A stretch of DNA of 64,000 bases, taken from contig JBATNG010000045.1 in the NCBI GenBank assembly GCA_049290235.1, forward strand, positions 12,717-76,716, read 5' to 3'. The notes under the pieces were generated by a model. It did not search any database, was not told where the DNA came from, and saw nothing but the letters and a program-made list of their open reading frames with translations. This document shows positions 1 through 64,000 of the stretch, in pieces. The position numbers were made by a program, and so were the translations under genes. Numbering within the stretch: the stretch's first letter is position 1; the number at the start of each line of letters is the position of its first letter. The stretch is from Candidatus Moraniibacteriota bacterium (GTDB taxonomy: Bacteria; Patescibacteriota; Minisyncoccia; Moranbacterales; UBA1568).

Positions 1-241
1 CGATTTCATCAAGGCGCACAAGGACTCGACCCTCTCGATCGTCGGGGGCTCGCTCGGATCTGAGGCGTTGTCTGTGGAAGCAGTGAAGGCACTGGCTAAA
101 TTGCCATCCAAGGATGAGCTCCGGGCAAAGCTTGTCGGGACACTCCAAGCGCCGATCGCTGGATTCGTCCGGACCCTCTCGGGTAATCTCACGGGATTGG
201 TCCGAGTGCTCGGTGCGGTGCGAGATGTCAAGGGTGCCTAA
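1..241 (+). CDS. rplJ: 50S ribosomal protein L10, C-terminal fragment (gene starts upstream of window)
   Basis: Translation from nt 2 gives ...[79 protein letters not shown] then TAA at 239-241. This is an L10 C-terminal region directly followed by rplL, as in the conserved rplJ-rplL operon. Confidence 0.8.
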
Positions 242-271
242 TCAATTTGTAATCACGTAATCAGTACGCAT

Positions 272-673
272 ATGTCAGAGGAAAAGAAGGAAGTCGTTGT
301 GCCGGAGAAGTTCGAGAAGCTCGTCGCTGAGATCGAGAAGATGAGCGTACTCGACCTGTCCGAGCTCGTGGGTGTACTCGAGGAAAAGTTCGGCGTGTCA
401 GCTGCTGCCCCGATGATGATGGGTGCCGCGCCAGCTGCCGCTGCTGAAGAAGTCGAAGAAAAGACAGATTTCGATGTCGAGCTCACCGCCGCGGGTCAGC
501 AGAAGATCAATGCCATCAAGGCCGTCCGTGAAGTGACCGGTCTCGGCTTGAAGGAAGCCAAGGATCTCGTCGACGCCGCTCCGAAGGTCATCAAGGAGAA
601 AGTCGCCAAGGCCGATGCCGAAGTGATGAAGAAGAAACTCGAGGAAGCCGGTGCGACCGTGACCCTTAAATAA
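272..673 (+). CDS. rplL: 50S ribosomal protein L7/L12
   Basis: 133 aa. N-terminal dimerisation region, Ala/Pro/Met-rich hinge ([17 protein letters not shown]), and the C-terminal [28 protein letters not shown]...[20 protein letters not shown] domain typical of L7/L12. Confidence 0.95.
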
Positions 674-699
674 TCTCGCTCTTCAAGAGGTTTCAAAAA

Positions 700-727
700 G
701 GCCCCATACAAAGGGGTCTTTTGCTTT
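700..727 (+). terminator. Rho-independent terminator after rplL
   Basis: Stem GGCCCC (700-705), loop ATACAAA, stem GGGGTC with one G-U pair (713-718), then TTTTGCTTT. Confidence 0.6.
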
Positions 728-934
728 GGATTGTTTTTGTGTTACTTCAATATTTACATCCCGTGACGGCCGTTACAAGAAGTAAATATATTGCGAGCGG
801 CGGTATTTGATGGGGAAAAATAAGACAATAAATGGAAAGCCGCATACCCGTGAATGATATTCCTTGTGGGTATGCGGCTTTTGTGCCCGGAGTCCGCCGA
901 AGGGGTCATCTCTCCTAGAAAGAACCAACCACTC

Positions 935-1282
935 TTAGCGTTGGTTTTGGAGAGCTCGTTCGGCTTCTGCCTTGAGTATCGTGACGGTCCTATGACGCCA
1001 CTTCTCATTGTCATCTGGGTGGAGGTCTTCAACTTGGAGAACATAACGGTCCTCGAAGACGTCGACCCTCGTAACCATCACGTTGTGGCCAGGGCCCGCA
1101 TCGCCGGAGTAGATTTCCCGGATTTCTCCATCGAGGATGGAGAAGGCCTTGAGGGCCTTGATTTCATCCGCCACCACGTAGGTGGTCTCCGTCTGGGTCG
1201 GGAGGGAAGAGGCTACCTCCTTTTTGCTGCAGGCGCTGGTCACCAGCATGACCAGCAACAGAGGAACGATAGTGCGCATCAT
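935..1282 (-). CDS. hypothetical lipoprotein
   Basis: Start taken at the internal Met pair of the 142-aa ORF, MMRTIVPLLLVMLVTSAC-SKKE. That is a lipoprotein signal with a lipobox Cys. The minus strand has GGAGGT 6 nt upstream of this ATG. No family recognised. Confidence 0.55.
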   Translation of the reverse strand: MMRTIVPLLLVMLVTSACSKKEVASSLPTQTETTYVVADEIKALKAFSILDGEIREIYSGDAGPGHNVMVTRVDVFEDRYVLQVEDLHPDDNEKWRHRTVTILKAEAERALQNQR

Positions 1283-1416
1283 GATGCTACCTCCGAAATG
1301 GCTGCAATGCCCTGTTAAAGAGCTTGTCAGTAGGAACCCCTTGCTGGCACAACATACTAGCATATTTTTCTCACAGAGTCAACTGTACGTAAGAAATTGC
1401 TTGAGGAGTCTTCGCT

Positions 1417-1445
1417 TTGACCAAATGGAGGGGAGGGCGTAGAAT
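1417..1445 (+). promoter_or_regulatory. sigma70-like promoter for the antiporter gene
   Basis: -35 TTGACC (1417-1422), 17-nt spacer, -10 TAGAAT (1440-1445). Confidence 0.5.
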
Positions 1446-1507
1446 GGAGCCGATAGAAACGATGGCTCAGAAGAGCCTCTTTTGTTTGTTTGCTAAAAAT
1501 AACGCCT

Positions 1508-3598
1508 ATGTCACTCGAAGTCGTGCTCGCGGTCGCCGTACTCATGCTCATCTGTATTGGCACGTATTTTGTCGCCGGCCGCTTGAAATTGCCGTATACA
1601 GTGCTGCTCGTCATCGTCGGCTCTATCCTGGTGCCACTCACGCATTTTGCATTCTTTCATTTCATCAAAAGTTTCGAACTGACTCCCGAGCTCCTCTTCT
1701 TTGTCTTTCTGCCGGTGCTCATCTTTGAGTCGGCCTACAACATGAACATGCGTGAGATGGCCGAAAATGTCCGATCGATCTCGTGGCTGTCAGTTGTGAG
1801 TCTTGTCGTTTCTGCCTTTTTCGTGGCGTTCGCGCTTTTCTGGGGACTCAAGCTTATCGGTTTCCCGGTGCCGTTCATGGCGACGCTCGTTTTCGGGGCG
1901 CTCATCTCGGCGACGGATCCGGTGGCGGTGCTCGCATTGTTCAAGGAATTCGGCGTGCCGCGCCGTCTCTCACTCATCTTTGAGGGGGAGAGCTTGTTCA
2001 ATGATGGTACTTCGCTTGCTCTCTTTCTCATCGTCCTTGATGTAGCGATGGCCGGGTTCTCGGGACTCGGGAGCATACTCGAGGGTGTATTCATGTTTAC
2101 GACGATGGTGCTTGGTGGTGGCATTTTCGGGCTCTTGATGGGGTTCGTATTTTCCAAGATCATCGGTAAAGTGCAGGATAATGAGCACGTTGAAATCACG
2201 CTCACCATGCTCGTGGCGCATCTCACCTTCATACTCTCCGAACTCATTTCGCATCATCTCGTCCTCTTCGGCCAAGAAATCAGATTTTCGTCGATTATCG
2301 CGACCGTGATGGCGTCGATGGTCATCGGCAACTATGGTCGGTTCAAGATTTCGCCGCGCGTCGAGGAATACATGGAGAAGTTCTGGGGGTACTTCGCCTT
2401 CGTGGCAAACTCGCTCGTTTTCATTCTGATGGGACTACTCTTTGCTGATCTTCCGATTCATTTTGATCAATTTATCGTGCCGATGCTCATGACGGTTGTG
2501 GTGGTGATGATTGGCCGAGGACTGTCCATTTATCCAGTCGTGGCTATGGTGAATCGACTGAAGAAAGAAGATCAGATTCCGATGTCGTGGCAGCATCTGC
2601 TCGCGTGGGGGAGTCTCCGCGGAGCGCTGGCGGTCACGATGGTGCTTCTCATCCCGGATACACTTACACTTCCAGGTTGGAATTATGACTTTACCGTGAA
2701 GGAATTCATCGCGGCCATCACGATTGGCTGTATCTACTTCACTCTCCTCATCAAAGCGACCTCGATCGGAGCGATGATCAAGAAGATGAAACTGTCGGAT
2801 CTGACATCTCTCGAGACCGTGGAGTACCATGAGTGCTCGGCCCTGGTCTATCAGGAGGCGCTCGAGAAGCTCGCCGATTTCCATGAGAAAGGATACGTGA
2901 AGAGCGATGTGTTTGCCCGACTCAAACAAGAATACACGGAGCGTTACGAGAAGTCGGTAGCGGCCTGTCAGTCGCTCTTTACGGCGACCCCGAGCGACAT
3001 GAACCGAGCACTGCAGATGTATGCTCTCGGCATGGAAAAGCGCTTTCTCCGCGAGCTCTACGTCTATCAGGAGATTTCCGAATCGGAATACAAGGAGATT
3101 TTGAACAAGATCGCGATTCAGACGTCGCGAGTTGAGGAGGGAAGGGAGCAAGTATCGCATCATGCGGAGCGCTTCCGTCAGGACTGGTTCGAGACACTTG
3201 TCATGTGGCTGCGGAAGAAGTTCCGTCCAAAACCAGTCAAACAGGAAATGCTCGAGGAATACCGTTACTATCGCGCCCAGGAAGTGGTGCTGGCCAAGGT
3301 GCTCCGGCGTCTAAAGTCACTCTCGGAACGCTTTCCAGGGCTCTACGGAGATGAGGCATCGACAACAGCCGTCATCGCACTGTATGAGGGACTCCGGGTG
3401 GATGCAGAAAAAAAGCGCGACGCCGTAGCAGCAAAAATTGGGACGGAGCTCGCGTATTTGAACGAGTCATTCGGTCGCTATGCGCTTTTTAAGACCGAAG
3501 AATGGATGCTCGAGGAACTCTTGGAAAATGCCATGCTTCCGCGCAAAGTGGGGAATATGCTCTATAATGAGCTGAAGGACGAAGCCTACTCGATTTAG
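1508..3598 (+). CDS. CPA1-family Na+/H+ (cation:proton) antiporter with a large C-terminal cytoplasmic domain
   Basis: The ORF track starts at TTG 1490; the first ATG is 1508 (MSLEVVLAVAVLM...). About 400 aa form a polytopic membrane domain with Na_H_exchanger-like segments (ATDPVAVLALFKEFGVP, FEGESLFNDGTSLALF). About 300 aa of mainly helical soluble C-terminal domain follow. Confidence 0.85.
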   Translation: MSLEVVLAVAVLMLICIGTYFVAGRLKLPYTVLLVIVGSILVPLTHFAFFHFIKSFELTPELLFFVFLPVLIFESAYNMNMREMAENVRSISWLSVVSLVVSAFFVAFALFWGLKLIGFPVPFMATLVFGALISATDPVAVLALFKEFGVPRRLSLIFEGESLFNDGTSLALFLIVLDVAMAGFSGLGSILEGVFMFTTMVLGGGIFGLLMGFVFSKIIGKVQDNEHVEITLTMLVAHLTFILSELISHHLVLFGQEIRFSSIIATVMASMVIGNYGRFKISPRVEEYMEKFWGYFAFVANSLVFILMGLLFADLPIHFDQFIVPMLMTVVVVMIGRGLSIYPVVAMVNRLKKEDQIPMSWQHLLAWGSLRGALAVTMVLLIPDTLTLPGWNYDFTVKEFIAAITIGCIYFTLLIKATSIGAMIKKMKLSDLTSLETVEYHECSALVYQEALEKLADFHEKGYVKSDVFARLKQEYTERYEKSVAACQSLFTATPSDMNRALQMYALGMEKRFLRELYVYQEISESEYKEILNKIAIQTSRVEEGREQVSHHAERFRQDWFETLVMWLRKKFRPKPVKQEMLEEYRYYRAQEVVLAKVLRRLKSLSERFPGLYGDEASTTAVIALYEGLRVDAEKKRDAVAAKIGTELAYLNESFGRYALFKTEEWMLEELLENAMLPRKVGNMLYNELKDEAYSI

Positions 3599-3615
3599 CT
3601 AAACGACAATACTCT

Positions 3616-4230
3616 ATGGATTTCTTCGGCATCGACATGGTGGAGGCAATCAAGACGATCGGGTATATTGGTCTCTTCGCGATTGTCTTCGCTGAGACAG
3701 GCCTTTTCCTCGGGTTCTTCTTCCCGGGTGACAGCTTGCTCTTCGTCGCGGGGGTGCTCGCGGCGCAGGGGTTCTTCTCGCTCCCGCTGCTCCTCGTGAT
3801 CCTGTTTGTCGCGGCGTTCACGGGGAACATGGTCGGTTACTGGTTCGGGGCTTTGGTCGGTCCGAAAATTTTCTCGCGCGAAGATTCGCTCTTGTTTCGG
3901 AAATCCCATATCCTGAAAGCACAGGCTTTCTATGAACGCTATGGCGGCAAGACCATCGTCTTGGCTCGTTTCATTCCGATCGTCCGAACCTTTGCCCCGA
4001 TCGTCGCTGGTGTCGGACGTATGCACTATGGCACATTCGCTTTTTTCAATTTCATCGGGGCACTTCTGTGGTCGGTGGGCTTGACGACTTTGGCCTACTA
4101 TCTCGGGAGCTTGATCGAGGATATCGATCGATTCCTCCTCCCGATTGTCATCCTGATCATATTCCTATCGGTCTTGCCTGGTGTGTTCGAATATTGGCGC
4201 GACCGACGTCAGGCTTTGCGTCAGTCATAG
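3616..4230 (+). CDS. DedA/SNARE-associated (VTT domain) family membrane protein
   Basis: 204 aa. GYIGLFAIVFAETGLFLGFFFPGDSLLFVAGVLAAQG and ERYGGKTIVLARFIPIVRTFAPIVAGVGRMHY match the DedA signature. Confidence 0.85.
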   Translation: MDFFGIDMVEAIKTIGYIGLFAIVFAETGLFLGFFFPGDSLLFVAGVLAAQGFFSLPLLLVILFVAAFTGNMVGYWFGALVGPKIFSREDSLLFRKSHILKAQAFYERYGGKTIVLARFIPIVRTFAPIVAGVGRMHYGTFAFFNFIGALLWSVGLTTLAYYLGSLIEDIDRFLLPIVILIIFLSVLPGVFEYWRDRRQALRQS

Positions 4231-4422
4231 ACCACAGTCGCTTCGAAAATAACCGACGAGAGAGGTCGGTCTGGATCATCATTCCTGGTGACACCGGCTC
4301 GGTGGTCTCTGACTGGTCGCAGTCGGAAAGTTCCTATGGGGAGAGGCTCTTAGGACTTCCATTATTTGGTAAATGCGCTAAACTATTGCCATCTACCACA
4401 GCTCAACGAAGGGGGTAGTAAA

Positions 4423-4677
4423 ATGGGTAAGGTTCTTTGTGCGCCTGCCACCAGCGTTGGCGGAGCGCGTTGGCGGTTTGCTATGGCTCTCCAAACAGAA
4501 CCGAAGTCTGACGCATTGCCGCCAGTCCTCACTCCGGCCGATGGGATTGTGGACCCATCAGAGATTGTCCGGGTCGGGGATGGCCTTATGTACGTGCCAC
4601 TTGGGGGCGGGGCCGGCTACTTCACGGAGCAGATACGTCTCCTCCTCCGCATCTCTTTCCGGATGTGGGGCGATTGA
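4423..4677 (+). CDS. small hypothetical protein (84 aa), uncertain
   Basis: ATG at 4423 preceded by AAGGGGG with 7-nt spacing. The ORF ends 24 nt before a strong terminator hairpin (4701-4737). No homology recognised. The region could instead be non-coding structured RNA. Confidence 0.3.
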   Translation: MGKVLCAPATSVGGARWRFAMALQTEPKSDALPPVLTPADGIVDPSEIVRVGDGLMYVPLGGGAGYFTEQIRLLLRISFRMWGD

Positions 4678-4700
4678 AGTTAGGCTCGTATCGAACGATA

Positions 4701-4737
4701 CGGCATCAGGTCAATTAGACTGATGCCGATTTCTTTT
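4701..4737 (+). terminator. Rho-independent terminator
   Basis: Stem CGGCATCAG (4701-4709), 10-nt loop, stem CTGATGCCG (4720-4728), then ATTTCTTTT. Confidence 0.65.
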
Positions 4738-4800
4738 ATCAATCGATACGTGGCGCGCCGTCATCTCTCACTCATACTCATGTTGCCAATACGAAGCAAC

Positions 4801-4829
4801 AAAAAACCGCCCCAGAGGGACGGAGTTTT
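4801..4829 (-). terminator. Rho-independent terminator for cspA (stem-loop usable in both directions)
   Basis: CCGCCCC (4807-4813), short loop, GGGACGG (4817-4823). On the minus strand it is followed by a TTTTTT run (plus-strand A6 at 4801-4806). On the plus strand it is followed by AGTTTT. Confidence 0.6.
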
Positions 4830-4847
4830 GCTCGGTGGGAGAACGCC

Positions 4848-5045
4848 TTAGGCGCGGGTCACATTGACCGCGGCCGGGCCCTTCTCGCCGTCGACGACCT
4901 CGAAGCTGACGACATCGCCAACCTTGAGCTCATCGAACGTCACGCCGGAGAGCTCCTTGGAGTGGAAGAACAGGTCCTTCACTTCGCCTTCGCGAGCGAT
5001 GAAACCGAATCCACGATCCGTGAGCGTCTTGATAGTACCAGTCAT
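4848..5045 (-). CDS. cspA: cold-shock protein (CspA family)
   Basis: 65 aa. MTGTIKTLTDRGFGFIAREGEVKDLFFHSKEL...FEVVDGEKGPAAVNV carries the RNP1/RNP2 motifs of the cold-shock domain. Confidence 0.95.
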   Translation of the reverse strand: MTGTIKTLTDRGFGFIAREGEVKDLFFHSKELSGVTFDELKVGDVVSFEVVDGEKGPAAVNVTRA

Positions 5046-5197
5046 AATGGTGCTGCTCTATGTTCAATTAGTCTAGAAAGCGGGAAACTCGACTATATTC
5101 CTCGACTTCTATGCGTCCATACTAACAGCTTTCTCTGGAAAAAGCAAGCCCCGTTTTGAGCTTGTCCATGCTATAGTAGGGGTACTAATGTATACTT

Positions 5198-5554
5198 ATG
5201 TCCAATCAATACCAGGGGAAATGCCATTGCGGGAAGGTCTCCTTCGAGGTTGAAACCGACCTTGCTTCGGTACTCGAGTGCAATTGTTCTCATTGCAGCA
5301 TGAAAGGTCTGCTCCTCGCCTTTGTTCCAGGCGCTCAGTTCCGATTACTCTCTGGGGCGGATGATTTGGTGGAGTATCGCTTCAACAAGAAAACACTGCA
5401 GCATCTCTTCTGCCGAGTCTGCGGCGTCCAACCATTTGCGCGAGGGAAAGACCCAAACGCAGGTACTGAGACGGTGGCTATCAATGTTCGGACACTCACG
5501 GATGTCGATCTTGCGAAGCTCACGCTGACACCATTTGATGGGAAGAGTTGGTAA
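5198..5554 (+). CDS. GFA-family (glutathione-dependent formaldehyde-activating enzyme / CENP-V-like) zinc-binding protein
   Basis: 118 aa with the characteristic Cys pattern CHCGKV...CNCSHC...CRVCG. Confidence 0.8.
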   Translation: MSNQYQGKCHCGKVSFEVETDLASVLECNCSHCSMKGLLLAFVPGAQFRLLSGADDLVEYRFNKKTLQHLFCRVCGVQPFARGKDPNAGTETVAINVRTLTDVDLAKLTLTPFDGKSW

Positions 5555-6182
5555 GAGGGAGAAGTTCGCGTATCTTGGCCTCGAGCTCGGTGGGTGTGTT
5601 GGCCGTCGGGACACCAGTCGCGATCAAGGCCGAGCGATCGTTCAAGCCCCAGGTGACGGCGATGATCTTTAGGCCGGCTTTTTGGCAGGCATCGATATCG
5701 CGTATCTCATCACCGATATATATGACAGCTGTCTTTTCGAGACCCTCTTTCGTGAGGGTTTTTTCGATCGTCTTTGCCTTGCCGAAGAGTGAGCTCTGAT
5801 ACACAAAATCGATAGTGAGGCCGAATTTCTCGATGAGCGCGAGGACTGTCCCGCGTTCGCTCGAAGAAATGATGCCGATCCGGTAGCCGAGGGCACGGAG
5901 AGCGATGAGGGTTTCATGGATACCAGGAAAGAGCTCGACCTCGGGGACGAGCAACCGATACTCCGCATGACCCCGCTTCAGAATCCTCGGGAGAAGCAAG
6001 ACGCGCCAGCCGAGACGCCGGAACATCACCTGTTTCAGATGGAGCTTGCGCAAGGCAGGTACTTCGTCCGGTCGGATCGGTGCGAACCCGAACTGCGCCG
6101 CCAGCGTATTGTAGATGCGGAGAAAAACCGGCTCAATATCCACCAGCGTGCCATCCAGGTCGAAGATGACGGTCTTGTTCAT
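5520..6182 (-). CDS. HAD-superfamily hydrolase (phosphoglycolate phosphatase-like)
   Basis: N-terminal motif I VIFDLDGTLVD. Later motifs IGIISSSER and AVIYIGDEIRDIDACQKAG. Its 3' end overlaps the GFA gene by 35 nt. Confidence 0.85.
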   Translation of the reverse strand: MNKTVIFDLDGTLVDIEPVFLRIYNTLAAQFGFAPIRPDEVPALRKLHLKQVMFRRLGWRVLLLPRILKRGHAEYRLLVPEVELFPGIHETLIALRALGYRIGIISSSERGTVLALIEKFGLTIDFVYQSSLFGKAKTIEKTLTKEGLEKTAVIYIGDEIRDIDACQKAGLKIIAVTWGLNDRSALIATGVPTANTPTELEAKIRELLPLTNSSHQMVSA

Positions 6183-6243
6183 ATATTTTCAGGATAGCAT
6201 GCCAGACGCGGAGAGACTGGAACCTTTCTTGAATGAAGTTTCT

Positions 6244-6747
6244 TTAGTGAAAGGCTAATGATTCTCCTCTTAGAAGAGAAAAGCCTTTCTCTATAGCTTG
6301 TATTTCTGGATCGTCGCCTTTTTTGTGTTCGGTAAAGACTTTTTGCAGCTCGTCTTCTGCAACCCATTCGAATTGAGAGTGATCTTCAGGATGGAGAGTG
6401 ACATTTTCTAGAGAATCGGCAAATGCTGCATAGTAGATAATTTCTACAGAGTGGGAGCCTTTTATTTCGTTGAGATAGGTAAAAGTAGCAAAGGGGTCTC
6501 CGATGGTTGCCCTCTTGCCGAACTCCTCCATAATCTCACGCTCAAGTCCCTTGACGATATCCTCACCGTAATCAATATGTCCGCCTGGAAGCTCATAGAC
6601 TCCGGGCAAGAATTTTTTGGTATCAGACCGTTTGGGGAGGAATACTTTTTCAATCCCATCAAAGTTGTGATGAATAAAGGCACAAGCCGTGATAACTTGC
6701 TGACCCCGGGCTGGTGTTTCGCTATCGTGTGAGATGTTTTCTACCAT
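6244..6747 (-). CDS. NUDIX hydrolase
   Basis: Nudix box GGHIDYGEDIVKGLEREIMEEFG. Confidence 0.9.
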   Translation of the reverse strand: MVENISHDSETPARGQQVITACAFIHHNFDGIEKVFLPKRSDTKKFLPGVYELPGGHIDYGEDIVKGLEREIMEEFGKRATIGDPFATFTYLNEIKGSHSVEIIYYAAFADSLENVTLHPEDHSQFEWVAEDELQKVFTEHKKGDDPEIQAIEKGFSLLRGESLAFH

Positions 6748-6786
6748 AGGATTGGATTTACTGAGGCTCTGGGACGATGTTGGAAC

Positions 6787-7419
6787 TTATTTGATCAGTT
6801 CGATGAGTAGCGGGAACTCGGTGTAGGGCTGATTGTATGTGGTTGATCCCATATGACCATCATGACGTATGATGAGCCTACCGCCGAGGTTATCTGCCAG
6901 TATCTTCCCCTGAGTAGCATCACAACCCCATGGATCATTATCGGAATTGATGAAGATAAACTCTTCCGCATGGGCTTTAATGACATCCCAGTTTGGCTCT
7001 TTTTCATTCTTACCTCCCGCGTCTTCCCTGAGTAGTTTGGCATGTCCTGAGACGAGGAGTGCTTTCTTAATCTTGATATCAATATTCTCAAGAATACTGA
7101 GGATCACTTGAGCGCCAGCAGAATGACCAATGAGTACGGTTTCCTCAGTGAACGTACCTCCAGAGAGAATGAAAGGAATCCATTCTTTGAGATTTGGGTG
7201 CTCATCATTGGGTAGCTGAGGAAGCCACACCTCGTATCCAAATTTTTCTAATTCATCTTTCAGATACGAAAACCAGAACGCATCCTTTTTTTTCCAGTAC
7301 CGTGGAGTATGATTGCATTTTTCATAAAATAATTTGCTGGGGAGGATGGGAATCTTACTCGCTTCGCTCTTTGAGAACCCCTCGGTTCTCAACACTCGCT
7401 GACTCGCTGCTCTCCGCAA
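6787..7419 (-). CDS. alpha/beta-fold serine hydrolase, YdeN/RBBP9-like (start uncertain)
   Basis: GHSAGA nucleophile-elbow motif. The conserved WYPWLKxELEKxGYEV-like segment is present as FWFSYLKDELEKFGYEVWLPQLP. The N-terminal 40 aa of the long ORF look unlike the family, so the true start may be downstream or frameshifted. Confidence 0.6.
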   Translation of the reverse strand: MRRAASQRVLRTEGFSKSEASKIPILPSKLFYEKCNHTPRYWKKKDAFWFSYLKDELEKFGYEVWLPQLPNDEHPNLKEWIPFILSGGTFTEETVLIGHSAGAQVILSILENIDIKIKKALLVSGHAKLLREDAGGKNEKEPNWDVIKAHAEEFIFINSDNDPWGCDATQGKILADNLGGRLIIRHDGHMGSTTYNQPYTEFPLLIELIK

Positions 7420-7591
7420 CAGGAAAACTTTCGTTTTCCCGACCCCCTTTCCCGTTCGATCCCATCCGTCCCATTATAAACAAAAACACCCGCAAGGGGT
7501 ATCTTTACTTACAAAAGCTGGGCTTATTGGACGTGTTCGGAACGGTTGACTGGAAGAAGATTGCTCAGGAAATGAAGGGTGTCGAACGCTT

Positions 7592-8227
7592 TTATTGTAT
7601 TACTTTCTTTAGATACTGTGCTAATTCCTCAGGTGAATGAAGTATTGCAGTGGCATTTGATTTTTTGAAGCGCTCTGACTCATGAAACCCCCACGTTACT
7701 GCTATCGTATGAATCCCTAGGCTTTTGACCTCCAGAATATCGCCCGTAGTATCTGTGACAAGATACATATCCTGTGGCTGGATGCCATTTTCTCGCATAA
7801 ACTTCTGAATTTTTTCTTCCTTATGCCCTTCTATCTCAGCACCTAATATTTCTCTAAAATAGGTTTCCATGTGCTCACGCTCAAGGAGTTGTTGAATCAC
7901 TGCAGTAAAGTTCGATGAAATGATAATGAGAGTAGCATCCTCGGCTATTTCAGTTACGCATTGTTTCATTCCTAAGAAAAAGTTGATATCTTTTTGATTT
8001 TCCAAATAGGCCTTAACAATGGCTTTCTGGAATATCTGCTTGCGTTCACCTCGAACACCAAAAGCCTCATAATTTTTCCATACGTTGCCTTCAGAAAGTT
8101 CCTTGAGCTGTTCGGCTGTTATAGGTGGCATCCCATGCTCTTGGTGTAAACGTTGGAGGATTCCCAGTATAAATGGAAACGAGTCAATGAATACTCCGTC
8201 AAAATCAAAGAGGATAACTTTTTTCAT
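7592..8227 (-). CDS. HAD-superfamily hydrolase
   Basis: Start taken at the internal Met giving MKKVILFDFDGVFIDS (motif I). C-terminal motif DMYLVTDTTGDILEVKSLG. Confidence 0.8.
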   Translation of the reverse strand: MKKVILFDFDGVFIDSFPFILGILQRLHQEHGMPPITAEQLKELSEGNVWKNYEAFGVRGERKQIFQKAIVKAYLENQKDINFFLGMKQCVTEIAEDATLIIISSNFTAVIQQLLEREHMETYFREILGAEIEGHKEEKIQKFMRENGIQPQDMYLVTDTTGDILEVKSLGIHTIAVTWGFHESERFKKSNATAILHSPEELAQYLKKVIQ

Positions 8228-8244
8228 ACATTCAAAACGATAGC

Positions 8245-8316
8245 TGGGGAGGATGGGATCGAACCATCGCATGGAGGCTTCAAAGGCCCCTGCCTTACCG
8301 CTTGGCTACTCCCCAA
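8245..8316 (-). tRNA. tRNA-Gln (anticodon UUG)
   Basis: The minus-strand sequence TGGGGAGTAGCCAAGCGGTAAGGCAGGGGCCTTTGAAGCCTCCATGCGATGGTTCGATCCCATCCTCCCCAG folds as a cloverleaf. It has a U1:A72 acceptor pair, D-loop AGCGGTAAG, anticodon loop CTTTGAA (TTG), T-arm GATGG-TTCGATC-CCATC and discriminator G. CCA is not encoded. The shape is close to E. coli tRNA-Gln. Confidence 0.9.
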
Positions 8317-8406
8317 TGAAATGCAGGCACGAGCGATTAGGGTGTAAGTATTAGAGAGAACAACTAATATGCTCTCTTTCTAGACCAAACCCCAGTTCTA
8401 TTGCCT

Positions 8407-10035
8407 CTAGGAACTCTCTTGAACGAGCTGGCCGCCGAGCATGTGGATCGCCTCGTCGATGATGGCGGGGCGTTCAGCTGAGGCGACAGGTGCCTCAGTC
8501 GCGGCATCTTTCTCCGTGGTGATGCTCCACGGCGTATGAAACCCCAAAATCGTAACAAAGGCCTGGTCGAGTGTCAATCGATTCGTCTTCTGTTCGAGTC
8601 GTTCCTTGTGAAAGGGATACTTCACTTGGAGCATGAGCTTCTCGTTTTTGATGATAGGTGTGGCGGTCGAGAGCGCGACGCCGAGGGAGGCATTGAGCCG
8701 GAGCGCATGCGTCATGATGGTCGGCCACTGACGGAGTGCGAGGCCGAGATCGACTGTAGCATCAGTCTCGGCCAGTTTTTCCTCGGCAGAGGACAGCACT
8801 GAGGTGGGGGTCAAAGCTGACTTCTTGGGTGCGGCGGGAGCAGCTAGAACGGACGGTGATCGCTCGGGAGTGACTACTTTCGGCTGGCTCACGGGCGCCG
8901 CCAGAGGCGTGACTTTCGGTGCAGCTGAAGCTATAACGGGCGGCTGTTCGCTTTGGATGAGCTTGACGAGTGCGATCTCGATCGGGAGTTCGGGGAGAGG
9001 GGAGACCTTGATGAGGCGATCCGCTTCCTGGAAACGCTCGAGGCACTCGACGATACGGCTGGAACCGAGGGTCGTGGCGAGTGTGAAGAGCTCGGCCTTT
9101 TCTTCTTTCGTGAAATCATCGATGAGTTTCTCCGCTGTTGCCCTATCGACGGATGCGAAGAGGAGCTTGCGGCAGTATTCAAGCAGCGACAGGGTGAATC
9201 CGGCGAGCTGGGCCCCCGTGTCTCTCAATTCTGCGACGGTCGCGAAGGCACGTGTCAGATCGCGCGTGGCGATAGCACTGATGAGCGCATGATTGGCAGC
9301 CAGGGTCGTCGTCCCGAGGAGGAGGGCGACGCGGGCCGCATCGATCGGGGACTCTTCGAGCGTCGCGATCTGAGTGAAGAGCACCTCGGCATCGCGCATA
9401 CCACCTTGGGCGGTGCGGGCGATCAAGGTGAGGGCGTCCTTTTCAACCTTAAGTTTTTCAGCCTTGGCAATTTTCTCGAGTTTCTGCACGATCATCTCCA
9501 CGGGGAAGCGTCGGAGATCGAGGCGGAGCGTGCGGGAGAGGATGGTCTCTGGGACTTTGGCGGCGTTGGTGGTGGCGAGGACAAAGACGACATGGTCCGG
9601 CGGTTCTTCAAGTGTCTTCAAGAGGGCATTCCAAGCACCGATGGAGAGCATGTGGGCCTCATCAATGATATAGACTTTGTGGCTCCCGAGGACGGGTGCA
9701 CTGGTGACGGTTTCGCGGAGTTCGCGGATATTGTCGACACCGGTATGTGAGGCGGCATCGATCTCGATGATGTCGAGCGATCGACCGTCAGTGAACGCGA
9801 GGCAATGCGGACACTCGCCGCAGGGCTCGAAACTGTTCCGATTCGAACAGTTGAGGGCCTTGGCGAAGAGGCGCGCCAAAGTCGTCTTGCCGGTGCCGCG
9901 CGGGCCAGTGAAGAGAAACGCATGGGCGAGCTTGTCGGTGAGGAGACTCTGGGTGAGGACGGTGACCGCGGTATCTTGGCCGATGACGTCTTTGAAACGG
10001 AGCGGGCGGTATTTACGGTAAAAGGTTTCGGACAT
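8407..10035 (-). CDS. dnaX: DNA polymerase III subunit gamma/tau
   Basis: 542 aa. RYRPLRFKDVIGQ...AFLFTGPRGTGKTTLARLFAKALNC...CGECPHC (Zn module)...YIIDEAHMLS...SRT(L) box motifs. Confidence 0.95.
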   Translation of the reverse strand: MSETFYRKYRPLRFKDVIGQDTAVTVLTQSLLTDKLAHAFLFTGPRGTGKTTLARLFAKALNCSNRNSFEPCGECPHCLAFTDGRSLDIIEIDAASHTGVDNIRELRETVTSAPVLGSHKVYIIDEAHMLSIGAWNALLKTLEEPPDHVVFVLATTNAAKVPETILSRTLRLDLRRFPVEMIVQKLEKIAKAEKLKVEKDALTLIARTAQGGMRDAEVLFTQIATLEESPIDAARVALLLGTTTLAANHALISAIATRDLTRAFATVAELRDTGAQLAGFTLSLLEYCRKLLFASVDRATAEKLIDDFTKEEKAELFTLATTLGSSRIVECLERFQEADRLIKVSPLPELPIEIALVKLIQSEQPPVIASAAPKVTPLAAPVSQPKVVTPERSPSVLAAPAAPKKSALTPTSVLSSAEEKLAETDATVDLGLALRQWPTIMTHALRLNASLGVALSTATPIIKNEKLMLQVKYPFHKERLEQKTNRLTLDQAFVTILGFHTPWSITTEKDAATEAPVASAERPAIIDEAIHMLGGQLVQESS

Positions 10036-10064
10036 AGTTCTTGGGTTTGTCAGCAGTGACTCTC

Positions 10065-10092
10065 ATTATACCTTTCCTGAGGGTGAAACAAA
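10065..10092 (-). promoter_or_regulatory. sigma70-like promoter for dnaX
   Basis: Minus strand: -35 TTTGTT (10087-10092), 16-nt spacer, -10 TATAAT (10065-10070), about 30 nt upstream of the dnaX ATG. Confidence 0.5.
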
Positions 10093-10111
10093 ACCCCGCT
10101 TTTGGGCGGGG
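10082..10111 (-). terminator. Rho-independent terminator downstream of gtrA
   Basis: Hairpin CCCCGC-TTTTGG-GCGGGG (10094-10111), followed on the minus strand by TTTTGTTTCACC. Confidence 0.6.
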
Positions 10112-10187
10112 AAAAAGTCAACGCCGGAACGCTAACTTTTTTAGGAGTGAACCCTTCGATACACTCAGGGTGATTTTCAAGAGAAAA

Positions 10188-10667
10188 TCATTTCTTGAAG
10201 ACGAAGAGCTTGTAACCGACGAAGTTCCAGACGAGCGATACGCCGGTGGCCATGAGCTTCGCGAAAAGCACCCACAGTCGTTCGCTCAGGCCGAAGAGGG
10301 GAATGACATTCCCGGTGATGAGCGTGAGGATGCCGCCGTTGATGCCGATACCGATGACACTGATGATGAGGAATTGGGAGAACTTGAACGGTTCCTGCTG
10401 AGTCTTGGTCTTGTCCTCAAAAGTCCAGTACTTGTTCATGAAATAGCTGTTGATCACAGCGACCGAAAAAGAAATTGCATTGAGGATGAAGAGCTCATAA
10501 CCGTGCGTAATCCCAGTCACGGTGACCAGCCCGTAGAGGACAGCAAAATCTATCCCGGTGTTGATGCCACCGACGATGACGAATTTCGAGAATTGCTTCA
10601 CGAGACGGATGATTCGATCCTTCGGCCAAACTGAAACCGTTTCCGCGGGTACGACAGGAACGTCCAT
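10188..10667 (-). CDS. GtrA-family membrane protein (polysaccharide synthesis / bactoprenol-linked sugar translocase family)
   Basis: 159 aa with 4 TM segments. RLVKQFSKFVIVGGINTGIDFAVLYGL and WNFVGYKLFVFKK match the GtrA-like pattern. Confidence 0.8.
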   Translation of the reverse strand: MDVPVVPAETVSVWPKDRIIRLVKQFSKFVIVGGINTGIDFAVLYGLVTVTGITHGYELFILNAISFSVAVINSYFMNKYWTFEDKTKTQQEPFKFSQFLIISVIGIGINGGILTLITGNVIPLFGLSERLWVLFAKLMATGVSLVWNFVGYKLFVFKK

Positions 10668-10688
10668 GATGAGAATTACGATTGTTGA

Positions 10689-11450
10689 TTAGCGGCCCTC
10701 AGCGATTTCTTTCTCGATGGCTTCCATATCCTTCACCCAGGCATCGAGCGGGGAGGGTTCAGTGCTCGGGGCAACGACAGGCGCAACAGGTGTTTCAATC
10801 ACAGGATCCGAAGCCGGGGCGGCGAGATCTTTTTTCCAGTCAGTATTAAGGTGACGCTTGCTCGCTGGTTTCACGACCGGGGCGGGAGCACCGAGGGCAC
10901 CTTTCTGGAGGATGTTCTCAATTGCGACCCAAGAGGATGTGAGATCGCGCGGCATCGTGACGGCGACTTCATCACCTGGTTCGGCGCGGAAGTAGGTGAT
11001 CGAAGCGAGGAGTACGCGGAATGGTTCACCCTCGACGACGATATGATAGTTGCCATTCTCGTCTTGACTGACGATACCCAACGCATGGCGCCGATCGATG
11101 GGCCCGATCTGTTTATAGATGAATGAGCCGTCTGGGGTGATGGTGAGCTTCAACATGTCACCTTCGACGAGCTTGGACTTGGATGCATAATTGGCCGGGA
11201 CCGGATACTGCTTGCCGTCGGTACCGAGCATTATTTGACCGTCGAATGTCCCCTCGATCACCGTCCCGAGAGCGTCATCGTCGGACTTCTTCGGGCGACC
11301 GGTCTTTTTCTTGCCTTCGATCTGGAGCAACATCGCCTTGGCACCCTGGATAGTGCGCTCGGCATTCAAAATCATATCCCGGAGAGCCTGGATTTTATTG
11401 CCTTGGTCCGGCGCAGATGATGAGTTCGGTTCAGTGGAAACGTCAACCAT
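10689..11450 (-). CDS. hypothetical protein
   Basis: 253-aa ORF with a Lys-rich segment (KKKTGRPKK) and a Pro/Ala/Val-rich C-terminus. No family recognised. Confidence 0.45.
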   Translation of the reverse strand: MVDVSTEPNSSSAPDQGNKIQALRDMILNAERTIQGAKAMLLQIEGKKKTGRPKKSDDDALGTVIEGTFDGQIMLGTDGKQYPVPANYASKSKLVEGDMLKLTITPDGSFIYKQIGPIDRRHALGIVSQDENGNYHIVVEGEPFRVLLASITYFRAEPGDEVAVTMPRDLTSSWVAIENILQKGALGAPAPVVKPASKRHLNTDWKKDLAAPASDPVIETPVAPVVAPSTEPSPLDAWVKDMEAIEKEIAEGR

Positions 11451-11590
11451 ACGTTTTATATTTTCTTTGTTTTTATCGGGAAACTTTCTACTTCGTTTTC
11501 CTGTCTAAAATTATACAAGACATATTTGTCAACTGCAAACAACTCTGAGTCTGGGAGTCGACTGGATTATTCAACAACTCAGCACCACCC

Positions 11591-11620
11591 TTGACAAAAT
11601 ATGGTAATATGCGTTAATAT
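11591..11620 (+). promoter_or_regulatory. promoter for the sigma-region-4/HARE-HTH gene
   Basis: -35 TTGACA (11591-11596), 18-nt spacer, -10 TAATAT (11615-11620). An overlapping extended -10-like TGGTAATAT (11602-11610) is also present. Confidence 0.5.
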
Positions 11621-11648
11621 GAGGCGTCTTCAAATCTGATAATTATCA

Positions 11649-12734
11649 ATGCTTTTTATGGCTGAAAGAAGGAAACCGATCGATCTCGTCCACCTGTCAA
11701 GCGCCCGCTCTGCCGAAGAGCTGTTGGGGATGCTGCTTTCGTCTTTTCCGGAGCGTTCGGGTGTCATCACTCGTCTGCGTTATGGGGTCACTGATGGCCA
11801 AGAAAAGACGCTAGAGGAAATCGGTACCGTGCACGGCATCACCCGCGAGCGAGTTCGCCAAATCGTCGATGTCATCATGAAGCGGATAAAGGAAATCATG
11901 GTCCGTGCCGATGATCATCGGCTGGTGAAGCAGGTGATCGAGACGGTCGCGGCTGCGGGCGGTATCATGCCGGTGCATGAACTGCTGAGTCGCCTCGGTG
12001 GCGGCAAGACTTCGGAAGAGAAAGCGCTCCTCTCGCTCCTCCCGACCTTCCCTGGACTTCAGATCGACAAGGAAACTGCCAAGCGCAAGTCGATTGTCAC
12101 GGTCAAAGGATTTTCGATGGACAAATGGGAAGCGTTGCATGCGATGGCGGTCAAATTGCTCCAGACGGCCGATGAAGTACAGTCGCCGGAGAATTTCTAT
12201 GCGCTGTATGTGAAACAGACCGGTGACACAGAGCTGACCAAAGACGTTTTCGAAGCGTTCATCGCGCCATCGGCAGAGATTGAGAAGAACGCCTTCGGTC
12301 GTTATGGTTTGAACCATTGGAGCGCTGTGCGTCCGCGCGGGACTCGTGAGCGTGCCCACCTCATCCTCCAGGTGATGAAAAAGCCGCTCCATTTCCGTGA
12401 GATTGCCCGGCTCATCGACGAGCATGGCCTGTACAAAGCCGGGAAGAAAACACATCCGCAAACAGTCCACAATGAACTCATCAAAGATCAGCGTTTTGTT
12501 TTGGTCGGTCGCGGGACCTATGCGCTTTCGGATTGGGGCTTCCAGCCAGGGACAGTCCGCGAAGTGCTCTCGTCTATCTTGAAGGAACATGCGGCACCGA
12601 TGACACGGGAAGAGCTGCTGAAGGCCGTCATGAAAGTCCGCCAGGTGAAACGTTCGACGGTCATCATCAACCTCAATAGCTTTTTCACGAAGGTCGGGAA
12701 GAACATCTATTCGCTTTCAGACAAACAACGCTGA
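11649..12734 (+). CDS. DNA-binding protein with N-terminal sigma-70 region-4-like HTH and C-terminal HARE-HTH-like domain
   Basis: The N-terminal roughly 90 aa contain RLRYGVTDGQEKTLEEIGTVHGITRERVRQI, a textbook sigma-70 region 4.2 helix-turn-helix. The C-terminus has KPLHFREIARLIDEHGLYKAGKKTHPQTVHNELIKDQRFVLVGRGTYALSDWG, matching the HARE-HTH pattern of RNA polymerase delta/RpoE-type proteins. Confidence 0.6.
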   Translation: MLFMAERRKPIDLVHLSSARSAEELLGMLLSSFPERSGVITRLRYGVTDGQEKTLEEIGTVHGITRERVRQIVDVIMKRIKEIMVRADDHRLVKQVIETVAAAGGIMPVHELLSRLGGGKTSEEKALLSLLPTFPGLQIDKETAKRKSIVTVKGFSMDKWEALHAMAVKLLQTADEVQSPENFYALYVKQTGDTELTKDVFEAFIAPSAEIEKNAFGRYGLNHWSAVRPRGTRERAHLILQVMKKPLHFREIARLIDEHGLYKAGKKTHPQTVHNELIKDQRFVLVGRGTYALSDWGFQPGTVREVLSSILKEHAAPMTREELLKAVMKVRQVKRSTVIINLNSFFTKVGKNIYSLSDKQR

Positions 12735-12889
12735 TTTGTTTGCGTCTGCGTCTGTCGGCTAGGTAATTTGTGCGAGGGGATAGGATTTTCTTTCGGACCG
12801 ATGTAGTTCGGACATTTTGCTCCCGAGTGAAAACTCTTTATACTATTGGGAGAGGAGACAGCGTTCTCCATAACGAGTGATATCCCGGC

Positions 12890-14167
12890 ATGGCCGAATT
12901 TTTTTACAACCTGTTCACGATCGCTTCCGTGGCGAGTGATGTGTGGTTCTATATCATCCCATTCGTCTTCTATCCGGTTTTCATGTTCCTCTGGATGGAC
13001 AGTCGGAATGATATATTTGGCAGCAAGATCGAGTGGGTGCTGCTCGAGATCATCGCGCCGAAATTGTTGGAGAAGAGTCCACACCCGATGGAGCTGATTT
13101 ATTCCGGGTTTGCTGGAGTGATCAAGACGTCATCCGCGTATGAGGAATTCATCCTGGGAGAATTACCGGTCACGTTTTCACTCGAACTCGTGAGTACTGA
13201 GGGGAAAGTACACATGTACATCCGGACGCAGAAAGCCTTCCGCAATCTCGTCGAAGCTCATTTTTACGCGCAGTACCCGGATGTCGAGATTGTCGAAGCG
13301 GAGGATTATGCGAAACAGGTGCCGCGGACGGTTCCCAACAAGGACTGGGATTTGTGGGGGACGGAGTTCAAACTCCTCAAGCCCGATCTCTATCCGATAC
13401 GGACCTATAAATTTTTCGAAGAATCGGTGACCGGGAAAATGCTCGACCCGATGGCGGGGTTGATTGAAACCATGGGCAAGCTCGGTCCGGGCCAGCATCT
13501 CTGGCTACAATTCCTCGCGACACCGGTGAAAGAAGACTGGGGGCCCAAGAAAGGTGCGTTGACCATCGAAGAATTTCTCGGTCATGAGGAAGTGGAGAGC
13601 CCGGGGATTTTCGCGCGTGTTTGGCATGACTTGGCGGATGTCTTTCATAATCTCTTCTCCGGCCTGATGGGGAGCGAGTTGACGTGGACCAGTCAGGAGG
13701 AAGCGGCCAAAGCCGAAGAGCAACCCGTCGAATTCCGGCTCACCCCCGGACAGAAGGATATCCTGAAAGCACTCGAGAGTAATATCGGAAAACCGATGTT
13801 CAAAATCAAGATGCGTCATATTTATCTCGGGAAGAAAGAACATTTTTCTAAAGCGACCGGCGTGTCGGCGTTCATCGGGGCGATCAAACAGTTCAATGAT
13901 CTCTCGATGAACAGTATGATCCCGGATGATATGACGAAGACCTATGCGAGCTATGTCATGGTCGAACCGCGCCTCCGGTATCGGCAGCGGCGGCTTTTCC
14001 GGCGGTACATCACACGCGATACTGATCCTCAGGAGAACCGTTTTATGTTTTCGTCTGAGGAAATGGCGACGATCTACCACCTCCCCGACATGCAGGTACT
14101 CGCTCCGTCGCTCTCTCGCGTGATGACGAAGCGAGGTGGCGCGCCGGGCAATTTACCGGTACAATGA
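12890..14167 (+). CDS. hypothetical membrane-anchored protein (partner of the downstream T4CP-like ATPase)
   Basis: 425 aa. Hydrophobic N-terminus (NLFTIASVASDVWFYIIPFVFYPVFMFLWM) predicts 1-2 TM helices. The remainder is soluble with no recognised domain. It is co-directional with, and 74 nt upstream of, the coupling-protein-like gene. Confidence 0.5.
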   Translation: MAEFFYNLFTIASVASDVWFYIIPFVFYPVFMFLWMDSRNDIFGSKIEWVLLEIIAPKLLEKSPHPMELIYSGFAGVIKTSSAYEEFILGELPVTFSLELVSTEGKVHMYIRTQKAFRNLVEAHFYAQYPDVEIVEAEDYAKQVPRTVPNKDWDLWGTEFKLLKPDLYPIRTYKFFEESVTGKMLDPMAGLIETMGKLGPGQHLWLQFLATPVKEDWGPKKGALTIEEFLGHEEVESPGIFARVWHDLADVFHNLFSGLMGSELTWTSQEEAAKAEEQPVEFRLTPGQKDILKALESNIGKPMFKIKMRHIYLGKKEHFSKATGVSAFIGAIKQFNDLSMNSMIPDDMTKTYASYVMVEPRLRYRQRRLFRRYITRDTDPQENRFMFSSEEMATIYHLPDMQVLAPSLSRVMTKRGGAPGNLPVQ

Positions 14168-14241
14168 TGAACACTCCAGTCGTCCTGCTCGGGAGGGTTT
14201 GCGGGTTATAAAGATCAACGCATCTTATTTATCAGAGAAAT

Positions 14242-16377
14242 ATGTCAGAGCTCGATACCAATCCGATCACCGTCTTTGCCAAGACTAATTTCCGAAATCA
14301 GGAGCGAGTTTTCGGAATCAAGGCGGATGATCGCCGTCGGCATATGTATATCCTGGGAAAGACGGGTATGGGCAAGACGAACTTGCTCGAGAATCTGGCT
14401 ATCCAGGATATCCAGCAGGGGCATGGAATCTGTTTCATCGATCCGCACGGTGATGTCGCTCTGAAACTCATCAAGGCGATCCCACCGGAACGTATCAACG
14501 ACGTGATTTATTTCGACCCGGCAGACCAGCATTTTCCGATTGCTTTTAATGTGCTCGAGCAGGTGGGTGCCGACCAGCGTTCAGTCGTCGCATCCGGCCT
14601 TGTCAGTGTTTTTAAGAAAATCTGGGCGGATTCGTGGGGTCCGCGACTTGAATATATCCTCCGCAATGCCATTCTTGCATTGCTCGAATATCCTGGTGCG
14701 ACACTGCTCGGCGTGATGCGCATCCTCGTCGATAAATCGTATCGTGAGCGTGTGATGGAAAAGGTGACGGATCCAGTCGTGAAACAATTCTGGACCGTCG
14801 AATTCGCTGGATGGAATGAGCGTGTGCTTCAAGAAGTCATCTCACCGATTCAGAACAAGGTCGGACAGTTCACGTCCAATAGTTTGATCAGAAATATCAT
14901 CGGACAGCCGACAAGTGCGTTTGACGTGCGGAAAATCATGGACGAGCGGAAGATCCTGATTATGAATCTCGCCAAGGGCAAGATCGGCGAGGACTCGACC
15001 GCACTCCTCGGTGCCATGATGGTCACGAAGATCCAGCAGGCCGCGATGAGCCGAGTCGATACTGTCGAAGAAGACCGGAAGGATTTTTATCTCTATATCG
15101 ACGAGTTTCAGAATTTCGCTACTCTTTCATTTGCGAATATCCTGTCGGAGGCGCGCAAGTACCGACTCTCTCTTATTCTCGCAAATCAGTACATCACCCA
15201 GTTCGAAGAAGAGATTCGTGATGCAATTTTTGGTAACGCTGGGACGATTATATCTTTTCGAGTCGGGGCCATGGATGCAGAGTTTCTCGAGAAGGAATTT
15301 GAGCCTGTGTTCATGTTGAATGATATGGTCAACCTGCCCAAATATCAGATTTATCTGAAGCTCATGATTGATGGGATTGCCGGGGATGCGTTTTCGGCGA
15401 CGACTTTACCGCCAATTCTCGTCGAAACAGAAGGTATCGATGAGAAAGTGATCGCAGTGACCCGCGAACGCTATGCATCCTCGCGAGAAGAAGTGGAGGA
15501 AAAGATCCGGCGTTGGACGGGCATGCTTACGGACGAAGAGAAACAAGCTCTCCGTGCCCCCGTGCCAGTTTCCTCAGCTCCGCGACCGTCGTCTGCCCGG
15601 CCGACTCAACGTACCGCCACAGTCGTTACCCGTCCAGCTGTCCGTGAACGGGTCCCGGCGCATGGGACCGAGAGTATTGTAAAGAGTCGTGACCGGGCGA
15701 CTGATGTCGCGACGCCGCAGCCTGTCACCCAGCCGATCGCGCCGCAGCCGATCAGAGTGAAAGAACCCCAATCTCCAGACGTGGTAACGAAACCAAAGGC
15801 GATCACTGAAGCCATCTCAACACCAACCGCTCCCTTGGTCACTGCTCAATTTGAAAAACCGTCCGTCAGTAAATCTCCAGCACCCGAGGTGGTACCGGTG
15901 GTGATGGCGCCATCTCCGAAGCCAGCGGTCGTACCAGCGATTGAGACGTTTGAAGCTGCAGAGGGAACGCTCGCAACCGAGGCGCCGGTCGAGATCCCTG
16001 AGAAAGTATTGTATCCCGCTGTTTGCGCGACCTGTAGCCTAGAGATCGAAGTCCCTTTTGTACCCGATGCTTCGCGTCCGACTTTTTGTAAGGATTGTCT
16101 GCGCGACTACCAGCGGGCTGTCGCACGGGAACGAAACCAGATAGCTGGGAAACCTGTGGTTGCTGGTGCTTCATCGGCTGAGCCGATACACGAGCAGCCC
16201 CGACGCACGACGGAACACCGTTCCTACGTCCCTGCCCAATATCCTCTGCGGCTTTCCCAGGCGCAATACATCGAACCCAAGAAATTCAAATCGCTCCGCC
16301 GTAAGCCCGATATCAATGTGAGCGCTGTGCGTGCGCTCATCGACGAGGCACGGCAGGGAAAAGACGAGGAGGCTTGA
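14242..16377 (+). CDS. type IV coupling protein-like ATPase (TrwB/TraD/VirD4 family P-loop NTPase) with Pro/Ala/Thr-rich linker and C-terminal zinc-ribbon
   Basis: Walker A ILGKTGMGKTNLL. ICFIDPHGD resembles the IVDPNGD motif of TrwB-type coupling proteins. Walker B with a TraG-D_C-like segment: YLYIDEFQNFATLSFANILSEARKYRLSLILANQYITQFEEEIRDAIFGNAGTIISFRVG. No N-terminal TM segments. The C-terminal 280 aa are low-complexity (P/A/T/V-rich), then CATCSLEIEVPFVPDASRPTFCKDCLRDYQ (CxxC...CxxC). Confidence 0.7.
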   Translation: MSELDTNPITVFAKTNFRNQERVFGIKADDRRRHMYILGKTGMGKTNLLENLAIQDIQQGHGICFIDPHGDVALKLIKAIPPERINDVIYFDPADQHFPIAFNVLEQVGADQRSVVASGLVSVFKKIWADSWGPRLEYILRNAILALLEYPGATLLGVMRILVDKSYRERVMEKVTDPVVKQFWTVEFAGWNERVLQEVISPIQNKVGQFTSNSLIRNIIGQPTSAFDVRKIMDERKILIMNLAKGKIGEDSTALLGAMMVTKIQQAAMSRVDTVEEDRKDFYLYIDEFQNFATLSFANILSEARKYRLSLILANQYITQFEEEIRDAIFGNAGTIISFRVGAMDAEFLEKEFEPVFMLNDMVNLPKYQIYLKLMIDGIAGDAFSATTLPPILVETEGIDEKVIAVTRERYASSREEVEEKIRRWTGMLTDEEKQALRAPVPVSSAPRPSSARPTQRTATVVTRPAVRERVPAHGTESIVKSRDRATDVATPQPVTQPIAPQPIRVKEPQSPDVVTKPKAITEAISTPTAPLVTAQFEKPSVSKSPAPEVVPVVMAPSPKPAVVPAIETFEAAEGTLATEAPVEIPEKVLYPAVCATCSLEIEVPFVPDASRPTFCKDCLRDYQRAVARERNQIAGKPVVAGASSAEPIHEQPRRTTEHRSYVPAQYPLRLSQAQYIEPKKFKSLRRKPDINVSAVRALIDEARQGKDEEA

Positions 16378-16551
16378 TTCCCTGAGAGCCGATTCAATTT
16401 CTCAACGCTAATAAAGGGCAGAAACAAGCGCTTGTCTCATAAAATATCCAGATTTTTGTTGAAAACATCTCAGGGCTCGTTGGGTTATCGTGATAGCCCA
16501 CCCTGCCCGAAATGCTACGCATACCGTTGCAGGCGGGCTCACTTTTCGATT

Positions 16552-16606
16552 TTTTCATCTCACAATCTGAATATTTTCTCGAGACATGAGATCTTGAACA
16601 GGCTCT
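16552..16606. repeat. intergenic repeat copy (half-copy of the MITE-like element at 54339-54526)
   Basis: 52/54 nt identical to the reverse complement of 54341-54394. It contains the 19-nt motif GAGATCTTGAACAGGCTCT, which also forms the terminal inverted repeats of the 54.3-kb element. Confidence 0.6.
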
Positions 16607-16682
16607 CTGATTCTGATAGTCTGATCAACCCCAGGATTTCGGCGTCTGTTTGATAACCCTTCTTGCCGGTAATTGGTATTCG

Positions 16683-17828
16683 ATGGATCACAAAGCGGAA
16701 AAGATCGCCGTCCTCGTCTCGGGCGGAGTGGATAGCTCTGTCACCCTCGCGCTCCTCAAGGCGGCGGGTTTTGATGTGACGGCGTTTTACATCAAGATCT
16801 GGCTCGAGGAGGAACTGGCTTTTCTGGGGGATTGCCCGTGGGAAGAAGACCTGGCGTATGTCCGCGCCGTGGCGGAAAAGCTCGGTGTGCCGCTTGAAAT
16901 TGTATCGCTCCAGAAAGAGTACTGGGAACGAGTGGTCGCCGTCGCGATCGACGAGGTGAAAGCTGGGCGGACGCCGAATCCTGATATGCTCTGTAATGCC
17001 CGGATCAAGTTCGGTGCTTTTTATGATGCGATTGGGGACGGGTACACTAAGGTTGCAACGGGGCATTATGCTCAGACGGATGCATCGGTCAATTTCGACA
17101 CGCAGTTTTCTCTCCCTGATCGTTTACGCTCGCGGTCGTTCAAAACTGTGCCGCTGGAATTGATGGCGCCACGATTTCTGAAACGCGCCATCGATCCAGT
17201 AAAAGATCAGACCTATTTTCTCTCTCAGCTGTCGAAGTCACAGCTGTCCCGGGCGCTGTTTCCGATCGGTCAATATACCAAGCCAGAGGTCCGGGCGCTC
17301 GCGGAGAAATTCGCCCTGCCGAATGCCAAGCGTCGTGACAGTCAGGGAATTTGCTTCCTCGGAAAAATTCCGTTCGATGAATTCCTTCGCCATCATCTCG
17401 GAATAAAAAAAGGCCCGCTCGTCGAGTTCGAGACGGGGAAGGTCTTGGGTGAGCACAGTGGGTTTTGGTACTTCACGATCGGACAGCGCGAGGGGATCGG
17501 ACTGTCGGGTGGACCCTGGTATGTCGTGGCCAAGGACACAGCAACGAATACTATTTTCATTTCTCATGCCGAACACCGTGAAGAACGGGCGCGGGCGAGT
17601 TTCACTGTAACTGATCTGAATTGGTTTGGTGAATTGCCAGAAGATGGCGCCGAGCTTTCGGTGAAGCCTCGTCATGGACCGAAAGAATACGAGTGCCAGG
17701 TACAGTGGCGAGACGCAAAGACGCTGGAAGTATTTCTCCAAAAAGAAACCGACACCGGGGTGGCGTCGGGGCAGTATGCGGTATTTTACCGTGGTGACTA
17801 TTGTTTGGGCGGGGGAGTGATCATTTGA
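16683..17828 (+). CDS. mnmA: tRNA-specific 2-thiouridylase MnmA
   Basis: PP-loop AVLVSGGVDSS. CNARIKFGAFYD (active-site Cys region). C-terminal QYAVFYRGDYCLGGGVI. The ORF track start is TTG 16650; the ATG at 16683 gives the canonical MDHKAEKIAVL N-terminus. Confidence 0.9.
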   Translation: MDHKAEKIAVLVSGGVDSSVTLALLKAAGFDVTAFYIKIWLEEELAFLGDCPWEEDLAYVRAVAEKLGVPLEIVSLQKEYWERVVAVAIDEVKAGRTPNPDMLCNARIKFGAFYDAIGDGYTKVATGHYAQTDASVNFDTQFSLPDRLRSRSFKTVPLELMAPRFLKRAIDPVKDQTYFLSQLSKSQLSRALFPIGQYTKPEVRALAEKFALPNAKRRDSQGICFLGKIPFDEFLRHHLGIKKGPLVEFETGKVLGEHSGFWYFTIGQREGIGLSGGPWYVVAKDTATNTIFISHAEHREERARASFTVTDLNWFGELPEDGAELSVKPRHGPKEYECQVQWRDAKTLEVFLQKETDTGVASGQYAVFYRGDYCLGGGVII

Positions 17829-18339
17829 TCAGGTTGAGGATGACCTGCCTCACCCGTTTGGATGCGGCGAGAAGGTCATTCTTCAGTCCAGTTTCGTCTT
17901 CTGAGGTCGAAATTACAGATGATGCGAGGAGGGTATCCTCATCTAGAAAAATGCAAAGCGATGAAAGAGAAAAAGAAAGCATTTCGGGCAAGGAATGTTG
18001 ATCGAACAGACGATGTCCCACGAAGACTGTTTCCCCAGACACGGATACGAGCAAAAGGTGTGGGTTTCGAGTCGGTGCATCGAAGCATCCATGAGTGATT
18101 TCGCTCACGCGTTGTATGATGGAATGGAATTCGGTTAGCGATAATCTTTTCATGACATCGCCAAACGCTACCGATATGGTAATGTGAGCAGGACTCTGGT
18201 CGAAGACTACAGGTAATAATGCCCTATCAGGGAGCGGGTTCGAACCTGAGTACATTGGCACGGCAAGTCTGCTGCACCATCTCTGTTCCCCACTGTCGTA
18301 TATGGGATGTACGGCTGTTTCAAGCTGAAGGTAGCGCAT
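17821..18339 (-). CDS. hypothetical protein, possibly degenerate 2H-phosphoesterase (LigT/ThpR-like)
   Basis: 172 aa. It contains PAHITISVAFG, resembling the first H-x-T-x motif of LigT/ThpR. The second motif is degenerate (NPHLLLVSV). It overlaps mnmA and mutY by a few nt on the opposite strand. Confidence 0.35.
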   Translation of the reverse strand: MRYLQLETAVHPIYDSGEQRWCSRLAVPMYSGSNPLPDRALLPVVFDQSPAHITISVAFGDVMKRLSLTEFHSIIQRVSEITHGCFDAPTRNPHLLLVSVSGETVFVGHRLFDQHSLPEMLSFSLSSLCIFLDEDTLLASSVISTSEDETGLKNDLLAASKRVRQVILNLIK

Positions 18340-19402
18340 GTCTTTCTCCTTGACTGCAGTTGATGGGAAGGTGCTGGGTCATTCATGCCTGGTTCGGCAT
18401 GAAGAAAAAGTCTACAATGACATGAACACTATGTCAATCCGGCGAGAGAAAATTGCATTCTTTGAGCGAGTACTGCTTGATTTCTTCCGGAAAGCTGGGC
18501 GGGAGCATTTGCCGTGGCGTCGCCCAAAGATCACCGCGTATGAAGTCTGGGTGTCGGAGATCATGCTCCAGCAGACGCAGGTGTCGCGCGTCATCGGCTA
18601 CTACACGCGTTTCCTTGAGCGCTTTCCGACCATTGAATCATTGGCGCAGACGAGTTGGGAAGAATTCCTCCCGTATTATGAGGGCCTGGGCTATTATGCC
18701 CGCGGCCGGAACATGCTTTCCGCGGCCAAAGAAGTCGTCGCTAAGCATCAAGGGAAATTCCCTCGGGATGTCGAAGTCTTGCGAGGACTTCCAGGTATCG
18801 GACCATATACGGCGGCGGCAATCATGAGCTTCGCGTATGGCGATCGGCATTTGGCTTGGGACACGAATCTGAAACGTGTCGTGGGGCGATTCTTTCTTGG
18901 AAATAGGAATGCGGTGATTGATACGGACTACTTTGAGTCAAAGTTTACCAGTTCGAGAAAATCGTTGAATGCGGCACTGATGGACTTTGGCAGCGCGCTC
19001 TGTGTTGCTCGACCAAAGTGTGAAGCATGTCCCTTGCGATCCCGTTGTCTCTACACTCGAGAAGGCGGAAAACAAGAGAAGAGAAAGATGGCAGGGAAAA
19101 TGTTACCCCGGCAGGATTGGGCAAGAGCGGAAGCGGTCGTCATCCTGCATGATAAACACCGGGTCTACTATTCCTCGAAGCGGACGGTATATGCGCCATT
19201 TGTCCTTTCAGCAGGTTACAATACGCGGGCCGACATCAAAGCCTTTTTCCTGAAGCATTATGGGTTGACTCTGGCTGTCCGGCCGCCGCATGCGAAACGC
19301 GTCGAGGGTCAGCAGCCGAAGATCTTCGTCCACGCTCAGATCTTGCTCGGTCAGCCGACTTTTCGCGCTTTCGCCGCCGCTGAAATCACGGGGAAACATT
19401 GA
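18338..19402 (+). CDS. mutY: A/G-specific adenine DNA glycosylase MutY
   Basis: HhH-GPD segment WEEFLPYYEGLGYYARGRNMLSAAKEV...LRGLPGIGPYTAAAIMSFAY. 4Fe-4S cluster loop CVARPKCEACPLRSRC. C-terminal NUDIX-like domain. The true start may be an internal Met (MNTMSIRREK, about 18425). Confidence 0.85.
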   Translation: MSFSLTAVDGKVLGHSCLVRHEEKVYNDMNTMSIRREKIAFFERVLLDFFRKAGREHLPWRRPKITAYEVWVSEIMLQQTQVSRVIGYYTRFLERFPTIESLAQTSWEEFLPYYEGLGYYARGRNMLSAAKEVVAKHQGKFPRDVEVLRGLPGIGPYTAAAIMSFAYGDRHLAWDTNLKRVVGRFFLGNRNAVIDTDYFESKFTSSRKSLNAALMDFGSALCVARPKCEACPLRSRCLYTREGGKQEKRKMAGKMLPRQDWARAEAVVILHDKHRVYYSSKRTVYAPFVLSAGYNTRADIKAFFLKHYGLTLAVRPPHAKRVEGQQPKIFVHAQILLGQPTFRAFAAAEITGKH

Positions 19403-19472
19403 ATCATCCGCACCAGTTTTCTTGGGCGCTATTCTCCGCTATACTGTGGGTGATAGGCGCAAAACGAAACGT

Positions 19473-20534
19473 ATGCAAGTCCGCCATCTCAATGTCTACT
19501 TTTTCTTTCTGATCATGCTCCTGGTGGGTGTGACGGTGTTTTTCATTTTTCAGCCATTCCTCACCGCGATCGTCGCCGCCGCGATCCTCTCAGTACTCTT
19601 TCGGCCGACGTACCAGGCACTCCTCCGGATATCGCCGGGACGACCAGGCAGCGCCTCATTCCTCACTTGTCTCTTGGTTGGGGTCATCATCGTCACGCCG
19701 GTACTTTCGGTGCTCTCGCTCGCGATCGCAGAGGCGAATCATCTCTACCATACGATCGCTGAGGAGCGTTCATTCATCTCGGTGGTAGAAGTCGGGGTGC
19801 AGTCGATCCAAGAGACGTCGCTGGGTCAGATCGTGTTCAAGGATTCCGCGTTCACGACCGAGAGCATCATGGAGGATATCCGGCAGTTTAGCCAAAATGC
19901 CCTGGGGTTGCTCCAGGCGGCCTATCAGAGCGTGACGCACTTTGTTTTCTGGGTCTTCGTGATGTTCTTCACCCTCTTTTATTTCCTCATCGATGGCGAT
20001 CGGGCCTTCCGTCGGCTGATCCAGCTGTCTCCGCTCAAGACCGAACATGAGACTCTGCTCGCGGCCAAGTTTATCTCCATCAGCCGGGCGACCCTGAAAG
20101 GGACCATGGTAGTCGGTGCGATTCAGGGGCTCCTCGGCGGTCTCGCATTTTGGATTGTCGGCGTGCCTTCACCCGCGATCTGGGGACTGCTCATGATTCT
20201 CCTCTCCATCATACCGCTCGTCGGTTCGGCTCTGGTCTGGCTACCGGCAGGCATCATCCTGCTCCTCTTGGGACAAGTCTGGCAAGGGGCCTTTATCCTC
20301 GTCGTGGGTTCGGGTGTCATTTCACTCATCGACAATATCCTCCGGCCGAAGCTTGTCGGCAAAGACACGCAGATGCACCCGCTGATGGTGTTCTTTGCGA
20401 CCTTGGGCGGTATTTCACTCTTTGGTTTGCCGGGTTTCATCATCGGACCGATTATCGTCTCGCTTTTCATGGCGCTCGGTGAGATTTACTCCATCGAATT
20501 CAAAAATCAGTTGGCGGAATACAACAACGACTAA
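19473..20534 (+). CDS. AI-2E family transporter (PerM/UPF0118)
   Basis: Start at ATG 19473 (MQVRHLNVYFFF...). The longer ORF from 19290 overlaps mutY and is Arg/Ser-rich junk. Eight predicted TM helices. Motif GLLMILLSIIPLVGSALVWLPAGIILLL...GPIIVSLF is typical of the family. Confidence 0.8.
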   Translation: MQVRHLNVYFFFLIMLLVGVTVFFIFQPFLTAIVAAAILSVLFRPTYQALLRISPGRPGSASFLTCLLVGVIIVTPVLSVLSLAIAEANHLYHTIAEERSFISVVEVGVQSIQETSLGQIVFKDSAFTTESIMEDIRQFSQNALGLLQAAYQSVTHFVFWVFVMFFTLFYFLIDGDRAFRRLIQLSPLKTEHETLLAAKFISISRATLKGTMVVGAIQGLLGGLAFWIVGVPSPAIWGLLMILLSIIPLVGSALVWLPAGIILLLLGQVWQGAFILVVGSGVISLIDNILRPKLVGKDTQMHPLMVFFATLGGISLFGLPGFIIGPIIVSLFMALGEIYSIEFKNQLAEYNND

Positions 20535-20537
20535 GTT

Positions 20538-21353
20538 ATGCCCACTGCGTGGCAGTCGTTCCCACTCTCGATTGATCCGGTCGCCTTGATGGTTGGCGGT
20601 CTGCCGGTGACCTGGTATGCGATATTTTATATTGCGGGGGTGTTTGTCGCCGCAGTCTATTTCGTGTGGCTCGCTCGTCGGGCAGGGTTGCTCGCCGATG
20701 CCGATGCGACGGTCGAAGTGATCGTCAGTGTCCTGTGGGGCGTGCTCATCGGCGCCCGACTCGGGTATATTGCATTTTATGGCGGGCCAGACTTTATCAG
20801 CGAGCCGTGGAGGATCATCTTGCCGTATGATTTCGACCAAGACCGGTGGGTCGGCATCCGGGGAATGAGTTTCCACGGCGGCCTCATTGGTGGCGCAGTG
20901 GGGCTCTTCATGTTCACTCGCGAGCGAAGGCGCGGATTCCTCCCGTTCTCGGATTCCCTCGTTCAGGCTGTGCCGTTGGCCATCATTTTCGGCCGAATCG
21001 GAAACTTCCTCAATCAGGAGATACTTGGGCGTTCGACCAGTCTGCCGTGGGGGATGTATTTCCCAGGCTCGGGGTCGCTGCTCCATCCCGTCGTACTCTA
21101 TGAGGCGGCAACCGAAGGGGTGATTTTGTTCCTGGTGCTGGCGGCCCTGAAGCCGCTCCAGATGGCGCCGGGGCGCATGACGGTGGTCTTTCTGTTCCTC
21201 TATGCGGGTATCCGTTACCTGATGGAATATTTCCGTGCCGTTCCACACACACTGGTCTTTGGTATATTCACGACCGGCCAAGCCCTTTCCGTGGCGTTGG
21301 CGCTCTCTGGAGCGGTCATCCTCCTGGCGACCCGGAAACGCGTGGTATACTGA
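20538..21353 (+). CDS. lgt: prolipoprotein diacylglyceryl transferase
   Basis: Lgt signature IIFGRIGNFLNQEILGRSTSLPWGMYF and the conserved HPVVLYEA region. A 342-aa antisense ORF over the same span is rejected. Confidence 0.9.
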   Translation: MPTAWQSFPLSIDPVALMVGGLPVTWYAIFYIAGVFVAAVYFVWLARRAGLLADADATVEVIVSVLWGVLIGARLGYIAFYGGPDFISEPWRIILPYDFDQDRWVGIRGMSFHGGLIGGAVGLFMFTRERRRGFLPFSDSLVQAVPLAIIFGRIGNFLNQEILGRSTSLPWGMYFPGSGSLLHPVVLYEAATEGVILFLVLAALKPLQMAPGRMTVVFLFLYAGIRYLMEYFRAVPHTLVFGIFTTGQALSVALALSGAVILLATRKRVVY

Positions 21354-21365
21354 AAACAACACTCT

Positions 21366-21743
21366 ATGGAAAAGAAACACGGCATCATGCTCGCGGTTGG
21401 TCTCGTCGTTATCGTTGGCGGTCTCATCTGGTGGGGGCTGCATGAAGACGGAACAAAAGCGTCACTCGATCAGTCCGTCACGACCTATTTTTATGGCGAG
21501 ACCTGTCCGCATTGTCTCGATGTTCAGAAATTCCTCGATGAGAATAAAGTCGCGGAAAAGTTCAGTTTCGTGAAGCGTGAAGTGTGGAGCAACCGGTCCA
21601 ATGCGGCGCTGATGCGCGAGGCGGCCGGCATCTGTGCCTTGAATAGCCAAGAGATCGCTGTGCCGTTTGTTTTTTCAGCCGGCCAGTGCCTGGTCGGGAC
21701 GCCCAAAGTCATCGAATTTTTCAAACAAAAAGCCGGTATCTGA
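21366..21743 (+). CDS. membrane-anchored thioredoxin-fold protein (CxxC)
   Basis: N-terminal TM helix MLAVGLVVIVGGLIWWGL, then YFYGETCPHCLDVQKFL, a CPHC redox motif in a glutaredoxin/thioredoxin-like context. Confidence 0.6.
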   Translation: MEKKHGIMLAVGLVVIVGGLIWWGLHEDGTKASLDQSVTTYFYGETCPHCLDVQKFLDENKVAEKFSFVKREVWSNRSNAALMREAAGICALNSQEIAVPFVFSAGQCLVGTPKVIEFFKQKAGI

Positions 21744-21978
21744 ACTCATGCGCGAAATCGTCCCGCCCAAAGCGAAGCCTATATCGCACGCCAAGATGCT
21801 CTTCGATGGCGTAGCGCATGGTCGCGAATACTGCTCACCGCGGCCGGGTTCGGCACCACGTCCACTTGTTTCACCGGCGATGATTCGGGCGAGGCGTCAA
21901 TTGGATGCGGTGTTGTTGAGAGAATCAACTGCTTCTCACAGCCGTTTTTTCGGGTTCCAGCGTCGGTGGAAGAAATGG

Positions 21979-22737
21979 ATGCTCTTTCGGCGGGTGTTCG
22001 TGATTTCGCGTCGCATCAGTCGTCGTGTCGGACGGCTATTGCCAGCGCCAGGGAATCTGTCGCCGAAAAAAGCGCTCTATGCCTCGCTCTTCGCGGGGGT
22101 GAGTTTCGGCATGGTGTCGATGTCGGTCATCCAGGATGTGAGCGGAGATGAAGCCAATGCGGGTTCGCCGGCACCGGTGGCGGCCGTGGCTGAGTCGGAT
22201 GAAACCTCGAAAATCGCCAAAGAACTCTCCGAAGAGAAGAAGAAGTATGATCCGAATGACGATCTCTTTCTCCAGTTCTTCAGCGAGGCTGAGAAGGAGG
22301 AATACCGCGATCAGATCCAGGAGCTCGTCAAAGGCTATCCGATCGAAGACATGCTGCCGTACATCCTCGAGAAAGACCGGATCGTGGCAGCTTTCCTCAT
22401 CGGTATCGGCAAGAAAGAGAGCAATTGGGGGAAACGGGTCCCGGTGCTCGATGGTCAGGACTGCTTCAATTACTGGGGCTATCGGGGGGTGCGGCGATTG
22501 ATGGGAACAGGTGGGCATACCTGTTTCAATAGCCGCAAAGACGCGGTCGATACGGTCGCACTTCGGATCGAGTCGCTCATCTACTCGTCCAAAATCGACA
22601 CCCCGGCCAAGATGATTATCTGGAAGTGCGGCTACAGCTGTGACGGCCACTCTCGAGAGAGCGTCCGGAAATGGATTGCCGACGTGGACATGTATTTCAA
22701 GGAGTTGAACCAAGCTGAGGGTGGTCCGATCGATTAG
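21979..22737 (+). CDS. secreted Cys-containing protein, paralog 1 (possible lysozyme-like/Rpf-like fold), start uncertain
   Basis: The C-terminal 150 aa align with the downstream paralog: KGYPIE.M.P.I.E.DR..A.LIGI.KKESNWGKRVP...DCFNYWGY.G...GH.CF...IWKCG.SC..HS.ESVRKWI.DVD.YF. The ATG at 21979 has GGTGGA 9 nt upstream and yields an Arg-rich n-region followed by the hydrophobic ALYASLFAGVSFGMVSMSVI. The ATG at 21748 is possible but gives Arg-rich junk. Confidence 0.55.
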   Translation: MLFRRVFVISRRISRRVGRLLPAPGNLSPKKALYASLFAGVSFGMVSMSVIQDVSGDEANAGSPAPVAAVAESDETSKIAKELSEEKKKYDPNDDLFLQFFSEAEKEEYRDQIQELVKGYPIEDMLPYILEKDRIVAAFLIGIGKKESNWGKRVPVLDGQDCFNYWGYRGVRRLMGTGGHTCFNSRKDAVDTVALRIESLIYSSKIDTPAKMIIWKCGYSCDGHSRESVRKWIADVDMYFKELNQAEGGPID

Positions 22738-22789
22738 CTCGGTCAAAATCCTGGAGTCTTGACTTACTGATTTTATATGTCGTAGTATC

Positions 22790-22816
22790 GACTGCCTTAG
22801 CGGGCAGTTTTATTGC
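22790..22816 (+). terminator. Rho-independent terminator after paralog 1
   Basis: ACTGCC-TTAGC-GGGCAGT followed by TTTTATTGCTTG. Confidence 0.5.
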
Positions 22817-22943
22817 TTGTATAAGCCAGAAAGTCGTATTTTTTTGGCAAAAAACCTTTGACCGAGCGAGCTGAAAATGCTATCCTCAGGTTTGTGTCCC
22901 AAGTGGGATTCGCCAGAAAAAGATGTATTCTTAACGTTTTTCT

Positions 22944-23699
22944 ATGCGTATTTTCCGGGGAGTTTCGGTCGTCTGGCAGCGCAAGAATCAAGGTCGAATA
23001 CTCCAACCTTGCCAGGCCCTCAGCCTCGTTGGTCTGTTGTTTCTTTCCTTTAGTCCGGTAGCAGTCGGGTCAAGTAATCCAGACACGGACGTGCAGCCGA
23101 ATTCCGCGAGTCGTCAGGTGAGTCTCTGTGATTGGCAGCGGGACTATGACTTCTTCACCGATACGGCGAAGACAGAGAAAGTCGAGTCGTCACCCTGCGA
23201 ACAAGTATTCCCTCAGTCGGCGGGATCCAGGAGTGCCGACTCGTCACAGGAGAAGACAGTGAGCCATGAAAAAAAAGCGTTCGAGGCCGAGCTCCGAGCC
23301 ATCGTCAAGGGCTACCCGATCGAAGTGATGGTCCCTGTGATTGCGGAGTATGATCGGGACATCGCGGGTCTCATCGTCGGTATCGCCAAGAAAGAGAGTA
23401 ATTGGGGCAAACGCGTCCCGCGGACATCCGGCGGGGACGACTGTTTCAATTATTGGGGGTACAAAGGGGCAGGCGCGCGCGGTGTCGCGATGGGGCATGG
23501 CTGTTTCGGCGAATCAGCGGAGGCGGTGCACGCGATCGGTGGTCGATTACAAGAGCTCACGCGACTTCGGCAGACGAGCGAACCAGCCAATTTGACCATC
23601 TGGAAATGTGGTTCGTCTTGCGCGAGTCATTCGCCTGAAAGCGTCCGGAAGTGGATCTCGGATGTCGACTTGTATTTCCGCGCCATCGCTCGGAAATGA
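22944..23699 (+). CDS. secreted Cys-containing protein, paralog 2
   Basis: 251 aa. Signal-peptide-like ILQPCQALSLVGLLFLSFSPVAVGSS. It shares the KGYPIEVMVPVIAEYDRDIAGLIVGIAKKESNWGKRVP...DCFNYWGYKG...GHGCF...IWKCGSSCASHSPESVRKWISDVDLYF core with paralog 1. Confidence 0.6.
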   Translation: MRIFRGVSVVWQRKNQGRILQPCQALSLVGLLFLSFSPVAVGSSNPDTDVQPNSASRQVSLCDWQRDYDFFTDTAKTEKVESSPCEQVFPQSAGSRSADSSQEKTVSHEKKAFEAELRAIVKGYPIEVMVPVIAEYDRDIAGLIVGIAKKESNWGKRVPRTSGGDDCFNYWGYKGAGARGVAMGHGCFGESAEAVHAIGGRLQELTRLRQTSEPANLTIWKCGSSCASHSPESVRKWISDVDLYFRAIARK

Positions 23700-23759
23700 C
23701 AGTGTCGAGTCCTGGGGCCGGATGAGGTTGAGGTGGCCGCGGTGACGATCGGGTAGGGT

Positions 23760-23797
23760 GCTCCACGGTTACATTGGTGGGGTGGTATACTAGAGAC
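23760..23797 (+). promoter_or_regulatory. extended -10 promoter (TGGTATACT) for the permease gene
   Basis: TGGTATACT at 23783-23791, about 20 nt upstream of the ATG at 23811. The same 9-mer recurs at 43146-43154 and 52177-52185. Confidence 0.5.
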
Positions 23798-23810
23798 AAA
23801 AGAAAATCCC

Positions 23811-24749
23811 ATGCACTGGCTTACTTTCGCGCTTGCGGGCTATTTTTTCAATGCGGTCACCGTTCTCTTCGATAAGTTTCTCCTGGCTGGCCGGATCAAG
23901 GAGCCGGTAGTGTATGCCTTTTTCGTTTCTATCCTGTCGCTCTTCGCGATTGTTCTCGTACCATTCGGTTTTCAACCGATCCCGTGGCAGACAGTGGTCG
24001 TGTTCGTGATCTCCGGTATGCTGTTCCTCTACGGCTTGGTGGCGTTTTATAATGCCGTGCAGCGCAGTGAAATCTCGCGTGTTGCACCGCTGGTCGGTAT
24101 CACGGTTTCCGTCATCGCGGGTGTCGCCTCGCTCGCGTTCGGTCCGGCGGCCTATGTCACGCTGTCTCCCGGCCACTTCTTCTCGCTGCTGCTGATCCTG
24201 GCTGGGGCTTTCCTCATCGCGTTTGACCTCCCCCTGAAGAAGAATGATGCGCTCATGAAGTCGACCCTCTTGGCCGGGGCACTCATGGCGCTCTCGCTCC
24301 TCTTCTTGAAGACCGGTTATCGGAATGCGGATTTCGTGAACGGCCTCCTCTGGTCGCGGCTGGGATTCATCATTGGTGGCTTCAGTCTCTTCATCATTCC
24401 CGACTATCGCCGCGTTATCCTGGAGAACACGCGTGGCCTCTCTTCATCCAATCGGCGCGACGTCTCAACCGGGATTCTCTTTGTCCTCAACAAGATCTTC
24501 GGCGGGATTGCGACTTTTTTCCTGACTTACGCGGCCTTCCTCGGGCCGGTGACCTTTATCCAGGCGTTGAACGGCGTCCAGTATGCCTTTGTGCTTGTCC
24601 TCGCGATCCCGCTCGCGTTCCGCTACCCGAAGGTCTTCGAGGAGAAGCTCTACTTCTGGGATTGGTTCCAAAAGGGGTTGGCCGTCATCCTTATCGCGCT
24701 TGGGATGTGGCTGGCCGTGACCCAGGGGGCCGATTTCCTCTTTCTCTAA
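23811..24749 (+). CDS. polytopic membrane protein, possible DMT/EamA-like permease
   Basis: 312 aa with about 10 TM helices in two halves. No sharp motif, so the family assignment is tentative. Confidence 0.45.
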   Translation: MHWLTFALAGYFFNAVTVLFDKFLLAGRIKEPVVYAFFVSILSLFAIVLVPFGFQPIPWQTVVVFVISGMLFLYGLVAFYNAVQRSEISRVAPLVGITVSVIAGVASLAFGPAAYVTLSPGHFFSLLLILAGAFLIAFDLPLKKNDALMKSTLLAGALMALSLLFLKTGYRNADFVNGLLWSRLGFIIGGFSLFIIPDYRRVILENTRGLSSSNRRDVSTGILFVLNKIFGGIATFFLTYAAFLGPVTFIQALNGVQYAFVLVLAIPLAFRYPKVFEEKLYFWDWFQKGLAVILIALGMWLAVTQGADFLFL

Positions 24750-24753
24750 ACGA

Positions 24754-25812
24754 ATGGATAGTGAAATGAAAAATCTACCTCCAGCCCCCATTCGTTCACT
24801 GTGGCGCGGCGTGATCAAAGTGATCGGGTACACGCTCCTCGGATGTATTCTCCTGGTCGTGCTTCTCTTTGGGTACTTCAATCTGCCCGGACCGGCGCCG
24901 CGCGAAGACATCCATCTTGGCATGACTTTTTCATCGCGCTATGCGACTGATCTGGGTTTGGATTGGCACGAAACCTATCTTGCCCTCCTCAATGACATCG
25001 GGGTGAAGAAACTTCGGCTGCCAGTCTATTGGGATCTCACCGAGAAAGAAAAAGGGGTATATGATTTTACTGATCTCGACTGGCAGTTAGCTGAAGCCAA
25101 AAAAAATGGTGTCACTGTGATCCTGACGGTGGGTATCAAAGTACCCCGCTGGCCGGAGTGTCATATCCCACCGTGGGCTCGGGACGATACGGCACTGCGC
25201 CAGGCGGGGATACTCCGTTTCATCCGCGAGACTATCGCTCGATACCGGGACGATCCGACCGTCGTGAAGTGGCAGGTTGAGAACGAGCCATTTCTCAGTT
25301 TCGGCGTCTGTCCTGCTTTTGATGTTTCCTTTCTCGAGCAAGAAGTCGCGCTCGTGAAGACGCTGGACCGAACGCGACCGGTACTCCTGACCGATAGCGG
25401 CGAGTTGTCCGTCTGGTTCGGGGCCGCGAGCCGTGGCGATGAATTCGGTACGACACTGTACCGGGATATTTACAGCAAACATGCCGGCGGTTATTTCACG
25501 TATCCGGTCGGGCCCAATTTCTTCTGTGCCAAAGAATTGCTCGTCCGACTGCTCACCGATCAAAAACATTTTTCAGTCATCGAACTCCAGGCTGAGCCGT
25601 GGGCGAGCGGCTGGGTCGCCAATGTGCCGCTCGAGGAACAGTTCATCACGATGAATGAAAAGCGTCTCGAGGACAATGTCACCTATGCGAGGCGCGTCGG
25701 ATTCGAGGATATCTACCTCTGGGGCGGCGAGTGGTGGTATTGGCTGAAAACCAAGAAAGAGTATCCAGCTGTTTGGGAGAAGGGGAGAGAGTTATTCCAG
25801 CGGTATCCGTAA
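24754..25812 (+). CDS. membrane-anchored glycoside hydrolase (clan GH-A TIM-barrel, cellulase/mannanase-like)
   Basis: N-terminal TM helix, then a TIM-barrel-like domain with KWQVENEP (the NEP acid/base motif of clan GH-A) and a later ELQAEPW region consistent with a nucleophile Glu. Confidence 0.5.
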   Translation: MDSEMKNLPPAPIRSLWRGVIKVIGYTLLGCILLVVLLFGYFNLPGPAPREDIHLGMTFSSRYATDLGLDWHETYLALLNDIGVKKLRLPVYWDLTEKEKGVYDFTDLDWQLAEAKKNGVTVILTVGIKVPRWPECHIPPWARDDTALRQAGILRFIRETIARYRDDPTVVKWQVENEPFLSFGVCPAFDVSFLEQEVALVKTLDRTRPVLLTDSGELSVWFGAASRGDEFGTTLYRDIYSKHAGGYFTYPVGPNFFCAKELLVRLLTDQKHFSVIELQAEPWASGWVANVPLEEQFITMNEKRLEDNVTYARRVGFEDIYLWGGEWWYWLKTKKEYPAVWEKGRELFQRYP

Positions 25813-25818
25813 CCATGC

Positions 25819-26328
25819 ATGATCCTCATCCTCGACAATCTCCGGAGTGCGTACAATGTCGGGGCCCTGTTCCGGTCGGCGGATGGCGTGGGTGTGACGC
25901 ATGTCTATCTGGTCGGGATTACGCCTGTCCCACCCAAGAAGGGGCAGCTCTTTCTCTCTGCGGCCGAGAAAGCATTGCAAAAGACGGCGCTCGGTGCCGA
26001 GTCGGTCATACCGTGGTCGAGCGTGAAATCCCTCGCCCGTCTCATCGCTCGGCTCAAACGTGACGGGTATGAGATCATCGCACTCGAGGAAGGATCGGCC
26101 AGAGCGAGTCTCGACTATCGGGCTTGGCGTCCCAAGCGCGGGTATGAGCCGGCCTTGATCGTCGGCAATGAAGTCACCGGTCTGGATGAGAAAGCACTCG
26201 CGTGTGCGGACACCCTCCTCCATCTGCCGATGCGGGGGATGAAACATTCGCTCAATGTGTCCGTGGCGGGTAGTATTGCTATGTACCACCTCTCGGCTAC
26301 AATGGAAATGAGAGTCTCTCGTGACTAG
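25819..26328 (+). CDS. SpoU/TrmH-family RNA 2'-O-methyltransferase
   Basis: LDNLRSAYNVGALFRSADGVGV...LIVGNEVTGL...HLPMRGMKHSLNVSVAGSIAMY are SPOUT motifs I-III. Confidence 0.85.
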   Translation: MILILDNLRSAYNVGALFRSADGVGVTHVYLVGITPVPPKKGQLFLSAAEKALQKTALGAESVIPWSSVKSLARLIARLKRDGYEIIALEEGSARASLDYRAWRPKRGYEPALIVGNEVTGLDEKALACADTLLHLPMRGMKHSLNVSVAGSIAMYHLSATMEMRVSRD

Positions 26329-26405
26329 GGGATAGTAGCTAGTGACTAGTTACTAGTGTTTAAGAAACGCGCTTACTCTAGTCACTCTTTCTGCTCAAGT
26401 CACTC
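26320..26405. promoter_or_regulatory. cluster of GTGACTAG/CTAGTCAC repeats (putative operator) upstream of the HAD-IB gene
   Basis: GTGACTAG or its reverse complement CTAGTCAC occurs at 26321-26328, 26342-26349, 26378-26385 and 26397-26404, plus the near-palindrome CTAGTTACTAG at 26346-26356. Confidence 0.4.
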
Positions 26406-26420
26406 ATAACTTCTGGAATA

Positions 26421-27155
26421 ATGAAAAAAGAAAACAAACCGAAGAAAATCGCCATCTTTGATATCGATGGCACGATTTTCCGGAAGAACCTCCACTTCGA
26501 ACTCATCAACGAACTCGCGTGGTTGAAGGTTTTTCCGAATTCGGTCCGGCATGAGTTGACCGAGGTGTACAGTCATTGGCTCGAGCATTCCGGTACGTAC
26601 GAAGAGTACCGCAAGGCCATCGTCCGCATCTATGCCGAGCATATCGCTGGAGTGTCGGAGGCGTCCGTCCGTGAGGCGGCGCACATCGTCGTGCCGTTCC
26701 ATGCCAAGCGGACCTATCTCTTCTCGGAGGCGTTGCTCAAGGATCTCCGCGCCAAGAACTATCACCTGCTCGCGATTTCCGGTTCGCCCATCGAGATCGT
26801 CGAGGAGTACAATGAACACTACCTCCACTTCGATCGAGTCTTCGGGAGCATCTACTCGCTGGATGCTGACAGAATATACACGGGCGTGGCGGAGTTTGAG
26901 CCGTCGCGGAACAAGGGTGAAGTGCTTCAACAGTATGCCTATGAGCACGGACTCTCACTGGAGGATTCCTACGGTGTCGGGGATACCGAAAGCGACGCGA
27001 GCTTTCTCCGGATGGTGACGCATCCGATCGCCTTCAATCCCAATCAGAACCTGAAAGCGATGGCCGACACCGAGGGCTGGCGCATCGTCATCGAGAAGAA
27101 AGATGTGATCTATGAGATAGGCTCAAAATCCGAAGCTCGAAACCAGAAATTCTAA
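26421..27155 (+). CDS. HAD-IB family hydrolase (phosphoserine phosphatase-like)
   Basis: IAIFDIDGTIF (motif I), AISGSPIEIVEEY, GVGDTESDASFL (motif IV). Confidence 0.8.
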   Translation: MKKENKPKKIAIFDIDGTIFRKNLHFELINELAWLKVFPNSVRHELTEVYSHWLEHSGTYEEYRKAIVRIYAEHIAGVSEASVREAAHIVVPFHAKRTYLFSEALLKDLRAKNYHLLAISGSPIEIVEEYNEHYLHFDRVFGSIYSLDADRIYTGVAEFEPSRNKGEVLQQYAYEHGLSLEDSYGVGDTESDASFLRMVTHPIAFNPNQNLKAMADTEGWRIVIEKKDVIYEIGSKSEARNQKF

Positions 27156-27187
27156 ACGGATACGCGCTACAACTGCTAGATATCCCT

Positions 27188-27550
27188 ATGGACAGCACAG
27201 AGAAAAAATATGATTTGGAAGAGCGAACACTGGCCTTCGCGCGCCGAGTCAATGCCTATGTAAACGGACTGCCGCGCACTATCTCGAATATCGAAAATGG
27301 GAAGCAGCTTGTCCGTTCGGCTGGTTCTGTGGGAGCTAATTACATCGAGGCGAACGAAGGATTGAGTCGCAAAGATTTCCTGATGAGAGTAAAAATTTCA
27401 AAAAAAGAAGCGAAGGAGAGTTTGTATTGGATGGAACTTAGCCAACCCAAGAAAGAACGGGAGACCGAAAAAGAAGCACTGATTCTGGAATGTACAGAAC
27501 TCATGAAAATCCTCGGTGCTATTATTAAGAAAGTTCATCCCGGAGGATAA
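27188..27550 (+). CDS. four-helix-bundle protein (TIGR02436; 23S rRNA intervening-sequence protein family)
   Basis: 120 aa. RVNAYVNGLPRTISNIENGKQLVRSAGSVGANYIEANEGLSRKDFLMRVKISKKEAKESLYWMEL is the hallmark of this family. Confidence 0.85.
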   Translation: MDSTEKKYDLEERTLAFARRVNAYVNGLPRTISNIENGKQLVRSAGSVGANYIEANEGLSRKDFLMRVKISKKEAKESLYWMELSQPKKERETEKEALILECTELMKILGAIIKKVHPGG

Positions 27551-27719
27551 GTATTTGTTTAGAGTTTCGGATTTCTTATTTTAGTTTTCATTACCCTATG
27601 GCCTTCAATCTCAATAGTTCGCTCGATAATTTCCTGAAGAAGACGCTTTGGCTGTGGTTGCCGTTTTACGCGTTCCAAGCGCTCCTGAAAGAATTCGGCG
27701 CAGAGCTTAGGGGGAGAAA

Positions 27720-28148
27720 ATGAGCGCGACGTTGAGTATGAGCGAACCCGTATCCGCCAGAGACATCCAGTGCCGACGCTGGCTCCTCATCCTGTGGTGT
27801 GCCGTCATTTTCGCGTTTTCCCAGATGCCGGGGAGTGGACGAGCGATCGAACCGACGGCGTGGTATATCGTCGAGCGCAAATCGGCCCATGTCTTCGAGT
27901 ACGCCATCCTCGCTCTCCTCAGCTTCCGCTTCTTCGCGGCAGTTTACTCACGTGAAGCGTTCATCCGGATCGCCGCGCTCGTCATTGCGTTCGGTCTTGC
28001 CTATGGTGCACTCGATGAACTGCACCAGGCCTTCATATTCGGCCGGGGGGCACGGCTCACCGATGTCGCGATCGATGGTCTCGGTATCGTCTTTGCCCTA
28101 GCTATTATCTATTGGTTGCGAAGCGGCAGAACAACGACGAGATATTAG
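27720..28148 (+). CDS. VanZ-family membrane protein
   Basis: GGGGGAG 4 nt before the ATG. Four TM helices. ALDELHQAFIFGRGARLTDVAIDGLG matches VanZ-like. Confidence 0.7.
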   Translation: MSATLSMSEPVSARDIQCRRWLLILWCAVIFAFSQMPGSGRAIEPTAWYIVERKSAHVFEYAILALLSFRFFAAVYSREAFIRIAALVIAFGLAYGALDELHQAFIFGRGARLTDVAIDGLGIVFALAIIYWLRSGRTTTRY

Positions 28149-28172
28149 TCATATGGTCCCTCACTATCGATT

Positions 28173-29747
28173 ATGAACTACGAATTGCTGCAACAACTGA
28201 AGCAGTGGCGCGACGAGCAGGCACGGATCGAAGGTGTTGAGGCGTATCGCGTCATGAATAATGCGACGCTCGAAGCGCTCATCGCCCGGATGCCTGCGAC
28301 TCCAGCAGAACTCCTCGAGGTGAAGGGGATCAAGGAAGCCAAGAGCCGGCGCTATGGGAAAGCGCTTCTCGGTATGCTGGCTTCATTTGGTGAGGGGACT
28401 ACCGAAGGTGATGAGGTGAGTATTCCTTTTGGGAAAGAAGTGAGCACCTCGAATCAAGCACCAGGAGAAAAAGAGTCCGAAGCAAGCCATGGCCCGGAGG
28501 AGCCCCTCACCGTTTCACAATTTCTCGATAGCTTGAACGTTGAACTCTCGGGCATGGCGGCGCGGCTGCGGGGAGAAGTTTCGGAATTCAATATCTGGAA
28601 TAACTCTTTTGTTTTCTTCTCGCTGAAAGACAGTCAGGATGGCAGTGTCCTGAAATGCGGTATGCCGTATGGACGGTATCAAGTTTGTGGCGTCGATGTG
28701 AAGATCGGGGATGAAGTCGTCGTCGAGGGTTTTCCGAAGATGTACAAACCCCGCGGCGAGCTTTCGCTTCAGGTTGGTGTGATCGAGTATGCGGGCGAGG
28801 GTGAACTAAAGAAGGCCTATGATGCGCTGTACCAGAAGCTAGAACGTGCCGGTGTCTTTGCGCCGGAACGCAAACGTCTCATCCCGCCTTTTGCTGAGCG
28901 GGTCGCGCTCATCACGTCTGGCGAAGGTGCAGCGATCGGAGACTTCACAATGAATCTCGCTCGGACCGGCCTGCACGTGGATTTCTATCCGACCCTCGTC
29001 GAAGGAAAGAAAGCTGTCTTTGAAATAATTCAGGCGATTCGGTACTTCAATCGGACGCCCGAGCGATATGATGTCCTCGTGCTCACTCGGGGCGGGGGGA
29101 GCTTGGAGAGTCTCGCGGCTTTCAATACCGAAGCGCTCGTGAATGAGATCGTGGCATCGCGGATACCGGTGCTGGCCGGTATCGGTCATGAACGCGATGT
29201 CTCGCTCGCGGCGCTGGCGGCTGACGCGATGGTCTCGACGCCGACAGCTACAGCCCGGTACCTGGCGCTCTCGTGGGACGAAGCGCGTGCCAGTCTGGAC
29301 AAGCACACGGCCGTTTTGGAGCGGCTCATCCAGGAATGCCAGCGGGCATTCGAGGCGCGCATCCGGGATGCCGAGGAAGCCATCCGTCTCGCTTTGGGGA
29401 CGATCACTGAACGGACGGCGCGTGCTCACGGTGCGTTCCGGGAAGCCGTCGCGCTGTTTCCGGAATACTGTCGCAGCACTCGGACGCAACTCGCGACGGC
29501 ACCGGTGCTTTGGTGGACGCATATCGAGGCGGCCCTGGTACGACTCGCGGATCGGCTCGCGGCTGGAGAGGAACGGCTGCACCAGTCTGACCCGGTCCGT
29601 GTGCTCCAGCTCGGCTACGCCCTGGTCCGGAAATCCGGCCGGCTCATCCGCGGAACTGCTGGTCTTGCGATCGGTGAGCGGCTCGATATACAACTCGGCC
29701 GCGGCAGTATAGAATCAGAGATAACCGGCATAACGAAACCAGTATGA
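28173..29747 (+). CDS. xseA: exodeoxyribonuclease VII large subunit with N-terminal HRDC domain
   Basis: Residues 1-75 (LLQQLKQWRDEQARIEGVEAYRVMNNATLEALIARMPATPAELLEVKGIKEAKSRRYG) form an HRDC helical bundle. The rest matches XseA: an OB-fold (EVSEFNIWNNSFVFFSLKD...KCGMPYGRY), then ALITSGEGAAIGDF...VLVLTRGGGSLESLAAFNTEALV...AGIGHERDVSLAALAADAMVSTPTATA. Confidence 0.85.
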   Translation: MNYELLQQLKQWRDEQARIEGVEAYRVMNNATLEALIARMPATPAELLEVKGIKEAKSRRYGKALLGMLASFGEGTTEGDEVSIPFGKEVSTSNQAPGEKESEASHGPEEPLTVSQFLDSLNVELSGMAARLRGEVSEFNIWNNSFVFFSLKDSQDGSVLKCGMPYGRYQVCGVDVKIGDEVVVEGFPKMYKPRGELSLQVGVIEYAGEGELKKAYDALYQKLERAGVFAPERKRLIPPFAERVALITSGEGAAIGDFTMNLARTGLHVDFYPTLVEGKKAVFEIIQAIRYFNRTPERYDVLVLTRGGGSLESLAAFNTEALVNEIVASRIPVLAGIGHERDVSLAALAADAMVSTPTATARYLALSWDEARASLDKHTAVLERLIQECQRAFEARIRDAEEAIRLALGTITERTARAHGAFREAVALFPEYCRSTRTQLATAPVLWWTHIEAALVRLADRLAAGEERLHQSDPVRVLQLGYALVRKSGRLIRGTAGLAIGERLDIQLGRGSIESEITGITKPV

Positions 29748-29956
29748 CTCCCAAGAAAGAATCGCTCGGCGATACATTGAAGAAACTAGAGTCGATCACG
29801 GGGTGGTTCGAGGACCAGGAAGAGATCGACGTGGAGAAGGCGCTGGAAAAGGTGAAGGAGGGCGTTGCGCTCATCAAGGCGAGCAAGGCGCGGTTGCGCG
29901 AAGTCGAAAATGAATTCGAGATCGTGAAGAAGGAGCTCGGTGGCGAATCACTCTGA
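29744..29956 (+). CDS. xseB: exodeoxyribonuclease VII small subunit
   Basis: 70 aa overlapping the xseA stop by 4 nt. LKKLESITGWFEDQEEIDVEKALEKVKEGVALIKASKARLREVENEFEIV is XseB-like. Confidence 0.85.
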   Translation: MTPKKESLGDTLKKLESITGWFEDQEEIDVEKALEKVKEGVALIKASKARLREVENEFEIVKKELGGESL

Positions 29957-29989
29957 TATACTAGATACATCGAGTCTTACAATAGTCCT

Positions 29990-30301
29990 ATGTTCGAAAC
30001 TCCGCCAACACCAGAGGGAGAAATCCAAGAAGCTACGGTTATTGAGGCATTGCGGAACAGCCAGGACCTCGTGAATTGTGAGCCGTATCATCGCTGGCGG
30101 AGCCAAGAAGAGAACAGGATTGATGCCTTGGGGAACTCTATGGAAGAAAATGTGCGATTTATCCTAAAAGATGCCCGCCTGAGAAGACAAGCTGGTCTGG
30201 AGGATATGGCCCAGTTGGCTTTTGGAGAAGCGGTAGAATTATTGGAGGGCCTCGGCGATTCGACCATGGTGGAGCAGGTGACCAAGGAGATGCAGGGGTA
30301 A
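29990..30301 (+). CDS. hypothetical protein
   Basis: 103-aa acidic ORF with no recognised family and a weak RBS. Confidence 0.4.
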   Translation: MFETPPTPEGEIQEATVIEALRNSQDLVNCEPYHRWRSQEENRIDALGNSMEENVRFILKDARLRRQAGLEDMAQLAFGEAVELLEGLGDSTMVEQVTKEMQG

Positions 30302-30329
30302 GGAAGGAAAAATACTCAAACACAAACAC

Positions 30330-32033
30330 ATGCATCGGTTTACGGGAGATATCTCTATCGTTTTGGGCGGGGCGGCCGGGCAGGGAATTCAGACGGTCGA
30401 AACGCTCTTGGTTCAGGTGCTCAAGAAGGAGGGCTATCATGTTTTCGCATCCAAAGAGTACATGTCGCGGATCCGTGGTGGGAGTAATTCGACCGAAATC
30501 CGACTGACGTCGAAGAAACGGCGGGCGTATGTCGACCGCATCGACCTCCTCTTCGCCCTCGACAAGAATGTCGTGCCGCATCTCGCACATCGGATCACAG
30601 AGAAGACGGTCATCATCGGTGAGAAGGAAAAGGTCTGCGAGACGGAGTGTCAGGTCGTAGACGTCCCTTTCACGCGGTTTGCCAATGAACTCGGACACCC
30701 GATCTATACGAGTACCGTCGCCGTCGGGGTCGTTCTCGGTATGCTCCGAGCTGACGAGAGTGTGTTCCATGAATATCTGCGTGGACATTTCGCTCGGAAG
30801 GGTGAAGAAGTCGTTGCGAAGAATATCGAAGCGGCGAAGAAAGGCTATCTCCATGGCACACACATTTCTTTTGTCGAAGGGGTGGAGCTATCTGTACCCC
30901 GGGCCGATAATCCTGATGACGGATTGCTCTTGGACGGGATGGAGAGCGTGGGCCTGGGGACGCTCGCTGCGGGATGCAATTATATCAGCTCGTATCCCAT
31001 GTCACCGGGGACCGGACTGCTCACCTTCCTTGCCGCACACAATAAAGACTTCGGTATCGTCGTCGATCAGGCGGAGGATGAGATCGCGGCGATCAACCAG
31101 GGCTTGGGTGCTTGGTATGCCGGCGCGCGTGCGGTCGTGACGACGTCGGGTGGCGGATTTGCGCTCATGTGCGAGGGAGTGAGTTTGGCTGGGATGATAG
31201 AGACACCGATCGTCATCCATGTCGGCCAGCGGCCTGGCCCCGCGACGGGACTGCCGACTCGGACCGAACAGGCTGATCTGAACCTCGTGCTCTATGCGGG
31301 TCACGGGGAATTTCCCCGTGTGATCTTTGCACCGGGGACGCCCGAGGAAGCGTATCATGCGATGTCACAGGCGTTTTATATTGCAGACAAGTACCAAGTA
31401 CCTGCCTTCGTCTTGACAGATCAGTTTTTCCTCGACTCGGTCACGACCGTCGACGACGGTGATCTGAAAGCGGTTCCAAATCAGGCGTATATCGTCGAAA
31501 CAGACGCAGAGTATGAACGCTATGCCGTCACCAAGGATGGCGTATCACCACGAGGTATCCCAGGCTACGGCAAAGGACTCGTCGGAGTGGATAGCGATGA
31601 ACACGATACGGCGGGACATATCACGGAAAGTCACCTGGTCCGACTCGAACAGCAGGGGAAGCGGCTCCGGAAAGGGGTAGCCCTCGCCAAGGAAGCGCTT
31701 CCGCCTGTGGCCTCAGCCGCCAAATTGAAGAAAGCGAAGACCGTCATAGTTACCTGGGGGTCAAACCACGGTGTCGTCGAGGAGGCGCTCGATAAACTCG
31801 ATGATCCAACGCTCGCGCAGATCCATTTCCCTCAGGTGTACCCTTTGCCAGCTGCCGGGAAGAAACTCCTTACCAAGATTAAACACATTGTCGTGATCGA
31901 GAACAATGCCGCCGGGCAATTCGCCGATCTTCTCGAGCGTGAGTATAGCATCACCGTCACGGAGCGAATTCTGAAATATGATGGCAACCCATTTTCGGTG
32001 GAAGAACTCGTCAAACGACTCTCAAAGCTATGA
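30330..32033 (+). CDS. korA: 2-oxoacid:ferredoxin oxidoreductase, fused gamma-alpha subunit
   Basis: N-terminal gamma-like domain [13 protein letters not shown], then the alpha-subunit core ([47 protein letters not shown]). Its end is translationally coupled to the beta subunit. Confidence 0.9.
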
Positions 32034-32887
32034 TCGACAAGAAACTCTACGATATGCCGCATGGGACCGACATGGCCTGGTGTCCGGGCTGTGGCAATTT
32101 CCCGATCCTGAATATCATGAAGGGTGTGCTCGCTGAGATGGATATCTCGCCGACGGACGTAGTCATTTGTTCTGGTATCGGTCAGGCAGCCAAGACGCCA
32201 CATTATCTCCGAGTCCACTACTTCAATGGTCTCCATGGCCGGGCGCTGCCGCCGGCGATCGCGATCAAGATAGCGAATCCTAGGCTTACGGTCATTGCTG
32301 AGAGTGGTGACGGAGACACCTATGGCGAAGGCGGCAATCACTTCCTGCATACGATCCGGCGCAATCCCGATATCACGAACATTGTCCACAACAATATGGT
32401 CTATGGCCTGACCAAGGGCCAAGCGTCACCGACGTCTGAAAAGGGGATGACGACCCCGGTTCAAACAGACGGTGTCATTCTCGAACCCTTCAATCCGATG
32501 GCGATTGCGATCTCAGCGGGAGCGACGTTTGTCGCCCGTGCTTTCTCGGGCGATATCCCGCAAGCCAAAGAGATCGTGAAAGCCGCGATCGAGCACCAGG
32601 GTTATGCGCTCATCGACGTCTTCCAGCCCTGTGTCGTCTTCAACAAACAGAACACGTTCCAGTGGTTCAAGGAACACACCTATTATCTCGGAGACGAGCA
32701 TGACCGGAGCGACAAGGCCAAGGCGCTCGGCATCGCGCTTGATACGAAGCGCCTCGCGCTCGGCATCATCTATCAGGAGACCGGACGGCCGAGCTATGAA
32801 CAAATCGTCCGCGAAGGCGATGAGCCACTGTATACACGGAAGCTGAATGAAAAAAATCTTGAAACATTACTCGAAACGTATCGATAG
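32030..32887 (+). CDS. korB: 2-oxoacid:ferredoxin oxidoreductase beta subunit (TPP-binding)
   Basis: [31 protein letters not shown] and [19 protein letters not shown] are TPP-binding motifs. Confidence 0.9.
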
Positions 32888-33007
32888 CGGCCGCTCCCTC
32901 GCTAAGGATCGCACCGGGGTGGAGTATTGACTCAGGGCTTGTCTTGGGGTAGTTTGGACTGTTGGTATTCTTGCCAACGTTTGTTGCTCATTACGAGGAG
33001 ATATCCG

Positions 33008-33457
33008 ATGGATACGGCAGAGATTGCCCGAAACAACCACACGTTCTACTACGTGGTCGTAGGTCAGCACTTGCTTGAGGGGGAATTCGCCAGAGCCTTT
33101 CTCAGAAGCTTTCATGAGCCAGTCCTGTACGGTATCGAGGAGCAAGAATATTCTGGCTATATTCATATCGACTGTACTGGCATCGCGGAGAGTAACTCGG
33201 TCGAGATGCTCAGGGAAGCTGTCAGTGAAGGCCGCTTTCTCAGCGGGGTAGCGATGCGGATCCCACGATCCATCATCGGCCCGATGAATACTGATGCCAC
33301 GGTGATTCGTGACGGCTGGCAGTTCTCGTTCCGGATCACAAAGTACGAGCGAGACAGTGAGCACAGCTTTGAGCCGATCGAAGACCCGTCGTCCTTGCCA
33401 GCGGGTGAAAGACTTGGTCGATACGTCGAGCTGACAATCACGCAGGTGCCAACATAA
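33008..33457 (+). CDS. hypothetical protein
   Basis: ATG at 33008 is preceded by GAGGAG at optimal spacing (MDTAEIARNN...). The longer ORF from 32927 lacks an RBS. No family recognised. Confidence 0.5.
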   Translation: MDTAEIARNNHTFYYVVVGQHLLEGEFARAFLRSFHEPVLYGIEEQEYSGYIHIDCTGIAESNSVEMLREAVSEGRFLSGVAMRIPRSIIGPMNTDATVIRDGWQFSFRITKYERDSEHSFEPIEDPSSLPAGERLGRYVELTITQVPT

Positions 33458-33466
33458 ACTATGAAG

Positions 33467-33507
33467 CCCACCGCAGGAATCCTCCTCCCGGTGGGTTCTT
33501 GCTTTCT
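33467..33507 (+). terminator. Rho-independent terminator (between convergent genes)
   Basis: CCCACCG (33467-33473), 15-nt loop, CGGTGGG (33489-33495), then TTCTTGCTTTCT. Confidence 0.55.
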
Positions 33508-33513
33508 ATACAG

Positions 33514-33849
33514 TTAATCCAGCCCCAGCTGGATCTTGGCTTCGGGCGTCATTTTCTCGATGGTCCAGGGTGGATCGAAGGTGAGACTGGTCTCGACGTC
33601 CTCGATGCCATCGACTTCCATGACGCGGTCCTCGATTTCTTTCTGGATTTGGCCGAAGAGGGGACAGCCCATAGTGGTCAAAGTCATCGTAATCGTGCAT
33701 TTCCTGTCGGTGTCGACTGCGACGCCATAAATCAAGCCCAGCTCGACGATCGAGATACCGAGCTCAGGGTCGAGGACGAGGTGGAGCTTTTCGCGGACCA
33801 ATTCCTCGATCGATTTTTTCGCACTCGGCTTTGGCATGGCTCTGGTCAT
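33514..33849 (-). CDS. sufT: Fe-S cluster assembly protein SufT (DUF59/MIP18 family)
   Basis: 111 aa. LHLVLDPELGISIVELGLIY...TMTLTTMGCPL...TFDPPWT. Confidence 0.8.
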   Translation of the reverse strand: MTRAMPKPSAKKSIEELVREKLHLVLDPELGISIVELGLIYGVAVDTDRKCTITMTLTTMGCPLFGQIQKEIEDRVMEVDGIEDVETSLTFDPPWTIEKMTPEAKIQLGLD

Positions 33850-33891
33850 ATAAAATTGTCATTCCTCGGCAAGCTCGGAATGACAGAAGGG

Positions 33892-34161
33892 CTATTCCGG
33901 GAAAATTTGCTTGCCGGTAGCGTCCTTGATGCGGATGGCGCCGACGGGACAGCCACGCGCGGCGTTCAGTATAGTCTCCTGATCATCGGTGTCAGCGGTG
34001 GAGAGGATGGCGGCTTTACCACTGTCATCGAGCGCAAATGAATTCGGAGCCATAGCGGTACAGGGGGCAGCGCCGATACAGATGGCGGTATCAACTTCGA
34101 CCGTCCAACCATTCTGAAGGGTGACGGGACCCGCGGGCTTACTTTCATCTTTCCATGCCAT
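33892..34161 (-). CDS. small 4Fe-4S ferredoxin
   Basis: 89 aa. CIGAAPCTAMAP...CPVGAI (Cx4-5C...CP single-cluster ferredoxin pattern). Confidence 0.75.
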   Translation of the reverse strand: MAWKDESKPAGPVTLQNGWTVEVDTAICIGAAPCTAMAPNSFALDDSGKAAILSTADTDDQETILNAARGCPVGAIRIKDATGKQIFPE

Positions 34162-34201
34162 ATGTTGAGAATAAAGAATTACGAATTATGAATTATGAAT
34201 T
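34162..34201. repeat. AT-rich heptamer repeat tract (GAATTAT-like, about 4 copies) between ferredoxin and sufU
   Basis: GAATTACGAATTATGAATTATGAATTTT, running into the sufU stop codon. Confidence 0.6.
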
Positions 34202-34582
34202 TTAGATTTCCGAACTATCTGATGCTTGGTTCAGCGCTCGCTGGAGTGTCTCGAGCGAGAGGAGTCCGCATTTCAACCGTGCGGGTGAGAGACTGACACC
34301 GAGGAGATCGAGCACCGTCTTCGGCTCCAGGGCCAAGGTCTCATCCACTCGCTTCCCTTTCACGTGTTCGGTCAAAAGGGAGGCCGAAGCCTGGGAAATC
34401 GCGCAGCCGGAACCGGTAAATCTCACCTCAGAAATAGTACCATGCCTGACATTTAAGTCCATATGGAGCGAGTCGCCACAGGTCGGGTTCAAGGCATCAG
34501 CCCGGTGGGTTGCCGCTTCAAGCAGTCCGTAATTCCGGGGGTTGCGGTAATGATCGAGGATGAGATCGTGATAGAGGCTCAT
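34202..34582 (-). CDS. sufU: SufU/IscU-like Fe-S cluster scaffold (zinc-dependent sulfurtransferase)
   Basis: 126 aa. DHYRNPRNYG...NPTCGDSLHMDL...FTGSGCAISQASASLL. Confidence 0.85.
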   Translation of the reverse strand: MSLYHDLILDHYRNPRNYGLLEAATHRADALNPTCGDSLHMDLNVRHGTISEVRFTGSGCAISQASASLLTEHVKGKRVDETLALEPKTVLDLLGVSLSPARLKCGLLSLETLQRALNQASDSSEI

Positions 34583-34693
34583 AAGAAATTTTCAGTTTTC
34601 AATTTCTAATTTTCATTGAATTTTCAAGTCTTCAATTTTGAAATTGATTCATTAAAAATTGATTGGAAATTGAGAACTGGAAATTGAAAATTA
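34583..34693. repeat. AT-rich repeat island inside the suf operon (sufS-sufU spacer)
   Basis: 110 nt at about 25% GC in a 55% GC genome, built from reiterated TTTTCAAT/ATTGAAAA and GAAATTGA units. Confidence 0.6.
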
Positions 34694-35917
34694 TCACTTG
34701 AATAGGAGGGATATTTTTTTCAATGTTTCGATAAGCTTATCAACATCGTTGGTATCATTATAAATCGAAAAGCTTATTCGGGTCGTAGCCGAGAGACGCA
34801 GTGCCCGGTGGAGTGGAGAGGCACAGTGTTCACCGGCTCGGACACAGATTTTTTCCTCGCCGAGGAGATGGGCCAAGTCATGCGGGTGGAGGCCATCGAA
34901 GGTGAAGGAAATGATCCCGGCCCGCTTCTCAGCATCCAGAATGCCCAAGATATGGATGGTACCACCGAAGGTTTCCAAGAGTTTCTCGATGGTGTATCGG
35001 GTGAGACTCTTTTCATGCTCGTGGATAGCTTTCACATCGAGTAATTCGACATAGTCGATCGCTGCCGCGAGACCGATCGCACCAGCGATGTTCGGTGTGC
35101 CGCCCTCGAGATTTTCTGGGACGGGCTTGTATTCGGTGATTGGACTGCAGGCATCGAGCACGGTGCCGCCGCCGACATTCATCGGGGTGAGTATCTCGAG
35201 TGATTGCTTTTTCCCCGCGAGGACACCGATACCGGTCGGTCCGAAGAGTTTGTGACCCGAGAAAACGACGAAGTCTGTATCCCAGGCCTGGATATCGATC
35301 GGGATATGTCCGGCCGCCTGGCAGGCATCGATGAGGGTGCGGGTGTGGGGATTCTTCCTCCGGATACTTTGGATGATTGTCTCGACCGGATTGATGATGC
35401 CGAAGACATTGGAAACAGCCGAGAGAGCCACGACAGCCGTCTGTTCATCGATGAGGGAAACGAGGTGATCAAGGTCGATTTGGCCGTCAGCCTTGAAACG
35501 GGTGACTCGGAATTCAGCGCCGGTTCGTAGCGCGAGTTCTTTCCAGGGGAGGTAATTCGAGTGATGTTCGAGCGCGGTGACGACGATATTGTTTTCCTCT
35601 GTGATCCTCGACTCGAGGCCAAGTGCGACGAGATTGATGGCGTGCGTGGCATTGGCGGTGAAGATGACAGTCTCTGCACTCTCTGCATGGACGAAACGAG
35701 CGACGGTTTTCCGAGCCGCATCCAGTGCCGTAGTCGCCCCTTCGGCCAGCGGATAGAGTCCGCGGGCAACATTGGCCGAGTACTCGAAATAGTAACCATT
35801 CATCGCGTCAATGACGACTTTCGGTTTGAGTGCGGTGGCGGCACTATCGAGATAGACGAGCTCGGGATCTGACTCGAAGATCGGGAAGTCCTGGCGGATT
35901 GTTTTTGGATCAAGCAT
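34694..35917 (-). CDS. sufS: cysteine desulfurase SufS
   Basis: 407 aa. YLDSAATALKP..., PLP-Lys region FSGHKLFGPTGIGVLAG, active-site Cys loop RAGEHCASP. Confidence 0.9.
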   Translation of the reverse strand: MLDPKTIRQDFPIFESDPELVYLDSAATALKPKVVIDAMNGYYFEYSANVARGLYPLAEGATTALDAARKTVARFVHAESAETVIFTANATHAINLVALGLESRITEENNIVVTALEHHSNYLPWKELALRTGAEFRVTRFKADGQIDLDHLVSLIDEQTAVVALSAVSNVFGIINPVETIIQSIRRKNPHTRTLIDACQAAGHIPIDIQAWDTDFVVFSGHKLFGPTGIGVLAGKKQSLEILTPMNVGGGTVLDACSPITEYKPVPENLEGGTPNIAGAIGLAAAIDYVELLDVKAIHEHEKSLTRYTIEKLLETFGGTIHILGILDAEKRAGIISFTFDGLHPHDLAHLLGEEKICVRAGEHCASPLHRALRLSATTRISFSIYNDTNDVDKLIETLKKISLLFK

Positions 35918-35937
35918 ATATAACTTCCGTTATTCTC

Positions 35938-36543
35938 TTATTCGCGCGAATTAGAGAATCCAAATGAGAGCAGTTTTTCTTGAGCAAGTGTGGTTTCAAT
36001 ACCGAGTTTTTCCATTTGTTCGAGGGCTTCTTGGAAAAATCCATGAATGAGCAGACCGTGAGCCGACTGTCTCGAAAGACCTCGGGACTGAGCGAAGAAA
36101 AGAGCTTCCTCGCTCAGCGGGGCGGTCGTGGCGGCGTGATGACAGCGAACATCATGAGCGAGGATCTCGAGTGTCGGTCGCGCGGCGGCCCGGGCGTCGG
36201 CGGAGAGGAGGAGGGCGCGACTTTCCTGCGAGGCATCTGATCGGTGGGCAGCCGTGTCGATCAGGATAGCGCCATCATAAGCGAACGAGGACGATCCGGC
36301 GAGTGCAGCCTTCACGAGCACTGATGAGACGGTATCCGGAGCGAGGTGCTTTTGAGTGAGTGTGAGCGATTGTTTCAGGTTACCCTTTCCTGAATAAAGA
36401 GCGAAGACATGAGCGGTCGCGCCTGACCCAGCGAGCTCGATGGTAATGTCGCCCGTACGATTCAAAATGAAGAAGACCATCTGCTCGTTTTTTCCGAGTG
36501 TGTAAGTGTCTTGTGTTTCATGAGAAATGTCTCGGTATTGCAT
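35938..36543 (-). CDS. sufD: Fe-S cluster assembly protein SufD (short form)
   Basis: 201 aa with a SufB/SufD beta-helix C-terminal domain (HRSDASQESRALLLSADARAAARPTLEILAHDVRCHHAATTAPLSEEALFFAQSRGL). Confidence 0.75.
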   Translation of the reverse strand: MQYRDISHETQDTYTLGKNEQMVFFILNRTGDITIELAGSGATAHVFALYSGKGNLKQSLTLTQKHLAPDTVSSVLVKAALAGSSSFAYDGAILIDTAAHRSDASQESRALLLSADARAAARPTLEILAHDVRCHHAATTAPLSEEALFFAQSRGLSRQSAHGLLIHGFFQEALEQMEKLGIETTLAQEKLLSFGFSNSRE

Positions 36544-36544
36544 A

Positions 36545-37954
36545 TTAGCCGATTGAGCCTTTCATCTCTAAATTAATCAATCGGTTCAATTCGATCGAAT
36601 ATTCGAGGGGGATTTCCTTCACCACTGGATCGATGAAACCGTTGACGAGGAGCCCCTCAGCATCGCTCTGGGTGATACCGCGCGACATGAGATAGAAGAG
36701 CTTTTCCTCACCGATACGCTCGACCGTTGCCTCGTGTTCGACCGCGGCAGTCTCTTCGTTGATTCGCATCGTGGGGTACGTATCCGAGCGCGAGTGTTCA
36801 TCGAGGAGGAGCGCATCGCAGACGACAGATGCCCTGGCATTGGTCGCGCCTTGGGCGATGTGGACCAGGCCGCGGTACGAGGTACGGCCGCCGTCTTTGG
36901 AGATGGACTTGGAGACGACACGCGAAGTGGTGTCGGGCGCGAGGTGGACCATTTTCGCTCCCGCATCCTGGTGTTGGCCAGCACCGGCATAGGCGATGGA
37001 GAGCACCTCGCCCCGGGCGCCGCGGCCAGCGAGGTACACGGCCGGGTATTTCATCGTGACGCCACTACCAATATTGCAGTCGATCCACTCCATGACGGCA
37101 TTCTCTTCGGCCCGAGCCCGTTTGGTCACGAGGTTGTAAATGTTCTTCGACCAGTTCTGAACGGTCGTGTAGCGAACCCGAGCATTTTTTTTCACGAAGA
37201 TTTCTACGACTGCCGAGTGGAGCGAGCTCGACCGGTAGATCGGCGCGGTGCAGCCTTCGATGTAGTGGACCGAGCTGCCTTCCTCGGCGATGATGAGAGT
37301 GCGCTCGAATTGGCCAAACGATTCGGCATTGATGCGGAAATAGGCCTGGAGCGGCAGATCAACTTTGACACCTTTTGGGACATAGACAAAGGAGCCACCC
37401 GACCAGACCGCCGAATTGAGGGCGGCAAATTTGTTATCGTTGGGTGGGATGAGTTTACCCAAATACTCCTTCACAATTTTCGGATATTTTTTCACGGCGG
37501 TATCCATGTCACAGAAAATGACGCCGAGCTTAGTCAGTTCTTTGTGGACACTTTCATAGACGACTTCGGACTCGTACTGGGCGGAGACACCGGCGAGGAA
37601 ATTCTTCTCTGCTTCGGGCACGCCGATTTTGTCATACGTATCCTTGATCTCTTTCGGCAGGTCTTCCCAAGTTTGCGACTGCTGGTCGACCGCTTTCAGG
37701 TAATACGTGATGGCGTCAAAGTCGATACCCGAGAGATCAGCACCCCAGTCAGGCATCGGCTTAGCCAGGAAAGTCTGATAGCTCTTGAGTCGGAAGTCGC
37801 GCATCCATTTTCCTTCGCCTTTGACACCGGAAATCTCGCTGACCGTCGCAGCATCGAGGCCTAGGCTCGTCTTGTGGACGGAGCGCTCGGGCATGGAGAA
37901 ACCGAACTGGTAATCTCCGAGGTCGATATTTTTTTGGCTCGTTTTCTTGGACAT
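36545..37954 (-). CDS. sufB: Fe-S cluster assembly protein SufB
   Basis: Start at ATG 37954 (MSKKTSQKNIDLGDYQFGF). SufB motifs throughout (GLVHIAQGATNARASVVCDALLLDEHSRSDTYPTMRINEETAAVEHEATV). A 376-aa antisense ORF over the same span is rejected. Confidence 0.9.
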   Translation of the reverse strand: MSKKTSQKNIDLGDYQFGFSMPERSVHKTSLGLDAATVSEISGVKGEGKWMRDFRLKSYQTFLAKPMPDWGADLSGIDFDAITYYLKAVDQQSQTWEDLPKEIKDTYDKIGVPEAEKNFLAGVSAQYESEVVYESVHKELTKLGVIFCDMDTAVKKYPKIVKEYLGKLIPPNDNKFAALNSAVWSGGSFVYVPKGVKVDLPLQAYFRINAESFGQFERTLIIAEEGSSVHYIEGCTAPIYRSSSLHSAVVEIFVKKNARVRYTTVQNWSKNIYNLVTKRARAEENAVMEWIDCNIGSGVTMKYPAVYLAGRGARGEVLSIAYAGAGQHQDAGAKMVHLAPDTTSRVVSKSISKDGGRTSYRGLVHIAQGATNARASVVCDALLLDEHSRSDTYPTMRINEETAAVEHEATVERIGEEKLFYLMSRGITQSDAEGLLVNGFIDPVVKEIPLEYSIELNRLINLEMKGSIG

Positions 37955-38119
37955 TTCGTTCGATCGTTGATTTTCTTTCTTCAAACCTGTGAGGAATACC
38001 TCAGCGGTCTTCAAAAAGAAAACGCACGATCTGCTTATGAGGATAAGTCCGGCCATCTCTCCTCGTTCCTGTGAAGCGGACTTCAGCGGAACTCGCAATA
38101 ATGGCCGTTATAAATTGGT

Positions 38120-38857
38120 TTAGGAGAGATTTTCGAAACCCTTTTCTTCGATCTGTTTCGCGAGTGCGCTACGGCCGGTCTTTATGAGTCGGCCATCACG
38201 CAGTACCAGGACTTCATCGGGAGCGATCGTCTTCAGGAGCCGGGTCGAGTGCGTGATGAAAACACGCGTCGTTTCTTTGGGGAAATGTCGGTTCAGAAAT
38301 TTCGTGATCGTTTTCAGAGCATCGACATCGACACCGGTATCGAGCTCATCGAAAATGGCGAAGCGGGGAGCGAGGAGGACCGCCTGGAGGGCTTCGAGCT
38401 TTTTCTTCTCACCGCCCGAGAATCCAGCATTGAGTGAACGCTTCAAAAGCTCATCCTTGATATGGAGTTCCTGGGCATACTCGGCGACGAGCTGGTGGAG
38501 CTCCACCGGTTCGATCCGCTTCTCGAGCGCGAGTCGCAGCAACTCGAAGACGGTCACCCCGGCGAGTTCCATTGGCGTCTGAAAGGAGAGGAAGACACCG
38601 AGCCGGGCGCGTTCATCGGGGGAGAGATTCTTCAGGTTCTTCTTGCCAGTCGGGCGAGCGGGCTTGCCGACAAGCAACTTGGCATTCCGGGAAATAAGAT
38701 ACTTCGGGTGTCCCATGATAGCGCTGGCTAGAGTCGATTTGCCGGAGCCGTTCGGGCCCATGAGCGCATACGTCTTGCCCGCTTTGAAATCGAAAGAGAA
38801 ATCATGGAGGATCTTCTTGTCCTCGACGGAGACGGAGAGATTTTGGATGGTGAGCAT
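38120..38857 (-). CDS. sufC: Fe-S cluster assembly ATPase SufC
   Basis: Start at ATG 38857 (MLTIQNLSVSVEDKKILHDFSF). Walker A GPNGSGKSTL, ABC signature LSGGEKKKLE, Walker B FAIFDELDTGVD. The longer upstream extension is Arg/Ser-rich junk. Confidence 0.9.
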   Translation of the reverse strand: MLTIQNLSVSVEDKKILHDFSFDFKAGKTYALMGPNGSGKSTLASAIMGHPKYLISRNAKLLVGKPARPTGKKNLKNLSPDERARLGVFLSFQTPMELAGVTVFELLRLALEKRIEPVELHQLVAEYAQELHIKDELLKRSLNAGFSGGEKKKLEALQAVLLAPRFAIFDELDTGVDVDALKTITKFLNRHFPKETTRVFITHSTRLLKTIAPDEVLVLRDGRLIKTGRSALAKQIEEKGFENLS

Positions 38858-38861
38858 AGCG

Positions 38862-39266
38862 TTAGCGAGTGGTATGAGACAAATGTTCGAGTGAAATACC
38901 CGAGAGCGTTTCCTCGATCTTTTCTTCGAGCGTGCGCCAGACTTGATTGGTCTGGCAGTGGCTGACCTGGAGGCAGGGGAGAGAGCCTTTGATCGGCGGA
39001 GTGAACATCTCAATCGGACCATCAAGGACGCGGAGGATGTCCCAGACGTTTGTCGCCCGAGCGGATCGAGCGAGCAGATAGCCGCCGGCGACACCTTTGG
39101 TTGCCTCGACGATGCCGGCCTTCCGGAGCGCCTGGAGGATTTTCTCGAGGTAGTCTTCGGGGAGATGCTCGGACTCTGCCAGGGCGTGGATAGAGAGCGG
39201 CCGACCAGCCTGCACCAAGGCGATCGCGGCTCGGAGGCCGTAGTAAGCCTTTTTTGATACTTTCAT
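38862..39266 (-). CDS. Rrf2-family transcriptional regulator (IscR/SufR-like), first gene of the suf operon
   Basis: MKVSKKAYYGLRAAIALV...HTH...GIVEATKGVAGGYLLAR is the Rrf2 signature. Cys residues are present in the C-terminal part (CLQVSHCQ). Confidence 0.85.
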   Translation of the reverse strand: MKVSKKAYYGLRAAIALVQAGRPLSIHALAESEHLPEDYLEKILQALRKAGIVEATKGVAGGYLLARSARATNVWDILRVLDGPIEMFTPPIKGSLPCLQVSHCQTNQVWRTLEEKIEETLSGISLEHLSHTTR

Positions 39267-39327
39267 CCCGTTAGAAAAACACGAGTTATAGAGGGTATTT
39301 CGTGAAAACGAACCCGTTTCTAACGGG
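39267..39327 (-). promoter_or_regulatory. structured 5'-UTR element of the suf operon: perfect 11-bp inverted repeat abutting the rrf2 start codon
   Basis: CCCGTTAGAAA (39267-39277) and TTTCTAACGGG (39317-39327) are separated by 39 nt. On the mRNA the stem ends at the AUG. Confidence 0.5.
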
Positions 39328-39353
39328 ATTCATAATGCGGACTAATTAGGTCC

Positions 39354-39382
39354 ACTATAGGGAGCGGGCGACCTCTTGTCAA
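39354..39382 (-). promoter_or_regulatory. sigma70-like promoter of the suf operon
   Basis: Minus strand: -35 TTGACA (39377-39382), 17-nt spacer, -10 TATAGT (39354-39359). The predicted TSS leaves an 80-nt leader that contains the inverted repeat. Confidence 0.6.
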
Positions 39383-39527
39383 GGGTACTCGCAGCATCGG
39401 GTATTGACAGAAACTGGATTGGTGCGATAGTGGAGGCAGTTTTTTCGTAGCGTCTGTTTCTGGGTCTGGACTGGTGATCGATGGCAGCGGCCATCGGTTT
39501 TCTTCGATTGTTTCTCAGGAGAACAAG

Positions 39528-39839
39528 ATGAAAGTCGCGCACGGGAATAAGGTGTTGGACGAGAAGCAACTCCGCAAGTTCGCAGAGGATGTTGGCCCGG
39601 AATGGCTGGGGGACTTCCTAGTGGGTTTGTCCGAGGAAGTGGACTCGGACGTAGTTGTCGGCCTTGAACTCAATCATAAGGGGAAGGTCGTGACAAACGA
39701 ATCTATCCGACGACTCAAGCCATGGGCCGACGGGTACCATTACGGAGAGGCGCTTATCCGCTGGAGTAATATCTTGAGATGTCCTTCGGCGGAGGCAGCA
39801 CTTGACCGGATGTTGGACGAGATCGACAAGATCAAGTGA
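39528..39839 (+). CDS. hypothetical protein
   Basis: ATG at 39528 preceded by AGGAGAA (MKVAHGNKVLDEKQLRKF...). 103 aa with no family recognised. A terminator follows. Confidence 0.5.
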   Translation: MKVAHGNKVLDEKQLRKFAEDVGPEWLGDFLVGLSEEVDSDVVVGLELNHKGKVVTNESIRRLKPWADGYHYGEALIRWSNILRCPSAEAALDRMLDEIDKIK

Positions 39840-39862
39840 GTAGGGGAATCATCCCGAACATT

Positions 39863-39900
39863 GGGGGACGTGAACGTACGTTCCCCTTTAATTTTGTCTT
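39863..39900 (+). terminator. Rho-independent terminator
   Basis: GGGGGACGT ... ACGTTCCCC stem with one bulge, then TTTAATTTTGTCTT. Confidence 0.55.
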
Positions 39901-39942
39901 GGTTTGCGGTCGGACTGATGGGGGTGCTAAGCTGGCCACGTT

Positions 39943-40956
39943 ATGGAAAAATTTTTTTGGCAGACAATGCCGCGGCCATTTTTCGCCTTGGCCCCGCTCG
40001 CCAATGTGACGGACGCGGTCTTTCGGCAGCATATCATCCGGCACAGTCGGCCCGATGTGTTGTGGACGGAATTCGTCTCGGCCGACGGGTTGTGTCATCC
40101 CAAGGGTCGCGAAGCGCTGTTACGAGATTTACGGTTTGATGAGAATGAGCGGCCCATCGTCGCGCAACTCTTTACCGCGCACCCTGAAAAGATGTTTGAG
40201 GCGGCCAAGCTTATCGCCACGCTTGGGTTTGATGGGCTCGATATCAATATGGGTTGTCCGGACAAAAACGTGATGAAGCAGGGTGCCGGAGCCATGTGTA
40301 TGCAGGACCCGAAGCTGGCGCAGCAACTCATCATCGCCGCTCGGGAAGGGTGTGCCGCTAGCGGGACGGCGCTCCCGATCTCGGTCAAGACCCGGCTTGG
40401 GTTCAATGATGATGTGCTCGAAGAGTGGCTCCCGGTGTTGCTCGAAGCGAAGCCAGCACTCATCACGGTCCATGCGCGGACGAAAAAAGAGCTATCCCAA
40501 GTGCCGGCGCGTTGGGAACGAGTGAAACGGGCGGTGGAAATCGCGGCGGGAAGCGGGACGCTTATCGTGGGGAATGGCGATGTCCACGATCTCACCGAGG
40601 CGCGGGCCAAGGCCAGGGAGACGGGGTGCGATGGCGTGATGCTCGGTCGGGCGATATTCGGTAACCCCTGGCTCTTTGATGAGGCCAAGGAAGTAACGGT
40701 CGGGGAGAAAGTACGCTCCGCCCTCGAACACACGCGGCTCTTTGTCGACGTGTGGGGCGAGACGAAGAGTTTCGAGCTCATGAAGAAACACTATCAGGCG
40801 TATATCAACCATTTCCCGCTCGCCAAAGAATTGCGGGTCGCACTCATGGAGTGTCACAGCGTCGGCGAGGTAGAGGCGGTGATCGCGGTGTTCCTCCGAG
40901 AGCATCCTGATATCGCGAGTGAAACAATAGACAGTCCTCATTCCGTTCAACGGTAA
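39943..40956 (+). CDS. dus: tRNA-dihydrouridine synthase
   Basis: LAPLANVTDAVFR, DGLDINMGCPDKNVMKQGAGAM (catalytic Cys) and ITVHARTKKE are the Dus TIM-barrel motifs. Confidence 0.9.
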   Translation: MEKFFWQTMPRPFFALAPLANVTDAVFRQHIIRHSRPDVLWTEFVSADGLCHPKGREALLRDLRFDENERPIVAQLFTAHPEKMFEAAKLIATLGFDGLDINMGCPDKNVMKQGAGAMCMQDPKLAQQLIIAAREGCAASGTALPISVKTRLGFNDDVLEEWLPVLLEAKPALITVHARTKKELSQVPARWERVKRAVEIAAGSGTLIVGNGDVHDLTEARAKARETGCDGVMLGRAIFGNPWLFDEAKEVTVGEKVRSALEHTRLFVDVWGETKSFELMKKHYQAYINHFPLAKELRVALMECHSVGEVEAVIAVFLREHPDIASETIDSPHSVQR

Positions 40957-40989
40957 AGAAATGCCCCTGGTGCATTGCGCACTCAGGGG
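40950..40989 (-). terminator. Rho-independent terminator downstream of pyrC
   Basis: CCCCTG (40964-40969), 14-nt loop, CAGGGG (40984-40989). The minus strand is followed by ATTTCTTTACC. Confidence 0.5.
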
Positions 40990-41015
40990 ACTTGGCCTCG
41001 GTCGCGTGGGACCGG

Positions 41016-42068
41016 TTAGGCAGCGAGCTGCCAGGGGATGATCTCGCCGGCTCGGAAGGGAACAACGACGCTGTCGCCGAAGGGGAGCGAGTCAGGCACT
41101 TGCCACGGTTCACGGCGGAGCGTGACCGTATCGATATTCCTCGGCAGGCCGTAGAATCTCGCGCCGTAGATGCTGGCGAAGCCTTCCAGTTTATCGAGCG
41201 CGTTGGCTTGTTCGAAGGCTTCGGCATAGAGCTCGATGGCCGCGTGAGCCGTGTAGCAGCCAGCACAGCCACAAGCTGCTTCCTTGGTTCCCACCGCATG
41301 CGGCGCGGAGTCGGTACCGAGGAAGAACTTCGGATTGCCCGAAGTCGCGGCGCGAAGGAGTGCCCGGCGGTGTTCTTCTCGCTTGAGGACCGGCAGGCAG
41401 TAGTGATGCGGCCGCACCCCGCCAGCAAAGATGGCGTTGCGATTCAGCAGCAGGTGGTGCGCCGTGATGGTCGCGGCGATGTTCGGACCAGCGTCGGTTA
41501 CGAACTGCGCTGCCTCGCTTGTCGTGATGTGTTCGAAGACAATACGCAGACCTGGGAAGCGCTTGAGGAGCGGTGCCAGTACACGATCAATGAACACGTT
41601 TTCCCGGTCGAAGATATCGACTGTGGGATCGGTGACTTCACCGTGCACACAGAGCACCATATCTTCACGTTCCATTGCCCGGAGCACCGGATAGATGTTT
41701 TTGATATCCGTGACTCCATTCTCGCTATTGGTAGTCGCACCAGCAGGGTAGAGCTTACAGGCAACGATACCCGCTGCCAATGCTGGTCGGATGATGCTCG
41801 CCGGCGTCCGATCGGTTAGATAGAGCGTCATGAGCGGATTGAAGGTGCTGCCGTTGGGGAGCGCTGAGATGATGCGTCTCCCGTATGCGAGCGCCTGTTC
41901 GACGGTCGTGACCGGCGGCCTCAGGTTGGGCATGATGATAGCCCGACCGAAGCGGCGCGCCGTATCCGGCAGCACTGCGGCCAAGGCGAGGCCGTCGCGG
42001 AGGTGCAGGTGCCAATCATCGGGCCGGGTGATGGTGAGAGTCGTTGGATCGTAGACTTTCATTGCCAT
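41016..42068 (-). CDS. pyrC: dihydroorotase (homodimeric class II type)
   Basis: [12 protein letters not shown] at the N-terminus, plus the conserved FLGTDSAPH metal-binding motif. Confidence 0.9.
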
Positions 42069-42105
42069 GGTGATACTCCTTTCGGGTGGTGGGATGTTGC
42101 GGGGT

Positions 42106-43002
42106 TCAGATGAGGTTGGCGTACCCAGTCAGGATATGACCGAATACGTGCGGGTCTTCGGTGAAGAAATAGGCGGTGCCTACTTGTCCGCCGATGGCGC
42201 CCATCTTGAGACGGTCGTAGAGATGTTGACCTTCCGAGATGGCACCCACTGAGATGATCGGGTGATGAGGCAGTAGAGTGTGGAATTCCCTGAGCTCTTG
42301 TTCAGCGTACGGGCGGAGTTCAGTACCACCCATGCCGCCGACATTGATTACCTGATCATCAGATCTGAACGAGATGGCTGGTTTGCCATCCTCACGGATG
42401 AGACTGGTACTCGGTTTCGTGTTCGTGGTGAGGAGTGTCACTACCCAGGGTTTCAGAACAGAAGCGACCTCTCGGCGCAGCTCGTGCTTTTCTGCAAAGA
42501 GAGTGAGTTTCATGTGGACATCAATGATCCTGTAGCCTACAACGGCGAAGATGTCTTTCAGTTCGCGTTCGAGGCCACGAGGATCGTGGGAGATGATCTT
42601 CTTCTGTCGCCCTTGTACCCACACGTTCGGACAGCCACCGTTGAAGGTGATGAAGTCAACGCGAGCTTCGACGCAGAGTTGGCAGAGCTTTTCGGTGTCG
42701 CCCTGATCGATCGCCGCAATGTTTACGCCGAGTTTCTTGCCGTGAGCATGAGCAATTTCGATCATCTCAGGCAGAACACGTCGGTAATACTGTGCGCCAC
42801 CATTGTTCATTCCTAGCGCATTCACCGAGGTACCGTCAGTTCGTAGCCAGAGGATGTCGCCGACATTACCGGGGCGATCTTCCCATGTGATCGAGCCAAC
42901 TTCAATGTGAGTCACGTCAGTCCTGGTCGCGAGCTTTTTGACGTCTTCCAGGGTCTTGCAAGTACCTCCGGCGTTGCCGAAGAAGAATGGTTGAGGATCC
43001 AT
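42106..43002 (-). CDS. pyrD: dihydroorotate dehydrogenase (class 1-like)
   Basis: Start at internal Met ([17 protein letters not shown]). FNGGCPNV matches [14 protein letters not shown]...ISVGAISEG follow. The upstream ORF extension lacks similarity. Confidence 0.8.
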
Positions 43003-43124
43003 CAGGTGCTCCTTCCTTATGTGTTCAGTTGTCAAAGAGGGTATATCCTCAGCGTCGAGGATTGGCGGCATTGTATCAGCTCGGGAGAGGGTGTCAATTG
43101 TGCGCGCAGGGGGCAGATGGCGCG

Positions 43125-43154
43125 TTGAATCGACGGACAGTCCTATGGTATACT
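43125..43154 (+). promoter_or_regulatory. promoter with extended -10 (TGGTATACT) for the small-peptide/ftsB-like/ppiC transcription unit
   Basis: -35 TTGAAT (43125-43130), 18-nt spacer, TGGTATACT (43146-43154), then AGGAA 7 nt before ATG 43171. Confidence 0.55.
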
Positions 43155-43170
43155 GTCTCAGGAATAACCT

Positions 43171-43281
43171 ATGAGTTTCAAAGCGCGGCACAAGAAGATT
43201 TATTTTGCCTGGGTCATCATTTCGGCCCTCGTCGCCTTGTCCATGGTGCTGTTCCTGGTGGCGCCGTTTTTTCTCTACTAG
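43171..43281 (+). CDS. small hydrophobic peptide (36 aa), putative
   Basis: MSFKARHKKIYFAWVIISALVALSMVLFLVAPFFLY: a basic N-terminus plus one TM helix. It has a good SD and promoter and ends 2 nt before the ftsB-like start. It is below the 60-aa cutoff of the ORF track. Confidence 0.45.
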   Translation: MSFKARHKKIYFAWVIISALVALSMVLFLVAPFFLY

Positions 43282-43283
43282 CT

Positions 43284-43679
43284 ATGAGCTGGCGCTCGCC
43301 GTGGGTCCGCCTGGGGATTAGCGTGATGCTCGGGATCACGGCCTGGGCCGGCTGGGCCAGTTTCCAGCAGTATGAGCGCAGCGTCCGAATCCAGCAGGAG
43401 ATCGATGTCTTGAAACGCGAGGCGGAGCGCGTCGCGCGGGAGAATGAAACCCTGTCGCAAAAGATCCAGTACTTCGCATCGCCTGATTTCAAGGAAGAAG
43501 AAGCGAAAGAGAAGCTCGGACTCAGGCGGCAAGAGGAACAGGTGATCGCGATCGATGGCGATGTGCGACTCGTCCCAGAACCAGAGCTCCAAGCCGCGGG
43601 CACGATCGAACGAGTGGGGTGGCAGACACCCAACTACCGGAAGTGGTGGAATCGTTTCTTCAATCACAGCGCGCAATAA
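43284..43679 (+). CDS. septum formation initiator (FtsB/DivIC-like) protein
   Basis: N-terminal TM helix (RLGISVMLGITAWAGWASF), then the coiled coil QQEIDVLKREAERVARENETLSQKIQYFASPDFKEEEAKEKLGL characteristic of FtsB/DivIC. Confidence 0.7.
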   Translation: MSWRSPWVRLGISVMLGITAWAGWASFQQYERSVRIQQEIDVLKREAERVARENETLSQKIQYFASPDFKEEEAKEKLGLRRQEEQVIAIDGDVRLVPEPELQAAGTIERVGWQTPNYRKWWNRFFNHSAQ

Positions 43680-43691
43680 AAACCAATCCCT

Positions 43692-44747
43692 ATGGCCGAA
43701 GTCGAACTGCCGATCAAACCGTTCAAGCCCCAATGGCCGAAAATCGTGCTCGCGGTGTTTGTACTGGCGGTGGTGCTCGCGATCGGTGTCCTGGTTTTGG
43801 TCTACAAAAAGCCGGAAAGCGCAATCGGAGCGATGCTGGCGAACCGCTTCCCTTTCCCATTGGTCCTGATCGGCCAGGGCGTGGCGGTGACGACCGAGGG
43901 GCTGGCTGAAAACCGCGAGGCGCTTCGGAATTTCTATGAATCGCAGGATTTCGCCGGTCTCGGGATGCGGGTTGATTTCACGACCGACGATGGCAAGAAA
44001 CGGTTGAAGATCCGCGAGAAGGATCTGATCAATAAAATGCTCGAGGACAAGGCGATCGAACTCCTCGCTGGGAGACGGGGCATCGCAGTGACCAGCGATC
44101 AAGTCGCCAGTGAGACGACCGTGAAGATGAAAGAACTCGGCACGACGGACAAAGTCGAGGAGACGCTCGCTCGGCTGTATGGCTGGACCATCGCTGATTT
44201 CCAAACTCAGGTCGTCCGTCCGGCGATGTATGAAGCGGCGCTTTTCCAGACGTACCAGTCTGAAGTCGATCAAACCGCGGCCAAGGACAAAATAGAGGCA
44301 GCAGAAAAGGCTCTCAAGACAAAGAAGCCGTTTGATGAGGTCGCGCGGAGTTTCTCACAAGGTGAGACGAGGGCCGCCGGCGGTGACCTTGGCTGGTTCC
44401 GGCTCGAGGATCTCGCCCCAGAGCTCCGGAGCCCGGTCGACAATGCCCAGCTCAAGATCCCGACGGACATCGTCGAGAGTCCGCTCGGCTATCATATCCT
44501 GCTCGTGGAGGACACGAAGCTCGAAGATGATGTACGCCGCTATCATATCCGGCAGATCTTCACGCGCAAGCTGAGTTTCGCTGATTGGCTCGCAGGAGAG
44601 TTACGCCAGTTGCCCGTGAGTGTCATTTCCGATGACTATGAGTGGCAACGTGATGCGGCGCGGATCGAATTCCGCTCGGCCGAGATGCGGGCCTTTGAAG
44701 TAAAACTGCGCGAGAATGCCAAGAGCGATCCTTCGCTTATTTTCTAA
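43692..44747 (+). CDS. membrane-anchored parvulin-type peptidyl-prolyl isomerase (PpiC/SurA-like)
   Basis: N-terminal TM helix. Parvulin domain GGDLGWFRLEDLAPELRSPV...PTDIVESPLGYHILLVED. The 331-aa antisense ORF 43278-44273 is rejected. Confidence 0.8.
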   Translation: MAEVELPIKPFKPQWPKIVLAVFVLAVVLAIGVLVLVYKKPESAIGAMLANRFPFPLVLIGQGVAVTTEGLAENREALRNFYESQDFAGLGMRVDFTTDDGKKRLKIREKDLINKMLEDKAIELLAGRRGIAVTSDQVASETTVKMKELGTTDKVEETLARLYGWTIADFQTQVVRPAMYEAALFQTYQSEVDQTAAKDKIEAAEKALKTKKPFDEVARSFSQGETRAAGGDLGWFRLEDLAPELRSPVDNAQLKIPTDIVESPLGYHILLVEDTKLEDDVRRYHIRQIFTRKLSFADWLAGELRQLPVSVISDDYEWQRDAARIEFRSAEMRAFEVKLRENAKSDPSLIF

Positions 44748-44765
44748 TCATTCATCATCAACCCT

Positions 44766-46049
44766 ATGTCTGATGAACAGCGCGATTTTTCTGTCCCTGC
44801 GGGGGCGTCCGAGGAACGGATCGCTCGACCGGTGACGCGGCGAGAGCAAACGCCGTGGCTGCGGATACTGCTACTTTCATTTGTCTTCGGACTGACCGGT
44901 GGGATGCTCTCGCGTCCCGATGCGCTCGTGAGTCTCGTGAAATACTTCCGTTCCGAAGGGCCATCCAAGACGGTCAGTCAGGTACCGTCGCTCGAATCCG
45001 TGCCACTCGAGGACCGAGCAATCGTCGGAGTCGTGGAGCGCGGGTCGCCAGCGGTGGTGAGCATTGTCATCACCAAGGATGTGCCGAAGGTGCGAAACTC
45101 TTTCCGCTCTCCATTTGGCCTCCCGTTTTTCAGTAATCCCTCCGACCCAGCGGATGATGGCAGCGGAGCCTCTACCAAACAGACGGTCGGGAACGGATCG
45201 GGTTTTCTCGTGAGTTCGGATGGCTATATCGTCACGAACAAGCATGTCGTCTCGGATGCGAAGGCGGAGTACACGGTCATCACGAGCGACAAGAAGGAAT
45301 ACCCGGCGACGGTCCTCGCGCTCGATCCCGTGAATGATGTTGCGGTGATCAAGGTGAACGGCGATGCGTTCCCGGCCCTCTTACTCGGTGATTCGGATAC
45401 GATCCGGGTGGGACAGACAGCGATCGCGATCGGCAATCCGCTGGGGGAATTTGCGAACTCGGTCTCGCGCGGTATCATTTCCGGTCTCAAGCGGCAAGTC
45501 ACGGCTGGTGTGACATTCGGCCAAGAGGAAGTCCTCCGCGATATCATCCAGACGGACGCAGCCATCAATCCGGGGAATTCCGGCGGTCCACTCCTCAACC
45601 TCGCGGGCGAAGTGATCGGCGTCAATGTCGCGGTCGCGCAGGGGGCGGAGAATATCGGTTTCGCGATTCCCGTGAACCAAATCAAGCGGGCCGTGGACGA
45701 GGTGAAGCGGACGGGGAAGATCGCCGTTCCGTATCTGGGGGTACGCTACATCCTCCTGGATGAGGGGATCGCGAAGGCGGCTGGTCTGCCGGTCACGTAT
45801 GGTGCGCTGATCCAGCGGGGACAGACGATCACGGATCTCGCTGTCGTCCCGGGATCGCCGGCGGACAAGGCTGGCCTCCTAGAGAATGACATCATCCTCG
45901 AAATCGATGGGAAGAAGATCGACAGCGAGCATCCGCTCGCGAATATCATCGGCAGCCATCAGGTTGGTGACACAGTGGAACTGAAGATTCTCCATCAAGG
46001 CGATGAGGAAACCCGATCCGTCAAGTTAGAGGAGCGAAAGATCCAGTAA
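44766..46049 (+). CDS. htrA: HtrA/DegP-family serine protease with PDZ domain
   Basis: Catalytic triad in context: IVTNKHVV (His), NDVAVIKV (Asp), INPGNSGGPLLN (Ser). C-terminal PDZ domain (GALIQRGQTITDLAVVPGSPADKAGLLENDIILEIDGKKI). Confidence 0.9.
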   Translation: MSDEQRDFSVPAGASEERIARPVTRREQTPWLRILLLSFVFGLTGGMLSRPDALVSLVKYFRSEGPSKTVSQVPSLESVPLEDRAIVGVVERGSPAVVSIVITKDVPKVRNSFRSPFGLPFFSNPSDPADDGSGASTKQTVGNGSGFLVSSDGYIVTNKHVVSDAKAEYTVITSDKKEYPATVLALDPVNDVAVIKVNGDAFPALLLGDSDTIRVGQTAIAIGNPLGEFANSVSRGIISGLKRQVTAGVTFGQEEVLRDIIQTDAAINPGNSGGPLLNLAGEVIGVNVAVAQGAENIGFAIPVNQIKRAVDEVKRTGKIAVPYLGVRYILLDEGIAKAAGLPVTYGALIQRGQTITDLAVVPGSPADKAGLLENDIILEIDGKKIDSEHPLANIIGSHQVGDTVELKILHQGDEETRSVKLEERKIQ

Positions 46050-46070
46050 CCCGAAGTATCCATCCCGTCT

Positions 46071-46826
46071 ATGATTTTCCACTTCACGGTATTTGGGTTT
46101 TCACTCGTTTTTTTCGGCATGCTCACGTATCTCGTGCGCGATCCGATTATCCCGTCTTGGCCGTGGTACAGCCTCTCACTCTTGGTGTTCGTGATGCTGT
46201 CCATGGCGGCCTCGCGGAAACTTACCGGCAAGTGGTACCCGGCCTTCTTGCCGGGCGTGGTAGCGTTCAGTACGCTCCTTCTCATTTCACTTATCGACGT
46301 GGCCTTCGAACAGCAGGTATTCATCTGGGTGGCGACGATTCTGTTTTATGCTTCGCTCCTCGGCATTTATCGGTTGAAGCTCATCCCGACGGATGAGACT
46401 GCTCGAGCACTGCTCAAGACGGCGGCCTTGGCCAGTCTCTTCTTCACCTATGCGGCGGCGTACGGCCTGTATCTCAATTATGACGTGCCCTTGACGCTCC
46501 TCATGCTCGTCTTTTTTCTGGCGGCATCGATCGTCGCATTCCAGACCCTGTATTGGGCGGGTCGGGACGATAGCCGTGAGGTGTTGTTGACGTCGCTTGC
46601 TCTCGGAACCGTGATGGGGGAACTCATCTGGGCGATCCATTTTTGGCCTTTCGGCTACCTCACCATCGGTTCCGCGATGCTGATATTTTTCTTCTTGCTC
46701 TGGCGCCTCATCCTGGACCTCTTGCGAGAGGGTTTAGTCTGGAGGCGACTCTTGGGCCAAGGGGTCATCCTCGTACTCCTCCTCATACTGCTCTTGGTCA
46801 CATCACCTTGGCGGATGCAGGCCTGA
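46071..46826 (+). CDS. hypothetical integral membrane protein
   Basis: 251 aa with about 7 TM helices. No family recognised. It sits between the two HtrA paralogs. Confidence 0.5.
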   Translation: MIFHFTVFGFSLVFFGMLTYLVRDPIIPSWPWYSLSLLVFVMLSMAASRKLTGKWYPAFLPGVVAFSTLLLISLIDVAFEQQVFIWVATILFYASLLGIYRLKLIPTDETARALLKTAALASLFFTYAAAYGLYLNYDVPLTLLMLVFFLAASIVAFQTLYWAGRDDSREVLLTSLALGTVMGELIWAIHFWPFGYLTIGSAMLIFFFLLWRLILDLLREGLVWRRLLGQGVILVLLLILLLVTSPWRMQA

Positions 46827-46827
46827 G

Positions 46828-48045
46828 ATGCTGCATTGCCGAAAGAGGAGAAGCGTGCTACAATCTCGTCGATTCACTATGGTTACCCCTCCTCAATTCT
46901 GGCGGTTTCTCCGCTTGGCCGGTCTCTTCGTCCTCCTCGTCCTCGTGGCGGGTGTGTCCGGGGCGTTCTTGTATTCTGCGATTGCTCCGAGACTTTCGAC
47001 GTGGTCGTGGACGGCCGGCATCCGGTGGCCCGGTTTGTCTGACACAGCACCTACGATTATCGAGCGGACCGAACAGGTTGTGCTCTCCCAGGAGGAAGGT
47101 CTTGAACGGTTCATCGGTGCTCCGCGGGCTTCGATCGTCAGTATTGTCTCGGTTTCGGTTGAGCCGATGGCGCGGACACTCGCGGGCACTCCGGCTCGTG
47201 AGATGTCGGGAGTCTTGGTCACCAATGACGGACTGGTGGCGACCTATTCGGCCCAGGCACCACTCTCTGAAAATCGACGGTTCACCGTGTTCTTCGCTGA
47301 TGGGAACGTCTCGGGAGCGCAGTTTGTCGCGTACGATCCAGTGGTCCATGTCGCCTATTTTCGAACCGAGCGCGCTGATACACCGGCGCTGGCCTTCACC
47401 AATTCTTCGGATACCCGACCGGGCCGACGCTTCATGGTATTGGCCGGGACCGAGGACCCGGATGAAGGACGACTGACAACTGGCTATATCGGCGAGCGAG
47501 CGCGGACGTTCAATCTGTCGGCGAAGACAGTCAGTTCAGCCGATGAGTGGGAAGGAGTGTTCCTCCCGGATCGGCCGATCGACCCTGGATTTATCGGCGG
47601 AGCGGCGGTGGCGATGAACGGCGAATTGATCGGGCTCATCGGTACGCTCACAGTGGATGCGACTGAACGAGCGTTCATCCTCCCGGCGAATGCACTTCGA
47701 CAGTCGCTTGGACGCGTGATTGGTGGCGGGTTGCCGGCGCGAGCCAATATCGGAGCGTATTATGTCTCGCTCACCAAGGAGACGGCGCTCTCGCTTCGGA
47801 TTTCACGAGACCAGGGCGCCCTCATCTACACCCCATCGGAGCGGTCCGGCCTGGCTGTCCTCTCGGGGTCAGCGGCCGAGCGCGCGGGGCTACGCTATGG
47901 CGATATCGTCACCGCTGTGAATGGACAGGCCATCACACTTGATCGGCCATTTTCGGTGGCACTCTATGAGGCGGCGACGGATGCCGATGCCTCTCTGACC
48001 GTACTCCGGAGCGGCAATGAAGTGACTCTCACGCTGTCTCGTTAA
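46828..48045 (+). CDS. HtrA-like pseudoprotease (trypsin-fold + PDZ, catalytic triad lost)
   Basis: It aligns with the upstream HtrA, but His becomes Ser/Ala (LVATYSAQ), Asp becomes His (VVHVAYF) and Ser becomes Ile (IDPGFIGGAAVAMNGELIGLIG versus INPGNSGGPLLNLAGEVIGV). It has an N-terminal TM anchor and keeps a PDZ-like C-terminus (GLRYGDIVTAVNGQAI). Confidence 0.65.
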   Translation: MLHCRKRRSVLQSRRFTMVTPPQFWRFLRLAGLFVLLVLVAGVSGAFLYSAIAPRLSTWSWTAGIRWPGLSDTAPTIIERTEQVVLSQEEGLERFIGAPRASIVSIVSVSVEPMARTLAGTPAREMSGVLVTNDGLVATYSAQAPLSENRRFTVFFADGNVSGAQFVAYDPVVHVAYFRTERADTPALAFTNSSDTRPGRRFMVLAGTEDPDEGRLTTGYIGERARTFNLSAKTVSSADEWEGVFLPDRPIDPGFIGGAAVAMNGELIGLIGTLTVDATERAFILPANALRQSLGRVIGGGLPARANIGAYYVSLTKETALSLRISRDQGALIYTPSERSGLAVLSGSAAERAGLRYGDIVTAVNGQAITLDRPFSVALYEAATDADASLTVLRSGNEVTLTLSR

Positions 48046-48068
48046 CCCTTGTTTCGGACATTTCTTTA

Positions 48069-48090
48069 AGGCTTGAAAAGGCCTTTTTTC
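48069..48090 (+). terminator. terminator-like hairpin before the proS promoter
   Basis: AAGGC-TTGAAAAG-GCCTT followed by TTTTTTCTTT. Confidence 0.45.
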
Positions 48091-48119
48091 TTTGACATGG
48101 CCGTGGGCATTCCGTACAA
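48091..48119 (+). promoter_or_regulatory. sigma70 promoter for proS
   Basis: -35 TTGACA (48091-48096), 17-nt spacer, -10 TACAAT (48114-48119). Confidence 0.65.
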
Positions 48120-48143
48120 TGAAGGAAATTATATCCTCTGCCT

Positions 48144-49406
48144 ATGCGCCAATCGGCCCTCTTCACGAGAACATCCAAAACCGCCCCAGCGGACGAGGTG
48201 AGCCGCAACGCCTCGCTCCTCATCCAGGCGGGCTACATCTACAAGGTGATGGCGGGCGTGTACGCGTATACACCGCTGGGTTTTCGAGTACTTGAAAATA
48301 TCAAGCGCATCGTCCGGGAAGAGATGGACGCGATCGGTGGACAGGAGCTGATCATGACCAATCTGCAGCACAAGGACACCTGGGAGGCGACGGGCCGATG
48401 GAGTGAGGAGGCAGTGGATGTCTGGTTCAAGACCAAATTGCAGGACGGTACGGAGCTCGGGCTCGCCTGGAGCCACGAAGAGGCCATCATGGAGATGATG
48501 CGGCAGTTTATCCAAAGCTATCGTGACTTGCCGGTCAGTGTGTATCAGTTTCAGACCAAACTTCGGAATGAGCTGCGCGCCAAGAGTGGAATCATGCGCG
48601 GTCGCGAGTTTGTGATGAAAGACATGTACTCGCTCCATGCGACCGAGGCGGATATGGATCAGTACTACGAAAAAGTGATTGAAGCGTACAAGAAAGTCTA
48701 CCAGCGGCTCGGTATCGGCGATGAGACGTATGTCACATTTGCGAGTGGCGGCGCTTTCACAAAGTTTAGCCATGAATTCCAGACTATTTGCGAGGCGGGC
48801 GAGGACACGTTGTATGTGAATGCCGACCGGACCGTGGCGGTCAATGAAGAGGTGCTCGATGACGCATCCCGAGAAATTGGTGTCGACAAGGCATCGTTGT
48901 TGCCGATGAAGAGCGCAGAGACTGGAAATATCTTCAAGTTCGGTACCGAAAAGAGTGACCAGATGCATGTGACCTACAAGGATGCCGAGGGGAAGCCACG
49001 ACCGCTCTACCTGGCTTCATACGGCATCGGTATCACGCGAGTGATGGGTGTCATCGTTGAAAAGTTCGCTGATGCGAATGGGTTGGTCTGGCCGAAATCC
49101 GTTGCTCCGTCCCAGGTCCATCTCCTCTCGCTCGGGGCGGATGAGAAAGCCGCTGAAATCTATGAAGCGCTCACTCAAAGTGGTATCGAGGTGCTGTATG
49201 ACGATCGGGATATGCGGGCGGGTGAGAAATTCGCCGAAGCCGACCTGCTCGGCATCCCGTACCGGGTGGTTATCGGGAAGCGTTCCATCGAGAGCGGTGA
49301 AGCAGAATTGAAAAGCCGCACGGATGAGACCATTGAAACCGTGCCATTTGACCAGTTATCCGCTGTCATCCATCAACATTATGCCGACCAAAAATCCGGG
49401 GAATAA
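48144..49406 (+). CDS. proS: proline--tRNA ligase (short form without editing insertion)
   Basis: Class II motifs: motif 1 region RVLENIKRIVREEMDAIGGQEL, motif 2 FQFQTKLRNELRAKSGIMRGREFVMKDMYS, motif 3 GIGITR. C-terminal anticodon-binding domain. Confidence 0.9.
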   Translation: MRQSALFTRTSKTAPADEVSRNASLLIQAGYIYKVMAGVYAYTPLGFRVLENIKRIVREEMDAIGGQELIMTNLQHKDTWEATGRWSEEAVDVWFKTKLQDGTELGLAWSHEEAIMEMMRQFIQSYRDLPVSVYQFQTKLRNELRAKSGIMRGREFVMKDMYSLHATEADMDQYYEKVIEAYKKVYQRLGIGDETYVTFASGGAFTKFSHEFQTICEAGEDTLYVNADRTVAVNEEVLDDASREIGVDKASLLPMKSAETGNIFKFGTEKSDQMHVTYKDAEGKPRPLYLASYGIGITRVMGVIVEKFADANGLVWPKSVAPSQVHLLSLGADEKAAEIYEALTQSGIEVLYDDRDMRAGEKFAEADLLGIPYRVVIGKRSIESGEAELKSRTDETIETVPFDQLSAVIHQHYADQKSGE

Positions 49407-50109
49407 ACCGTCTTCGACCAAGGAGCTTATCATCATCTCACTCGGAGGATCACTCCTCGTCCCCGAATCGATTGATGATGTCTTTGTGGCAAGTTTCAAA
49501 AAGTTCATCGTGAGCCATATCAAGAAAGGCTATCGGTTTATCCTCGTGACGGGAGGTGGCAAGACGGCGCGTAACTATATCGAATCGGCGGCGACGGTAA
49601 CCAAAATCAATGATGAAGACAAAGACTGGCTCGGCATCCATGCGACGCGGATGAACGCTCATCTCGTCCGGACGATTTTCCGAGAGTATGCCCATCCGCG
49701 GATCAACACGAACCCGCACGATCTCGAGGATTTCTACCGGGCCTCGGAGCCGATCCTGGTGGCGGCTGGGTGGCGGCCGGGATTTTCGACGGACTTTGAC
49801 GCTGTGGTCCTCGGCAAATACCTCGGGGTGAAGCGCATCATCAATCTCTCCAACATCGAGCGAGTGTACGACAAAGACCCACGTACCCATAGTGATGCTC
49901 GATCGTTCGACTCGTTGCATTGGAAGGAATTCCGGAAAATTGTCGGCTCGAAATGGAATCCAGGCATGAATGTCCCGTTCGACCCGATCGCGTCGGCCAT
50001 GGCGGAGAAGGAGGAAATGGAAGTTGCGATTATGAACGGTGGCGACCTCGATAATGTCACGCGCTATATTGCTGGGAAGAAATTTGTCGGCACGCTCATT
50101 AAGGATTAG
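49381..50109 (+). CDS. pyrH: UMP kinase (archaeal-type amino-acid-kinase fold)
   Basis: Start at ATG 49381 (MPTKNPGNKPSSTKELIIISLGGSLL), overlapping the proS end by 26 nt. FILVTGGGKTARNYIESA and GIHATRMNAHLV match archaeal-type UMPK. Confidence 0.65.
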   Translation: MPTKNPGNKPSSTKELIIISLGGSLLVPESIDDVFVASFKKFIVSHIKKGYRFILVTGGGKTARNYIESAATVTKINDEDKDWLGIHATRMNAHLVRTIFREYAHPRINTNPHDLEDFYRASEPILVAAGWRPGFSTDFDAVVLGKYLGVKRIINLSNIERVYDKDPRTHSDARSFDSLHWKEFRKIVGSKWNPGMNVPFDPIASAMAEKEEMEVAIMNGGDLDNVTRYIAGKKFVGTLIKD

Positions 50110-50114
50110 AGACT

Positions 50115-50621
50115 ATGTTCGCGCGTATCTTTGGCGAGCTTGGGAAAGACGATAGCGCTCTCGCGGGCGGGAAAGGGGCGTCCTTGGGGGACTTGGTGGA
50201 AGTGGATGCGGATCGAGGAGTGGTGCGGGTGATTGAGCGAGCTAAGGAACAAACGATGCATGTGAGCGGGAAGGAACCGATTTTCACTCAGACTGGGAAA
50301 GTACTCAGGGGCAGTAGACAGGCGAAGACACTCGGGTTTCCGACCGCCAATATCCCTTACGAACGGGAGGATATCGCGGGCACCTATGCTGGACAAGTAA
50401 CGGTACATGGGGCAGTCTATAAAGCGGCTGTGTATGCCGACCCCAAGCGGGGACTGCTCGAGGCTCATCTCTTCGGGTTCTCGGGTGATCTGTATGGCGA
50501 AGAAATTCGCATCACCCTCCTGGCGAAAGTCGCGGAAGCTGCTGAATTCACACCGGAAACTGATGCCCGAGAATTCATTATTCAGGTTGTGCAGAAAGTG
50601 AAGGATTATTTTCAGATCTAG
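50115..50621 (+). CDS. riboflavin kinase (stand-alone RibF C-terminal domain)
   Basis: GKVLRGSRQAKTLGFPTANI...GTYAG...VYKAAVY...LEAHLFGFSGDLYGEEIRITL are flavokinase motifs. There is a 47-aa N-terminal extension of unknown function. No adenylyltransferase domain in this ORF. Confidence 0.8.
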   Translation: MFARIFGELGKDDSALAGGKGASLGDLVEVDADRGVVRVIERAKEQTMHVSGKEPIFTQTGKVLRGSRQAKTLGFPTANIPYEREDIAGTYAGQVTVHGAVYKAAVYADPKRGLLEAHLFGFSGDLYGEEIRITLLAKVAEAAEFTPETDAREFIIQVVQKVKDYFQI

Positions 50622-50634
50622 AGACCCATTTTTT

Positions 50635-51228
50635 ATGTTCACTGGCATCATCGAAGCAGTAAAACCCGTGCTCTCGGTTCAGGACAAAGACGGCTCTCGT
50701 CACGTCCGGATCGGGAAGCCGAGGAATTGGAAACTTCGGAAAGGGCAGAGCGTCTCGATCGATGGAGTTTGTACGACGGTAGTGAGTCAGAGCCCGGTCG
50801 CTTTCAATGTCGAGTATATGCCGGAAACATTGTCCAAGACGACTATGCAGTTTGTCGAGCGCGGAACGGAGCTCAATCTGGAGCGGTCTGTGACGCTGCG
50901 ATCACCCTTGGATGGCCATCTCATTCAGGGGCACGTCGATAGTTCGAGTGAGGTCGTATCAATTGTGAAAGTCCATGGGAAACATGAAGTGACCGTGAAC
51001 ATTCCGCCGGCATTGAAACCGTATATCGCTTCACACGGTGCGATTACCGTCAATGGTGTCAGCCTCACTGTGGCGCGTAAAACGGAGCGGACGTTTACAG
51101 TGGCGCTCATTCCATATACTCTGCGGCATTCGAACCTGCAATTATTGGAAGAGGGGAGTGTGGTGAATCTCGAGGTGGATCTCTTGGCCCGCTATGTGGT
51201 GAACGCCCTCGGAAAGAGTAATCATTGA
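50635..51228 (+). CDS. ribE: riboflavin synthase (alpha subunit)
   Basis: Two lumazine-binding repeats: MFTGIIE...SIDGVCTTVV and LIQGHVDSSSEVV...ITVNGVSLTVA. Confidence 0.9.
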   Translation: MFTGIIEAVKPVLSVQDKDGSRHVRIGKPRNWKLRKGQSVSIDGVCTTVVSQSPVAFNVEYMPETLSKTTMQFVERGTELNLERSVTLRSPLDGHLIQGHVDSSSEVVSIVKVHGKHEVTVNIPPALKPYIASHGAITVNGVSLTVARKTERTFTVALIPYTLRHSNLQLLEEGSVVNLEVDLLARYVVNALGKSNH

Positions 51229-51240
51229 CGAATCAATCCT

Positions 51241-51702
51241 ATGCAAAGGAAACGCAGTGTCAGTCGCACCAACAGGAGGGATGCCTCGCGGCTCAGAGTC
51301 GGAATTGTTGTCTCGCCTTACTATGAGGCAATCGCAAAAAAGCTCCTTCGGGGTGCATTGGCGGAGCTCGGAGAGTGGAGGGTGGAGAAGAAGAATATCT
51401 TTGTGATGCAAGTTTCGGGAAGCTTCGAAATCCCTTATGGTTGTGTCTCACTGATGAAGCAGCATCGGCCGGATGTAATTGTCACGCTTGGTTGTGTTGT
51501 GAAGGGTGAGACCAACCATGACCAGATCATCGCTCAGGCAGTGGCCCAAGGGCTCGTCGACCTGACGATCAAGTATGAGATCCCGATTACGCTCGGCGTG
51601 TTGACGGTCAACACACTCGAACAGGCGAAAGCCCGATCGACACCGGGGAATAACAAGGGTCGGGAAGCGACGGCGGCCGCGCTTGAAGCAGCACTCCTCT
51701 AG
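51241..51702 (+). CDS. ribH: 6,7-dimethyl-8-ribityllumazine synthase
   Basis: RVGIVVSPYYEAIAKKLL...VSGSFEIPYG...VVTLGCVVKGETNHDQIIAQ. Confidence 0.9.
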   Translation: MQRKRSVSRTNRRDASRLRVGIVVSPYYEAIAKKLLRGALAELGEWRVEKKNIFVMQVSGSFEIPYGCVSLMKQHRPDVIVTLGCVVKGETNHDQIIAQAVAQGLVDLTIKYEIPITLGVLTVNTLEQAKARSTPGNNKGREATAAALEAALL

Positions 51703-51704
51703 CT

Positions 51705-52151
51705 CTATCGGGAGATCCTCTTCTTTTCATCGGACTTGTGTAGCAGACTAGACTTGAATCTCTTCGGTTGATGGGGACTGAGGAATTGGAAGGGCTGTTT
51801 GATTTGAGTGAGGCTTTCGGCCATCCGCTCCTGGTCATAGCCAAGGAAGACTATGTCTGGTGAGTGGTCTCGGAGGACGCGCCACTTTCCGATAGTTCGA
51901 TCGCTCGGGACGATGTGGGCATGATCCAGGAAACCTCGAATGGCATTCATCCGGACGCGGGTACCGTGCCGGGGAGCATGTCCCTTGAGCTTCCGGACGA
52001 TACTTGTCCGAGCGACTACCACAACGAGCTTCTCGCAGGATTGAGCCGCTTCGAGAAGGAAATTCTGATGTCCGGGATGGAGTCCATCAAAGACACCGAA
52101 GACCATACCGAGTTTACAGGGGCGGGATTTTTGGGGCATAGTGTTTCTCAT
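51705..52151 (-). CDS. cytidylyltransferase-like nucleotidyltransferase, probable FMN adenylyltransferase (RibF N-terminal domain homolog)
   Basis: MVFGVFDGLHPGHQNFL carries the GxFDGxHxGH motif of FAD synthetase. DIVFLGYDQ follows. The start may be Met-16 (52106). Confidence 0.6.
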   Translation of the reverse strand: MRNTMPQKSRPCKLGMVFGVFDGLHPGHQNFLLEAAQSCEKLVVVVARTSIVRKLKGHAPRHGTRVRMNAIRGFLDHAHIVPSDRTIGKWRVLRDHSPDIVFLGYDQERMAESLTQIKQPFQFLSPHQPKRFKSSLLHKSDEKKRISR

Positions 52152-52166
52152 TCCGGATTATTCTAA

Positions 52167-52185
52167 TATACCAGAATGGTATACT
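52167..52185 (+). promoter_or_regulatory. perfect palindrome TATACCAGAATGGTATA overlapping an extended -10 (TGGTATACT) in the divergent ribF-like/ispH intergenic region
   Basis: TATACCA-GAA-TGGTATA (52167-52183) is a 7-bp-arm inverted repeat. TGGTATACT (52177-52185) is the same extended -10 9-mer seen at 23783 and 43146. Confidence 0.5.
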
Positions 52186-52266
52186 GTAGTTTGAGGCAGA
52201 GAGTATTGTTGATCCTCGCTTTTGTCAATGAGTAATGAAATCCTGACATTAGGATAGTGAATCTCT

Positions 52267-53229
52267 ATGAATTCTATCAAGAAAGTCCTCATTGCACAGC
52301 CGCACGGGTTTTGTGCGGGGGTCGCTCGAGCGGTGAAGGCGGTGGAGGATACGCTGGCGATATTCGGTGCGCCGGTGTATGTGAAGCATGAGATCGTCCA
52401 CAACAAGCATGTGGTCGATGCGATCACGAAGCAAGGCGCGATCACGGTCGAAACACTCGAGGAAGTGCCGGAGGGTTCGGTGGTCATCTTCTCCGCCCAC
52501 GGTTCGCCGCGCGCTCATTATGAGGTAGCCCGAGAGCGCCAGCTCCATCTCATCGATGCGACCTGTCCGCTGGTGACCAAAGTTCACCTCGAAGTGTTGC
52601 GTTTCATCAAGGAAGGCTATGGGGTCGTGTACATCGGCCACCGCGGTCATATCGAGGGTGTCGGGGTGCTCGGTGAAGCGCCAGGTGTCAGTATTCCGGT
52701 GGTTGAGACGGTCGCAGATGCTGAAGCTTTGACGCTCCCTGAAAGTGAAAAGATGGTCTATCTCACGCAGACGACCCTCTCTATCGATGAGACCCAAGAC
52801 GTCATCGCGGCACTCCGAAAGAAATATCCCCAGATCGTCGCTCCGCCGCTTGAAGATATCTGCTATGCGACAACCAATCGCCAGGAGGCAGCCAAAGCAC
52901 TCGCAAAGACCGTCCCCGTCGTGATCGTCGTCGGATCGGTGACCTCGTCCAACTCCAATCGTTTACGCGAGACGGCCGAGCAAGCCGGTGCCCGGGCCTA
53001 CCTGGTTGATGATGCGAGCGACCTTGAAGCCGCGTGGTTTGATGGCGTTTCAATAGTTGGCGTGACTGGTGGGGCGAGTGCACCCGAGGATCGGATCCAG
53101 ACTGTGATCGACTACTTCACCGGACAAGGGGCGGTCGCCGAACGATTCTCGGTGAAGGAAGAAAAGATGTTCTTCGCGGAACCGGTGGAACTCATGCAGA
53201 TCCGTCGAGAGAGAGCAGCGAAGGTATGA
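52267..53229 (+). CDS. ispH: 4-hydroxy-3-methylbut-2-enyl diphosphate reductase
   Basis: PHGFCAGVARAV, SAHGSP, DATCPLVTKVH, TNRQEAAKALA and GSVTSSNSNRL track E. coli IspH throughout, including the three cluster-ligating Cys. Confidence 0.9.
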   Translation: MNSIKKVLIAQPHGFCAGVARAVKAVEDTLAIFGAPVYVKHEIVHNKHVVDAITKQGAITVETLEEVPEGSVVIFSAHGSPRAHYEVARERQLHLIDATCPLVTKVHLEVLRFIKEGYGVVYIGHRGHIEGVGVLGEAPGVSIPVVETVADAEALTLPESEKMVYLTQTTLSIDETQDVIAALRKKYPQIVAPPLEDICYATTNRQEAAKALAKTVPVVIVVGSVTSSNSNRLRETAEQAGARAYLVDDASDLEAAWFDGVSIVGVTGGASAPEDRIQTVIDYFTGQGAVAERFSVKEEKMFFAEPVELMQIRRERAAKV

Positions 53230-54341
53230 AACTGGCTATTCAAGCGAGCGATCTCGACCATGCCCGGATCGATGGGACCCGGGTCTATGTCCGTGAATTA
53301 CTCAGGCGTTTTGGTACTTTTTCGCCAGAAACAGAGTATGACATCTACCATCGGGGGACCTTCAATCCTTTGCTTGCCCCACCAGATCTCCTCAATTACC
53401 ACGTCAAAACGCTCCCGTTTCCGTACGCCTGGATGCAGACGCGATTCGCGTGGGAGATGTTCCGGTCCCGACCCGATCGGTTGTTTCTGCCGATTCAGGC
53501 GGCTCCAGTGATCTTGCCTCGTGGCTTGACGGTGACAGCGACCATTCACGACCTCGCTTTCCGGCGTTTTCCCGAAACCTTCCCACCGAGCCATCTCCGC
53601 AAACTGAACTTCATGCTCGACACGGTTGTGAGGCAGGCAGATCGGCTGATCGCGGTCTCTGAGTCTACGAAACGTGACTTGCTCGAGTTCTTTCCAACGC
53701 TCGATGCTAGCAAAGTTCAGGTGATTCACCACGGCTTCGATCGCGAGTTTTTCGGTCAGCAGCTTTCAGCTGAGACACTTTCTGCCATCCTCACAACCTA
53801 CCAGCTACAACCTACCAGCTATCTCCTGTATGTCGGAGCCCTGCAGCCACGCAAGAACCTCGTTCGCCTCATCCAGGCTTTTGAGCAGGCGAAAAAAACC
53901 TGCCCGGAGATGCAACTTGTGCTCGCTGGTGAACCGGCCTGGCTTTCCGAAAGTATTCTTGCGGCGAGAGCAGCGAGCCCTTTCAAAGACGATATCATCT
54001 TGACGGGACGTGTTTCGTTTGAGAATCTGCGCGCGCTCTACCAGGGTGCACGTCTCTTCGCTTTCCCGTCACTCTATGAGGGATTCGGTCTCCCGCTCCT
54101 TGAAGCTTTCGCGTCTGGCGTGCCGGTATTGACTGCCGATAATTCCAGCCTGCGCGAAGTAGCGGGTGACGGTGCGCTCTATGTCGATGCTAGGAATGAG
54201 GCTGATATCGCCGAAAAACTCAGCCAGTTGTGGAGTGATGTAGAGCTCCGTGATGCGCTCCGGGTGAAAGCGAATGCTGAACTTGCTCGATTTTCTTGGG
54301 ATCGGACCGCATGTGCGACACTTGATGTGATTCTCCGTTAG
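53226..54341 (+). CDS. GT4-family glycosyltransferase
   Basis: LLYVGALQPRKNLVRLIQAF...LVLAGEP...LFAFPSLYEGFGLPLLEAFASGVPVLTADNSSLREVAGD is the GT4/Glycos_transf_1 E-x7-E region. Confidence 0.8.
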   Translation: MKLAIQASDLDHARIDGTRVYVRELLRRFGTFSPETEYDIYHRGTFNPLLAPPDLLNYHVKTLPFPYAWMQTRFAWEMFRSRPDRLFLPIQAAPVILPRGLTVTATIHDLAFRRFPETFPPSHLRKLNFMLDTVVRQADRLIAVSESTKRDLLEFFPTLDASKVQVIHHGFDREFFGQQLSAETLSAILTTYQLQPTSYLLYVGALQPRKNLVRLIQAFEQAKKTCPEMQLVLAGEPAWLSESILAARAASPFKDDIILTGRVSFENLRALYQGARLFAFPSLYEGFGLPLLEAFASGVPVLTADNSSLREVAGDGALYVDARNEADIAEKLSQLWSDVELRDALRVKANAELARFSWDRTACATLDVILR

Positions 54342-54526
54342 AGCCTGTTCAAGATCTCATGTCTCGAGAAAATATTCAGATTACGAGATGAAAACCTTGA
54401 GAAGTGAGGAGGACTATCGAGATAATCCGACGAGCTTTGAGAGGTTTTCAGCCGAAAGCTGGTTATTTTATGAGACAAGCGGTCGGTTTCTGCTTTTTTT
54501 CCGCGTTGAGATATTGAACAGGCTCT
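54339..54526. repeat. MITE-like element with 19-bp terminal inverted repeats exactly filling a convergent intergenic gap
   Basis: Left end TAGAGCCTGTTCAAGATCTC (54339-54358). Right end GAGATATTGAACAGGCTCT (54508-54526), the reverse complement with one mismatch. The ends overlap the stop codons of both flanking genes. The left internal 35 nt plus the IR recur inverted at 16552-16606. A T7 run sits at 54494-54500. Confidence 0.55.
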
Positions 54527-54942
54527 TAGTGGTCAGCCGGGGAGGATTTGAAGAATAGCCACACTGCGAGTCCGTAGCCGGCGACGATAATCGGGATACT
54601 CCACCAGGGGAACCGGTAGTGAGCCAATGTGATGACACTCAGTCCGACGAGCCCTGCACCGACAAGCAATATGCGAGGATATGGCTGTTCGGTTTGTTCG
54701 TGCGATGGCTCGAGGAAGCGGCTGAGCCAGACCAAGAGACTGGTACCGAGGAGGAGCAAGAGCGCACATTTGACGAGTGACAAACGGGCGGTGACGAAGG
54801 TGGGGAGGACAACTTCAATCGCGTACAGTCCGGCAAAGGCGATCCAGCCGACGAAGACGGCATCGAAGAGGAGATTGGCGGCGATGGCGAGATGACCATC
54901 AGTCGCGTAGGTCTCGAGAGATTTTTTGAATGAGAGAGTCAT
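54526..54942 (-). CDS. hypothetical membrane protein
   Basis: 138 aa with 4 TM helices. No family recognised. Confidence 0.5.
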   Translation of the reverse strand: MTLSFKKSLETYATDGHLAIAANLLFDAVFVGWIAFAGLYAIEVVLPTFVTARLSLVKCALLLLLGTSLLVWLSRFLEPSHEQTEQPYPRILLVGAGLVGLSVITLAHYRFPWWSIPIIVAGYGLAVWLFFKSSPADH

Positions 54943-54947
54943 AGGGA

Positions 54948-56102
54948 TTAGGGTGTGACGAATCCAAAACGCGCGAGGATACGCTGTTTTATTTTAGAGA
55001 GGAGGGTGGTGAAGTTGTCAGCATTGAGGCGGGTTTCAAAACTGAGAGTCAGGGTTGCGATATCGATATCGGTGTCGTGGTCCGAAAGGGTGATGGTATA
55101 GTCCGATCCAACGACTCCATCAAGGCTGTCGAGCGAGGCAGTGCAGTCGAGCGCACGCGGGAGGAGACCAGCAGTCGCGTCGCAGCGGGCGGTCAATCGA
55201 CTGCCGGATTCACTGACGAGGATCGGGTGAGTCCGTGCCGTGAGGAAATCATGGTAGGGGCCAGGACTGACAGGTAGACGATGACCTCCTTCGATGAGGG
55301 AGAGAGTCTTGGAGTCTTGATCTTCGAAGAGTGTACCATCGGGATGAACAGCACCCATGAGGAAGATGCGGCCGCGTTTGTAAATTCCCAAATCTTCTTC
55401 GTTTACCGGGAGCACGTCTTCGAAATGGTAACCCAACGCGAGGAAAATCTCAGCGCTGCCGATCGGACGGATTTCTGTCTCGCTCGTGACGATATAGACA
55501 CCATCGGCGAACGAGAGGAGCGACCCAAGTCGGAACCCGAGAAAGTCCGAAGCGATAGTGAAGCCGTCTCGCCAAGCAATTGATTCTTCGCGGGCGGCAG
55601 CAGCAGGATAGCGGGAGAGGAAAGCCGCGTCGCTGATATAGGGATGCAGCTGGCCGTCTCTCAGCGCGTAGTATGTCCCAGCGATACGGTAGAGTTCTGC
55701 GGCGGGGAAATCCGTGAGGGTCGCTCCGACAGGGAAGAGGTAGGCACGATAGCCTTTCTGGATGGTTGCTTCGATGTGGTTGGGTGTCTCGGATTGTTTC
55801 TCGAGATCGACGCTGAGTGCGAGATGCGAGAAATCACCGAGCGGGCTGGTGTTGGCGACGAGTTGACCGCCGGTTTCGAGCTTGCCATTCGTTCGTGGTG
55901 TACCGGTTTCGGCGCGCGGGTCGAAGATCTGATTGCGGCTGGATTTCGGATTCCGGAAGTCAAAGCTGGTTGTCATCGTCGGAAATAGGAAGGTATAGGC
56001 GAGTGCGATACCGGCGAGCGCGAAACCGACCGCGAGTGTGATGCGGAGTTTGATGTAGAGCGGCCGGAGGGGTTCGGGAATGGGGGCGAAGGGCGGTTGC
56101 AT
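54948..56102 (-). CDS. hypothetical membrane-anchored protein
   Basis: 384 aa. N-terminal TM helix (LRITLAVGFALAGIALAYTFLF), then a large soluble domain with no recognised family. Co-oriented with the GT-C-like gene. Confidence 0.5.
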   Translation of the reverse strand: MQPPFAPIPEPLRPLYIKLRITLAVGFALAGIALAYTFLFPTMTTSFDFRNPKSSRNQIFDPRAETGTPRTNGKLETGGQLVANTSPLGDFSHLALSVDLEKQSETPNHIEATIQKGYRAYLFPVGATLTDFPAAELYRIAGTYYALRDGQLHPYISDAAFLSRYPAAAAREESIAWRDGFTIASDFLGFRLGSLLSFADGVYIVTSETEIRPIGSAEIFLALGYHFEDVLPVNEEDLGIYKRGRIFLMGAVHPDGTLFEDQDSKTLSLIEGGHRLPVSPGPYHDFLTARTHPILVSESGSRLTARCDATAGLLPRALDCTASLDSLDGVVGSDYTITLSDHDTDIDIATLTLSFETRLNADNFTTLLSKIKQRILARFGFVTP

Positions 56103-56111
56103 AAAGGGGGA

Positions 56112-57851
56112 TCAGTCAGTTATCTCAAAGAGGATGGCGTCTCGCGTGACGGTCTGTCTGATGGGCCGGGCGAAAGGTCTCGGGGCGGTGAGTGTCGGCC
56201 AGACGAACGAGAGTACTTCGACGGGGAGTAGGCGGTCTCCGAAGGTGGCAGCGAATTGACCGACGGTGTCCTCGGTCGTCAACAGATAGACGCGGTCAAA
56301 GGCGTTCCGATCGAGTCGGGCATAATCTTCGGGATTGAAGAAATAGGCTGCGGATTTCCCATCGAGGCTCATGAGCGGTCCGGCGATCATCGCAAAGGGG
56401 TCACCGGAGGATTCACGATCGATGAGGATGAGATCACGGGCGGTGAATTGGTCACCGAAGTTTTCCGCCTGAGCGCGGAGGGTCTGGTACTCGATCACTG
56501 AGAGGGCCTGGTAGGCTGGCCAGCACTGGAGGACAAAGAGCAAGCCGAAGCCGATGAGGGCGATAGTGTGTTTCCGAGGAGTGTGGATTCTCTCGATCAT
56601 CGACTGCCACAATACAATGGTCGCGAGCAAGAAAAGTGGGAAGAGCGTAAAGACATAGCGGCGCAAGAGCCACGGGTGATCGTCGGAGATATGACCATCG
56701 AAGAGATAGACGAAGGTCGGGAGTGCGAGCAGCACCGGGATGAGAAGTGCGAAACGGCGTCGCATGATACCGAAGGCAAGCGATGCCAAGCCGAGAATGA
56801 AGACAGGAAACAGCCCGTAGGAAATGAGGATCGGTCCGAGTCGTGGCTCTCCGCTCCCTGTGCCGGCGATGCCGAGGGTGTGCCAATATTTTAGGGCCGC
56901 TTTGCCGATCATGGTGTAGAACGGCAGATTCATGAAAAGATCGCGGAGGAAGAGAAAGCCGAGGAAGAGGAGGACGGGGATGGCCCAGACCTTGGGGAGG
57001 GCGAAGAGGTGGGCGCGCAGTTTGGGATGCCAGAGGATAAACCCGAGCGCGAGCGGCGCGATGACGAAGCCCTCGATGCGCGTCAGGGCGAGGAGAAACC
57101 CGGTGATGAGAAGACAAGGGAGGACTCGTCGATCATCTTCGCGCGCGAGGCGGATGAGTGCGACCGTGAGCGTGAGAAAGAGGAGGAGCGCGAGATTTTC
57201 CGTCAGCGTCATCTGGGTGAGCCAGACCGTGAAGAAGGATGTCGAGAAGAGAGCTGTCCCAAAGAGCGCGGTGTGGCGGGTCACGAAGAGGGAGCCGAGA
57301 TCGAAGAATGTCCAACTGGAGAGAATGAAGAGCAGCGCGTTGGCGATAAGGAGACCGGTCGGGCCGAACCACTGCACAAAGAGCGCGAGGTATGAGATGT
57401 AGCCGAGTGGGAATTGAGTGATGAGTGCCCCGCTTTCGGTGTAGGAGAAGCCGGGGAAGTTGAGTGCGCGACCAGGACCATAGATGGCAAAGAAAGCGTC
57501 AGAGACAGGTGTCCGGAAGGCGAGCTCATGACCGTGCGCGAGTTCCCAGGCGGCGAGAGCGATTGATCCTTGATCGCGGCCGGTGAAGACAGTTGGCTCG
57601 GTTCGAAGGGCGATGAGTAGGGCGAAGAGCACCAGCGCACCGATGAGACCGAGTCGTGCCCAGTCACATTCCTGATACAGCACGAATAATGCCAGACCAA
57701 AACCGCCCAAGAGCAGTCCACCAGCCACCCAGGTCAGTGCCGGATAGAACCAGCCGAACAGCGCGAGCGCGAGCGCGAGGATGAGGGCGAGGACGAAACC
57801 AGAGAGGGCGATGAGCCAAGGCGAGCGGGTCCAGAGACGGGATGGATTCAT
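56112..57851 (-). CDS. large polytopic membrane protein, putative GT-C-fold glycosyltransferase (ArnT/PMT-like)
   Basis: 579 aa with about 12 TM helices in the N-terminal two-thirds and a soluble C-terminal domain. The topology suggests dolichyl/undecaprenyl-phosphate-sugar-dependent transferases. Assignment by architecture only. Confidence 0.4.
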   Translation of the reverse strand: MNPSRLWTRSPWLIALSGFVLALILALALALFGWFYPALTWVAGGLLLGGFGLALFVLYQECDWARLGLIGALVLFALLIALRTEPTVFTGRDQGSIALAAWELAHGHELAFRTPVSDAFFAIYGPGRALNFPGFSYTESGALITQFPLGYISYLALFVQWFGPTGLLIANALLFILSSWTFFDLGSLFVTRHTALFGTALFSTSFFTVWLTQMTLTENLALLLFLTLTVALIRLAREDDRRVLPCLLITGFLLALTRIEGFVIAPLALGFILWHPKLRAHLFALPKVWAIPVLLFLGFLFLRDLFMNLPFYTMIGKAALKYWHTLGIAGTGSGEPRLGPILISYGLFPVFILGLASLAFGIMRRRFALLIPVLLALPTFVYLFDGHISDDHPWLLRRYVFTLFPLFLLATIVLWQSMIERIHTPRKHTIALIGFGLLFVLQCWPAYQALSVIEYQTLRAQAENFGDQFTARDLILIDRESSGDPFAMIAGPLMSLDGKSAAYFFNPEDYARLDRNAFDRVYLLTTEDTVGQFAATFGDRLLPVEVLSFVWPTLTAPRPFARPIRQTVTRDAILFEITD

Positions 57852-57957
57852 AGTGGCTCTATTATACGCAAAAACGGGTCGCGCTTCAATTTACGAAAGG
57901 ATGTCGAAACGGTACAATAGGAGCAGCCTCTACAGCTCAACACACAAAGCGTCTAGC

Positions 57958-60411
57958 ATGAACTTCTTTCTCTGGTACTATACCATCGGCATTCTCTCGA
58001 TTTCGCGGATCGCGGGCAATTATATCCGATACGTCTTGCACCGCTTCAATATCGTCGGTTTGTTTCGTACACTCATCTCGCCCTGGAAACGTGACATCAG
58101 TTTCCATACCTGGCGAGGATTGCACCCGATCCTCTTCGCACAGGCACTGGTGAACAATATCATCACTCGACTTCTCGGGGCCATCGTCCGCTCCGTCGTC
58201 CTCATGTCTGGTTTCGGAGCGATCGCCCTCATGGCGGTACTGGTCATCTTGTTGTCGCTCTTCGCCGCGGTCGCCCCGCTCGTCCTCATCGGCGGAAGTG
58301 TCATCATCGGGGCGGTCTTTGGGACCATCGCCGGCATGGCTGCTTTCGTCATGGCTATCATTTTGACGATCGTCGCAGTCTTGACTTGGCATGAGTACGA
58401 GCGCGGCCGTATCGACTACGCCCTCTTGCCCGAGCATGCACCGTGGCGTGACCGGGCTCTGATGCGCCTCGGGCTGTCGCCGAAATCTGTCACTGCTGAA
58501 ACGATCGGCGTTCCCGAAAAACGGGCTGCTTTCCTGACGGAGAAGCGAATCGCACCCGAGCACTTCGACCGCGCCTGGGCCATCGAAGGTGCAGTCTACG
58601 CCGCGAAGGACCGGCTCAGCCGGTTTTGGGAGTGGGAACAGCTTCGTCGGGACCCGAGAATCGGGAAGTATTGGGCTTATGCCTACACGCCGCGTCTCGA
58701 TCACTACATCATGGATCTCTCAGAACATGATTTCAGTAATTATGCGCGGCAGGAATTGATCGGGCGCGAATCAGTGATGGAGATGCTCACGCTCACCTTG
58801 TCGCGGCCAAATGACAATAGCGCGCTCCTCATCGGGGACCCCGGTATCGGCAAACGCTCGATCGTCCATGCCTTCGCCCGCTGCATCCGCGAAAACCGTT
58901 TCACTGATACGGTCATCGATGAGGCCCGCGTCGCCATCTTTGACCTGGGCCAAGTCATCTCGGACGCTCGATCGCAGGGGATCGATCCCAAAGGGCTCCT
59001 GCGTGACCTCTTGAATGGCACGGTCTATGCCGGTAATGTTGTCTTGGTTATCGAAAACATCAATCTGTTCCTCGATCCCGAAAGCGATATGGCGGTCGGG
59101 GATGTACTGAATGATTATCTGTCACTGCCAACGTGTCGCATCATCGGACTCATGACCGGAGAGGCTTATCACACGCTCGGTCAGCGACAGATTCCCGCGC
59201 TCAAGTACTTTGAGGCCATTCAAGTGCCCGAGCCGACGAAAGACGAAGTCATCGCTATCCTCGTTGATACATTCAAACCGCTCGAGCGGAATCGCCCGGT
59301 CTTCACGATTCAGGCCCTGCACGCGATCATCGACGGCGCTGAGCGCTACAATTGGGAGATGCCATTTCCGGAGCGAGCCGTCGATCTCGCACAGGAAGTC
59401 CTCATTTATTGGGAGAAGCACCCCGATCTCGCCTTCATCGAACGGACGGTCGTCGAGGATTTCCTCGAAGCGAAGTCCGGGATACCGATGGGCGAAGCGA
59501 ACGAAGAGGAACGGCAGAAACTGCTCCATCTCGAAGCACTCCTCCATGAACGCGTCATCGGTCAAGCGGAGGCAATTAAACAAATGTCCGAGGCCTTTCG
59601 CAAGGCGCGCACAGGACTGGGGAATGACAAGAAACCGATCGGCTCTTTTCTCTTCCTCGGTCCCACCGGTGTGGGCAAGACGGAGACGGCCAAAGCCCTC
59701 GCGGCGGTCTATTTCGGTGACGAAGACCGGATGGTGCGGCTTGATATGAGTGAATTCCAGACGCCGCAGTCGATCGACGAGCTCATCGGCTCGGCTGAGA
59801 TGAATGTCCAGGGACGCATGACGTCCCTCATCAAAGAACGACCGTACTCCATATTGCTCCTCGACGAACTTGAAAAGGCGTATCCGCGGGCACTTGATCT
59901 TTTCTTGCAGATTCTCGATGAAGGCTATGTGACCGATGGCTTCGGCCACAAGGTGAACTTCCGGAACACGATCGTCATCGCGACGTCCAATGCCGGCGCC
60001 GATCTCATCCATGTCGCGACGAATGCTGGCCGCTCGATGGTCGATATCAAAGACGAGCTGATGGATGCGATTATTGCCAAAGGCACTTTCCGTCCGGAAT
60101 TCCTCAATCGTTTCGATGGTGTCATCTTGTTCAATTCCCTGACGTCCGAGGAAATGGAACAAGTTACGGCCTTGAAACTGCAGGCCTTTGCCGACAAGCT
60201 GTACAAGGAGAAGAAAGTGAAACTTACCTTTACGCCCGAAGCGGTGCGCACGGTCGTGGCAAAGGGCTATGAACGCGAATATGGCGCCCGCTCTATCAAT
60301 CGATATATCGCCGACGTCGTGGAAGACACCATCGTGAAACGTCTCCTCGAAGGCACGCTCGCGGAAGGGACCGAAGTGACATTTACTGAGCACGATCTGG
60401 GAGAAGAGTAG
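57958..60411 (+). CDS. membrane-anchored Hsp100/Clp-like AAA+ ATPase with degenerate first nucleotide-binding domain
   Basis: Start at ATG 57958 (MNFFLWYYTIGILS), downstream of a TACAAT -10 at 57914. About 230 aa of N-terminal domain with 3-4 TM helices. D1 is ClpB-like but has GDPGIGKRS (GKT becomes GKR) and VLVIENIN (Walker B DE becomes EN). D2 is canonical: FLGPTGVGKTETAKALA, ILLLDELEKAYPRALDLFLQILDEGYVTD, sensor IVIATSNAG. No obvious ClpP-docking loop. Confidence 0.7.
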   Translation: MNFFLWYYTIGILSISRIAGNYIRYVLHRFNIVGLFRTLISPWKRDISFHTWRGLHPILFAQALVNNIITRLLGAIVRSVVLMSGFGAIALMAVLVILLSLFAAVAPLVLIGGSVIIGAVFGTIAGMAAFVMAIILTIVAVLTWHEYERGRIDYALLPEHAPWRDRALMRLGLSPKSVTAETIGVPEKRAAFLTEKRIAPEHFDRAWAIEGAVYAAKDRLSRFWEWEQLRRDPRIGKYWAYAYTPRLDHYIMDLSEHDFSNYARQELIGRESVMEMLTLTLSRPNDNSALLIGDPGIGKRSIVHAFARCIRENRFTDTVIDEARVAIFDLGQVISDARSQGIDPKGLLRDLLNGTVYAGNVVLVIENINLFLDPESDMAVGDVLNDYLSLPTCRIIGLMTGEAYHTLGQRQIPALKYFEAIQVPEPTKDEVIAILVDTFKPLERNRPVFTIQALHAIIDGAERYNWEMPFPERAVDLAQEVLIYWEKHPDLAFIERTVVEDFLEAKSGIPMGEANEEERQKLLHLEALLHERVIGQAEAIKQMSEAFRKARTGLGNDKKPIGSFLFLGPTGVGKTETAKALAAVYFGDEDRMVRLDMSEFQTPQSIDELIGSAEMNVQGRMTSLIKERPYSILLLDELEKAYPRALDLFLQILDEGYVTDGFGHKVNFRNTIVIATSNAGADLIHVATNAGRSMVDIKDELMDAIIAKGTFRPEFLNRFDGVILFNSLTSEEMEQVTALKLQAFADKLYKEKKVKLTFTPEAVRTVVAKGYEREYGARSINRYIADVVEDTIVKRLLEGTLAEGTEVTFTEHDLGEE

Positions 60412-60466
60412 GCACGAAATCTCTTCTTTTCCCTCAGCAATATCCCTAGAGTATACTAAAGGGGCT

Positions 60467-61684
60467 ATGACTGAAACGCTTGGGGGGAAAAAGCTGAAAG
60501 TGCTCATGATCGCGCCGACTCCGTTCTTTTCGGATCGGGGGACGCATATTCGCATTTTGGAGGAAGCGCTGGCTTTGACTCGGCGTGGCTATGTGGTCAC
60601 GATCGCGACGTACCATATCGGTCAGGATTTGCACGAGCCACTCGCGGCCCAGGTGGAAGTCCGCCGGATCCGCCGACTGCTGTTTTGGTACAAGAAGCTT
60701 GAAGCGGGGCCGGACTGGCAGAAGCTCATCCTCGACCTCATGCTCATCCGGAAAGTGTTCTTCCTCGCGCGGACGACACGGCCCGATATCCTTCATGGGC
60801 ACCTGCATGAGGGCGTGCTCATCGGTTGGATCGTGCAGCGTGCACTGTTTTGGCGCAAGATGTTGCTCGTCGGGGATTTCCACGGCAGTCTGACCAAAGA
60901 AATGGTTTCGCATGCTTACCTGCAGACGGGTTTGCTTCGTCGGCTCTTCGAGTGGGTAGAGCAAGTTGTCGATAATCTGGGCGATATGGCGGTGACGAGC
61001 TCATGGCGGAATACCCGCGAAATCGCAGTCATCCGCAAGAAGAATGCACCGATCACCGTGCCCGACGGGGTCGGCACTGATCAGACAGATACCCTGGACT
61101 TCCCGCGAGCCGCGCTTCGCCGCAAGTATGGCATCGCTGAGGAAGCACTCGTGGTCACATATACCGGTGCTCTGGTCGCCAACAAAGGTGTCCGCCACTT
61201 CGTGATCGCGATCCCGCTGATTCTCGCTGGTGACCCGCGGGCACATGTCGTAGTGGCAGGTTTCCCTTGGAATGAAGTCGCGCCGTATTTCGAGGGAAAA
61301 AGTTGGATGGACCGGGTGACGTCGATTACGCCCTTGCCGTATTTTTCGCTGCGGGAAATCCTCGCGATGAGCGATGTCGGGATCGATCCCAAAGAAGAGG
61401 GTGTCGGCCAGGCGAGCGGAAAAATGCTGCAGTATATGGGGGCGGGACTACCGGTCGTGTGTTTTGATACCGAGAACAACCGTGAATACCTCTCGGATGG
61501 TGGCGAGTACGCACATCAAATCTCTGGTGCCGGACTCTCTGAAGCCGTGTTGCGACTGCTCCGTGATCCCGAACTTCGCAAGAGGAAAGGTGCCGCCAAC
61601 CGAGTCCGGGCACGCGAAAAATTCTCCTGGGACCGGACCGGAGAAATCTTGGATGAGGTGTATCAGAAAGCGCTCTCGATATGA
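60467..61684 (+). CDS. GT4-family glycosyltransferase
   Basis: AAAGGGG 4 nt before the ATG. KVLMIAPTPFFSDRGTHIRILEEALAL, later VTYTGALVANKGVRHFV...GFPW and GIDPKEEGVGQASGKMLQYMGAGLPVVC. Confidence 0.75.
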   Translation: MTETLGGKKLKVLMIAPTPFFSDRGTHIRILEEALALTRRGYVVTIATYHIGQDLHEPLAAQVEVRRIRRLLFWYKKLEAGPDWQKLILDLMLIRKVFFLARTTRPDILHGHLHEGVLIGWIVQRALFWRKMLLVGDFHGSLTKEMVSHAYLQTGLLRRLFEWVEQVVDNLGDMAVTSSWRNTREIAVIRKKNAPITVPDGVGTDQTDTLDFPRAALRRKYGIAEEALVVTYTGALVANKGVRHFVIAIPLILAGDPRAHVVVAGFPWNEVAPYFEGKSWMDRVTSITPLPYFSLREILAMSDVGIDPKEEGVGQASGKMLQYMGAGLPVVCFDTENNREYLSDGGEYAHQISGAGLSEAVLRLLRDPELRKRKGAANRVRAREKFSWDRTGEILDEVYQKALSI

Positions 61685-62880
61685 AAACCTGGCTCATCAA
61701 AATCGGGAAGGCCTGGAGTGTGATCCGGCGCGACGGATTAGTTCGGGGTGGGCGGCGGGTGCTGGAGGCATTCACGGCGCTCTTTGCTCATGTCGAGCCA
61801 GGCGATATCCTGTTCATCTCGGGCGGAGTGGGGGACAGTGCGCGCTATCGGACGCAGCATGTTGCCGAAGAACTTCGGCTACATGGTTTCCGGGCATCGG
61901 TCACCGTGCAGGATAACCCACGGCTCGTGTCGTACGCGGACCAGTTCCAGGTATTCGTCCTGCACCGCGTCCTCATGACTGTGGCAATCGCCCGGCTCAT
62001 AGCTCGGCTGAAAGAAGTTGGGAAGACAATTATTTTCGAGACCGATGATCTCGTGTACGATCCGGAGTTTCTCGTGCATATGGATTACTGGCATCAGATG
62101 AATGTGCTCGAGCGCAAGCTCTACGAGCACGGTGTCGGCGGCGAGATCCTGGCTGATCCATATGTGACGACAGCGACGACGACAACCGGCTTCCTCGCTG
62201 ACAAACTTCGAGAGAAAGGGAAGTCGGTCTATCTCGTGCCGAACCGACTGTCGCAGCAAGATGTGTTGTGGGCGGATGAAGCTTTGAAGAAGAATCACGA
62301 ATCACGAATCACGAATCACGAAGGAGAAAAAATTGTTCGTATGGGTTATCTCTCCGGCACGCCGAGTCACAACAAAGACTTTGCGACTATCACGCCCGCT
62401 CTCATCACGCTGTTTGAGAAGTATCCCGAGATGCGATTGGTGCTCGCAGGGCCGCTGGATACCGAAGACCGGCTCCAAGTGTATGCTGAGCGGATCGAGT
62501 GTCTGCCGTTTGTGCCACGGGCCAGACTCTTTGCCAACATTGCAACACTTGACATTAATCTCGCACCGCTTGAAATCGACAATCCGTTCTGTGAATCGAA
62601 ATCCGAATTGAAATTCTTTGAAGCAGGGATCGTCTCGGTGCCGACCGTGGCGGCTGCGACACGCACCTATTGTGAAGCGATCACCGACGGAACCGATGGC
62701 TTCGTCGCGGCGAACACAGATGAATGGGTAGCAAAGATCGGTCGACTCATCGCCGAGCCTGAGCTCCGCGCTCGGATCGGCCACGCCGCGCGCGAGACGG
62801 CCCTCGCACAGTATACCAACGCGAATGCCAAGAACGAGGCGTACTATGAGTTTCTGCGTTCCGTTATGAAACACGACTGA
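61681..62880 (+). CDS. glycosyltransferase (GT4-like C-terminal domain) containing an in-frame heptanucleotide repeat
   Basis: The C-terminal half (MGYLSGTPSHNKDF...RLVLAGP...FFEAGIVSVPTVAAATRTYCEAITDGTDGFVA) resembles the GT-B donor-binding domain. The AATCACG x4 repeat at 62293-62320 encodes NHESRITNHE. Confidence 0.65.
   Translation: MKTWLIKIGKAWSVIRRDGLVRGGRRVLEAFTALFAHVEPGDILFISGGVGDSARYRTQHVAEELRLHGFRASVTVQDNPRLVSYADQFQVFVLHRVLMTVAIARLIARLKEVGKTIIFETDDLVYDPEFLVHMDYWHQMNVLERKLYEHGVGGEILADPYVTTATTTTGFLADKLREKGKSVYLVPNRLSQQDVLWADEALKKNHESRITNHEGEKIVRMGYLSGTPSHNKDFATITPALITLFEKYPEMRLVLAGPLDTEDRLQVYAERIECLPFVPRARLFANIATLDINLAPLEIDNPFCESKSELKFFEAGIVSVPTVAAATRTYCEAITDGTDGFVAANTDEWVAKIGRLIAEPELRARIGHAARETALAQYTNANAKNEAYYEFLRSVMKHD
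62293..62320 (+). repeat. tandem heptanucleotide repeat (AATCACG)x4 inside the glycosyltransferase CDS
   Basis: Four perfect head-to-tail copies, 28 nt. The unit length is not a multiple of 3. Confidence 0.9.
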
Positions 62881-62882
62881 AT

Positions 62883-63674
62883 ATGGCCAAACGCATTTTC
62901 CCGGAAAGTCAGCTCGCTCACCACTACCTCGACGGACTGTCCGGACTAGAGATCGGTGCGTCGGCGCATAATCCGTTCGGTCTCACGACGCAGAATGTCG
63001 ACATCGCGGATGAGTTCAATCGGAGTACCTACAAGAAGCGTGAGCTCGACATTTCGGGTGAGGTGGCGCCGATCGACATCATCGCGCCGGGGGACACATT
63101 GCCCGTACCGGATGCTTCGGTAGATTTCGTCATCTCGTCGCATGTCCTCGAGCATTTTGCGGATCCGATTGCCGCGCTGCTTGAGTGGTACCGCGTCGTC
63201 CGATCGGGTGGGTATGTCTATCTGATCGTGCCGCACCGGGAGCGCACGTTTGATCGCGTCAAACCGGCGACGACTTTTACCAATCTCCGAGCCCGGCATG
63301 CTGGGACCGAAGCCGTCACGCCGGACCCCGAAACTGGGCACTGCAGTTACTGGGTGACCGAGGACGTTATCGAGTTGGTGCGCGGCATCGGACTGGATTG
63401 GGCACTGGTTGATTTCCAGGACACGGATGATAAGATAGGGAACGGCTTTGCGGTCGTCCTTCGCAAGGGGGCACTCACAGTCGAGGAGCGCGAGCGTATC
63501 GACGCCAAGTGGGCGGCGCACCTCGCGAAGCGCCAAGTGTTTACTGAGTCGTTCTTCCGACCAGGATCGCCGGTAGGGCGGGCGGCGGAGCTCGTGGGCA
63601 ATGCGTACCGTGAAATCATTCGCAGTGGACCAGCAGGACTCTTTCGACGGATCAAGGAATTTATCCATAAATAA
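62883..63674 (+). CDS. class I SAM-dependent methyltransferase
   Basis: LDGLSGLEIGAS (motif I-like), VDFVISSHVLEHFADP, LRVVRSGGYVYLIVP (Methyltransf_11/23-like). Confidence 0.75.
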   Translation: MAKRIFPESQLAHHYLDGLSGLEIGASAHNPFGLTTQNVDIADEFNRSTYKKRELDISGEVAPIDIIAPGDTLPVPDASVDFVISSHVLEHFADPIAALLEWYRVVRSGGYVYLIVPHRERTFDRVKPATTFTNLRARHAGTEAVTPDPETGHCSYWVTEDVIELVRGIGLDWALVDFQDTDDKIGNGFAVVLRKGALTVEERERIDAKWAAHLAKRQVFTESFFRPGSPVGRAAELVGNAYREIIRSGPAGLFRRIKEFIHK

Positions 63675-63715
63675 TCATGATGAGTATGGCAGGGAAAAGG
63701 ACTGCGAAGAAGGTG

Positions 63716-64000
63716 ATGAAGAAGAATCTCAAAGTCCTCATCACAGGTGGTGCTGGTTTCATTGGATCGGCGACCGCCAAGGCACTCATGGACCGTGGTG
63801 ATACAGCAATCCTCATCGACAATTTCAACGACTACTATGATCCGCGGATCAAGGAGGCCCGGATCAAGAAGTTTCTGAAGGACTACAAGGGCTATTTTAA
63901 ACTGTATCGTGGCGATATCTGCGACCGGGCATTCCTGGAAAAGCTCTTCAAAAAAGAGCGGCCGGACAAAGTCATCCACCTCGCAGCGATGGCGGGAGTG
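63716..64000 (+). CDS. NAD-dependent epimerase/dehydratase (UDP-sugar 4-epimerase-like), N-terminal fragment running off the window
   Basis: MKKNLKVLITGGAGFIGSATAKALMDRGD...YYDPRIKEAR...KVIHLAAMAGV is a Rossmann GxxGxxG N-terminus of SDR-extended epimerases. GAAGGTG lies upstream. An in-frame ATG also exists at 63677. Confidence 0.8.
   Translation, partial: MKKNLKVLITGGAGFIGSATAKALMDRGDTAILIDNFNDYYDPRIKEARIKKFLKDYKGYFKLYRGDICDRAFLEKLFKKERPDKVIHLAAMAGV

Follow-up and report, generated by a model that had tools for sequence, protein, structure and literature searches.

A miniature inverted-repeat element of a Moraniibacteriota genome with TNA target-site duplications and ends shared with an IS630-family insertion sequence

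The 64,000-nucleotide stretch of a Candidatus Moraniibacteriota genome analysed here (hereinafter the window) contains two copies, A and B, of a short element, which, going by its termini, its insertion site and its relatives in other genomes, we hold with high confidence to be a MITE mobilized in trans by a transposase of the IS630 family, with duplication of a TNA trinucleotide at its target in place of the canonical TA. The first-pass annotation of this DNA had left the choice between a non-autonomous miniature element and a REP-like module or shared terminator. The former reading is supported by an empty version of the site occupied by copy A, a 3-bp duplication at that site, a dispersed family of TNA-flanked relatives and an IS630 element bounded by the same ends; the latter does not explain the origin of the element. 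Several of the features by which MITEs are recognized are present: a non-coding length of less than 300 bp, terminal inverted repeats (TIRs), a target-site duplication accompanied by both empty and filled states of the site, and ends matching those of an insertion sequence (IS), in this case one from another genome (locus L029).

Copy A occupies positions 54341 to 54525 on the plus strand (185 nt, GAGCC...GGCTC) and is recovered by nhmmer with a profile of its subfamily at E = 2e-49. We term "sense" the strand starting GAGCC...CATGTC, which in copy A is the plus strand. We set the boundaries by reference to the empty sites and to 42 members of the family; because these place the ends of the element at GAGCC...GGCTC, the A and T that flank it were assigned to the 3-bp TNA duplication. 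With these flanking letters included, the outer bounds of the copy read AGAGCCTGTTCAAGATCTC on the left (54340-54358) and, on the right (54508-54526), the reverse complement of AGAGCCTGTTCAATATCTC; these arms measure 19 nt with one mismatch, as had been described at first pass, and also emerge as an inverted-repeat pair of 20-nt arms at 95%. The TIRs proper lie at 54341-54359 on the plus strand (GAGCCTGTTCAAGATCTCA) and at 54507-54525 on the minus strand (reverse complement GAGCCTGTTCAATATCTCA). Across copies A and B the TIRs are 18-19 bp long and take the form GAGCCTGTTCAA[G/T]AYCTC. With at most two mismatches allowed, the end pattern AGAGCCNNTTCAANNTCTC has four matches in the 64-kb window (at 16385, 16588, 54340 and 54508), which coincide exactly with the two ends of each copy; the chance expectation is 0.25 and none of 100 shuffles gives four. 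The element is also set apart by its composition, with a G+C content of 43% as against 54% for the window.

Direct evidence for insertion comes from the genes on either side of copy A. To its left lies a GT4 glycosyltransferase gene (53226-54341, plus strand), whose 371-aa product matches in length that of most relatives devoid of the element, and to its right a convergent ORF of 138 aa (54526-54942, minus strand), which matches nothing in Pfam and in relatives has a 4-nt overlap with the GT4 gene. We found the site empty in five relatives, namely the Logan contigs L003-L006 and the assembly GCA_049662085.1 (L007), whose GT4 proteins are 80-81% identical to that of the window: here the gene order is conserved, and between the GT4 gene and the 138- or 139-aa gene there is an overlap of exactly 4 nt, which reads CTAG in L003 and TTAG in L007. 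The filled site of the window reads ...cgTTA/GAGCC...GGCTC/TTAGtgg (slashes marking the element ends), i.e., the extra DNA comprises the 185-nt element and a 3-bp duplication of TTA, with its left copy at 54338-54340 and its right copy at 54526-54528. Comparison with these relatives shows copy A to be, at the level of sequence, an exact insertion into the 4-nt stop-codon overlap (TTAG) of two convergent genes. Since the duplication repeats the TTA and the element begins with a G, both stop codons are rebuilt: the TA of the left duplication, followed by the initial G of the element, gives the TAG of the GT4 gene (54339-54341), and the right duplication is the reverse complement of the TAA of the 138-aa ORF (54526-54528). 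This agrees with the earlier description of a gap between convergent genes filled by a sequence whose ends touch both stop codons. Because the element landed on two overlapping stop codons and restored both, the neighboring proteins are unchanged in length with respect to the relatives (371 aa for GT4; 138 or 139 aa for its neighbor). Copy A is hence a tolerated transposon insertion in a tightly packed genome, and where intergenic space is nearly absent, such a stop-codon insertion should be close to neutral. We also considered a stop-codon preference of the family as a whole and rejected it: the duplication overlaps the stop codon of a flanking ORF in 14 of 42 elements, a proportion judged not clearly above the rate for intergenic TNA sites.

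The second copy had been described as an inverted half-copy near 16.5 kb. Its inverted orientation and its location in a different intergenic region stand, as it lies on the minus strand between a gene for a TraG/HerA-like ATPase (14242-16377) and mnmA; it is actually a complete copy (16386-16605, 220 nt; nhmmer E = 6e-42) with a right TIR of its own at 16385-16403 (AGAGCCGATTCAATTTCTC, on the minus strand read from 16606 down). The two copies align end to end, with the first 43 nt identical and about 84% identity overall. Copy B is embellished by a G+C-rich insertion of 36 nt (16503-16538, minus strand) at the apex of the predicted hairpin, where it forms a stem-loop of its own; the 11 other members of the subfamily do not have it. 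On the plus strand its flanks, TGA at 16383-16385 and TCT at 16606-16608, do not match each other and represent a degenerate duplication; matching CTG/CTG flanks are obtained only upon moving the boundaries by one base. We view copy B, whose duplication has decayed, as the older-looking of the two. The subfamily profile finds exactly these two copies in the 64-kb window and none in the 20-kb syntenic loci of close relatives.

The site of copy B has a more involved history. A conspecific assembly (GCA_049663145.1, L090) is identical to the window over 2146 nt including the copy, and a more distant relative (L010, JGI 3300045389; MnmA 83% identical) carries a 185-nt copy in the exact position and orientation of copy B, whereas two others (L008 and L009; MnmA 92% and 89% identical, respectively) have an 86-nt spacer without the element. 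At the DNA level, L010 is 87-89% identical to L008 and L009, and any of these three is 78-79% identical to the window; the elements themselves are 89% (B and L010), 88% (A and L010) and 84% (A and B) identical. As L010 is thus nearer to L008 and L009 than to the window, either an old element was lost in the line of L008 and L009 or there were two insertions at one spot. Both filled sites, in the window and in L010, have imperfect flanks. A Tc1-like excision footprint was rejected because the empty site (CATGTGA in the orientation of the element) retains no bases from the element termini. On a practical note, the element breaks short-read assemblies and misleads gene callers: short-read contigs break 30 nt into it, for which copy B alone suffices as an explanation, and the mnmA of L010 was called 25 codons too long, with its start placed inside the MITE.

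Neither copy bears the marks of a gene. Several reading frames are open in both, yet the indel that distinguishes them breaks the frame, and a six-frame peptide query of both copies against a protein database returned no match. A 56-aa ORF at 54388-54558 was rejected as a gene on the grounds that the differences between A and B are mostly non-synonymous by a by-eye codon count, that the indel breaks its frame and that other frames are equally open.

With the third copy, that of L010, in hand, we scanned the genome contigs of about 185,000 genomes (1.2e12 positions) with the TIR GAGCCTGTTCAAKAYCTCA. This yielded 73 matched loci as against about 17 chance matches calculated, and among these places are about 40 inverted pairs 124-237 nt apart (e.g., L026, a MITE of 237 nt in which one TIR has an indel). 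Perfect 3-bp flanking repeats are seen in 29 of 42 elements (TAA in 14, TTA in 10, TGA in four and CAA in one), and 72 of the 84 flanks of these 42 elements are of the form TNA. Where the TIR match is unpaired, TNA precedes it in 19 of 42 cases and the other 23 correspond to about the chance number. While the TTA and TAA flanks are compatible with a TA duplication, such a duplication is excluded because perfect TGA/TGA flanks occur four times. The record titles of the matched genomes, which are labels of MAG records, include Patescibacteria, Parcubacteria, Peregrinibacteria, Moraniibacteriota, several Gammaproteobacteria, Dyella, Brachymonas and Nitrosomonas, along with several Clostridia, Flavobacteriales and Bdellovibrionales. 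Across these host groups the ends of the family are nearly alike and the internal sequences differ by host group. That a single 19-bp end recurs under the labels Patescibacteria, Gammaproteobacteria, Betaproteobacteria, Clostridia, Bacteroidota and more is an indication that one lineage of transposase moves widely between bacteria.

Other searches recovered less. The exact 20-mer GATCTCATGTCTCGAGAAAA from the conserved left part had no match in the genome contigs and one chance match, to an unrelated A+T-rich contig, in the metagenome collection; it missed the copy of L010 because the latter has one substitution in that 20-mer. BLASTN against plasmids with copy A and a gammaproteobacterial member of the family gave no match. 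In the literature searched, the TIR string appears only in lists of primers, and we found no paper naming this TIR or family; the family is thus widespread and apparently without a name.

The identity of the probable mobilizing enzyme emerged from a Clostridiales MAG. The locus L029 (4783-6095) has the same TIRs, with two and four mismatches, and a TAA on both sides, and encloses two ORFs that connect through a run of eight A and together match the Pfam domains HTH_Tnp_IS630 (PF01710) and DDE_3 (PF13358). The protein scores 118.7 bits against an equivalog cut-off of 100 with the NCBIfam model NF033545 ("IS630 family transposase"), and the spacing of its catalytic residues, counted by hand, is DD34E. 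The parent element measures about 1.1 kb, has TIRs and comprises a single gene. The copy in L029 is decayed, with a frameshift at the A8 run, an internal stop and a nested 162-nt MITE of the same family flanked by TTA; it is dead, as the nested MITE interrupts the gene and an internal stop is present. The same genome encodes a clue to how the miniature forms arose: nucleotides 1-77 of its MITE L047 align to the left end of the IS (92%) and nucleotides 73-132 align just downstream of the transposase gene (83%), with the two segments joining at a shared TATAT. A join of this kind is what an internal deletion at a microhomology leaves behind, and the local MITEs of this genome are internal-deletion derivatives of the L029 IS.

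The first-pass annotation had seen no transposase in the window and had proposed looking for a cognate one elsewhere. With respect to IS630-like coding sequence, tblastn finds none in the 64-kb window or in any other fetched locus, in line with that observation; a gene between the same TIRs is found in L029, in another genome. The putative IS630 parentage rests on one decayed element, labelled as belonging to a different phylum from the host of the window. Several other candidates were examined and set aside. The best plasmid-borne IS630 relatives are 31-38% identical to the L029 transposase, and the named plasmid elements were rejected as the parent since none exceeds 38% and the sole one with readable ends (L089) has different TIRs (ATATAGTC...). 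A 1241-bp TIR pair (L022) was rejected as a full-length element, as it is not TNA-flanked and its ORFs look like ordinary genes. Likewise, L083, L012 and L064 show no transposase-like ORF beside the TIR when their translations are read by eye, and are solo or decayed ends.

The choice of an IS630-type enzyme has to be weighed against a different parentage. Among bacterial groups, 3-bp TNA duplications together with GAG termini are associated with the IS5 family, specifically its IS1031 group, and with PIF/Harbinger-like elements. The family in question has just these properties, with TNA in 72 of 84 flanks and termini that begin with GAG, and it was this combination that first suggested an IS5/IS1031 parentage, which we dropped once the IS630-type gene of L029 was found. 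Further in favor of such a source, the duplication stated for the whole IS630/Tc1-mariner (ITm) group is TA (PMC8533490). Literature searches for IS630 elements that duplicate TNA or 3 bp yielded no relevant paper. However, among elements with these termini the single full-length one found codes for an IS630-family protein, with both HTH and DDE_3 regions between the same TIRs in one decayed element, and the MITEs of that genome are colinear with both its ends; by comparison, no IS5-type gene was seen beside any TIR and no IS5 or Harbinger transposase lies between them. The IS630 parentage accords with the coding evidence but not with the expected TA, and the IS5/Harbinger alternative with the termini and TNA duplication but not with the gene. 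We regard mobilization by an IS5-family or PIF/Harbinger-like transposase as improbable.

Taking the IS630 reading forward, we advance the following plausible mechanism. A transposase made elsewhere would bind the 18-23-bp TIRs, excise the element and insert it at a TNA trinucleotide via a 3-nt staggered cut, the repair of which would duplicate the TNA. For the window lineage, this would amount to mobilization in trans by an IS630-type transposase encoded elsewhere in it. Should experiments confirm it, the TNA duplication would add to the integration geometry known for the IS630-type enzymes.

The other conspicuous property of the element is its predicted secondary structure. As a single strand, the whole element would adopt an imperfect hairpin of about 45 base pairs, with internal loops and bulges, whose pairing is kept by compensatory changes across the subfamily. 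The RNA folding proposed at first pass bears this out: the predicted minimum free energy of copies A and B is -78 kcal/mol, with z-scores of -6.8 and -6.2, respectively. We then used a MAFFT alignment that was not fitted to the structure (A2), containing 12 members of the CPR subfamily (A, B, L010, L034, L051, L071, L082, L081, L040, L011, L035 and L026). The consensus structure of this alignment is a single long hairpin with 43 pairs, which are 96% paired, and compensatory changes are seen in 13 of the 43; within the inner helix (columns 53-66 with 188-201) eight of 12 pairs covary. None of 500 column shuffles reached the observed values, and partners slid out of register pair at 29-48%. Cells of the G-U type outnumber those of the A-C type by 31 to 5 (15 pairs as against 5) in a hand count. 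The strand starting GAGCC...CATGTC folds better than its complement in all 12 members, by a mean of 11 kcal/mol, and the same bias is found in nine of 10 members of the gammaproteobacterial subfamily; the counts of fold bias and covariation come from related sequences and are hence not independent. This predicted strand asymmetry points towards a single-stranded form, as a lead and not as proof.

These observations raise the question of whether the element is above all a gene for a structured RNA or a cis-acting RNA module, such as a bidirectional terminator or stabilizer, which spread by selection rather than by transposition. The strong hairpin with its compensatory changes, the consistency of the better-folding strand in 12 of 12 subfamily members and two weak terminator-like sites inside copy A speak for it. 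Against it, the duplications and the empty site show insertion, and the same ends bound a transposase gene. Moreover, copies A and B are opposite in orientation with respect to the neighboring transcription, and hence a role on host transcripts in one orientation is not indicated. The terminator-like sites, for their part, are near the shuffled expectation (two as against 0.7), and at gathering thresholds Rfam matches only a tRNA (8244-8315) in the window and nothing in the element. Taken together, these points make a primarily RNA-based nature highly improbable, with a side effect of the predicted hairpin on transcripts being possible. As for why a transposon would maintain such a hairpin, it might provide a symmetry used in transposase binding, serve a form of the element that exists as single-stranded DNA or RNA, or act on the transcripts of the host. 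Finally, that the two copies are a local duplication of intergenic DNA with no mobility might be thought from the mere two copies visible in 64 kb, and the first-pass annotation had tied this to an absence of further copies and target-site duplications, but the family as a whole presents dozens of loci with TNA duplications, the same termini and TNA flanks recur in dozens of unrelated genomes and loci, and copy A was inserted with single-base precision and has a duplication, all of which makes a local duplication a negligible prospect.

Beyond the MITE reading itself, a broader scenario can be offered, albeit as a speculation that we consider doubtful on present data. The family could be an undescribed, widely transferred branch of IS630, possibly TP36/Zator-like, with a TNA target; its MITEs might be under strand-specific selection for the folded strand, either as an RNA or as a transposition intermediate, and might persist in minimal CPR genomes as their TNA targets coincide with stop codons that are rebuilt by the duplication. 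The GT4 and MnmA proteins of the window show 100% identity to proteins assigned by NCBI to a Candidatus Moraniibacteriota MAG. The host of the window is itself a member of the CPR/Patescibacteria, from which reports of mobile elements appear to be few; a literature search for MITEs in the candidate phyla radiation found only a paper on another subject.

Against this backdrop, a comparison with known systems helps place the family. REP/BIME sequences are palindromes of 20-40 nt that occur in clusters and are associated with the RAYT transposase; the element of the window is instead 185-220 nt long, has TIRs and duplications, and occurs as single dispersed copies. As to the wider IS630/ITm group, the L029 parent shares with it the HTH_Tnp_IS630 and DDE_3 domains and the DD34E spacing and differs by its 3-bp TNA duplication. 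Such duplications are reportedly made by Zator, according to Bao and colleagues (2009). They are the sole resemblance of Zator and TP36 to the window family, and the link is to be taken as a lead only; the eukaryotic Zator and the bacterial TP36 transposases do cluster with IS630 (PMC7386202).

Among the bacterial MITEs, RUP, the pneumococcal repeat unit, offers a close parallel: it is attributed to IS630-Spn1 and has also been found inserted in transposase genes (PMC2229807). Like the window family, it is small and non-coding, has TIRs matching those of an IS630-family IS, is thought to be mobilized in trans and has copies inside transposase genes, as exemplified here by the nested MITE of L029. 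Compared by description, RUP is 107 bp long, targets TA and is found in Streptococcus pneumoniae, whereas the window family ranges over 124-237 nt, targets TNA and extends to many phyla. The Correia elements or NEMIS of Neisseria are, likewise, MITEs with TIRs and long hairpins that lie beside genes; they are 100-160 bp long and their hairpins are present in transcripts (PMC2229807, PMC3184786). They have TA at their ends, other TIR sequences and roles at the RNA level, with the window family differing in its ends. Chunjie was rejected as a relative on account of its 9-bp direct repeats (PMC3184786). The cyanobacterial MITE Nezha was recognized through the same type of evidence, namely TIRs in common with an IS of other species, direct repeats, a stable fold and both empty and filled sites (PMC3184786); it differs from the window family in its size (130-170 bp) and its cyanobacterial host. 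The element is an ordinary kind of MITE; its notable points are that it duplicates TNA, that one TIR spans a wide range of hosts and that its hairpin is strand-biased and covarying.

The mnmA-upstream site is filled in the window by the 220-nt copy B (16386-16605, minus strand) and in the related JGI contig 3300045389 (L010:1711-1895), whereas the element is absent from the same site in two further related contigs (L008 and L009, 9915-10000). At the DNA level L010 is closer to the two element-free contigs (87-89% identity) than to the window (78%), and its copy of the element is no nearer to copy B (89%) than to the 185-nt copy A (88%). Accordingly, either one lineage has lost the element or insertion has occurred more than once at the same spot.

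The folding of the elements is strand-asymmetric: in all 12 CPR-type members of the alignment A2 one strand of the element folds better than its complement, by 4-21 kcal/mol, and the same bias is seen in nine of the ten elements of another subfamily, comprising gammaproteobacterial and Nitrosomonas representatives. Further, A-C mismatches are much rarer than G-U pairs in the element hairpin; together with the strand asymmetry, this excess of G-U hints that selection acts on a single-stranded form. In two members of the family the tip of the hairpin is enlarged by additional palindromic sequence, namely in copy B (36 nt, G+C-rich; window 16503-16538) and in the element of a Parcubacteria genome (about 57 nt; L026, about 3115-3175), and these additions may be small nested insertions or apical expansions. 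The latter element (237 nt; L026:3029-3271) also adjoins stop codons on both sides, those of ORFs of 79 and 89 codons, an arrangement it shares with copy A, which likewise abuts two stop codons. Across the family, the stop codon of a flanking ORF overlaps the target duplication in 14 of 42 elements.

Such elements also mislead gene callers: mnmA of L010 (L010:1976-3196) is called as 406 aa as against the proper 381 aa, because the called start falls within the MITE. In the short-read Logan contigs of SRR28060978, one contig (L001) ends and another (L091) starts exactly 30 nt into the element (window 54370 and 16577, respectively). This length equals k-1 at k=31, and copies A and B have a 43-nt stretch in common, at which a graph break is to be expected. 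Within copy A, a sigma-70-like match (window 54397-54426; TTGAGA, 18-nt spacer, GATAAT; 10/12) is oriented towards the 138-aa gene and antisense to it; with one such site against 0.5 expected, the promoter signal in this copy is not significant.

Elsewhere in the window, a DUF8128 protein gene is followed by one for a TraG/TrwB/HerA-like ATPase of 711 aa that contains a treble-clef zinc finger (12890-16377). Three related contigs from Moraniibacteriota (L008-L010) conserve this order and its position beside core genes, which is odd for a conjugation-type ATPase. Separately, a 119-nt direct repeat (22325-22443 and 23302-23420; 75% identical, 977 nt apart) places one unit in each of two adjacent ORFs, and another ORF-internal repeat is a short array of the heptamer GAATCAC (62285-62326).

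A mini-element of roughly 40 nt in a Nitrosomonas MAG (L079:5436-5475), preceded by TTA, comprises little beyond a left TIR and, after it, a portion of the right one (GAGCCTGTTCAAGATCTCAATCAGACCTTGAAACAGGCTC). Finally, in a Clostridiales MAG, the transposase gene of an IS630-family parent-type element (L029:4783-6095) is interrupted by a MITE of its own family (L029:5280-5441), with a TTA duplication. This parallels the pneumococcal RUP, for which such a habit has likewise been reported (PMC2229807).

Follow-up and report, generated by a model that had tools for sequence, protein, structure and literature searches.

A heptanucleotide array in the inter-domain hinge of a Moranbacterial GT-B glycosyltransferase: a possible long-lived microsatellite held in frame

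Is a heptanucleotide repeat inside a glycosyltransferase gene a switch for phase variation, or a repeat of another kind? The question arises from four tandem AATCACG copies, which a sequence-only reading had placed at positions 62293–62320 of the window (the whole 64-kb stretch of DNA that was analysed) and had taken for a possible slipped-strand switch. Direct reading and TRF confirmed the four exact copies and their coordinates. The window there reads TTGAAGAA followed by GAATCAC four times, GAA and GGAG, and the tract can be delimited in two ways:

62292–62322, + strand: perfect period-7 tract of GAATCAC, 31 nt, 4.43 copies, encoding residues 205–214 (N205–E214, NHESRITNHE).
62290–62324, + strand: array in the phase common to the ortholog L001, with five units, AAGAATC, ACGAATC, ACGAATC, ACGAATC and ACGAAGG, the first and the last being degenerate.

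TRF assigned the perfect tract a score of 62 with 100% matches, in agreement with our own period scan, and codon N205 of the host ORF begins at 62293. The lag-7 matched run within the tract is 24 nt long. As a control for chance, we used 300 dinucleotide-preserving shuffles of the window, in which runs at periods 4–12 reached 15 at most; calculated analytically, the expectation for the tract is ~2e-9. At the array itself, no RNA structure (z = −0.03) and no Rfam family, promoter-like or terminator-like signal was found.

The repeat had also been described as the only perfect multi-copy short repeat in coding sequence of the window. This is not quite the case, as another GT4 gene contains the following element:

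53793–53821, + strand: second array, perfect (ACAACCTACCAGCT)x2.07, corresponding to 4.1 alternating heptads (TRF rows at periods 14 and 7).

The second array spans codons 190–199 of its gene (53226–54341), directly before the first strand of the C-domain (Pfam N-domain, 67–174; C-domain, 199–349), and its translation is TTYQLQPTSYLLYVG. A homolog of this gene (P0248/L170) has ~7.5 heptads at the same hinge. Of three GT-B genes that were recognised in the window, two have heptad arrays, and the occurrence of such arrays in the second gene and its homolog hints at something specific to these genes. Elsewhere in the window, (AGCGCG)x3.3 at 57760–57779 adjoins the start of an AAA+ gene.

The first array lies between the two domains of its host protein, which are arranged as follows:

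61681–62880, + strand: host gene, encoding a 399-aa GT-B (GT4-like) glycosyltransferase (Pfam, AF2, Foldseek) that is conserved across Moranbacteria.
61681–62286, + strand: N-terminal (acceptor-side) Rossmann-like domain, residues 1–202, kept in any frameshifted product.
62242–62349, + strand: inter-domain hinge, codons N188–Y223, modelled by AF2 as a helix (192–211), a loop (212–218) and the start of a strand (219–223).
62335–62880, + strand: C-terminal (nucleotide-sugar-binding) domain, residues 219–399, lost after a change of one or two units.

The Pfam families Glyco_trans_1_2, Glyco_trans_1_4 and Glycos_transf_1 match residues 231–382 with scores above the cut-offs (PF13524, 42.3 bits against 25; PF13692, 39.5 against 27; PF00534, 33.6 against 26.4). 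Pfam did not recognise the N-domain, and no NCBIfam model reached its cut-off for the protein. The AF2 model (pLDDT 85, pTM 0.84) has two Rossmann-like domains, with strands and helices alternating in both halves, and its top Foldseek matches were MshA, PimA, BshA and TreT, and also HepE (E about 1e-12, probability 1.00, TM about 0.6). A protein search returned an exact match named Candidatus Moraniibacteriota and 1501 homologs, and at least 552 stretches of species-representative genomes and at least 267 in metagenomes match the host gene, which is a widely conserved core gene of the lineage.

In the family alignment (A1), the hinge holds all of the length variation, the hypervariable and length-variable part being approximately residues 203–218 (62287–62334); AF2 confidence is low in the hinge (pLDDT 68 at residues 211–220). 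Ortholog hinges are 81 to 201 nt long, and every multiple of 3 nt from 81 to 105 occurs. They are also rich in long palindromes, with z below −3 in 7.5% of hinges as compared with 1% of control segments. Longer palindromic inserts occur in hinges as well.

A unit of 7 nt is not divisible by 3, and the prediction that a change of one copy would destroy the C-terminal GT-B domain was borne out by the computed products: loss of one unit gives a protein of 307 aa and gain of one unit a protein of 247 aa, both of which lack the C-domain. Loss or gain of three units keeps the frame and yields 392 or 406 aa; the window gene minus three units would have an 87-nt hinge, which is among the commonest lengths in the family. 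The assignment of the gene to an envelope-glycosylation cluster also stands, in view of its neighbours:

60467–61684, + strand: upstream GT4 glycosyltransferase of the same glycan cluster, without an array; its stop overlaps the start of the host gene.
62883–63674, + strand: downstream class-I methyltransferase of the same glycan cluster.

An NAD-dependent epimerase/dehydratase of the cluster lies just past the end of the window.

Comparison of orthologs revealed that the array belongs to a recurrent feature of this hinge. With a hinge array defined by a lag-7 score of at least 10, a period-7 array was present at the same position in 25 of 147 distinct ortholog hinges (0.04 expected from shuffles), while every other period from 4 to 12 was found in either none or one of these hinges. 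When a matched run of at least 12 was required, there were 16 perfect period-7 tracts in 14.8 kb of hinge sequence versus 7 in 739 kb of flanks. The reading frame was kept in all 25 arrays, and 7-aa-periodic hinge peptides led us to infer ~20 further in-frame arrays. In most orthologs the array ends 10–26 nt upstream of the Tyr223 codon. The copy number is confined to a narrow range (4.1–5.4), and the unit sequences differ between lineages. The remaining hinges had no residual lag-7 signal that would indicate half-decayed arrays.

The closest array-bearing relative, L001, has its array at the same place (AAGAATC, AAGAATC, AAGAATC, AAGAAGC and AAGAAGT). When the five-unit arrays of the window and L001 were compared, unit position 2 differed in parallel in four units, a pattern that indicates concerted evolution. 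Relatives have an AATCA core in common, followed by last bases specific to each array (AATCACG, AATCAAG, AATCAGC and AATCATC). The sole difference in copy number that we saw was between L165, with five units, and L164, with two; the gap is exactly 21 nt, is in frame, and separates genes of 92.6% nucleotide identity. Thus, slippage-type behaviour, which the earlier reading had surmised, does occur over evolutionary time, as shown by the concerted unit changes between the window and L001 and by the three-unit indel between L165 and L164.

Between closely related strains, the arrays were uniform. The three assemblies of the window species (window, L161 and L162) were identical, with 4.43 copies each; the strain pair L166/L169 had equal copy number at 1.9% gene divergence, and five protein variants of that species had one identical hinge peptide. 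Copy number varying by frameshifting steps was not found among the assemblies compared (window/L161/L162, L166/L169 and L165/L164). Most close relatives (L002, L003, L005 and L081) have non-repetitive hinges. A uniform copy number together with absence from close relatives had been named as evidence against a switch; the uniformity was observed in assemblies, below whose resolution low-frequency switching may occur, and the absence in most close relatives, but L001 has retained an array homologous to that of the window.

Among ~170 loci and 111 truncated proteins from databases (45 N-terminal and 66 C-terminal gene fragments), there was no frameshifted (OFF) allele for which an array was responsible; OFF alleles are under-sampled in this set because ortholog retrieval put intact genes first. 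Frameshifts in the fragments sit at homopolymers or other sites and none at a heptamer array; P0142/P0192, P0140/P0176, P0133, P0101 and P0253, truncated homologs considered as OFF alleles, were rejected on this basis. An apparent hinge stop in L004, which we suspect from its contig naming to be a long-read MAG, consisted of two compensating 1-nt indels outside any array. The hinge truncation of P0127/L163 did not represent a copy-number change either, as its sequence diverges after a palindrome, through an insertion or a chimeric contig. A copy number of 4.4 is above the detection threshold of at least 3 units applied to H. influenzae and far below the 13–38 units of its verified phase-variable heptanucleotide tracts (PMC2651432). 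We found no published description of phase variation in the CPR lineage of the host. With all arrays in frame, three units as the sole change, uniform strains and no OFF alleles, the proposed ON/OFF switch was not upheld; phase variation by the window array is mechanistically possible but unsupported. Since relatives carry like arrays at the same spot and always in frame, the array is better described as a long-lived, slippage-prone microsatellite than as a demonstrated switch.

The reading that we tentatively prefer, giving it somewhat less than an even chance, is that of a long-lived heptanucleotide microsatellite which evolves in concert and lies where a conserved GT-B glycosyltransferase is permissive, in its inter-domain hinge. 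Slippage during replication, or another process that gains and loses units to the same effect, would turn the array over, and such turnover would make units alike within an array while they drift between lineages. Selection would keep the gene intact, allowing only frame-preserving copy numbers to become fixed, and the array would for this reason change in three-unit steps (21 nt, 7 amino acids) that make the helix and loop of the hinge longer or shorter. Slips of a single unit should also arise, giving the proteins of 247 or 307 aa without a C-domain; they appear to be purged as null alleles, not used as an OFF state. The array in this genome would then be a hot spot at which hinge length is polymorphic, and knock-outs would come from it at a low rate at most. 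In this scheme we infer slippage as the mechanism, purifying selection behind the frame-locking, and common ancestry behind the constant period.

Several observations sit uneasily with this account. In-frame periods of 6 and 9 would be neutral at every step and yet are absent, so that the exclusivity of period 7 is not predicted by a purely neutral version, in which the array is junk in a permissive hinge. Among intergenic arrays of these loci, periods 7, 8, 9 and 10 occur in a ratio of 12:8:5:3, and such arrays, too, typically have ~4.4 copies without any frame constraint; frame-locking alone therefore fails to explain the copy number. The arrays are either well preserved or absent, with no decay series, which implies active homogenisation or selection. 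Homogenising all units needs single- or double-unit steps through frameshifted states, or compensating indels, which is a further difficulty for the account.

A rival idea is that of a true contingency locus, which selection would maintain because a one-unit gain or loss turns the glycosyltransferase, and a surface glycan with it, reversibly OFF and ON; an episymbiotic CPR bacterium might thereby escape phages or vary its contact with hosts. We consider this unlikely. The non-triplet unit, whose one-unit changes truncate the enzyme, and the setting within a glycan cluster are as expected for such a locus, and heptanucleotide tracts are known to mediate phase variation (PMC2651432). In many lineages a single site shows strong and specific enrichment of a frameshift-prone repeat and none of in-frame periods, which is the opposite of the general mid-gene avoidance of mutable repeats (PMC3315296). 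The arrays stay homogeneous instead of decaying, and the two arrayed GT-B genes among three in the window are reminiscent of the multi-gene phasomes of Haemophilus, Neisseria and Campylobacter. Against these points stand the lack of any array-caused OFF allele in the loci and fragments surveyed, copy numbers that are not widely variable and fall far under the verified range, a sole change that keeps the frame, strains that share one number, and the status of the host as a widely conserved core gene. A wider formulation, which we regard as doubtful, is that the GT-B hinge heptad arrays serve Moranbacteria and related CPR bacteria as a mutational device that selection maintains, acting either as a frameshift-type ON/OFF contingency switch for surface glycans or as a quantised 7-residue switch of hinge length, and kept for very long at a homologous site in more than one glycosyltransferase family per genome.

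The repeat could instead be a cis-acting element, a row of at least 4 contiguous 7-bp heptads to which a small DNA-binding protein binds cooperatively, placed in the operon's sole tolerant spot as an internal operator, a roadblock or a centromere-like site. The model for this is the ribbon-helix-helix protein omega/ParB of pSM19035, which binds 7–10 heptads of 5′-WATCACW-3′ and needs at least 4 contiguous ones (PMC9499535). The 7-bp period and the ~4–5 contiguous copies fit this need, and the window unit AATCACG matches WATCACW at 6/7 positions; this match could be a coincidence because orthologs have unrelated units. Arrays of 3–5 copies with periods 7–9 also occur a short way before start codons, and often form inverted pairs, both in the window (34168–34201, 34587–34692 and 26321–26358) and in relatives. 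Coding and non-coding arrays have equal copy number, four flanking arrays of L043 repeat its hinge unit AGTCATC, L045 and L132 each have a unit common to the hinge and flank arrays, and matches to the own unit total 11 as compared with 3.0 expected; unit sharing between hinge and flanks is limited to these three loci. Conversely, positions that are free to vary between lineages are still identical within arrays, which points to slippage and not to selection for binding, and hinge units differ completely between fairly close relatives. A genome-wide heptad family with the window unit was not found: the window contains no further AATCACG array in its 64 kb, and no other array whatever lies in 21 kb around the L007 ortholog. 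The array is intragenic, a scan of 61500–63200 found no promoter-like site, and an unsystematic look identified no cognate RHH protein. Taken together, we judge a binding element to be distinctly improbable.

We find it still harder to believe that the hinge is a landing pad for the genome's short repeat families, with heptad arrays and palindromes having come in by insertion, through ectopic conversion with intergenic copies as donors, or as the footprints that small cassettes leave, and not by local slippage. Ortholog hinges do contain long perfect palindromes (a 23-bp stem in L102; also L120, L144, L148 and L124) and longer palindromic inserts (L006, L033, L037, L092 and L106). The 23S-rRNA-IVP (bAvd-like) genes of L043, L045 and L062 have heptad arrays of both orientations at or close to their two ends, and the arrays of L043 and L045 share the hinge unit. 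L163 diverges exactly at the hinge palindrome of the intact allele L042/L102, but it may be a chimeric 1.7-kb contig. Arrays occur in an all-or-none manner, and the hinges that bear one often do not exceed the others in length. The arrays of the window and L001, however, are clearly homologous and changed unit-wise in place, those of L165 and L164 differ by whole units within the array, GC-richer genomes, the window included, show no donor arrays nearby, and no mobility gene is associated.

Chance or an assembly artefact without biological meaning is hardly credible: four copies is a low number and De Bruijn assemblers can collapse repeats longer than k, but none of the 300 shuffles reached the observed run, the same tract is present in separate assembly records (window, L161 and L162), and arrays recur in MAGs and contigs of many studies, always in frame, which random collapse would not give.

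Further candidates were considered and set aside. Selection at the protein level for the encoded peptide does not account for codons that keep exactly to the 7-nt register (AAT, TCA, ATC and so on) or for units that differ between lineages. A genome-wide excess of period 7 is not the cause, as periods 6, 7 and 8 are about equally sparse in the flanks. Seven residues make two helical turns, and a strict structural filter for period 7 was dismissed because hinge lengths take every multiple of 3 nt within the range given above. An internal translation start or Shine-Dalgarno sequence after the array was not supported, the downstream sequences that were read having no conserved in-frame start. In the window, GGAG lies 14 nt upstream of ATG (M221). 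The presence of bAvd-like genes close to arrays in relatives raised the idea of a diversity-generating retroelement target; nothing in the data points there, and no template repeat was noticed in passing.

Frameshift-prone repeats are normally purged from the middle of conserved genes. Here a core glycosyltransferase of the envelope has kept one, at a single site in its hinge, across a broad lineage of uncultured bacteria, always with period 7, ~4–5 copies and an intact frame, and a second glycosyltransferase of the genome is alike in this respect. If neutral, the array would be an unusually clear natural case of a microsatellite that evolves in concert while the reading frame constrains it, and it would mark the hinge of GT-B enzymes as extremely tolerant. 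If selected, it would offer a stochastic way of varying or tuning surface glycans to CPR bacteria, which rely on cell-surface host contact and face phages; the mutational device, if true, would be the first evidence of programmed hypermutable loci in the Candidate Phyla Radiation. The exclusivity of period 7 is, in any event, a concrete puzzle for studies of mutational mechanisms.

Among known systems, the host protein is like the retaining GT4 enzymes of GT-B fold MshA, PimA, BshA and TreT in having two hinged Rossmann-like domains and a Pfam group-1 C-domain; it differs from them in a sequence identity of merely 12–15% and in an N-domain that Pfam does not see. The sites of omega/ParB of pSM19035 resemble the window array as contiguous, unspaced 7-bp repeats in a number of at least 4 (four exact ones in the window) with a 6/7 match to WATCACW, and their direct and inverted arrangements resemble the intergenic arrays of the window and its relatives. 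Those sites, in contrast, belong to a Firmicute plasmid, where they overlap promoters and share a single conserved heptad, whereas the window array is translated and its ortholog units differ.

The pilin-glycosylation glycosyltransferase gene pglE of Neisseria has a heptanucleotide tract. In H. influenzae, 7-bp tracts lie upstream of hmw1A and hmw2A, and (AATTTTG)14 lies inside hmw1A (PMC2651432). The window locus is like hmw1A, hmw2A and pglE in having a 7-nt unit in or next to a gene for a surface structure, a glycosyltransferase in the case of pglE, with a frameshift on a one-unit change and presumed slipped-strand mispairing. The known heptanucleotide loci have 13–38 copies and differ from strain to strain, ON as well as OFF states being found, whereas the window array has 4.4 copies, is constant and occurs, like those of its orthologs, in frame only; unlike the known loci, it also lies mid-gene, in the hinge of a core gene of an uncultured CPR lineage. 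Coding microsatellites under frame constraint (PMC3315296) provide a further parallel, each being an indel hot spot within an ORF, at an indel-tolerant site, from which purifying selection filters frameshifts. Compared with these, the hinge repeat is a non-triplet one that is ~hundredfold enriched at one mid-gene site, persists across deep divergence and evolves in concert.

The sequence from 62284 to 62326 in the window reads TTGAAGAA-(GAATCAC)x4-GAA-GGAG, and the four exact AATCACG copies that the sequence-only reading had placed at 62293-62320 are indeed present. The perfect period-7 tract covers 31 nt (62292-62322; 4.43 copies) according to TRF, with which an independent scan agrees; its TRF score of 62, at 100% matches, is the highest in the window. 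Because 300 shuffles of the window that preserved dinucleotides gave a longest matched run of 15 nt (any period from 4 to 12) as against the 24 nt observed, for which the analytic expectation is ~2e-9, the tract is a genuine repeat and chance is ruled out. No Rfam family, promoter-like site, terminator-like site or RNA structure was found at the array. The tract lies in the following gene.

61681-62880, + strand: open reading frame of 399 aa carrying the tract 62292-62322

Group-1 glycosyltransferase models match the C-terminal half of the encoded protein above their cut-offs, and no model reached its cut-off in an NCBIfam search. We found 1501 homologs; a protein identical to it is deposited under the name 'glycosyltransferase [Candidatus Moraniibacteriota bacterium]', which places the host genome in the Candidate Phyla Radiation (CPR). 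The AlphaFold model (pLDDT 85, pTM 0.84) has two Rossmann-like domains, and Foldseek groups it with the GT4 enzymes MshA, PimA, BshA, TreT and HepE. The glycan-cluster setting proposed earlier also stands, the neighbours being a GT4 enzyme, a methyltransferase and an epimerase/dehydratase. Residues N205-E214 (NHESRITNHE), encoded by the repeat, form in the model the end of helix 192-211 and part of the loop preceding strand 219-223, that is, the inter-domain hinge. Model confidence is lower in this segment, and length variation among 47 aligned homologs is confined to the hinge. Loss of one unit would leave 307 aa and gain of one unit 247 aa, both products lacking the C-domain, whereas three-unit changes keep the reading frame; with three units removed the hinge would measure 87 nt, a length that ranks with the most frequent in the family.

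Arrays of the same period recur at this position in orthologs. We retrieved 160 ortholog loci, half of them from species-representative genomes and half from metagenome contigs (80 each), and added further contigs by exact protein match. A lag-7 array was present in 25 of 147 distinct hinges at a score of at least 10, as compared with a shuffle expectation of 0.04, and in 21 of the 147 at a score of at least 14; the other lags from 3 to 12 each gave 0 or 1 hinge. Counting perfect period-7 tracts whose matched run reached 12 or more, we found 16 in 14.8 kb of hinge and 7 in 739 kb of flanking DNA. The arrays are constant in position, ending mostly 10-26 nt 5′ of the Tyr223 codon; 20 of the 25 are 29-38 nt long (4.1-5.4 copies), and all 25 are in frame. 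Their units vary by lineage (examples are GAATCAC, AAGAATC, CAATCAG, ATTCAAA, CAAGAAA, AAACAAG, GCTACAA, ATGCTCC and AAAACCC). About 20 more homologs have a 7-residue periodic hinge peptide, such as NHQSSIINHQ, which back-translates to (AATCATC)n, and probably carry arrays as well. Array-free hinges showed no residual lag-7 signal; arrays are either present or absent, with no decay series. The window contains a further example.

53226-54341, + strand: second GT4 gene, with an array at codons 190-199, in the inter-domain hinge

This array, a perfect (ACAACCTACCAGCT)x2.07 at 53793-53821, corresponds to 4.1 alternating heptads and directly precedes the first C-domain strand, as in the host gene; a change by one unit, whether 14 nt or 7 nt is counted as the unit, would alter the reading frame. 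Three GT-B genes were recognised in the window, and two of them bear such arrays. P0248, a homolog 42% identical to the second GT4 (locus L170, 876-929), has ~7.5 GTCGAAA-like heptads at the corresponding hinge, which also holds a 25-nt x3 repeat.

The arrays of the window and of ortholog L001 (81% protein identity) are homologous, with five units each: AAGAATC ACGAATC ACGAATC ACGAATC ACGAAGG in the window and AAGAATC AAGAATC AAGAATC AAGAAGC AAGAAGT in L001. They differ in parallel in four units, at one and the same unit position. The units of relatives have an AATCA core in common, with the last two bases specific to the array. Since positions that are free between lineages are still identical inside each array, this uniformity reads as a signature of concerted evolution via slippage or conversion, not of per-unit selection. 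Two members of a protein cluster defined at 90% identity, P0172 (402 aa) and P0173 (395 aa), differ in length by 7 residues; their genes, at L165 and L164, are 92.6% identical, and the difference is exactly 21 nt, or three units, within the array.

Long perfect palindromes are also enriched in ortholog hinges (z below -3 in 7.5% of hinges vs 1% of control segments). As such palindromes and longer palindromic inserts occur there, the hinge tolerates nearly any sequence.

Translated hinge palindromes with stems of 10-23 bp were seen at L102/L042 (~3590-3660), L120, L144, L148, L124, L128, L137, L094, L088 and L066/L068, the stem being kept between L066 and L068 through compensatory changes (CTTGAGGTC/GACCTCAAG vs CTCGAGGAC/GTCCTCGAG). 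Hinge inserts of 40-110 nt with internal inverted repeats (L006, L033, L037, L092 and L106) encode peptides such as CHSERSEES..., VIASEARQSS... and CHSGLDPES...; presumably they resemble translated REP-like or miniature palindromic elements. In L163 (JGI Ga0210036_1057216, 1480-1667), a 1.7-kb contig whose species is apparently that of L042/L102, the glycosyltransferase gene departs from the L042/L102 sequence exactly at the hinge palindrome and continues into AT-rich DNA and the end of an oppositely oriented ORF; this is an insertion allele or else a chimeric contig.

Outside genes, arrays of 3-5 copies with periods of 7-10 occur in short intergenic spacers just 5′ of start codons, in AT-rich relatives and in the window (12, 8, 5 and 3 arrays for periods 7, 8, 9 and 10, respectively). 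The copy number is ~4-5 also where frame constraint is absent. Those in the window are imperfect, have 4-8 heptads and fill short spacers.

34168-34201: GAATTAT-like units
34587-34692: AATTTTC units with the inverted partner GAAATTG
26321-26358: GTGACTA units

The genes directly 3′ encode a ferredoxin, NifU and a HAD-hydrolase, and no obvious Shine-Dalgarno-like motif lies between array and ATG for the ferredoxin and NifU genes. In three ortholog loci, small 23S-rRNA-IVP (bAvd-like, PF05635) genes have heptad arrays of both orientations at, or close to, each end.

L043: 2863-2935, 5323-5350 and 5704-5731
L045: 5283-5310 and 5709-5740
L062: 5261-5288 and 5665-5696

These PF05635 genes are inserted between epimerase and ABC-2 transporter genes, and in L043 and L045 the heptad around them is that of the locus's own glycosyltransferase hinge. 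The hinge unit recurs in flanking arrays of L043, L045 and L132 (11 own-unit hits vs 3.0 expected); no second AATCACG array occurs elsewhere in the window, nor any other array in 21 kb around the L007 ortholog. Units of 8 nt and 9 nt (AGTTAACG, TTAACGTT and GTTTGTAAG) make up intergenic arrays of up to 9.3 copies in the following loci.

L049: 122-200, 4950-5021 and 5335-5369
L034: 4200-4225 and 5214-5253
L103: 1258-1341

L049 holds a composite of heptad and octad arrays twice, in opposite orientations. In the window, a perfect (AGCGCG)x3.3 at 57760-57779 lies directly 5′ of the annotated ATG of an AAA+/ClpB-like gene (57781-60411). A hydrophobic stretch is predicted at the N-terminus of its product, and in many loci the gene is conserved as the neighbour upstream of the two glycosyltransferase genes.

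What recurs at GT-B hinges in this CPR lineage is a non-triplet coding microsatellite that persists and is locked in frame. We favour, at slightly below an even chance, the view that the tract is a heptanucleotide microsatellite of long standing that evolves in concert within a permissive hinge. The reading frame would limit fixed changes to three-unit (7-residue) steps, and one-unit slips would yield null alleles and be purged. To make the units of an array identical, single or double steps would have to lead through frameshifted intermediates or be offset by compensating indels. The hinge period is always 7, whereas intergenic periods range from 7 to 10; in-frame periods would be neutral at every step, yet hinge arrays lack them. 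A three-unit step would preserve helix register. Register (three units, seven residues, two helical turns) was rejected as a strict filter because family hinges occur at every length divisible by 3 between 81 and 105 nt.

That the array is instead a contingency locus, the slipped-strand switch first proposed, seems unlikely to us. In its favour, a frameshifting period is enriched site-specifically, the arrays show no decay and a second glycosyltransferase has one; the repeat is, as claimed, slippage-prone and capable of shifting the frame. The switch function itself is unsupported, as copy number is constant and OFF (frameshifted) alleles are absent from the screened sequences. At every locus a single tblastn match covered both domains across the hinge, that of L004 holding an in-frame stop. 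In the L004 hinge (3560-3660 of CAVZUR010000004.1), two 1-nt indels outside any array compensate each other; ~75 nt between them are read in another frame, with the stop, and the gene was annotated as two proteins, P0121 and P0175. Long-read homopolymer errors are the probable cause, a real pseudogene being the alternative. Among 45 truncated homologs from an N-domain-only search, 3 ended in the hinge and none did so by heptamer copy-number change; a C-domain-only search gave 66 fragments, and the split genes P0142/P0192, P0140/P0176 and P0121/P0175 break at homopolymers or elsewhere. Two unrelated homologs, P0133 and P0101, have a frameshift at the same spot, right after the conserved C-domain KSELKFFEAG motif. 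Assemblies of the window species are identical across the gene; between L166 and L169, 1.9% of gene positions differ but copy number is equal, and five protein variants of their species have the same hinge peptide. Since retrieval ranks intact genes first and the comparison is at assembly level, switching at low frequency may have escaped detection; nothing found here supports it. A literature search found no paper tying Patescibacteria to repeat-mediated phase variation.

A cis-acting element modelled on the heptad arrays of omega/ParB(pSM19035) might account for the period, the copy number and the intergenic arrays; we regard it as improbable, given that freely varying positions are identical within arrays and that other sites are absent. 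A landing pad or conversion tract, with which the palindromes and L043 would agree, is slightly less probable still, as stepwise changes in place do not fit it.

The hinge-array pattern is statistically extreme, unexpected among mid-gene repeats and open to direct testing in public read data. Among known systems, the omega/ParB(pSM19035) arrays consist of WATCACW heptads in contiguous runs of four or more (PMC9499535), and 6 of the 7 motif positions agree with the window unit. The verified heptanucleotide phase-variable tracts of H. influenzae have 13-38 copies (PMC2651432), as compared with 4.43 in the window.
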